DNA of 44,990 bases from Folioceros fuciformis (lineage: Eukaryota): assembly GCA_049999805.1 (NCBI GenBank), contig JBNGIO010006220.1:172975-217964 (forward strand), written 5' to 3'. Every line of letters starts with the position of its first letter. Positions within the stretch are counted from its first letter, which is position 1. The notes beneath the pieces were generated by a model that was given only the letters and a program-made list of their open reading frames with translations, searched no databases and was not told the DNA's origin. Made by a program: the position numbers and the translations under genes. This document shows positions 1-44,990 of this stretch, piece by piece.

Positions 1-138
1 GCAATGCGGAGGCAGCGCAAGGCAATCCATGAGCGGGCGCGCGGCCGGCGTGAGCGAAGCGGACGATGTCGCGGTGCTGCTGAACCTGCTTGCTGCTGCT
101 GCTGCTGCTGCTGCTGCTACTGCTCCTGCTGCATCCAT
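1..138 (-). CDS. 5' end of a gene running off the window edge; probable organellar (plastid) transit peptide
   Basis: ATG at 138 opens MDAAGAVAAAAAAAASRFSSTATSSASLTPAARPLMDCLALPPHC with no stop to position 1. It is Ala/Ser/Thr-rich, includes a (GCA)n tract and follows a pyrimidine-rich leader. Confidence 0.45.
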   Translation of the reverse strand, partial: MDAAGAVAAAAAAAAASRFSSTATSSASLTPAARPLMDCLALPPHC

Positions 139-596
139 GTGCGAGGCGGAGGAGGCCGCGGAGGAGGCAAAGACGAAGGTGAATGCGCAGCGTCCACTCC
201 CTGCTTCGCTTCGTTCCCCTGCCGGCAGCCTGTTCCCGTTGAGCCCGCCAGACGGCATCCACGGCTCAGGTACGATCCCCAGACGGATGGACGGTGGATG
301 CGGGGCCCCAAATGACGGGCTGCCCTGCTCTCTCACCCTCGCCGTGCCGCTTCACGGGAAGCGTTGGAAACGTTTCGCGGAACGGACGTCCGCTCATGAG
401 CCTCCCCGGAAGGAACTGTCACTTCTCCCAACCAGCGCCAGCCTCCATGTAACGCCTGCGCCTCTGCTTTTATCGTCCCACGTGTCACTTCTACTCGTAG
501 CTACTACATGCCCCACGCCCCTGGGGCCCTGCCCTTTTACTCCCCAATCTTTCTTTCTTTCTTTTTTCTCTCTCTCTCCCCTTCCGGATCTCCCCT

Positions 597-639
597 CGTT
601 ATCTTTTTATACGTTATCTTTTTATACGTTATCTTTTTA
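597..639. repeat. 15-bp tandem repeat (CGTTATCTTTTTATA) x~3
   Basis: Directly visible at the GC-rich to AT-rich transition. Confidence 0.85.
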
Positions 640-2356
640 ATATTTTTATTTTTATTATGTAAAATATTTAACTCTAAAAATAATATTGAGTTTCTTTTTA
701 TTATTTTTCCTACATATCTTAGGTATTTTTGGTAGTTTTTAGGTTCAATGGTCACTAAGGGAGACAGCCACTACCACTAAGAGAAATAGCCTCCTTCATT
801 GCCATTAAGGAAGATAGCTTCCTTAGTGATAAGTCACTTTTGATGATTTATTTTATGTCATTTGAGGTAGATTAGTTTCCATCTTGTTTTTCTATCAATG
901 TCTAGATCATTTTAATCTATGCTCACATTGTGAACCAAATCATATACCAAACCCAACAAATTAAAATGAATGGGATAGATAGACAGATACTTTGTCAATG
1001 CTAAGTAGAATTCAATTTGGTGAGAAGAATCCAACCTCTCTACCACATCTTGGGTAGTGAGGAGAATCCAACCTCTCTACTAAGTCTTTTGGGGGGTGTT
1101 GGATTCAATGTCTAAAAAGTATGGTCCGGTTCTTGGAGAAATCGATTTCTGAACCGGATCTTGGGGTGTTGGGTTCAGGTAACTAACTGGCTTGGGTGGC
1201 TGGATGGACGATGCGGTGACTAACATGACATATGTATTTGCCTACAGGCCAAGTGTGCTAACTACCCTTCCGTTAGCGTGGAGGACTATGGGGAATGCAT
1301 ACATATGTAAGTTGCTTCACATGATTGAATTTCCAAGTGATTAGCACTCCAAGAGGAGGTACTCCACTTTGGCGAGCAAGAGAGGCCTGATCTGGGTAAC
1401 TGGCAGCCGAGGTGATGCTTGCTGAAGTTAAGCTCCAGTCGAGGCCTGACATGGGCCGCTAACCAGCTGAGATGGTGCCATGCAGTAGCTACCGTTATCC
1501 ACCAGTAAAGGACCCAAGGTGCTCAACTGGATTCGATGTGCGTCCAAATGGATTGGGCCAAATGGACGGGGAGGTTGAATATCCTGCCTGCTCTTGGACC
1601 GGTACTTTCATGGGGTATCTAAGGGAATGGATGCTCTCCATCCTAGTAGCTTCCATAGACCACTGTACAAAATAGTCCAAGTTCGTAGCAGTCCCAGATG
1701 CAGAATTCTTTATCCTGGCCAGCACGTTCCACCTTGGAACCTTGCAGTGGCATGCGGTGCATAAATTCTGTCTGATTCGCACAACACAAGCCTCTCTCGC
1801 CACCTGCTGCTTCACAGGACTTCACCCCAAGACAGACTGGTTGATCAGGACGCTGTGCTGGCAAAAGATCGACACAGCGGCATTATCTCAGGGATCGGAG
1901 ATTAGAGGATAGGCAGAGCTGGTTTTACATGTAACCACTGTTGCCTAATCTAGGGGGGGGGAGGCGGGCACAAAGACTGTCAAGGGGCGGGCTCAGTCCA
2001 GTAGGCCATGTTTCAACACTTTACCACTGCAACAGCTTCCCATTCACAGATACCTCAAACTACACCTCTTCTAACTGACCGATATCCCTCCGCACAAAGA
2101 AATGACTAATGTTCTCATCTCGGCCGTCCTGTGCCCACCTGGGTGAGCAGCGGTCATCCTCCATCCTCTCCTCCAAACGCTAGGCTGCCTAGCAACAATG
2201 CAAAATATGGCGAAGACATTTGTGTTCTCACAAAGAACACGAGCTGCCATCCACTCGATAAATGGGGGGGCTTAACCTCAACCCTGTACCCTACCTAAGC
2301 TTCTACTACCATGTTGCGGGAAAGGCGTCGGGTAGTTTTTTCACATCTTCCTCCCT

Positions 2357-3538
2357 TCAGGCCTCAGCCTTCTGCCAATTCAGGGGCTTCACCACCTCCC
2401 AGGTGAAGTCGGGGTCGGATCTGCCGAAGTGGCCGTAGGCAGCGGTCTTCTGGAACCGCTTGTTGCCTCCCCTCTTGAGATCCAGGTTAATAGTGATGAG
2501 CCCGGGGCGGAAGTCGAAAGCCTCCTTCACAATCTTGAGAATCTCGGGATCCGGCAGCTTTCCTGTACCGTACGTATCCACGAACACGGACAGAGGCTCC
2601 GGCACTCCGATAGCATACGACACCTGCACAATGGCACGACGGGCGAGGCCAGAAGCAACGATACTCTTGGCGGCCTGCCTAACAATGTAGGCCCCCGAGC
2701 GATCCACCTTAGTGGGATCCTTCCCAGAGAAAGCACCGCCTCCGTGAGCTCCCCAGCCACCGTAGGTATCAATGATGATCTTCCTGCCAGTCAGGCCGGC
2801 ATCACCATGAGGGCCCCCGATGACAAACCTGCCAGACGGGTTGAGGTGGAAGATGGTGTTCTCATCCAAGTACTTCTCTGGAATCACAGGCTTGATCACA
2901 TGCTCCCTCAAGTCCGCCGCAATCTGGTCGTTCGTGACGCTCTCGTCGTGCTGAGTGGAGATCAGGACGGTGTGCACCCGCAGTGGCACCATGGCTCCGC
3001 CCTCGTTCCTGTACTCCACCGTCACCTGCGTCTTGCCGTCGGGTCTGAGCCAGCCGCAAACCCCGTTCTTGCGCACCTCCGTGAGCTTGGCGCCGAGCTG
3101 CGTAGCCAGCACGTGCGACAGAGGCATGAGCTCCTCCGTCTCGTCCGTTGCGTAGCCGAACATGTGGCCCTGGTCTCCAGCCCCGATTTCCTCGGGCTTC
3201 TTGGTGAAATGGCCATGCACACCCTGCGCGATGTCAGGGCTCTGCTGCTCGATGTTCACCAGCACCTTGCAGTGGTCCGCATCCAGCCCGACGGCGTCCG
3301 ACACGAACCCGATATCCCGGCACGTGTCCCGGACGATCTTCTCGTAGTCGATGTTGGCCTTGGTGGTGATCTCCCCGAACACCATCACCATGTTGGTCTT
3401 GGTGCATGTCTCGCACGCAACCTTGCTGTCCGGGTCCTGCTCCAGGCAGGCATCCAACACGGCGTCCGAGATCTGGTCGCACAGCTTGTCCGGGTGTCCC
3501 TCGTTCACCGACTCGGACGTGAACAAAAAGGTCTCCAT
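2357..3538 (-). CDS. SAMS: S-adenosylmethionine synthetase (methionine adenosyltransferase), 393 aa, intronless CDS
   Basis: Contains [40 protein letters not shown] and TAAYGHFGR motifs. True ATG is at 3538; the ORF-track start at 3559 is intronic. Confidence 0.99.
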
Positions 3539-3651
3539 CTGCACCACCGCATCCGCCACACACCGCCTCCGTCAAGAAACCAAGCCACACCGAACCAGAC
3601 CAAACCGCAACAGCAACAACACCTCCATGCTCCCCGCAGCCGGCATCTCAC
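3539..3651 (-). other. 5'UTR intron of SAMS ending immediately before the ATG
   Basis: Donor CAG|GTGAGA at 3651 and acceptor GTGCAG|ATG at 3539; 113 nt. Plant SAMS genes typically have a 5'UTR intron. Confidence 0.75.
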
Positions 3652-4662
3652 CTGGGCCGGATGCCTGGACCGGAACGCCAAGAAAGCCGCTACGCTGCGC
3701 TCCCGCACGAAGCCTACGACAGGGGAAGCCCGAGCAGGAAGGCGGGGGAGCGTGCGATGGAGCAGGCAGAAGGAAACGCGACGGCCAGAAATGCCCGGCT
3801 CTGTAGGAGCGTATACCGCACTGGTGCTTATGAACGGGGAGGAGGGGAGACGGGGACCGACTTTAGGGCGTACGCTCCCGGGCTTGAGGGAAGGTTGTGA
3901 AAAAGGTGGCCAGGACTGGGTAAAACCAGTCAATCTGGCAGTCGCCTCAACGCGCATTGTTGCCGTCTGGGGCAGGTGGATCAGCGGGTCGCCACAGGTT
4001 CAACGAACGTAACCCTAAAGTCGTACACCAGAGGGGCGACTGGCTGCTCTACTAGGGTTTGGTGTGCGACTGGGAAGATCGTGAGGGAGAGAGGGCGGTA
4101 ACAAGCAGCCTGGCTGCCTGCACGATAGGCCGCGGGCAGTCTCGCAGCCATTCGAGAACATGCCACGCTGTTCCAGCTGTACACGCGGCCATGGCTCGCC
4201 ATAATATGAACCACGCTGCTCCAGCGCCTGGCCAGTCCAATGGCCAGCCTGCTTCCACCTTCCCTTCCGACTGCCTTTGTGCTTTACAGTTTACAACAGT
4301 CCTGGGCGCAGCTTCTGCACATGTGGGCATTATTGAAGTCTATGCAGGGGGTAGGCTGGCTGCTGCCTGCCAATACTGCAGATGGCAGGGAGTCGCCTTC
4401 GGCATCACCCACCGCACCGGGTGACGACCGCACCCCGGGAAATTGCGGTGCGCATCCCGCTTCCAATCAATAACAGAAATTTTATTGCGTATGTACCTAT
4501 ACAACAAGTAGGAATTGTATGCAAGAAATTGTGTCTGTTGTCATCAACACCTTGGATCTATATCTAGCAAGATGCCCCCCACCTGCGGGACGGAGGGGGG
4601 GTAAACAAACTGGTAGTTAGTCCCTCCTCTCTCTCTCTCTCCTACCTTTCTTCACCTTGACT

Positions 4663-7600
4663 TCACATAAGGCCGTTTTCCCACAGGCCGTGGTTCCAAG
4701 CAATGCACTTGGCCCTCTTCGGGGGGCTGTGGAAGGTGGGTTCCTTCGGCACAGTAAGTCTCTTGGAGGATCTGTTCGAGCATTTTCCCAAAAACATCTA
4801 TCAGTGTCAGCCTATGTCAGCCTGTAGCCCAGTGGTCCAGTGGGGGTGGGGGGAGCGGGGTACAGCTGACCTGCGGGGTTGGAAGGGATGGTCGAAGTAT
4901 GGCATGAGTTGTGCTTTGGGCACCATCTCCTGTCGCAGTCTCTTCACTTCATCCTCTTCGGAGATCTGCACAGCAGCATCGGTTTTGTGAATGTTCAGCG
5001 GATGTGACAGCTGGACCAGGACACAATGGCAGAGGCACTTCCTGGAGAGTAACCTGACGGATCCTTTCCTCCTCTTGCCGTTGAAGCTCGTAGAAATGCT
5101 GGCCCTCCGCGACCTGAGAAGTGAAGTGGGGTGGGTGGAACCATATCGGAGCCACAATCAGAACTAGAAGCAGAACACTATCAGGTGGTTCAGTTGCAGG
5201 ATCCCCTTGTCTCACTACCGACAAACAGACAGGTGGGTCCTGGTGCTTACAACTTTGTCGAACTCTGCTCGATCGACGGCACGGACTGTGCTATTCAGCC
5301 GGAACTCTACAGGCTTGGTGGCTTCCTTCACCGGAGGTTTGGGTACAACCTGCATGGGTCACCGAATCAAACATTCATTGGGTTAGGCTAACCTGTTTCA
5401 TTTTTTGTGCAAAACAATGTGTTTACATAATGTGATTGTGCGGGTACAGTACTCATACCTCTGGCTCGTCGGTCGTCCATGGGAGCCCACGTGCAATAGG
5501 TATCCTGAGGCGTGCCTCCTCAGCAAACATCTGCCCCACCTTCCGTATGAACTCCATCTCATGGATGGCCCCCCTTTCCTGAACATGCAACGCACTGTCA
5601 CCCAACCTGCAGCCACGCAAAAAGCACCCCACATTCCGTTGCCAAACTCTTTTACCTCAGTCTGCAATTTGAACGGTTGAGGGACGCATGCCTTCACCCT
5701 GCGTTGATGACACGATGATGGGCTCAACTTCTCAGAAGGGGACGCTTGGCCAAGAGTGATGTTGTCCCGTCTCTTCTGCCAACAGGATAGGTAAGCGAAG
5801 TTTGCACTTCAAGAGAGTGATGCGAACTGGGAAATGTCTCCGGAAACGGGAAACTCACTCTCACCTTCTTCCTCGACCTGTTGACAGCATCAGTGTCTGC
5901 ACATAAGCTCTTGCATGCATCCCGGTCCTCTCTTTTTTTCTTTGGTGTTTCGTCGTCCACAATTTTTGGTGGCACAAGATCGTTTCCGCGTACTGATTCA
6001 GAGATCTCACTCCTCTGTCCCCTAGTACACGTCTCTTCTTCGTCCTTGGAGCCGAAGGTTACAGAGCACTCCTCGTGTTGTTCTTCATCCACGATTGGTG
6101 GTACTTCCTCAAGGTCAGAGCTGACCATGTGGACAGCACCAGCATCTTCTACTTCATCTCGTCTCTCAAGTCTCCCTGTCGGTGCATTGTCCTCACTTGT
6201 ATCCGTCTGTTCGTTTACTTCCCCGTTTACTGGTGATTCCTCCGGAGATGCTTCCTGGAAAAAGTCGCAGTCACCTAAACTTCCTGTGAACTTCTCCGCT
6301 GTAGGACCCTCAGTCAGATTTTTTGATTCACGCAGTTGACGTGCGTTGTCTCCATCTTTCGGCTCATGTGCTTTTGACGACTCTTTACAAACTGATTCCA
6401 TGGAGACTGCAAATTCTCTGTATATAGCTTCAAGCTCGGATGAGCGAACATACGCATCCCTCCTTAAATTGGTGTCTGTCGGCCCCGTTTCCTCCCTTTC
6501 TTCAATCTGCATGCCAAACGACATCGTCCCTCGTTCTTCCCCCTGCATGTCAACAGAAATCACATCTACATCTACCCAGTCTGTAGACGAAGATGCCACA
6601 GTCTTTTGAGAGTCGCTGACACCAGGCTCTTCTTCCCCAGACCGTGCTCGAAAACTGAAGGTCCGACGTGCATGCCTTGGCAGCTCCGGTTCGCACTCTG
6701 CCAAAGAGATAACCTTCTCGAAAGCTTCCACCAAAGTACGTACTCTGCCTTCGGCATTCAGGTCAGAATCTGCAAGTGCCCTTATCATAGCATCGTCGAT
6801 TCTCCATTCGCTAGATAGCTTTCTGCGCGACGGCTCCTGACGTCTGAGCGCATGATTTTCGTTAGATGGCTCATCACAGCCAATGCTTCCCCTCTTCCGG
6901 CCCCATATCCGTCCTGTCAAGTAATTCCCCATGAGAGATGGACGGCCACTGACATCAGGCAGCAAGTCGTGCTCGAAATCAAAATCACCATCGGCCTCTC
7001 CAAAACGGCCAATGGAGATCCAGGATTCACCTGGACTTGCAGTTTGTTTGGAATCCCACACTGCCTGGATAATCCCGAACCCTTCAACCACATCCGAAGC
7101 AGGACGATCAGCACTGTCACCCTCGAACGAGGACCTTGGAGGCTCCCAAACCAACTCCTTGTCACAGCCCCTCTCCATGTCTACAGCCTCCGCCTCCTGG
7201 ACTGTCTCCAAAACCTGGCCATCCACGGCAGCGTGTTCCTCTCCAGTGTCCCCTATTGCCGCAGGCTCCTTTCCCACCTCCAAGTCTCCAGGACACATCC
7301 CAACATCGCAGCCCCTGGCGTCATCTTGGGGCACTTCCAAGTCTCCAGGACACATCTTAACATCGCAGCCCCTGGCGTCATCTTGGGGCACCTCCAAGTC
7401 TCCAGGACACATCTTAACGTCGCAGCCCCTGGCGTCATCTTGGGGCACCTCTAAGCCTCCAGGAGACATCCCAACATCGCAGTTCCTGCCACCATCTTGA
7501 GCCAGCTCCAAGCCTCCAGGAGACATCCCAACATCGCAGTTCCTGCCACCATCTTGAGCCAGCTCCAAGCCTCCAGGAGACATCCCAACATCGCAGTTCC

Positions 7601-8636
7601 TGCCACCATCTTGAGCCAGCTCCAAGCCTCCAGGAGACATCCCAACATCGCAGTTCCTGCCACCATCTTGAGCCAGCTCCAAGTCTCCACGACACATCTC
7701 AACATCGCAGCCCCTGGCGCCATCTTGAGGCACCGCCAAGCCTCCAGGACACATCCCAACATCGCAGCCCCTCGCGCCATCTTGAGTCACCGCCAAGCCT
7801 TCAGAACACATCCCAACATCGCAGCCCCTCGCAGCATCTTGAGCCACCTCCCCACCCTCCTTGACTGGCTCAACCACACAGCCGCTGCCCGCGGCCTCGT
7901 CACAAGACAGAGTCCGACTGGAAGAAACATCGACATGCAAAACTCCATTCCCCTCCCCAGCGAAAGAAACACTGCCCTCATCCTCAGCACGGACTTGACG
8001 ACTGAGAGAATCCGCACCGTCACCGCACTCGTTCTCGTTCTCGTTCTCGTTCTCGTTTCCCTGCAACGCCCTGCCCTTCCCAGGCGTGCTCCGGGGCCTG
8101 TTCAGGCTCTCCTCCAGCTGCTGGTGCAACAGATGACGCTTGGACAGGAGGAACTTCCGGGGCTGCACAGCCGCAGGCACGGCGTAGTCCGGGTCGTTGG
8201 CAGCGCATCTGGCGGACCTGCAGATATGCTTTCTGTCAGGAGTGTAGTAGACGCTCCCGCAGCTCTGCTCCTTGGGGCCCTTACTGGCACTCCGGGGCAA
8301 TGCAAGAAAGTCGCAAGACACCAACTCGTGTGCCCCGGGCGAGACACCGCGCTCCCGCCTGGGAGACGCAGCAACCAGCTGCCTGGACGACGCCTTCACG
8401 GGAGTGACACAATTCTCCCCATCCGCTCTGGCCTTGATCGCCCTCCCGCCACTGAAATTGGGATCGCAATTCTCGGTAGCTCCATTCTTCAACTGGTGCT
8501 GGTGCTGGTGCTGGTGCTGCTTGGAGGGAGTCTTGGGCTTGGGATTCCCCACTGCCTGCCTCATCTTGAACGCTCTGGAATCCACCAACACATTAGGCTC
8601 GGCCCCAGCGCCAACGGAAAGCCCCACACTCTGCAT
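4663..8636 (-). CDS. TPX2-domain microtubule-associated protein (MDP60/TPX2-like). Exons 8636-5865, 5775-5656, 5578-5459, 5349-5251, 5113-5054, 4965-4871, 4771-4663
   Basis: Spliced C-terminus reads PQPFKLQTE-ERGAIHEMEF...RIPIARGLPWTTDEPE-VVPKPPVKEATKPVEFRLNSTVRAVDRAEFD...VKRLRQEMVPKAQLMPYFDHPFQPRRSSKRLTVPKEPTF, the plant TPX2/MDP60 signature. All junctions are GT-AG and in phase. Confidence 0.9.
7275..7844 (-). repeat. Coding minisatellite, 10 x 57 nt (19 aa, ~xQDxxRxCDVxMxPGxLEx)
   Basis: Ten in-frame units counted in the exon 1 translation, in three sub-variant blocks. Confidence 0.97.
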
Positions 8637-8955
8637 GATACTAGCAAGAAGCCAGGGCTACAGGAAAACCACTGTGCTACCATCTACAAGCAGCCCTACC
8701 AGCCTAGGCAATTCATGGCAGGAATGCAGCACGCATTATCCACAACCTGGCATCCCAACTCCTGAGACGGGAGCACAGCAAGCCGGATTAACTCACACAC
8801 CACTGAATCTACGGCCAGCCACAGCTGAAACAGAGCAGCAATTGCGAATTCCGCAACCGCACACAGCGCGCATTGGATGAGTGGAGGAAGAGCGGACGAT
8901 GCTCGTGACGAATCCAACCAGGCAGCCAGAAATGGGAGCAACAGCGAGCAGCAGG

Positions 8956-9078
8956 AACGGTAAGGTGTAAGGGAGGCGGGGGAAGCTCGGTTGCCGAGGG
9001 GAGGGCCAAGTGACCGTTGCGATAAAGCAGGACCAGCACACTTGGTTTCCCTGCCGTCTCCAACGGCGGTCCAACGGG
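8956..9078. promoter_or_regulatory. Cluster of MSA-like (AACGG) G2/M elements upstream of the TPX2-domain gene
   Basis: TCCAACGGC at 9059-9067, TCCAACGGG at 9070-9078, GCAACGGTC on the minus strand at ~9012-9020, and AACGG at 8956-8960. Confidence 0.55.
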
Positions 9079-9146
9079 CAATTCACGTCTTAAAACCTCT
9101 ACCTTACCACAAAATCGATTCATTACGATTCGGCAAACACCTGTTT

Positions 9147-9197
9147 ATCTCTCTTCTCCTCTCCTCTCCTCTCCTCTCCTCTCCTCTCCTCCTTCTC
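9147..9197. repeat. (CTCTC)n pyrimidine microsatellite
   Basis: Directly visible. Confidence 0.9.
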
Positions 9198-9273
9198 AAC
9201 AAACCCATGCCGGCTCTCCCACCCAAATAAAATAAAACACACGCAACTCAAGCTCAATATTCAGTCCTCAAAA

Positions 9274-9319
9274 AAGTCTGGTTCTAATCTAAAATTAAGT
9301 CTGGTTCTAATCTAAAATT
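9274..9319. repeat. Perfect 23-bp tandem duplication AAGTCTGGTTCTAATCTAAAATT x2
   Basis: Directly visible. Confidence 0.9.
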
Positions 9320-9546
9320 ATTGCTTTTTTTTACAGCTATACAAGTTTAGCAAAAGTTGCTAAACCCAGAGTTTCATAACAAGAGCAGCAAGCAAGCATT
9401 CAACACAAACACTTCATTGGCATTCCTTAAGTATAGTGTAACATCATCTCCAACCATCAACTCTTTTATATATTATTTACATATAATAAAACAATTAAAA
9501 TATTTACTGATTTATTTATTTATTTCTTTATAGACTAATTTAACCA

Positions 9547-10331
9547 TCACACTCCTACTACAACAGGAGGAACAACAACAGCAGGAGCAGTCATTGTAGA
9601 GGGAACTGACAAAGAGTCTCTATTAGTAGATGGGTTTGTAGGAACATCGGAAGAAGAAGCTTTACTACTTTGATTGATTCCCAAGTAGTCCTGAATGACA
9701 ATAAGTGTGAAGTGCCAATCCACCAAGATAATCAACTCATGAAGGTAACTCTTAATGCGCAACATTTGGAGATCATTCTGAGGATCCAGTTCACGAACAA
9801 AGCTCCTCGCCATGGCTGCTAGACCAGGAATGTTCTGCTGGTACTTATGCTCGGATATTTCCTGTTCAACAGTCTTTGTACTTACTTATACACAAGGTTA
9901 CATGACTAGGAGTGGGAACACAAAACAAATGAACTAACTAGTACCTTCTTAATGGTGGACTTAAGAATGTTGCCATTTGCATCTAAGATTAGCAAGCCCA
10001 ACACATCCTAGGGGAAAGGGGGAACAACATAACACATACAAGCTACCAACATGAACAAGCAAGATATGCCCATATGGCTGGATTACATGAATTGTACTAA
10101 TAAAGAATAAAATATAATGTGATTTTTATGAGCAATGCCAATGCTATTGTACCTTGAAACTATTAATCCTTGCTAAAGCTTTTTCGGCATCGCCCTACAT
10201 AAAAATATGAGTGTACTTTGCATTAAATATTAATAAAATATATAGAAGTTTGAAGAGTTTAAAGAAAGATGTGAAAGTTAGGAACATTCATGATTTGTTT
10301 TGGTAGTCTTAGCCATGCATACACCTACCAT
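9547..10331 (-). CDS. DYNLRB: Dynein light chain Roadblock/LC7 family protein, ~140 aa. Exons 10331-10329 (ATG only), 10194-10153, 10007-9945, 9861-9547
   Basis: Spliced protein MGDAEKALARINSFKDVLGLLILDANGNILKSTIKKEISEHKYQQNIPGLAAMARSFVRELDPQNDLQMLRIKSYLHELIILVDWHFTLIVIQ matches the Roadblock consensus (ARS.VR.LDPQNDL..LRI.S..HE). Introns are GT-AG, phase 0. Confidence 0.88.
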
Positions 10332-10539
10332 ATTCTTCAAAAATAAAAGGTAGACCAAACTTCTTTAAAGATTATTTCTTAAAATAATGATCGTTTTATT
10401 TGGATTTGGAATCTGGTTATGATATGACACTCGTTCCAAACATCATTTGTAACTCAATAGACTTTATTAAGAGGAGAGATGGGAAATCCCATCTAAATAG
10501 AGAACTAAATATTCAACATTTATGGGTGATAATTTAAAT

Positions 10540-10639
10540 NNNNNNNNNNNNNNNNNNNNNNNNNNNNNNNNNNNNNNNNNNNNNNNNNNNNNNNNNNNNN
10601 NNNNNNNNNNNNNNNNNNNNNNNNNNNNNNNNNNNNNNN
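10540..10639. other. Assembly gap (100 N)
   Basis: Run of N. Confidence 1.
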
Positions 10640-11004
10640 ATACTGCTAACTCACTTGTTGATTTGTGGTTAGGTGATCCTAGCTGTGTGCGAGATAGGTT
10701 ACAATTGTATCTTTGATATATAATTTTATATATTTTTAATAAATAATATAAAGAGATAGTGATATCTTTATACTCAAGAAACACAGTTCTCTTGAAATTT
10801 TAGACAAGAAGAAGAGAAGAAGTTTTTTTTTAACAATTTTAATGTACAATATTATTATTATAATGTATAATAATTATATGGTTTATTTTATATTTTATAT
10901 CATATTACTGTATATTACTTCGTAATAAATCTACTTAAGGAAGTGGTGACACTTATATTTTTCTTGTTTTATTAAATAAATAAAGTATTCATGTATTTGA
11001 ATAA

Positions 11005-11066
11005 GTGGACGGGTGTCGAACCCAGCCCACATGAGTTCATTGCATTCACCACTAAGCTACATTGGA
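11005..11066 (-). other. tRNA-like Pol III promoter fragment (SINE head or tRNA-derived relic)
   Basis: Minus strand has A-box TAGCTTAGTGG (11059-11049) and B-box GGTTCGACACC (11022-11012). The 26-nt spacer is shorter than in a tRNA and no clean anticodon or acceptor stem is visible. Confidence 0.5.
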
Positions 11067-11398
11067 TAGTTACCTGTCACATGTGCATGAATGGTACCCA
11101 TGCGAACCGATTGGCATGGTTTTTTGTGAAAAGGGTTTAAATCGTCAACAGTGATGTTTGTTAAAACTTTAGAAGTTCCTCGGTGGCTCCACTGTCCGGG
11201 GCTTTGGACGGCGCCACAGGCTGTGCTTGGGACCGAATATTGTGGAGTAATGCTGCAAATGGAGGACACCGATGGGTTTGGGAAAACGATTCTTCGACCG
11301 CGAGGGTCTGCTCAGGTGATACATGCTCTGTTCAGCTGTTCCTCAAAGGTGTTTCAGCAATTGGAGAACGCTAGTCATTGTAGTAGTACCTATTGGTT

Positions 11399-12485
11399 AT
11401 GAGGCAGGCCTCGGCGCATGAATCTGTTCTGGAAGAGCTGGAGACTGCAGCTTCGGAGCAGCTGAATGTTGTCATTCAAGAAATGCGAGACGGCTACCAT
11501 GAACCTGAGTACGAGCACCTGGAGATGATTAGGCGGAAAACTGACGCTCTGTTGCGATCTACTCGAAGTGCTGCCGCTGAAGTGAAGGCCATTATAGACG
11601 GTGAGGTTTCTGGTTTGATCTCCGATACCAGAGCACTCGTGGTTTGTAGGGATAGTCAGTCTCTTGCTGCTTCCAAGTTGGTTTTGGTAGATGCAAGGGT
11701 TTATGGAGGGCAAATGATGGACAGACTTGGAAGAGCAAGTGCGCGTGGGGGAGGAAAAGCTTCGAGCTACAGAGGCGGAAGGTCTTGCCGATGAGGAGAG
11801 AGAGCTGATGGAAAACAGCCTGGCAAGCGCACGGGATGCTGAGAGAAAACTGCGCGGAGAAGCAAGATAAGTCCGCAGCGTTTGCTGCGATGCTTCAATT
11901 TTGCGTGATAGGTGTGCACAAGAAGGGCATTCCATTAGGTCGAATGTTGGGCTCGTTTTTCTTTGTCTGCTGACGGTGCGAGTAGAACCTGTTGAATTTT
12001 GCACAGTCATTGAAGAGCACGTGGAAGCCCTAGGCGAGCAGCTGGCATCAATCGGCAGGCAGAAGGAGGTCCTTAGCAAAGTTGACGCGGAGCAATTGCG
12101 GACGAAGTAAGCGCAGAGGGTTTTGCTTTATGCGTAGGAGTCTTTTTGGTCATCTCCACAGAGTGAGCCACATCTAGCTGGTGTGCTGTGCAGAAGGGAG
12201 CTATCGCTATTTTTGCAGCTAACGAAGACCGTTCCTCACAACGTTGGCAAGCCACGTGATGGTTTCATCACTGGGAGTATCCTTTCTCTGATTGTCATGT
12301 GTGAAGTCTGACAGATGTGAAGCCTGTTTCAATCCAGCACTCTCTCCTTTACTACCTACCTCGCAGACATCATTGTCGACAAAGAAAGGGACAAGACAGA
12401 GGTTTTCTGTGTGGATACCAAGAAACTTTCCCCCTTCGAGATTAGCAACTACCTCTGGGCCAAAGTAACTCAAACCGATTCTTAG
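11399..12485 (+). CDS. SPC24: Kinetochore NDC80-complex subunit SPC24, 215 aa. Exons 11399-11600, 11725-11866, 12005-12106, 12194-12276, 12367-12485
   Basis: Coiled coil followed by RELSLFLQLTKTVP...FITGNIIVDKERDKTEVFCVDTKKLSPFEISNYLW, resembling the plant Spc24/MUN C-terminus as I recall it. Exon sum of 648 nt is in frame and uses one AT-AC and one U12-type intron. Confidence 0.8.
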
Positions 12486-12668
12486 CATCATAAGAGAGAA
12501 TCCTTGGTGGAAGATTCAAGGAATGCTGAGCTAACTGAACAATGGCAGCGGACAATGCGTCCAGGTTCCTCTTAACCCGATCGAGTCAAGGCAGGTAGCG
12601 CATTCCCATGTTAACAGTAGCTCAGAGTATGAGACATTGGATGCAGACGATTCGTCCGTGGCACCAGT

Positions 12669-13517
12669 TCAGAGACCTTTGAGCACCTCAGAGAAGCCCG
12701 TCAGGTTTGACCATCTCTCCAAAGCCGAAGCCGAGACGAAGAAGGCGTTTTTGGAGCTGTCCGCTTCTTGCTTGGACACTGCAAGGGATTAAGGAGCGCA
12801 ACTTCAGGTACCACCAAAACAGCAGCAGGGTGGTACTAGCAGCCACGAGTGCCGGAATCACACATACCGGCAGTCTGCAGGTCCGACAAAGCCGAGGTAA
12901 ACGTGCTGGCTTCGGTCACCTCCTCAGGGCTAGAGCTCACCTGCACGACTCAAGGGAGCAGAATGTGCATGAGCACTGCTGGCACTACTTGCAATGCCGA
13001 ATTGTGAGGTTTCGAATCCAAACAACAACCGTTGGCGCACCTTGGACAGGGCCGCTTTGACATCGCTTATCCAGGCCTCACCGGCGCCGCTCAGCAGGCT
13101 GTTAGCCGCGGGGAAGTCACTCCCGTCCAGGGCCTGCCCCACCTTACTCAGCTCGTACACGGCGGCCTGCACCGACTCCGTCTCCTTCAGCAGCGACTTC
13201 ACTTCCACCCGCTTCTGGATCTTCTTCTGCCTCCCGGCCTTCACCTTCTCCAGCAAGTCGTCATCCTCGTCGCTCTCCAGCAGCGCGAAGGCAGGCTCCT
13301 CCCGCAGGAACAAGAAGAGCGACACCCCGGCCGCGGCTCCGACTCCGGCTCCCGCCACCAAATCCCTCCTGGACACGCTCCCGTTGGGACTGCCATTGCC
13401 ATCCTGCCGGCTCTGCTCGCACCGCACGGACAAGCAAGCGCTCGTCGCCGGCCGGAACGCCCTTCGAGTGTACGTAGCGCAAAACCGCGGCGCGCACACT
13501 CCGATCGCGGCCGCCAT
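12669..13517 (-). CDS. MPH2: Thylakoid lumenal 16.5 kDa protein (MPH2/TL16). Exons 13517-13041, 12940-12868, 12778-12669
   Basis: Transit peptide, twin-Arg SRRDL, hydrophobic core and AFA cleavage site, then LLESDEDDDLLEKVK...VYELSKVGQAL...AFFVSASALERWSNLTGFSEVLKGL. Confidence 0.9.
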
Positions 13518-13729
13518 TGCGCTGTGCACGCACTCCCCGATCCTGTTCCTCCCGATGGGTAGCAGCAACGTGGTCGCGCCCGAGCCCCACTAGCATTGCC
13601 ACCAAGCCACCGCCACGTGTCGGTCAGCCCGTCCCGGCTGGGATAAGCCCCCCGGCCTCGATCTGCCATCGCCCGAGAAACGAAAACGTCCCCGCCCAAT
13701 CCGTGCGGGCAAGCTTGTGCGATGGCGCC
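13518..13729. promoter_or_regulatory. Compact bidirectional promoter with G-box, I-box and CCAAT
   Basis: 212 bp between divergent ATGs; GCCACGTGT at 13612-13620, GATAAG at 13642-13647, CCAAT at ~13696. Confidence 0.55.
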
Positions 13730-16040
13730 ATGCATTCTCTGAAGCGACTGGTGTCGGCCCACGCGCTGCAGCGCGCGCAAGCTGCAACAACCACCTTTCC
13801 CCAGCCCGCCCCGGTGCTGGCTATGGCCGCCTCCTTTCCGCCGGTGTGCTCGTACTCGGCTGCCGCGCGCTCCTGCTTGGACGCGCCGCGGGCGACCGCC
13901 AGTCTCTGGCCGGCCAGCAGGGCGTCGGCTCCGGTCGCAGCCGTACGGGGTGTCGGGGGGCAGCAGCATCTCGTGCGGGGCTCGGGCTTTCCGTGGGCGA
14001 ATTTCGGGAGAGGGAGAGGAGAGGCCACGGCAGCCGCGGCTGCCGCCTCTGTGGTTGAAGTAGGAGGACTCACCATCAGCAGAGACGGTGGGTGTTCCCC
14101 CCTGCTTCCTGCTGGGACTGGGTTGCCGTCGCATTTTTGGCTTACAGGCATGAGATTTGATGGGGGCAGATGTGGTGAGAGAGGACGACCCGACCAACAA
14201 CGTCCCGGATTCGGTGTTTTCCAAGATCGGGGTGCAGCTGCACAGACGAGATGACCATCCTCTGGGGATCATCAAGAACGAAATTTACCGCTACTTCGAC
14301 GAGACATACCCGGGGTTGTTCCAGAAGTTCGACGATAACAGCCCCATTGTGTCAGTTAAAGCTGTGGGTGCCATGACGGCTGATCTGTTGTTGTGTGGCT
14401 TTTGTTTCCCGGCCATGTACGTTTTGGAGCTTGTTCTGAATGGATCGTGTGTGTGTCTTGTACGGCAGAATTTCGATGATGTCTTGGTGCCCGAAGACCA
14501 TGTCAGCCGGAACTACAATGACACCTATTACATCAACTCCGAGACTGTTCTGCGGTGTCACACCAGTGCACACCAAGCTGAGATGCTCCGGAACGGTCAG
14601 ACCCATTTTCTTGTGACTGGGGATGTGTACCGAAGGGATGCCATCGACGCTACGCACTACCCTGTCTTTCATCAGGTTAGGCATTTACGAGTGTCTGTGC
14701 ATGATGCCACCGAGCGAGGGGACCCTTGGCCCAAGATATGGAGCTCAGTCTCGTGTGGGGATGATGGTCCTTCAGATGGAGGGGTTTCGGGTTTTTTATC
14801 CCGCTGAGTGGGAGGGCACTGGTCTGGACGGCACAGCCTACGCAGTCAAGGACTTGAAGGACACTCTAGTGGGGCTAGCCCGCCGGCTTTTCGGTTAGAT
14901 GTTGTGGGTTAGGTTTTTGGTTGCATCTCGGAATGCCGTGGACACTCTAGTGAAATGTCTCTGGAACAGTGCCTTGTTGTGGGTGACAGGCGAGGTGGAG
15001 ATGAGATGGGTTGACACGTATTTCCCCTTCACGAATCCATCGTTTGAGCTGGAGATTTTCTTTCAGGTATTGGCTTTCATGCATCGGGGAAACTGCTGGA
15101 CAGGTTGGGATCTTTGGGCTCATGATCTCACTCAGTCGCTATTATGGGTTCAGGGGAAATGGTTGGAAGTTTTGGGTTCTGGAGTTACTGAGCAGGCAAT
15201 TCTGAAGAACAATGGTCGGGATGGAACAGTAGCTTGGGCTTTTGGTCTAGGGTTGGAACGCCTTGCCATGGTGCTCTTTGACATCCCTGACATCCGCCTA
15301 TTCTGGTCATCCGATCCACGCTTTACCTCTCAGGTACAAGGTGGATACAGTTTCTCTTTGTTGCCAATAGTACAGACAGCCGTTGTCTCAAGGTGGTCTT
15401 GCATGTGTTGACGCTCCTTTTCTGGTTGTAGTTCAAAGCTGGGCAGCTTGGCGTCAAGTTCAAACCCTTCTCCAAGGTGAGCACGGATTCTCATGTTCCC
15501 CCAACTCATCCGGTGCTGGTTTGCCCAAGGATGGTCAGCACTCTTTATAAGGATTGTGGTGTTTTCGGGAAGGAGCGTGATGTGTTGTGTAATTTTGAAG
15601 CAGTTTCCTCCCTGCTACAAGGACATCAGCTTTTGGATCAGCGACGCTTTCACCGAAAACAATCTCTGCGAAGTTGTGAGAAGCATTGCTGGAGATCTCG
15701 TCGAGGAAGTAAGACCTAGAGAAATGGCCATATATAGTTTGCCAGCTTGTGAGTCGGTGATCACTTTGTTAACCCATCGCATGCTGCAGGTTGCGCTTAT
15801 TGACAACTTCACCAACAAAAAGGGCTTGACAAGCCACTGTTACCGGATTTCGTATCGGTCCATGGAGAGATCTCTGACAGACGAGGAGATCAACGCATTC
15901 CAGGTACCCCTTCCAGGAGACCCTCTTGCGCCTTCCCTCCCGACCGGTTCCGCCCGTACCCCACTTCTTAAGCGTGTGCTTGTGTTCAGGCTCAGGTCAG
16001 GGAAGATGTACAACGAAAGCTCAATGTAACGTTGCGATAA
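13730..16040 (+). CDS. PheRS: Organellar (plastid/mitochondrial) monomeric phenylalanine-tRNA ligase. Exons 13730-14087, 14170-14363, 14469-14675, 14776-14893, 14990-15066, 15154-15333, 15432-15476, 15604-15708, 15790-15903, 15990-16040
   Basis: [43 protein letters not shown] and [12 protein letters not shown] motifs, plus a C-terminal anticodon-binding domain (YKDISFW...[16 protein letters not shown]). Confidence 0.97.
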
Positions 16041-18226
16041 AGTGGGACCGTTGGCTTGTGCATTGGGTTCATGGGACACACGGGAACTAGAGCCGCCAAA
16101 CCTACAGGAGCCTAAAGGCAAAAATGGTTGCTAGCACTAGGACTGGCATGCGAGGTGGGACCTTGTGCAAGTCAAGTATGACAGTCCCAATCCACGGTGA
16201 GGCAGCACGAGCTATCAGGGGCACCTTGTGAACACTAGAGATACGTGGTAGTCAGCAGACTGACGAAAAGAGGGCTAGCTCGCAGAGAGTCGGAAATCAC
16301 TCGCAATGCGTGATACATGGATATGGCAGTGGCAGCTGCAGTTGGCGACCCACCATCGGAAGTGGGAGCCGGTTGAAAAGAAGTGGCTCATTTTTGTCGT
16401 CAAAGACTTGGTCTCAGCCGGTGTCGTTTCGGACCGTGAAGATTTCGGCGATGCGTGCCTGCAAACGTATACTGATTCTTGCAACCATGTTCGTACCTAC
16501 CCACGTCAAATCTGAAAAGCTGGAGCTGCGGGAGGTAAGAGCAGTCCCTCTCTGTCGACCATCTCACCGGTAACGAGTTGGATGCAGCAGCAATTCGTCC
16601 TTCCTACACTTGGTAGTAAATGCAGACATGAATGGATCAACAGCAGCAGCAGCTGCCACACCTTTCCGATTTCCATTTGCGCTCATCTGTTGGAGGCCAG
16701 CTTATTAGACCCGGCTCTGGGTCTGTTAGAAATGTCACGGCGCCCACCCACCTGATGATGGGCGCAGTGGGCAGCCCCACCCACCTTACCTTGTGCATTC
16801 AAGTTCGCAGTTTGCAAGCTCATGAGACCGGGTTCACCGGCACATGAAGAATAACACCTGGCGGATTCTTCGCACTCCAAGTGGCCTGGATTAATGAAGA
16901 TGAGGCTCGCAGGTCGCTTCTCAGAGTCTGCAGTCCTGGACTCCTGGCCCCTGAGATCAACCTTACTACAATGCACGTGAGAACACAAGACACCTAGAAT
17001 TCTGGAACTGGACTGCAATGGACTGGATTCTGAGCCCTTGTCAGGAGCCCAGGACTGCGATGTGGCTACGTATGGATGGATGCTTGTACGTGCGTGCGTG
17101 GTCCAGGACATCAGTTCGTGTCTCCCTCATCAGCAATGACGAGCTTGGAGTTCACCCTGGGACCGGGCCTATGCCTGCAGCAGCTCTCGTAGCGATTTGT
17201 AAAGCAGCTGCGGAGTCTGTACTTGTAACCGAGCACAAAGTTGACTGCTCGACAGACGATTCTTGCAGGATCATTAAGCTCGTCCGAACGTGTCGTGGTG
17301 GTAAATACCACATGGCAGTACAATAACGAGCCCACTTTCATGGGCTTGTAACGATCGCAAGTGTGCCACAGTGCCGCATGTGGTAAACGCATTAACAGCC
17401 TGCTTTGCCTCGATCCATTTGATCAGGAGTTGCCACTCGCAGAACAAGGCATTTGTGGCGCTCGAGGGACGTACAGAGTTGCATTCATCTGTCTGGTACC
17501 AGATGTTGTCCGAGCTGTGCATCCGCGGACTGGCAAGTCACGGAAGAAGCAGCGAGAAACTCCTGAGAAGTTGTGGTGTGGTGGCCAATCCAAACCCGGC
17601 ATTGTCATACGGTGCCTTCCATTCCATGGCAGCTGAGTCGAATCAGCGTGGTACCTGTACTGTGATCAAGATTCAAGCCCGCTTCTCTGGCTCTCCTAAC
17701 AGACAGACTGGCATTCTGTTCAGTAGCGTCCTCTAATGCTAGCGAACAAGACTCTGGACGCGTTGTCTCTTTCTCTTCTTTTTAGCGAATGCTGCAGTCG
17801 CTGGCTAGTCAATTGCTCCCCTCTTACAGTACACTCGTGCTCCTTGTGCTCGCATCGGTGGAGCTCCACCAGAAACGTCGCAGTACGTAGGTCTGCAGCT
17901 GCCCTCCCTTTGCAGAGCACACACAGCTTTTTCTGTCAGGCAGGAATCAGTCCTGAAGGCTCCTAAGAGTGCCGCCAGCCAGAGCCTCATATCCTATTGA
18001 GAGCTCAGATCTTCACACAAGTGTTTGAACGCAGGCTCAGGACTTGTGTGCTTCCATTCCGTAGAGATTGTGACCGGCCGTGGGCAAGCAGCTGCAAGAA
18101 GTGATTCCGAGACCACGTTACTGACTGCAGAGTGTTGGAATCTCAAGAACCGCCTTGCCTGATCGCCTCTCCAGGCGGCCCGTTGAGGACACGCCTCCTG
18201 AAGATATTCTCCCCCGCAGCGCCGAC

Positions 18227-19496
18227 ATGGCATCTCCGAAGCTCCTCTCACGTTCGGAGGCTTCCAGAGGTGGTCTCTCGGCAGCCGTTGCAGCACTGTG
18301 GTTGCTCGTTCTGGGCACCTTCAACCTGGTGGAGGGGCAGCTGCGATACGGGTTCTACTCTGCCAGTTGCCCGAATGCTGAAAACATTGCGAGAGCTGCG
18401 CTCATGGCAAGTGTGGCGAGAGATCCTACAGCCCCCGCTGCCCTGCTGAGGCTAGCCTTTCACGACTGCACAGTTCAGGTAGGCACCAGTGGTTTGTATG
18501 CATGATGGAGATGGGCAGGCAGAATCGAAGCAAATTTCACGGTCAAGATTGTGTGTGTTGAATGCACCCTGCATAATCGACTCCCCTGCCCGATCTCCAG
18601 TTCCAGGACTCATCGCTCTAGCGTGCAATGCAATGCAGGGCTGCGATGCGTCCATCACGCTCACCGCTGGACCCCAGGTGTCTAGCGAGCTCATATCCGA
18701 CCGCAACTTCGGGATCAGGCGACTGGACTTCATAGACAACATCAAGAGTGCGCTGGAGAGCGCTTGCCCCGGCAGAGTTTCCTGCTCTGACATCATCGTC
18801 CTGGCGGCCAGAGACGCCATCGTCCTCTCAAACGGCCCCTTCATCCAGGTGCCCCTGGGTAGGCGGGATACCACCTCGGCGAGCAACCGCAGAGCAGACT
18901 CTGAAATTCCTCCGGCCTCCTCCGGCTTGGGTACTGCACTCGCCGACTTCAGCAGAATGGGCATGACGCTGCAGGAATCCGTGGCAATCATAGGTCAGTG
19001 CAACATTCAGCACCACTTGAAGGCAATTTTGAGAAGACGTGCTTGACGATGTGAAACCCGACTGATTACCGTCACAATTGTGGGTGAATTGAATTCAGGA
19101 GCACACACCTTGGGAGTGGGCCACTGTGTCAGCATTCTCCACAGGCTGTTCCCCAACCAGGACCCTCAGCTAAGCACAAGTCTGTTCGGAGCACAGCTGC
19201 GCACCTCTTGTCCCACCAGCCCACCCACCACAAATGCCACCGTCATCAACAACGACTTCACCAATGGGCTGTTCGACAACCAGTACTACCGTGATCTCAC
19301 TCTAGGACGGGGACTCTTCACCATCGACTCCGAGCTGTCCACCGACCCCAGGACAGCTCCCATCGTGAGGCAATTTGCTGGCAACACAGGACTCTTCTTC
19401 CAAACTTTCTCCACTGCGTTTGTCAAGCTCACTTCCAACAGAGTCCTCACAGGCAACCAAGGGCAGGTCCGCCGGAGCTGCAGAGTCGTGAACTAG
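18227..19496 (+). CDS. Class III secretory heme peroxidase. Exons 18227-18478, 18639-18993, 19099-19496
   Basis: Signal peptide, QLRYGFYSASCP, distal LLRLAFHDC, GCDASI, VSCSDI, GRRD, proximal GAHTLG, FDNQYY, terminal VRRSCRVVN. RNFGIRR suggests the Prx21/29/42-like clade. Only 2 of the 3 classical introns are present. Confidence 0.97.
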
Positions 19497-19932
19497 CTTG
19501 CCATCCAATGCAGAGGATGCCGTTCAGCAAACATGCTTCGCTTCCTGGATACGATTTGCGAATACTACCGTCCTCTCTAGCTCAGCCGCTCGTATATACG
19601 TATTGCTCTTGTCCCACATAAGCCGAAAGAGCTCGCTAGCATTTCTTCTGTTAATAGCAGATCCACAGTTATGTCCATGTATCCGGAGCTTGCTCTCTGT
19701 CTCGTCTCATGTTGGGGCCTGGCCTACACAAATTCTAGCCGACAAGAGCGTCCCATCCCCGAGCACTTTCAAGGGTTTAAGGGTTTAAGAAAATGTGCGT
19801 AAACATCAGACGCCTCTAAATTTCCCACTTTCTGCCCTAGTTTTTGTCACAAGCGTATCCGTTTCGAGTGGCAAGCAATCTTAGACTTGGCCAGGCAGCA
19901 CTGTCATGTCTTCCTGATCGGAAGGAACATCT

Positions 19933-22900
19933 ATGGAGAATATGGCTCTTGCTCTAGCTCAGGGAGGGGCGGTTGCCTTCCCGCGACTGACCACCAGACG
20001 CAGCACGCGACCCACAGCTTTCAGGCCCTCTTTGCCTTGGCCGCCCCGTCTTTCGGTGGCTCCAACGCTGTCGTACGTTTCTCGATCCTGGGGAAGATTG
20101 AAGTCGTTCAATGAAGGTTGAGGGAATTGAAAATTTGATTTACAGCTGCTCCAAAGTGAGACCAGCTTCGATAGTCGGCTTGTCCGGTTACGCCAATTCG
20201 GCGTGATTCGATTTTGTGTAGGCTCTGGGGACGGAAAGTATCGATTTCAGGTGAAGGCACAAGCCGTTGCGGGAACTGAGCAGGTGCGAATTCGGAGTTT
20301 GGTCTTTTGCGTGCGGAATCAATCGTAAGATGTGCGTCACAGTGTCCACCCGATGCGCATTTGTGATCAGGATGCATTGCCAACAACACCCTCTGTCGTC
20401 GAGTCTACCTCAGAGCTCTACCATCTGTATCGATACCCTCTACTTCCAGAGTCTGGTGCAGCGGCACTCTTGAAACAGGTGAAGTGTTTGAATTCACCAT
20501 GTTTTATGGCTGTTGTAGCTACGGGAGGTGTTGCTTCACGCATTTCTGTTACATTCTTACAGGTCCAGGACAAAATTTCTCCAGATGTTGCCTCTATTGA
20601 AACTGAACAGGTAGTAGACGGTTTCTTTTGAGCAAGCCGTGCTTGTTTGTTAACACTCTTGCTTGACGCAGTCTATTCGTAAATTGTGTGCAGTGCTTCA
20701 ACATCGCTTTGAGTGGACCCCTTTCGCCAGAGAAGTTGAATGTCCTCAGGTGGTTGCTGCAAGAGACCTATGCACCAAGAAACCTGAAATCCATCAGTCA
20801 TCTGTCACCACGCTCTGCTCATGAAGGTTGGTTGAGCACTTGGCCCCTTCTGTTGGTGCGAAAGGCCTTTTTACGGATTGAGGTTTTGCGTATCACAAAT
20901 GTTGTAAATCAAAGTGGCTTCCAGCAAACTCCATCGGTCTCACATTTGCAGGTCTTTCATTTTGTATCAATGCATGTGGCTACCTAATGAGGAGATGGAG
21001 TAGTTAACTTTCGGGTTCGCTGGTCCAGTGGTGGTGGAGGTTGGCCCACGTTTGTCTTTCACAACTGCCTGGTCAGCCAATGCGGTATCAATATGCAGCG
21101 CTTGTGGATTAGTTGAGGTTACGCGTATAGAACGATCAAGGAGGTACTTTTTGAGTGTCAGCAATGAAGCAGCGCCCTTGGATGGAGATCTGGTTGAGAA
21201 GTTTGCATCTATGGTAAGTTGCAACACCAGGGAAAGGACCCGCTCTGTTGCATTCTACTGTCCAGTTCTCATCAGTAGTAATGACGTTAGACGTTGCTAA
21301 CTTGGAAAGTCTTTCCACGTAGGTTCATGACAGGATGACTGAGTGTGTATACAGCTCGAAGTTGATGTCCTTCGAGAACAAAGTATTCCCAGCACCTGTA
21401 ACTCAAGTGCCAGTTATTGAGGTAGGGTGTGTTGATCTCATTTTCAAATTAAAGCAAACTTAGGCATTCCGTCGCTCATACTTAGATGTCCCTGTGCGTG
21501 TGATTCTCTGGGAAAAGGAAGGACGGGCAGCACTTGAGGCAATCAACAAGTCAATGGGACTAGCTTTTGATGAGTTCGATCTGGAGGTCAGATGGAAATT
21601 TGAACCTTGTCTTGTTTGTCATCTGGAATACAACTTCGCCTGGGTCTGATACCTAATTGTGCTTCACGGCCTCTTTGAGGTGGACAGTTTTATACAAACC
21701 TTTTTGCCCACGACATCAAACGCAACCCGACAAATGTTGAGCTGTTTGATATTGCTCAGTCAAACAGCGAGCACAGCAGGCACTGGTTTTTTAAGGTAAT
21801 CATTCTGTTGCCCAAATGAGTCAAGCAACATTATCTTTTCTTTGAGCTCACAGGTGAACAAGTGTGTAACAGGGGAAAATAGTCATTGATGGGCATCCGG
21901 CACCGTCCACGTTAATGGATCTTGTAAAAGACACTTTGAAGGCCAATCCAAACAATTCCGTCATTGGTTTCAAAGACAATTCCAGGCACAGCACCTGCCA
22001 GCTCCCGCTGCAGAGCGTTTAGGTCCATACTAGTGTGCTCCTGGTTAGTTATGTTACTGTTGATCTGACATGCTGCAGTGCGATTCGGGGCTTTCCTGTA
22101 AAGGCAATTCTGCCTGCTGAACCTGGACGACCTTCACCGTTGGGACCCAAAGACCGAGATCTTGATATCCTCTTCACTGCTGAAACACACAACTTCCCCT
22201 GTGCAGTAGGTTTCTTTGATGAGGCCATGTTTTGAAGAAATTGAATTGACTTCTCCTGTCACCGTGCAGCTGGTAGCTCTAACCGAGATCCTCTTTTGCA
22301 GGTTGCACCATTTCCAGGAGCTGAGACAGGGGCAGGTGGTCGCATTCGAGATACCCATGCTACAGGGGTTGGATCCATTGTGGTTGCTGCAACAGCTGGG
22401 TACTGTGTTGGAAATCTCCAGGTTTGCAGCGACCAGCCATGGTCTTGATGTGCGTGCAATTCATGGCTATTTAGGTAGTGTGGACCTACCATTTTATAAC
22501 TATAATTAACTTACTAACAAGAAGAATTTATTTATTTTTTCATCGTTGTGGAGTTTTCCTGTGGTCCTTCATTCGTCATTGTACGCCTGCTACTATACTC
22601 GACTTTGATGTTTGTTACATGTAGCTGGAGGGATCATTTGCTCCATGGGAGGATTCGTGCTTCATCTATCCCCCCAATCTGGCATCTCCCCTTCAGGTAT
22701 GTCATAAATACGAACAAACCTGCTCATTATACTGTTCAGGTCATGGAATCTCAGTTCTTGAGCTTTTATTCATATCTTTGCAATCAGATTTTGATTGATG
22801 CAAGCAATGGAGCATCTGACTATGGCAACAAGTTTGGGGAGCCGCTCATTCAGGTGTCCCTTTAGCTGTCTCAGTATCTAAGCTAGAATGAAGGTAGAAT

Positions 22901-25900
22901 TACATCTCGTAAAGTGCGACTGCCCTAAGCTTGTTGATGGCAGGGTTACACTCGTTCATTTGGGATGAGACTTGTGAATGGTGAGCGGAGGGAGTGGCTT
23001 AAGCCAATAATGTTCAGTGCCGGGATTGGGCAGGTATTGTATGCCACAATGCATGACCTGAAAGGTTTTAATTTTTCCCAAGTATAGTCTACTCTAGCGG
23101 TCTATGGCACTCTTTGCACTCCTCACCGCTCTGAGCAGCAATTGATTTGTCACAGATTGATCACCGCCACCTGGAAAAAGAAGATCCTGAAGTAGGGATG
23201 CTTGTGGTGAAGGTATGAAGTTCGCCTTGCGCTAACTGTGTCTTTATGAAAAGTTCCGACGCGCAAGCTCATAGTTTATGATGCCTCACTGCTAGTTGAA
23301 TTTATCCTCCAGATTGGTGGCCCAGCCTACAGGATAGGGATGGGAGGTGGTGCAGCTTCCAGCATGGTGACTAAGGAAACCCTTGGATGAAATACCAAAG
23401 GATATGTCATTTGGCTTAAGTTACATCTTTTTGAAATTTTGGATGGTTCGGAAGGCTAATTCTTAGTCTACTGTGTGGAGCAGGTCAGTGGGCAAAATGA
23501 TGCAGAGCTGGACTTCAATGCAGTACAGAGAGGTGATGCTGAGATGGCTCAGAAGCTGTATCGAGTAGTGCGCACGTGTGTTGAATTAGGCGATCAAAAT
23601 CCGATTGTTAGCATACATGACCAAGGTGCTGGAGGAAATTGCAACGTCGTGAAAGAGATTATCTACCCCAAGGTTGGTGATCTTTGATACACATTATTTT
23701 CTGGATTTTCTGGAAGAGCAAGAACCTTGCTCTTCTCGAGTGTGTCTTTGCTGCACTTTCTGTAAGGTTGGACGTCTGGGTGAATCATCGCTTGATATCT
23801 TTTTATCAGGGTGCGGAGATTGATGTGAGGTCAATTGTTGTTGGCGATCACACAATGTCAGTCCTGGAGATATGGGGTGCAGAGTATCAGGAGCAGGTAT
23901 TTTGTTGAGATGTCTCCTTGTAACTATGTGCTCAGGGTCTGTTACTTGTGTTGTTTCTTCCCTGTTTTAAGTACTTGCTGCATCATGGTGCTCAAAAGTG
24001 AAGAGATCCTGTGGTGCACTTCAGAAATCAGCAGAAGTGATGCACAAGAACAGTCCCGGCTGGCTTTTTGTCTTTTGTACATCTTAATGTGTTGCATACA
24101 CGTTGTGTACACGAGAAAGTGTGTGTGGCATCTCTGATTAAACTTTTGGGGTTTCTACTCAGGATGCCTTGCTGATCAGGCCAGAAAATGAAGGATTGCT
24201 GCGTTCAATCTGCCAGAGGGAGCGTGTGTCAATGGCAGTGATTGGCAAGATCAGGTTGTTTTCTGGTTTGTCAAAATATCTCCCTCTCATCAAGAGGGAG
24301 TGTATACATGGTGGTCAAACTAAGTTTTTCGATCTTTGCTGCAAGCAGTGGTGAAGGTCGGATTGTCCTAGTGGATGGGATTGCTAGGGAGGAAGCCCGG
24401 TCCAAGGGTCTCCCAGACCCAATGCCTGCTGTGGAGCTCGATCTTGAAAAGGTGTACTGTATTTCCATGCAGGAGTGTAATATTGTATGGTTACAATGTT
24501 CATGGGGCTAAGTGTAACTGACAATTGCTTACATGTCACTGCTCCTCTTCCGAAAGGTGTTAGGTGATATGCCACAGAAGGTGTTTGAGTTCAGCCGGAG
24601 AAATGACCCTTTGGAGCCCTTTGCTACTGCACCCGGAGTCACTGTGTCAGAAGCCTTAAAACGCGTTCTACGGCTGCCATCTGTGTGCTCCAAGCGGTTC
24701 TTAACCACAAAGGTCTGTATTGTACACGTCTGACGTTTCCTGACCTAGTGCGGTAGGACGACGCTTCAGGGCTGTATCAATTCTAGGGTGCATTTGTGGC
24801 AGGTTGATCGCTGTGTGACAGGCCTGGTTGCTAGGCAGCAAACTGTTGGCCCTTTGCAGTTAACCTTGGCAGACGTGGCCGTCATTGCACAGGTCTTCTT
24901 CACCAACATGGTTTCGTTTGTGAATCTGCTTATGTGAGCATGTTATGTTTCAGGCAAAGCTGCTAAGTTACTGATATATTTCTTTACGTGTGATTCACCT
25001 GTTTTATGTAGACTCACACAGGCATAACGGGGGCTGCATGTTCAATCGGAGAACAGCCTATCAAGGTACTCTTTAAAAAATTGTATCCTTGTGTACTAAG
25101 GTTCTTTCTCGGCCTGGGAGATTTATGCATGCATTTTGAACTGACAGGGCTTGCTCAACCCCAAGGCCATGGCCAGGCTGGCTATAGGAGAAGCACTTAC
25201 CAATCTCGTGTGGGCGAAGGTGATTTTCGGTACCAAAATTGTTTAATCCTGGCTGTAATAGGGCTAGCTTACCTTATGATATCCTTGTTGAAAAGCAGAT
25301 TACTTCATTGAGGGACGTGAAGGCAAGTGGAAACTGGATGTATGCTGCAAAAATGGACGCCGAAGGAGCTGCTATGTATGATGCAGGCGTTGCTCTGCGT
25401 GATGCTATGATTGAGCTGGAGGTTGCAATTGATGGGGGCAAAGATAGTCTGTCAATGGCTGCCCAAGCAGGAGGGGAGACAGTAAAAGCGCCTGGAAACC
25501 TAGTCATCAGTGCTTATTGCACTTGTCCAGACATATCAAAAGTTGTTACTCCTGATTTGAAGGTAAAATGAGTCCTTGTTGCCCCTCTTAGCTCCTTGGA
25601 GGAGGTTTGGCTCAAGGTATCCAGTTTTTTCTGCTATTCAGTGTTTTTCGATTCGACCTGTGTTCTGGATAACCTGCTATGTATGAAACTTAACGTGAAC
25701 TGTGAACTGGGCTGTGGGTCATAGCTCGGACATGCGGGGCGTCTGTTGCACATTGATATTGCTCGTGGAAAACGGCGCCTTGGAGGCTCCGCCTTGGCAC
25801 AAGCGTATGATCAGGTTCGTGTCATGACATCTGTTCTAAAAAACTTGAACTATCTACTTGATCTGTGCTCAGGGTTGATTCTGCGAGTAGTATGGGTATG

Positions 25901-27622
25901 CCTCAAACGTGGTTTGGTCTGTCGCACAGATTGGTGATGAATGTCCTGACGTTGATGACATAAAGTATCTTCAGAAGGTGTTCAATGCGACTCAGGTAAC
26001 ACTACGATTGCTTCAGTGGTCTAAAACAGGTCCTCCTGAATGTCTTCAGTGGCCATGGCCTGCTGAGTGCGTAGATTAACCCCACATTGCTCCTTTCCCC
26101 TAATTCAGGTACTGGTGGACAGAGAGCTCATTGCAGCAGGGCATGATGTCAGTGACGGTGGAATAATTGTGACCTTGTTGGAGATGGCATTTGCTGGCAA
26201 TTGTGGAATCGATGTAAACTTATCCACTTCTGAGGGTCTTGCACAGGACCCTTTTGCAACTCTGTTCTCTGAGGAACTCGGTCTCGTTCTTGAGGTTAGC
26301 CCCGCTTGGATTACTTAATGTGGTTCACGTTGTTGCCTTCCACATGCTTGGAGTGGGATGTTTAGTCTGTGGCTGTTGAAACTTGTTGGCACAGGCGAAC
26401 CACTTGGATTCTGCCACAGTAGAAGGAGTACTGCAGTCAGCTGGAGTGAGCTATGAATGGATTGGTTTCGTAAGACCTTCACCGCGTGTGGTTGTGGCTA
26501 TTGATGGGGTTGTGTATGTTGAGGATGCCACATCTGACCTTAGAGACGTTTGGGAAGAGACAAGCTTCTCACTAGAAAGACTTCAGCGCCTCGAGTCCTG
26601 TGTGGAAGCCGAGCAGCAGGGGCTTCGCAGCAGGACAACCCCCTTGTGGAACTTAAGTTCCCCCCCCATAAGGACGTCGGAAGATCACTTGAATGCAGCT
26701 GCTAGGCCAAAAGTTGCCATTATTCGTGAAGAAGGGAGCAATGGTGACCGGGAGATGTCTGCTGCAGTTCATGCAGCAGGTTTTGAACCTTGGGATGTCC
26801 CGATGGCAGATTTACTAGCTGAAAAAGCAACGTTAGATCAGTACAGAGGAATTATTTTTGTAGGTGGCTTCAGTTATGCAGACGTTTTGGATTCTGCAAA
26901 AGGATGGGCAGGCACAATACGCTTCAACGCAGACTTATTAAAACAGGTGAGACTCTATGGTTAGCCCTTTGCCAATTGGGCCTTTGCACAGTTTCTGTCT
27001 TTTGCTGAACAGCCACACCTGCGTACTTTTGCAGTTTCAACAGTTCTACAACCGCCCAGACACGTTTAGTCTTGGTGTTTGCAATGGCTGCCAATTAATG
27101 GCACTTCTCGGCTGGGTCCCAGGAGCCGATGTTGGAGGCACGCTTGGTTCTGGTGGGGACCAAGCACAGCCAAGATTTGTGCACAATGAGTCCGGTCGAT
27201 TTGAATGTCGGTTTTCATCTGTAACTATCAGAGATTCCCCGGCCTTGATGCTGAAGGGAATGGCTGGAACAACAGTAGGCGTGTGGACTGCACATGGTGA
27301 AGGACGAGCTTTATTTCCAGATGGAAGTATTCTAGATCAAATCCTTGATTTGAATTTGGCACCTATAAGGTACTGCGACGACTCAGGATTTGCAACCGAG
27401 GTTTACCCATTCAATCCCAACGGCTCACCCGAGGGTATCGCTGCTATATGCTCACCGGATGGGCGGCATTTGGCCATGATGCCACACCCTGAAAGATGTT
27501 TTCTTATGTGGCAATTTCCCTGGTATCCTAGGGAGTGGGTGGACATTGATCCTCTGGGTCCAAGCCCCTGGCTGCGTCTTTTTCAAAATGCCAGGCAGTG
27601 GTGTGATGAGGTCTGTGCTTGA
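19933..27622 (+). CDS. PUR4: Phosphoribosylformylglycinamidine (FGAM) synthase, large PurL, organelle-targeted, ~31-32 exons
   Basis: Transit-peptide exon 19933-20116, then VEVGPRLSFTTAWS, AQSNSEHSRHWFF, AETHNFPCAVAPFPGAETGAGG, DFNAVQRGDAEM, IHDQGAGG, DGGKDSLSM, GHDVSDGG and a glutaminase domain (GGFSYADVL, GVCNGCQ, AMMPHPER). Confidence 0.97.
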
Positions 27623-28216
27623 GCACTCCTTATTTTGATTTACGTTGCACTTCCGGGGGTGTAATCAACCCAGACGGATTATCACGTCATCAAATTTTTG
27701 ACTTGCACGGGCATTTGAAAGTCGGTACATTGTGTTTTCTAAGGATATTAGAATATTAAAATATGCTAAGGATGAAACGAGTGGTGAAAGTGCTGTTTGC
27801 GGTCTGGCGGCATCCAACGTCAGAAACCCTGCGTACGCAGGTCCACCATGGGAACCAGGCCTACAAAGAGAAAGTCTTGCTCCAACTGCAAGAAAACGTC
27901 TCGTGGTAATCCGAAAGGAAAGCAGGTCCTAGGCCCTCTAACAAGGGGGCTATGGCATGCGAAAGGGGAAACTTTCTCACAATATATTTTTTAATGTTTT
28001 CTCATGGGTATCTTTATGAATATTCTCTTTTAATGCCTACATTTTCGTGTCCTCTCCGTAAACTTACCCAACCGGACTCAGCACTAAAGGGAACTCAGAA
28101 AAAGGGACAAAAAAAAACACCACAACACATGCATATTTCAGGAAACAAGCACAAACTCTTGGTTTTCATGTTCACACTCTGTAAATTATCACAGAGGTTT
28201 CCTCTTCTCTAGGGTT

Positions 28217-28346
28217 GGATCTTTACAAAATATTCTCTTTTGCAACCAACTGGATCTTTACAAGATATTCCCAATTTCAGGGTTTGCGCCTCTTCGCAAC
28301 TGGATCTTTACAAGATATTCCCAATTTTAGGGTTTGTGCCTCTTCC
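28217..28346. repeat. ~50-bp tandem repeat (TGGATCTTTACAAGATATTCCCAATTT.AGGGTTTG.GCCTCTTC) x2 plus a partial copy
   Basis: Directly visible. Confidence 0.85.
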
Positions 28347-28450
28347 CAAATGCGGTGAAGATGCGGTTTCATATAGGCTTTTAGGGTCAGCACCCAAGAC
28401 AAACAATCACCAGCCCTCAAGGTGTTTGGTTTATCATGTGCCAAAGTTCG

Positions 28451-28635
28451 CCATGCCCCTTATGCTCCATTCTGATTGTGCAAGTGTGGTGTTTCATTGT
28501 AATCCATCACAACATCGACTATCACTCTTCCATCACTTTTCCATGCTCCTTATGGTCCATTTCGATTGTGCAAGTGTGGTGTTTCATTGTAATCCATCAC
28601 AACATCGACTATCACTCTTTCATCACTTTTCCATG
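28451..28635. repeat. 90-bp tandem duplication x2
   Basis: CCATGC..CTTATG.TCCATT..GATTGTGCAAGTGTGGTGTTTCATTGTAATCCATCACAACATCGACTATCACTCTT.CATCACTTTT occurs twice. Confidence 0.92.
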
Positions 28636-29643
28636 GGAGAACACAGAGCATATGTATGAGCAACCATTAGCCACACAATTGGGCGCTCAACGTTCATCAA
28701 AATGTACCACCCTATCTATTGCTAAGTCGTTGTATGCACACCCTGTAACCAAAAAAGGGTTTGCTTCATGGGGGTGTATGCCTACCACTCAATCCACATC
28801 TACCCCAAGCCACTACTTTGCCTACTTCCCCTACAGCCACAACTATCTATATCCCCTATGTATATCTACAACCTCTACGCATCCCGTAATTCCGCAGCTA
28901 CCTCGTCCATACCTGCCGCTAGTGTATCCATGCTTGTCTTTAGGGTATTAACACCCGCCTTCAAGTTCTCCACCCCTATGACCAACGTATGCGTCGCTTT
29001 GTGCACAACAGCCACCATAGACCTCACGGTGAGGAACACATCCTTCACTCTATCTTGGTTCTCGCTCCCACCTCCTAGTCCTCGCTCTGAGCCTGTGTTG
29101 TTGCTCCCACCTCTTTGTGCCGATATGCCTCCCCGGTGTTAGAGCCACACCTCATCCGCAAGGTAGTCAAGGTTAGGGTCGTGTCCTCTTATCCTCTTCT
29201 GAGCCAGATTGAGAGCCTGTGTACGTGACTTCCCTCCTCCGCCGCCGCGGCCTTGGGTTCAGTGGACTTTTGGTCTCCATATTGTGCCCCTCTTCCCCTT
29301 TTGACTGTGCTCCCTATGTTTCCATCCCCACACACGCGTGCCGTTCCCGACCTGATCCTGCACTTCCCCCGTTTCTTGCAATGCTAGCGTCCACAGCTTC
29401 CAGCTCTTGTTACACAGCCTTGCACTCCTCCCTCAAGCAGGACACCCTCCCCAACCTCCTCTCCAGTTGTTGCCGGCGCATGACATCCAGGTACCTCCAT
29501 CGTCATTTTCCCTGTACATTGGCCTTCGTGGTCTACTGCCCTCCTTCCAGTCCCACCTCCCTATTGCAATCATGGACATCATCTCTAGAGCTGCCTCATT
29601 AGCACCTATGCCACCACAGCCAATATTCCCCACTTGCCTTGAC

Positions 29644-29826
29644 TAAAGGAAATTATGTTAGTTTAGGTTAGTTTCATAATTAGCTTATTAGTTAATTAAA
29701 TACCCTAAAATACATATATACACTTTTTCTTTACTTTTGAACATAACGATAACTGCTTTTGCTTTGTGCACCTCTCGTGCTCTCGTGCCTGTGCACTACC
29801 ATACTCACTCAATCCATAACTCGAAA
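29644..29826 (+). repeat. 5' LTR of element 1
   Basis: Matches 35800-35982 with 10 substitutions in 183 bp by hand count; directly followed by the PBS. Confidence 0.95.
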
Positions 29827-29839
29827 TGGTATCAGAGCC
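29827..29839 (+). other. Primer binding site, tRNA-iMet
   Basis: TGGTATCAGAGCC. Confidence 0.95.
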
Positions 29840-32800
29840 ATGAAAATTGATCCCTCTCACTAGTACAGCCCGGGATTGTGATAGGAGCCATGGCGATTAT
29901 GCCTGAATTTTGTGCTTTCATGAAGCTATGAAGTAACGGCCTCAGGCAAAGGATCCAAGTGAGGGGACTAACACCGTGTGATCAGTCCCACCAGCGCGAT
30001 GCTTATCAACTGTCGGAGTCGTTTCTAGCAATATGGCATGCCGCGCCCTGATTCTCATTAGCCGCACATGGTTTTGTTTGGGAATCACATTGCATCGTGA
30101 GGTCGGGCAGGCGAGATGGATGGAGGCACCTCAACGCCGAAGTGACATCGTTCTTCCTGCGCTAAGCGCTGTGGAGTCTTTGTGGCCGATTTGCCCATGG
30201 TGCGCTGCACCCTGATCTAAGGATATTCACAACAAGGTCGTAAAGTTGGGCAGGGGATGGAAATGCCACCCCCATGGTGTGCCGCGCCCTGAACCATATC
30301 ACACGCGACACTGCAGCAACCATCAGCACCCTGAATTTTCGTTTTGGATCAACACAGGATTTTATGGGCAGCCGCTGTTCAAGATGCCTGCAGGATATCA
30401 TGCCTTATCATGATCTAGGGACGCCATGGTGGCAACAGCACTAGTAGGCCGTTGCGGCATCAATAGATTGCTGTGAGGGCAGCGGGCTCATGCACCTGCG
30501 CAAAACGGGTGCACGGTTTTTCCTCTTCGGCGTCATCGCTGACGGCATGGGAAAAACACGAGATTGTTTCAATGTTTTTTGGTGAAGATGTTGAGACTTG
30601 GGTGAAGATGCCAAGGCGGAGGGCCTCTTGCGCCCAACGGAGGAGTGTTTATTTTCAATCTCCTCCGACACTTAGATCTGCTAGGGATTCTACTTTCTCA
30701 TATTGCAAGTTGAAGGAACCCCGTGCCAGATCCTCCAGCGATTTTTCATTTCTTGCTGTGCGCTGCGCTGCATCTCGAAGTCGTATTCGACATCCTGTGA
30801 GCTCACGCTTAGTGCAACATCCATCTTTTCTAATTTCTCACAACTTGCGACGACGACAAATTAAGGATAATTTAAGGGAAGCCACTATCCAAATTCAAGG
30901 ACTCCAAGATGTTTTGTCTGGTCTCATTTCATGAGTTCAACAGCTGTTTTCGTTGGCTACCCCGTTTGAAGAGGAAAAGCGCATGCATCTGACTCAGCTA
31001 CTTTCACCGGAACGCTCATGCGTACCCTATCCTTAACATTTGAAGTTTGGACATGCAGCCAGGTTCGCCCTCAACAAGGTTCAGAGAATCAAATGAAGGC
31101 GAAGATTTGGACCTTGGCAGATTGGATTTGTAGGAGGAAGTTGCTTCACCTGTTGTCGATTCCACAACTGGCATCGATGAACAACAAGCAGCATCTCCTT
31201 CTTCTGAATTTTTGAGAAGTTATTGGGGCAATGTCCCTCAACCCAGCCCAGGCACTGATAGTAATTTTAGCACATCTGGTGTTCCTTCTCCTACAGCATG
31301 CAACCCTGCTGGTTTCGCAAGCACCCTTGCAGGCACGGTAGGCTACCCTGTTGCTGGAGCTGGACATTCTACTGGACAAGCTGTAAACTCAAGAACCAAC
31401 ACATCTCAACAACCTGTGCCTCGTGTCAACACCCTTGCGCAAGCTATGGCAATCACTCCAGGTGCCTTGAAGATTGATTTCAAGGACAAGGACCGCTTTA
31501 ATGCTAATGATTACCACATCTGGGTGATGAGGCTGACCCAGATTTTGGAGGAGCATGAGCTCATGTCCGTCGTGGACGAGACAGAACCAAAACCAGCAAC
31601 ACAACCCAACAATGCAAATCCTGCTGATATACTTGCATGGCAAAGGAAGGATAGGAGAGCCCGGTCGATCCTTTTGGCACATGAACATGATGCCGCATAC
31701 CATGGACGTTGACACTTTAGCATCAGTTTGGAACAACTTCAAACTCATTTATAGAGATAAGAGTTTTGTTTCCCTTGTGTTAGCAGGATTTTTTCACTAT
31801 TCGAATGAAGGATAATGAGTGTTGAGTCTTACATCAAAAAATTTCGCACAACTCGTGCGACTCTTGCATATTGTGGGACTATCTCCATTGAGTTTCAAGC
31901 TGCTATTTCATTTTTAGCATCTCTACCTGACAAATAATTCTCAGTTTATCAATCCTCAGAATGCTACTCTTCAAGCCGTTGGACCTGGTGCCAATGTAAC
32001 GTTGGAGTAGGTATTTGGAGCTTTGATTGCTGAAGAACGCCGGAGGAGCCTTCACAAGTCTAAGCCCAACACGTAGCAAGGCACCAGAGTTTTATTTGCC
32101 TCAAAAGGACGTGGAGGCAATCAAGGCAGAGGATGTGGGGGCTCAGCATGAGGAGGAGCTTCAACCTCTCAACAGCCCTACCTTCAAAGGCATACCTTCA
32201 CTTGCAACTGGTGTAAAATACCCGGTCATTTTGAGAAGGACTGCAGGAAGAAAAGGGCTAGTGAGCCCAGGAAGGAAAGTTCAAGTTCCATTCCAGAATC
32301 CAATGTAGCCACGTCTAAAGGTCTACCCAAAATACCCTCCATCTTAGCATTTTGCTTATCTTCTGTCCTAATCTAGAATGACATGTGGTTCCTTAACTCA
32401 GGGGCAACCAGTCACCTCTGTTTTGATAGGAATGCTTTCACTGTTTTTGACCCTACTCTAGATCATCACCAATTTGTTCTTTTAGGTGATGACAGTGGTT
32501 TATCCATTAAGGGAACAGGATTAGCCAAGATACAGCTTCTTGACACTTCCTCACTTACAATCACAGGTGTGTTGTTTGTCTCATCCATGACCAAGAATCT
32601 CATGTTAGTTATGAAGCTCACAGAGGAACATTCTTGTAGAGTTTGTTTTGACCATATAGGTTGTTCTGTCATTAGCAATAGTATTGCACCTGACTTATTC
32701 ACAGGGACACCTTTTCATGATTTGTACCTTCTAAATGTCAGAACTTTGTATAGTCCACTGACAACTGCTGATGTTACTCAAGCTTCTGGTCTCTCTCCAA

Positions 32801-35799
32801 CTCAGCTTTGGCATTGTCGATTACGACATGTAAATTTTAATAGGCTTTTCACTTTAGTCAATAATTCAATTTTTAGAGACCCCTTGTCTTTCTCTTTTGA
32901 TAATCGAGCTTTTTGTGACTCCTGTCAATTGAGCAAGGCAATTTCACAACCTTTTAGAGACCAAAACTTGTCAAGAGCTACCAGCCTCCTCCACACTGTC
33001 CATATATGTGGTCCCATGTCAACCATGTCCTTTGGTGGAGCATCATATTTCATCACTTCTATTGATGAGTAGAGCCGCTATTGTACAGTTTTTGTTCTTG
33101 CACACAAGAGTGCAACCTTGTCATGTTTCTAGACGTATTTAGCTTCTGCTCAGTGTCAGTCAAGTCATCAGCTGAAAATTCTTAGGATTGATAATGGAGG
33201 TGAGTATACAAGTAATGCCTTCACCGAATTTTGTGCTAGAGAGGGAGTTCTTCATCAATTTACAGTTCCTTATACTCCAGCTCAAAATGCTTTCGCAGAA
33301 CGCAAGAACAGGACACTTCAAGAGGCTACACTTTCAGCTTAGCATTTGCAGACCTCACTAGGGGATACTTGGCTGAAGCCCGTATGGCAGCTAATTATGT
33401 GCAGAACAAGTTGCCTACGAAGGAGCTTGGTTTGGTTACTCCTTATGGGCGTTGGACTGGGAAGAAGCCCCGCATTTTTATTGGTTATTCAGACGAGGTA
33501 AAGGGAGATAAGCTTTTTGATCCAAGTCCTCGGCAATTTCTTGGAGTGTTGTTTTTCATGAAAATGCTCTTCTTCGACGTTATGATGATGCTTTGGATCC
33601 TAGTTCTTTTGACTCTACTGTTTCTATTCATGGAGTGGATGACCTAGCTGATTACAATACTAATGCTGATATTGATGTGTCTATTTTTTATACTAATGAT
33701 GTTTCCAGTTCACCTTCCTCGGCTTCAAGGGGGGCTACAACATCCGGATCACATGCACCAGCTTCCCTAGCACCTGAATCTTCTCCACCAGATGAGTCTT
33801 CTACAGTTTCCTCCTTTGATGAACCCTTGGAAGTTGATCCTATTGTTGTTCTTGATTCTGACCCTTCGTCTGAACCTGAGCCCTCACCTGATCCAGTTGA
33901 GCCTACACCTGAGCCAATTTTGCGTAGATCTACACACTATAGACCACCTCGTAGTGAATGTTCTGAGCCACCTTTTGTAGCTAGTCTAGTTTTAGATAAG
34001 AATTTTGATACTTTTGAACCAGCCACTTATCAGGAAGCCATTTCTGGTCCTGAGGCTGAACACTGGCGAAAGGCTATCACGTCTGAGTATGATTCCCCTA
34101 TAACCAAAAAAACCTTGAAATTAGTTGATTTACCCAAGGGCCGCAAGCTTGTTGCTTACAAGTGGGTCTTCAAGAAGAAGTTGAACACTAACGGTAGTGT
34201 AGGATGTTATAAGGCCAAGTTAGTTGCTAAAGGCTAGAGTCAGGTAACAGACCTAGATTATAACCAAACTTTTTCCCCAGTTGTTAAATCCACCTCCATT
34301 AGAATATTGCTTTCCTTGGCTGCCATTATGGTCTTTATGTACATCAGCTGGATGTGAAGACTGCTTTCTTAAATGGGTCCTTAGAGGAGGAAATATACAT
34401 GTCCCAGCCGGAAGGTTTTGTAGAAGATGTTAACAAAGTTTGTCAGTTGCTAAAGACTTTATATGGCTTAAAAAAATCAAGCAGAGCTTGGAATGAAGCT
34501 TTCCATGCCTTACTTATTGAGCTTGGATTTACATGTCTTGATGCCGACAACATTGTTTATGTCTTATGGGACGGCACAAATTTTCTTATTTTGACAGTTT
34601 ATGTTGATGACAACATTTCATTTTGTACCTCTACTGCACTAATGGCCTGAATCAAGAGTGTTTTGCTTTCTTGCTTTGACATGTTCGACTTGGGCCAACT
34701 TAGCTTTTCACTTGGCATACAATTTCACTTCTCTGAGGATAGGCATATTGTCGAGATACATTAGGAGCATTTCTTGAATCAGCTTTTGCAATGTTTCAAT
34801 ATGGCAGATGCACATCTTGTTGCTACTCCTATGTCAACAGGAGATAAATCCAAGGAGCAACGCCCCTCAACACAAGCTGAAAAAGATATTATGGCAACTC
34901 GCCCTTATAGGCAAGCTGTAGGTAGCCTCATTTATCTTGCAGCATGGACGCGTTTAGATATAGCCAGGGCTGTTAGTAGTGTTTCTCAATTTTAGAAAAT
35001 CCAGGGGAAGGTCATTGGACAACCGTGAAGAGGATTTTTAGGTATCTCAAGGGCACCCCTAGATTTGGACTTACATACTTCAAGGAGCCTGCTGGTTTAA
35101 TGCTTACTTCATATTGTGATACTGATTGGGCCGGAGACTCGGATAGTAGGAAGAGTGTTGCAGCCTATTGCAATTTACTTGTTGGATCTGTGGTTTCTTG
35201 GTCAAGCAAGAAGTTGACTACCATTTGCTTATCATCTATGGTGGCCGAATATGGAGCTATGTCACAAGCAGCAAGAGAAGTAATTTGGATACGTTCTTTC
35301 TTGAGAGGTATACAGCAACTGCCATCAAGTGCTACAGTTTTATGGTGTGACAACCAATCTGCTATTGCACTCTCAAAGAACCTAGTTTTTCATGCGAGGT
35401 CGAAGCATATTGAGATTACTCGTCATTTTATAAGACAAGTTGCTAGTACTAGCGAGGTGGAAGTTCGTTGTATTCCAACAAGTGACAATATTGCTGATTT
35501 GCTTACCAAGGCTCTAGCTCGAAATTTACATACCAAGCATACTTCAGAAGCTGGTCTCAAACTCATTGCAACTGTGGCCAAGATTGGCACTGCACAATAA
35601 TTTGGTATCTTGGTCAACGCAATGGATGAAGCTGTAACGTTTGTGCTAGTTGTGCGCTACTCAACAACAACACTAAGGCCAAAACCCTCTTTAAGAGCTT
35701 AAGAGGGAGCTAGTTGTATGTTTTGGGTTTTGGTGTTATGGTTTACATTAGCCTATTTTTCATATTTTCCTTACTATGATTATTTCAACTAAGAGGGAG

Positions 35800-35982
35800 T
35801 AAAGGAAATTATGTTAGTTTAGGTTAGTTTCATAATCACCTTATTAGTTAATTAAATACCCTAAAATATATATATACACTTTTCCTTTACTTTTGAACAT
35901 AATGATAACCGCTTTTGCTTTGTGCACCTCTCGTGCTCTCGTGCCCGTGCACTGCTATACTCACTCAATCCATAACTCAAAA
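35800..35982 (+). repeat. 3' LTR of element 1
   Basis: Preceded by the PPT at 35791-35799 and followed by TSD TTGAC. Confidence 0.95.
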
Positions 35983-36940
35983 TTGACGGTGTCGGCACGT
36001 CCGCAGTCCCCATCCCCTTGCCCCACTCTCCCTATCGGCGGGTGCATCCACCACGACTGCCATAGCTGTAGGCATTGCTACACTGCCATCATTGCCTGCA
36101 AACACCTCCACCTCAAGCTTTGCATGGATGGGACCTGCCACCCCGCCTTCTCCATTCTTCTCGTCTATGATGACATCCTCCTCATTGTTATCTAGGTTGA
36201 TTGGGTTCTGCAGGGTGCCTTGCACACCGTGGACGACACCAACAAGCTGGTCCACTGCTGCTCGCAGGTTCGTGTCCCATGTAAGGCCTCCAACATCTCT
36301 ATCCTGCATCTCCACTTGCCCCCTAGGGATCAAGCCATCCTCGACGCCCCTGCTACCTGTAGCCTCATTGCCACCCCCGCTACTGACAGTCTCACTCCTG
36401 ATCCTTGAAGATGCAGCCTTCGTTGACCCTCTTATAGATGCAAGCACCGTCGCCATTCCTGTACACATTGTGACCACCATCGCTATATGCCCGTGCTAGC
36501 ATTTCAAACTACCTAAATGAGTATTTTCACATGCAAACCTTTCGATCTAGATTTGCTTGCTTTTAACTTATGCAAATTCTAAACTATTTGCTTCTAATGA
36601 AGAGCACTTAGATTGACGAGACACAAATCTAGAGCCCTTGCAACCCATCATGTTCTCGAGAACCTACTTCTTTATACAGAAAATGATCACAAACACTTAA
36701 GACTCACATCTTGGATTATTGGAATCCTCAATGATCTTTTCAAGTGATTTTTCTCATCCTTTTTTTTCTTTATAAGACGTATATCTAGGACCACTGGAGT
36801 CCCTCCTACTCTTAAGAAAAACACAAATCTAATTTAATATGCTATTTCCTTTTCTCTCTACTACTAGAAATAAGGAAGAAATAGCTAGCAAGTCCATGGA
36901 GGATCATTGCTCTCATACCAAGTTAGAGATGCCATGCGGA

Positions 36941-36976
36941 AGCCATTGCCTAGAACGTAGCCATTGCCTAGAACGT
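36941..36976. repeat. 18-bp tandem duplication AGCCATTGCCTAGAACGT x2
   Basis: Directly visible. Confidence 0.9.
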
Positions 36977-37141
36977 GCTTTCTAGCAACTATATTAAGAG
37001 TTATATTAAAGGGTTCATAGGTAGGCCTTTTATAGTGGTTTTACAAAGGGGTGTGTCCTTTCAACTAGCCTGTTACTTAACTAACTACCATTTATAACTA
37101 GGTCTAGTTAGACTAACCAAAGTGACATAGAATCACGTGGT

Positions 37142-38330
37142 CTACCTTATTTCCAACTCGTGTTTCCATTTCTTCCCTCCCCTGGTGCATGCTACCATTG
37201 CCCCTCCAACGACTATGGCGGCCACCGACCCTCCTCCGGCAACAGCGGCCACTATCCCTCCTGGAAGTTCGCTCTCCACTGCCCCTCCCCCGGCAGCAAC
37301 GGTCGTTGTCCCTCTTGTTGGTTCGGCCTCCACCAGCCATCCTCCAACACCATCAGCTGCTGCCCCTCTTATTGGTTCCACCTCCACCGGCCATCCTCCA
37401 GCAGCAGCAGCAGCAGCCGCTGCCCCTCCTCTTCTTCCAACCTCTAGCACCCATCCTCTAGCTGCAGCGGCCACTGCCTCCACAGCGGTCTCCCCACTAT
37501 CCGCAGCAACACCTATCCCTCCTGCTATGTTAGCCTCCATTGGCCATCCTTTGGCTACAGCGGCCACTGCCTCCACATAGGCCTCCCCACTATCCGCGGC
37601 AACATCTATCCCTTTTGCTGTGCTAGCCTCCACCAGCCATCCTGTCACCGCCCCGGCCTCTCCAACGATGGACAAGGCAGCCTCTGTAGCTGCTGCTGTA
37701 GCAATGGGCGATCCCGCGGCAATGGCAGCCTCCCCAGTTGCTGGGGCAACCTGCACCTCTCCTGCGGCTGCGGCGTCTACCCTTCCGCTCGCTTTTGCAA
37801 CGTGTTGTGCCTCTCCCACCCCTGCGTCCACACCCAACCCTTGTCTGGATGATGGCGGCCCCCCTACATGATGGCTGATCCCCTTTTCCCTGCTATGCGC
37901 ATGCCTTCCACGTCCACTCCAATGGCTGCGGCCTCCTGCAACCCTTCTGTTATCATGCCCACTACCACCCCGTTGGCGGGCCTGTCATCCATGCCATGTC
38001 CTCTGCCCGAGCACCCTCGCCCATCCTCCTCAGCCCCCTGCACGCTCATTGCTACTCCCTCCCCCGATGCCCACCTCCACTTCCTTACTTGATGCTGCCC
38101 CCACTCGACCCCATTTGACGCTGACCTCATCCTCACCCCTCCGACCTATGTTTCTAGTGCCTTGTACACTCCTTCCTTTGCCTACAGTAGTAGGGCTACG
38201 TCCACCCTCACCCTCCTCCCAGTTCAAGCTCACCAATACCACAACACCAGGATCTTCCTCATCCCACTGCGATGGGCTCCATCCTTCATCTTCATCTTCC
38301 ACGTATTGAAGTCGTGGTCGCAATGGTGGT
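37142..38330. pseudogene. Decayed low-complexity, internally repeated ORF region of probable TE origin; strand uncertain
   Basis: Minus frame is open from 38136 to 37142 with a single TAG and recurrent GW[LPV]xE motifs. Plus frame is P/S/T/A-rich with one TAG. A ~90-nt degenerate duplication lies at ~37450-37640. Confidence 0.4.
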
Positions 38331-38391
38331 GTGGGTGTGTAGGCAGTATGCGGACTTGACAGCAACTGTGTAGTCATGTCACAACCTCCTT

Positions 38392-38937
38392 GTGATGGAT
38401 GGGTGGGCTTGTGTGGCAGAGGATAGAGCATTTCTGGCGGTCGTTGAAGGAGAAGTGGGGGTTCTTATACAAGGGGTACATGTTGGATTTGCTGTCGACC
38501 ATGGAGCTGGACACGATGAACCCATGGCATGTGCACTCGCTGCATGCAGCTTCATGGCAACCATGAAGAAGGAGCTTGCAACGTTCATCCGCGTGTGGAA
38601 TCTGCACAAGGTAAGGAAGATGGTTTCTGCAGACAAGGACATACCAAGTCACGTGCTTGCGGAGGCATTCCAAGAGGCAGAGGATGGCGACGGTGATGAG
38701 TACATGATACACGGCCCGCAGTTTGCTCGCAACAATGCCCCGGAGGAGCCACAGTTGCGCAACATTACATTCTTGACGAGGGTGAGGTGTCCGCATTGTG
38801 TGATGGTGAGGGAAAAGCAGCTGATGACCTTGATGGGTAACCTGGTGGGTGTGTGGCTGCCGGAGCTGGAAGACGCACGAGACAAGGCCTATCGTGCAGG
38901 CCTAGAGTGTGTGGACTATTTGCCGAATGCATACTAG
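38392..38937 (+). pseudogene. Possible DDE transposase/integrase C-terminal remnant (IS3EU-like)
   Basis: CSFMATMKKELATFIRVWNLHKVRK...IPSHV resembles the F...(I/L)..EL..F...WN.H.IR...P motif after the catalytic core of IS3EU-type proteins. Recognised from memory only. Confidence 0.4.
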
Positions 38938-39158
38938 CTGCATCGGACAGTGACTGCAGTGTGCCTATACTGTAGGCGCAGGGGCATGCTCCTCCAGGAC
39001 ATGTTGTGGACATGGGTGGAGGATGACTGCACAATTTTAACATGGTGAGCGATAAATCTACTGCGGGAATTGTTTGTGGAGGAGGGGGAAGCAAGCACAA
39101 TCTGTTTGTGGAGGAGGGGGGAGCACATGCATAAACTGCGCTAACTATTTGTGGAGGA

Positions 39159-42100
39159 TATAGAAAATATGAGCTATTTAAGTAGTCATTACATAGGCAA
39201 TAAGAAATTTGATTAACGAACCGTCACATAAAACGACGTGACCCAAATGTAAGGGGCGCGACTAAACGTCGTGCGCTAAAAACCAACCTTTGTCCCCATG
39301 ACGGGACGCGGCCAACCGCCACCTCCTTCTTTAAAAGGAGCGTGCGCTCAATAACATCATTTTTGCGTTCAATCTCTTCTAAGCATTTGATCCTAGCCTA
39401 ATCTATATGGTATCCAAGCCATGCTCCGATCACTGCCTAGTCTGTGACAGCAAGAATTGCATTTCATTGCTGCCGCATGAGCATTTTCGCATTCTCAAAA
39501 ATTCCTTGAGAAAGGCACTGATCAGTTTTTGGGGAATGGCAGACACCTTCCTGGCAAAGGCTGTTTTTCATTACTATTCTTGATAGACGCCATGCCGAGA
39601 GGTAGAGGTAGGAGGCCAAATCTATTTGCTGATCCATTCGCTGGTTACCCATATCCAGGTCATTCAATCCAAAAATAGCACAAGAATCTCAATCATATCT
39701 TCTCACACACTGTAAAACCTGTCTTCACAAATCAGCACAACACTGGGCATAGTCAGTTACAACGGCCCAAGCCAAATTTCCTAGCGCATCTAAGAAGGCA
39801 AGTTAGAGAAGAGGTAAATAAGGCACAACAAATTTCTGTCCTTAGATCACAGGTTTTAACCAAGAATAAATCGATTCTTTGCAGTGAATGTACTGACCAT
39901 CTTAGTTCTTTTCCCTCTCCCACTGGTCAGTTGCTTGTAGAAACCTTCGGCCTCATAAAAACAGTAGGTTGTCAAACACATATAAAAATTACAGACCTTT
40001 CTAACAAAGTCATAGCCTTAGACATCAAATTAGATTTACTTGTCTAGACGCTGGAGTCTTTTCTTGAATGTACCTCTAGCCAAGGGCAGAGGTGATGGCT
40101 GCAAGGTGACCACACGAGGGTGTGCTAATGTCCGGCAGAGGTCGTGGGTCTCGTAACCAACCAGGCCGTGGCAGAGGAAGTGGTCGAGCAGGAGGCACAG
40201 GGTGAGGGAGAGGCTCTCCAGAGGAGGGACCAAACCCTGATGTACCTGTACCTGTTGACCCTCTCTTCCTGTTTCAGGAACCTGTTGTTGAGGAAACAGG
40301 TCAGACAAGTGGACCTGGTATTCCCCAAGCCTTGATAAATGCTCACCTACACTTAGCACAACTACATCAAGCCGCCAGACATCAACAAGCAGCCACTAGG
40401 GCTGCACAACTTGCCCAAGCTACCCGAGCTGTGTTAGCGGCACAAGTTGTGCACAACATGGCACAAGGCCAAGCAGTTGGTACAATAAATCACAATACCA
40501 CAGTACACAATCTAAAAATTGAGTTTAAGGAAAAGGATGGGTTCTCAGGTACCTAGTTCGACATCTGGGCTCTCCGAGTCAAAACCATCCTTAGAGAGCA
40601 TGACCTGTGGGAGGTTGTAACTGGTGCACAGCCAAAACCTGCAACTGCTGCAACTCAAGCAGAAAAAGACGCTTGGAACAAAAAGGATTTGCGAGCCCTT
40701 GGTGTGATCCAAGCTGCACTAGATGGGTCAATGATGGATTACACCTGAGATGCAGCTACAACCAAGGACGTCTAGGATGCATTAACCCAAGCTTACCAGG
40801 TAGTAAATGGTACTTTAATGGTGACTGCTACTCGATCCTTCTACACCTGCAAAATGAAGGAATCAGACACCATTGAGGCTCATGTCAGCAAATTCCGGAC
40901 ACTCAGATCCGAATTGACATCCAGCGGAACAACAACATCAAAAATGCAAGCTGCAATCGCCTTACTTCTTTCCCTGCCTGAAAGTTACAAGACTTTTGTG
41001 AGCAGCTACAGTTCAACGCTTCGAACAGTACAAAATTCAACTCCTGCAGGCCAGACCCCAGCTGTGACGCTATCTGACCTGGTTGGTGCCCTTCTCGAGG
41101 AAGAGGCAACAAGGAATGCAATTTGAGGTGGCACCTCCCATAGAGGAGAGGCCTCAAACAGGGTTCTCTACACGCAAAGAGGCCCTAGAAGGCCACCACC
41201 TCGGCAACCTTGGACTAACACCAACAGTTCTATAACTAAGAAGCGTCCAGGGGCTTCTCCTTCTAAAAAGAAGGGCCCTTCCAACTAGTGTTTAATACCA
41301 GGTCATTTTGAATCCGAATGTCGGAAAAAGAAGGCAAATGAGCCTCGTTGGGTTGCACCTGCAGCAGAAAACAACCTGGTGTAGAGAAAGAACACCATAC
41401 TTGCAGTATTTATGGTTGCTATAGCACAAGTCAATGATGTGTGGTACCTGGATTCATGTGCGTCAGCACATATTTGCCACAATCCGCAATCTTTTCTGCA
41501 CTATACAAAAAATGCCACCTGGGCAGGAGGTTCTCTTAGGGGATGATAGAGGCCTTACAATAGCTGGAGTGGGCACAGTGCCCATGTTACTAGCAAACAA
41601 GAGCACCATTAACCTAATGGATGTCTTTCACGTACCTGCAATGGTCAAAAATTTAGTGTTAGTTAGTAAATTCCAGAAACAGCATGGCCTAGCCATAACA
41701 TTCATAGACCTGACTGTCTCATCACTGACCCTCAATACAAGTCTAAGACACTAGCTACAAGCAAGCCCATAAATGACCTGTATGCTTTAGATTTTACCTC
41801 CAAGTTCGGGCTGCCACCACCAACTATACAAGTAAGTCAAGCAGCCTTGAGGGATCAGTAGTCGATGCTATGGCACTATAGACTAGGGCATGCTAACTTT
41901 GACAAGATCAAAGCTATGGTGGCAGATAACACACTTTATCGTGAAAAATTCTTGCTCAAGTCTGTTGAAAAACAATTCTGTGAGGCATGTGCTTTTGCAA
42001 AGCATCAGCGGCTACCATTCTCCGACTCTAACCCAACCAAGGCTACCAAGCTGTTCAAGGTGGTGCACTCTGACTTATGTGGCCCCATGTTCACTACATC

Positions 42101-44564
42101 TCTTGGAGGAACCAAATATATATTATCCTTCGTGGACGATTGGAGTCGAAACACCATCACCTACTTCATCAAAAACAAGAGTCAAACACTAGGCTGCTTC
42201 CAGGAGTACGTGACTTTTGCACAAAGGTAGACATGAGAATTGGTGAAAACCTTATGGAGTGATGGTGGAGGCAAGTATTGCTCAGAAGAGTTCGACAGCT
42301 ATTGTCGTTCACTTAGCATTGCTTGCCAAATAACTGTCCCTTATACCTCAGCACAAAACCCGCTGGTGGAACTTAACAACAAGCATCTGCATCAAGCTGC
42401 GAAATCCTTGCTCAAGGTATCTGGCTTGTCCAGAGGATATTGGGCAGAAGCTGTTGCAACTGCAAATTATATAAAAATGCGCCTTCCAACAAAGGCCTTC
42501 GCTGGTGCTACTCCATATGAAAGGTGGACATCACATAAGCCACGTATTAATCACCTCAAAGTCTTCGGCACTCCAGCCTATGCTCACTTGGTAGAGGACC
42601 AACGAGTCAAGCTGGATTATAAAGCCCGAAAATATGTGTTCGTTGGCTATACTGAAGGTATCAAGGGGTACAAACTCTATGATCCTGATACTCGCACCAC
42701 TACGCATGCTAGAAGTGTGCTCTTTAATGAACTTGCATTGCTTGAACCACCACAACTGGCCCCACTGAGCACACAAGCGTCTGGCAGTCATTCAGATGAC
42801 ATAGATACATATGAACAGTCACCTGAACAGGAAGCAACTCCTTAGATAGCTGTACCACCTGGACAGTCATCCAGTCCACATGCTGCAGCCTCCATTCCAG
42901 CCATAGGACAACCGGGCTCACAAGACACACATGTTGAGGAACTTAGCTACTTCCCTGATGATGATGTGCCAAGTCAAGTCCCTAATGTCCAAAATATGGA
43001 AAACAATGATGCTGGTGACCCTGAACACACAAGTAGTGACAGTGGTTTAGCACAAGTGGAAGACAATACGATGCCCTATACAGAGGTATATGTACCTGAA
43101 GAACCTGTAAGAAGAAGTGCAAGGAGGCATACAGCGTCACCTGATGAGTTGCAGACACCTCCCCTGACATATAGTTCATTTTTGGTAGAGGACCAAGGAG
43201 AAGCAGTGGACTTAGGAGAACCATAGTCTTACAAGGAGGCAGTTAACTCACATGAAGCTACAAAATGGCAAACAGCCATTCAGTCAGAATATTAGTCCTT
43301 AATAGACAACAAAACTTGGGAACTAGTAGACTTACCTGTGGGCCGCAAGGCAGTAACATGCAAATGGGTGTTTAAAAAGAAGTTAGCCCAAGATGACTCA
43401 ATTGCTAGGTATAAGGCACGCCTTGTTGCTTGGGGATATAGTCAGGTAGAAGGCCTGGACTACAACGAGACCTTCTCTCCTGTATTCAGAGCCACTTCTG
43501 TTAGAACCCTACTGGCCATAGCTGCACAACATGACTATAAAATGCATCACATGGATGTGAAGACAACATTTTTAAATGGTACCTTAGAAGAAACCATCTT
43601 CATGCGGCAGCCCGAGGGGTTCGAAGATACAAAATATCCGAACAAGGTGTGTAGACTCATAAAGACTACATATGGCTTGAAGCAGTCACCAAGGGCCTGG
43701 TACAATCGTATTGACCAATACCTCAAGGACTTTGGATTCCTACAAAGTGACTTTGACAGCAATGTCTATAAACTATACGACTTAAATGGGGTTGTATACG
43801 TGGCACTATATGTTGATGATGTAGTCATCATCACCAGTAACTCTGCACTCATGGAAAAGGTCAAAAATATCTTGACATCTGAGTTTAGTATGACTGACAT
43901 AGGTCAACTAACATATTTCCTAAGTGTACAAATCGTCCAGAACCTAGCACAACATACAGTCTTTATCCATCAAACGCAATTTATTAAGCGAGTCCTAAGT
44001 AAGTTCAGGATGCAAGACTGTAAGCCTGCAACAACCCCTCTAGCTGTAGGTGATAAACTAACACTGGACCAGTGTCCTAAGTCAGAAGAAGAGAGGCAAA
44101 AGATGGAGTTAGTTCCATACAAATCTGCAGTCTGCACACTCATCTACTACAGAAACTGGACTAGGCTAGAGCTGTCCCATGCAGTAGGAGCCACTGCACA
44201 ATTCCTGACAAATTATGGAAGCCCCCACTGGGCAGCCGTCTAGAGAATAATGGGATATTTAAAAGGAACACCAACACTTGGTCTCTTATACACGAAGCGG
44301 CCAGAGAGGCTGCTACTTACATGTTTCTCTTACGCCGATTGGGCTGCAGATAGTGACACCAGGAAGTCGATATACGCCAACTGCCTACTTATGGGAAAGG
44401 ATGAGTACAACTCGACTATCATATCCTGGTACAGCAAAAAGCAACATATCGTTGCCCTCTCCTCTACCGAGGCAGAGTATGCTGCAACAGCTACAGCAGC
44501 ACAAGACGTGGTGTACACAAGATCGCTCTTGTCCTCCTTGGGAGAAGACCTAATGGATTAGTTA
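39159..44564 (+). mobile_element. Decayed Ty1/Copia retrotransposon (element 2), interrupted in RNase H; 3' LTR outside the window
   Basis: Putative 5' LTR at 39159-39407 (TATAGA...TCTATA) and PBS variant TGGTATCCAAGCC. Gag starts at ATG 40128, followed by PR (WYLDSCASAH), LWHYRLGH, VHSDLCGPM, RT (YVDD) and RH (YADWAAD, VALSSTEAEY). Gag is related to element 1 (LKI(D/E)FK(D/E)KD.F). Confidence 0.93.
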
Positions 44565-44990
44565 TGATAGCATCATGAGATTAGGTCAAAATATAACTAG
44601 ATATTAAGTAGTGTGTACAATAGCCCAAGAGACTTACCTCTTCATTAGGGTCACATCTATTCATATAGTCACACCCGTTCGTTTAAAGTTAAGTTAGACT
44701 TAGGTTTGATTTATTGTATAAGCAAGTTTCTTGTTCTTGATCTACAATGTAATTATCAATATAATTGATTTGTATTAGCCCATATAAAATGTCATGGTAT
44801 CAGAGCGTCTCTGATGCAAATTGCATTCAAAAGAATGCACATTTAATAGTGCATAAATTTCTAGTACATTTATATTATAACATATTTTGAAATTATGTTA
44901 GATTGAAGACTATATATATGATCTTGTATGATGATATGTGCAACATAACTGAGATTGTCTTTTATCTTGTTGCTTTGAAGTATTGCCTTA
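44565..44990 (+). mobile_element. 5' end of a third LTR retrotransposon nested in element 2's RNase H
   Basis: RNase H homology ends abruptly at ~44564. An AT-rich ~230-bp segment TGATA...TGTCA (44565-44794) is followed directly by PBS TGGTATCAGAGC at 44795. Confidence 0.8.

Follow-up and report, generated by a model that had tools for sequence, protein, structure and literature searches.

An AT-AC intron with U2-type splice signals, joined in transcripts, in a Spc24-like gene

Introduction

Within the window (the whole stretch of DNA analysed here, 44,990 nucleotides) a reading frame for a coiled-coil segment runs on the plus strand into the letters ATAAGT and resumes beyond a 3′ end in AC. 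The locus raises the question of whether an intron with AT-AC ends is removed here and, if it is, whether the major or the minor spliceosome acts on it. A preliminary description of the sequence had proposed such an intron, with U2-like and not U12-like signals, in a Spc24-like gene, and both the transcript junctions and the motif counts reported below agree with that proposal.

Few working forms of intron are as rare as the U2-type AT-AC intron. Sheth et al. counted 24 in a survey of 610,067 introns from five species, in which Arabidopsis, with 112,445 introns, had none (PMC1557818). Annotation-based figures given by Moyer et al. for four plants range from 0 to 0.05% of U2-type introns (PMC7367187), and AT-AC pairs of all kinds are reported to account for 0.06% of the splice-site pairs of plants (PMC6310983). 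Our literature search, which had supplementary tables outside its scope, turned up no work on AT-AC introns of bryophytes and none on the introns of SPC24 in plants, and the literature it found on SPC24 with a minor intron or U12 was animal work only. The intron described here is transcript-verified and most likely a new case of this documented, very rare class.

Results and discussion

Transcript junctions at the AT-AC intron

The intron and its two ends lie as follows.

11864..11872, + strand: 5′ splice site AAG/ATAAGT, read from the window
11867..12004, + strand: AT-AC intron, 138 nt, phase 2; joint 11866^12005 in 4/4 runs
12003..12006, + strand: 3′ end AC/AG, with the AC used and the adjoining AG unused

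On the plus strand, positions 11997-12006 read TTTTGCAC followed by AG, and TTTTGCAC ends at 12004. The frame upstream of the intron reads ...GAA GCA AG and that downstream, from 12005, A GTC ATT GAA. The frame was said in the preliminary description to run into ATAAGT and to meet a TAA if left unspliced, and this is what the window holds: read unspliced, the frame continues as AGA TAA, with the in-frame TAA at 11868-11870. Retention would indeed end translation, as had also been proposed, with the stop coming after 134 codons. The further suggestion that retention could act as a regulatory switch found no support beyond this TAA, which is trivial in that it forms part of the consensus donor AG/RTAAGT in a phase-2 intron and is therefore no evidence for a switch.

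A search for sequencing runs with 11200-12700 gave 22 candidates, and four of them were aligned to the window at 80% likeness, namely X1 (organism A, P1), X8 (organism B, P4), X2 (organism B, P2) and X18 (organism C, P7). X1 contained 0.56 of the sampled words of 11200-12700. All 22 runs were labelled RNA as a guess and none is recorded as RNA; however, the contigs skip five introns exactly, from which we infer that they are spliced cDNA. In each of the four runs, which come from three organisms and four studies, one contig carried the joint 11866^12005, skipping the 138 nt from AT to AC. This was the junction that the preliminary description had singled out to be sought in transcripts with non-canonical joints allowed. 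The X1 contig agreed with the window without a single difference along 970 letters, and the contigs from organisms B and C differed from it at roughly 6-8% of exon letters. The AT and AC termini are the letters of the window, organisms B and C being known at this joint from mRNA alone. Evidence at the level of contigs is blind to rare isoforms and to retention, and the zero coverage of the inside of the intron by contigs, found in 4/4 runs, is uninformative on retention.

The joint itself leaves little choice of intron ends. Only two placements give the identical mRNA, AT..AC and, one base to the right, TA..CA, so that no GT-AG or GC-AG reading of it exists. Moreover, the two sides of 11866^12005 have a single base (A) in common, so that the joint is neither a repeat-mediated template switch nor a slip of reverse transcription or assembly. 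It might still be supposed that this is a true GT-AG intron and that the window is in error at the first and last intron base. The mRNA junction would then be identical, G at 11867 and at 12004 would restore a perfect canonical AAG/GTAAGT ... TTTTGCAG followed by A, and the intron letters come from the assembly alone, the contigs covering exons only. However, two independent and compensatory errors (G>A and G>C) would have to fall exactly at the terminal bases of an intron whose flanking exons agree with the X1 contig at every one of those 970 letters, and we regard sequence error as highly improbable.

Gene model and coding constraint

The joints in the contigs and the spliced open reading frame (ORF) give the following gene model.

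11250..11315, + strand: coding exon 1, with ATG 11250 and a second in-frame ATG at 11259; joint 11312^11405, 'GT..AG cut +3', in X1, X8 and X2
11316..11407, + strand: intron 0, 92 nt, GT-AG, phase 0; skipped in X1, X8 and X2
11408..11600, + strand: coding exon 2, from contigs and spliced ORF
11601..11724, + strand: intron 1, 124 nt, GT-AG, phase 1; joint in 4/4 runs
11725..11866, + strand: coding exon 3, the coiled-coil segment, ending with the AG of an AGA codon
12005..12106, + strand: coding exon 4, from contigs and spliced ORF
12107..12193, + strand: intron 3, 87 nt, GT-AG, phase 2; joint in 4/4 runs
12194..12276, + strand: coding exon 5, from contigs and spliced ORF
12277..12366, + strand: intron 4, 90 nt, GT-AG, phase 1; U12-type by motif
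12367..12485, + strand: last coding exon, with stop TAG at 12483-12485; bears the Pfam Spc24 match

The spliced ORF comprises 234 codons, from ATG 11250 to TAG 12483-12485, and is open only once spliced. The coiled-coil exon, numbered 2 in the preliminary description, is the third coding exon, there being one more coding exon and intron upstream. A start-like ATG of the unspliced DNA, at 11399, lies inside intron 0. The last three introns (138, 87 and 90 nt) are multiples of three in length; the last four exons (11725-12485) therefore share one genomic frame, which only five intronic stops interrupt.

Differences between the organisms bear on which reading frame is in use. There were 40 listed differences and 17 more, and 21 of the listed 40 fell in the coding sequence. 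Codon position 3 accounted for sixteen of these 21 (binomial P = 7e-5); taken singly, 15 were synonymous. This third-position bias marks the frame produced by the AT-AC joint as the frame under purifying selection. A crude, home-made heptad count points the same way for the protein: in windows spanning the joint 7 of 8 core positions are hydrophobic in one register, and by the same count the register is continuous over about residues 106-161.

An open frame by itself would have been a poor guide. When GT-AG, GC-AG and AT-AC ends from 11740-11959 were paired with those from 11960-12079, 91 of 516 pairings kept the frame open, including GT 11782 with AG 12006. The sequence alone is therefore indecisive, and it is the transcripts that decide. 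The canonical donor of that pairing is the following.

11782..11787, + strand: weak canonical donor AAG/GTCTTG; with AG 12005-12006 it is in frame and gives 205 aa, 29 residues shorter

For the ATAAGT donor the acceptor CAG at 12004-12006 is out of phase by computation, as the preliminary description had it. That description had also named transcripts running from AAG/GTCTTG to the CAG ending at 12006 as the finding that would speak against an AT-AC intron; the main contig was without that joint in 4/4 runs. One could nonetheless propose that the functional mRNA is made by GT 11782 and AG 12006 and that the AT-AC product is a by-product, since this pair is in frame, organism B has minor contigs with a joint close by, and GT-AG and U2-type AT-AC introns with 3′ sites 3 nt apart are reported to compete in an Arabidopsis reporter (PMC5473141). 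However, the main contig uses the AT-AC joint in all four runs, and the 85 bases that the canonical pair would remove evolve as coding: all four of the listed differences in 11782-11866 are at codon position 3, so that the segment lost in the canonical alternative is itself coding. In addition, loss of the 29 residues shifts the heptad register by one, and the donor GTCTTG is weak. It is hardly conceivable, on this evidence, that the canonical pair makes the functional message.

The minor contigs were found in organism B only. Within 11684-11777 they cover 11691 or 11725 to 11777, continue with 12009-12038 and end in at least 255 letters unlike the window. The one in X8 is 599 nt long with a depth of 36.7 (main contig, 266.3) and the one in X2 438 nt with a depth of 11.5 (main contig, 50.3). 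Their joint, 11777>12009, is near, not at, the canonical 11781^12007, and they may be chimeric, stem from a partial paralogue, or represent an alternative isoform that has mismatches where the pieces meet.

Repeats near the splice sites, whether direct or inverted, were all short. The longest was a direct similarity of 22/29 letters between the acceptor and exon start of intron 1 (11713-11741) and those of the AT-AC intron (11995-12023). When the two are set in register, the CAG that closes the intron in the 11713-11741 copy aligns with the unused CAG at 12004-12006. The similarity may be due to chance.

Junction, open frame and coding constraint at the AT-AC intron are thus all observed. For the reading as a whole, in which 11867-12004 is a genuine AT-AC intron with U2-type signals that a Spc24-like kinetochore gene loses constitutively from its transcripts, we put the probability at about 0.82.

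Identity of the gene

The last exon matched the Pfam family PF08286 (Spc24) at an E value of 1.2e-4, its 22.7 bits falling short of the gathering cut-off of 25.3, over profile positions 79-108 of 109. The input to the Pfam scans was unjoined exons or read-through translations, of which 2/5 pieces matched in one scan and 2/2 in another. This single match, below the threshold, makes it likely that the gene is Spc24. In Spc24 proteins a long N-terminal coiled coil precedes a small C-terminal globular domain, and the crude heptad count given above concerns the coiled coil only. A word search for homologues with the read-through translation of exons 3-6 gave 816 candidates, none at E <= 0.01; the same translation had 0 matches among 1.84 billion representatives and 0 chains at E <= 10 in the PDB. 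Two scans of metagenomes for orthologous DNA returned 422 pattern matches, none of which was confirmed, and 0 exact matches. As a Spc24-like kinetochore gene it is presumably essential and probably single-copy, and the plant, if a hornwort, is probably haploid-dominant.

Splice signals of the AT-AC intron

U12-type introns are defined by highly conserved donor and branch-box elements. We compared the intron with both sets of signals, the counts given here being simple matches to textbook consensus strings. At positions -2, -1 and +2 to +6 of the U2 5′ consensus the AT-AC intron matched at 7/7, and the other introns of the gene at 4, 4, 5 and 2 of 7. Its donor is therefore the best of the five, departing from the U2 consensus only at +1 (A). 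Sheth et al. define AT-AC II introns by a 5′ site which, but for the A at +1, is a good site of U2 type (PMC1557818), and by the 7/7 consensus matches the present donor is of that kind. In the branch region a motif match gave the following candidate, which the preliminary description had placed at about 11968.

11969..11974, + strand: candidate U2-type branch site GCTGAC, with the A at 11973, 31 nt before the intron end; a T-rich run precedes it

The U12 donor ATATCCTT, by comparison, was matched at only 2/8 of positions +2 to +9, these being the shared TA. The best likeness to the U12 branch box TCCTTAAC was 5/8, lying 37 nt from the 3′ end, and the next was 4/8 at 7 nt; by consensus match, no U12 branch box stands at the usual distance from the 3′ end. 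The intron is most likely U2-type ('AT-AC II'), the acting spliceosome being judged from these motifs. A point against this assignment is that the U2 spliceosome is said to recognise AT-AC introns poorly (PMC7367187).

An intron of the minor, U12-dependent class whose signals have degenerated would also carry AT-AC ends, which are typical of A-type minor introns. Since the gene also has a clear U12-type intron, its pre-mRNA is already a substrate of the minor spliceosome, and vertebrate SPC24, a minor-intron gene (PMC6865273), has an A-type intron reported to be retained on loss of CENATAC (bioRxiv 10.1101/2020.08.06.239418). Against this stand the 2/8 donor and a best branch box of 5/8 placed 37 nt from the 3′ end, and we consider minor-spliceosome removal of 11867-12004 quite unlikely.

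Other features of the intron RNA were sought. The fold of the intron with its flanks was not special (z = -0.36), and a tRNA scan gave 0 hits. Rfam models matched nowhere in the whole window at the gathering score, nor in 11200-12700 at E <= 1, which argues against a snoRNA hosted by the intron.

Taking the intron as U2-type, its removal could proceed as follows. U1 would pair with AAG/AUAAGU, to which it is complementary at all consensus positions but +1, and U2 would bind the CUGAC branch site, with the presumed branch point 31 nt upstream of the 3′ end. In the second step, A at +1 would be compatible with a terminal C and not with a terminal G. In yeast and human a G1>A change is reported to be rescued when the final G of the intron is also changed to C (PMC1557818), and such an interaction of the first and last nucleotides would account for the choice of the AC at 12003-12004 over the AG that lies two bases further on.

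A U12-type intron in the same gene and the origin of the AT-AC intron

Both rare intron kinds occur in this one five-intron gene. The donor of intron 12277-12366, GTATCCTTT, matches the U12 donor at 8/8 (RTATCCTTT consensus), and its branch box, TCCTTTAC, matches at 7/8 and ends 14 nt before the 3′ end (CAG). By motif it is a textbook U12-type GT-AG intron. Its junction was present in X1, X8 and X2; in X18 the joint lies 2 nt rightward, at the two letters for which the spliced window would give another reading.

Vertebrate work links SPC24 expression to this class of splicing: SPC24 is described as the sole minor-intron gene down more than 2-fold on U11 loss in mouse cortex (bioRxiv 10.1101/182816). 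In human, 10 of 15 AT-AC II introns are reported from sodium-channel genes that also hold U12-type introns (PMC1557818). The co-residence of the two classes seen here thus has a precedent, which leaves room for an origin of the AT-AC intron by conversion of a minor one.

Two routes to the present intron can be compared by their letters. From AAG/GTAAGT...TTTTGCAG followed by A, two substitutions would lead to ATAAGT...GCAC, and this would be the simpler origin. From ATATCC at least three donor changes and loss of the branch box would be needed, which appears less simple. Under the second route the intron would be a former U12 A-type intron, now handled by the major spliceosome with its ends kept, and one of two ancestral SPC24 minor introns, possibly the homologue of the vertebrate A-type intron. 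We keep this reading in view because of the U12-type neighbour, the sodium-channel precedent and the small likelihood that two rare classes meet by chance; if true, an AT-AC intron would here have passed directly from one class to the other. However, the U2 spliceosome is said to recognise AT-AC introns poorly, and for that reason Moyer et al. take the AT-AC conversion route to be largely closed (PMC7367187). On balance, we think conversion an unlikely origin.

Comparison with known systems

Among the closest known parallels are the vertebrate AT-AC II introns of SCN4A, SCN5A and their paralogues, which share with the Spc24-like gene the AT-AC termini, an otherwise good U2 5′ site and the presence of U12-type introns in the same genes. 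They differ in gene family and kingdom, and in that a need for the major snRNAs was shown experimentally for them, whereas the class of the present intron is read from motifs. A plant counterpart is the Arabidopsis GFP reporter of Kanno et al., likewise with a U2-type AT-AC intron overlapping a GT-AG intron, the 3′ sites being 3 nt apart there and 2 nt here (PMC5473141). The reporter is a transgene; its AT-AC form is reported to be in the minority (about 17.5%) in wild type, and of its two 3′ sites the AC is the outer one (PMC5473141). The Spc24-like gene, in contrast, is a natural gene, its main contigs show the AT-AC form, and the AC is the inner of the two sites.

The vertebrate SPC24 A-type (AT-AN) U12 intron probably belongs to the same gene family, has AT-AC termini and is described as making expression depend on rare-class splicing. 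However, it depends on the minor spliceosome, whereas 11867-12004 is without U12 signals. The same holds for plant U12-type AT-AC introns (DROL1/TTL-dependent in Arabidopsis), which have like terminal dinucleotides; their donor and branch motifs are absent from 11867-12004.

Gene predictors can be tested on this intron, as they would otherwise cut the Spc24-like gene short or join it wrongly. Since an unused AG lies two bases from the used AC, it also lends itself, as a naturally occurring substrate, to work on how the first and last nucleotides pair in plant splicing, and the presence of AT-AC and U12 introns in one gene offers a way into the question of how rare classes of intron originate and change into one another.

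Genomic surroundings

An ORF of the MPH2 family (E 1.5e-10 to the Pfam entry MPH2, Maintenance of PSII under High light 2) lies at 12933-13589 on the minus strand, convergent with the Spc24-like gene; its presence identifies the genome as that of a plant. The X1 contig (3636 nt) continues beyond 12700, and the 3′ ends of the two genes may therefore overlap. Other neighbours in the window are a Phe-tRNA synthetase fragment and an FGAM-synthase amidotransferase domain. Pieces of Copia-type retroelements were found at 32377-33069 and 43296-44240, with Pol beta-barrel, GAG-pre-integrase and RVT_2 (E 4.9e-79) matches. Directly upstream of the gene, the stretch 10001-11000 is very AT-rich, with a GC content of 0.25 against about 0.5 around it.
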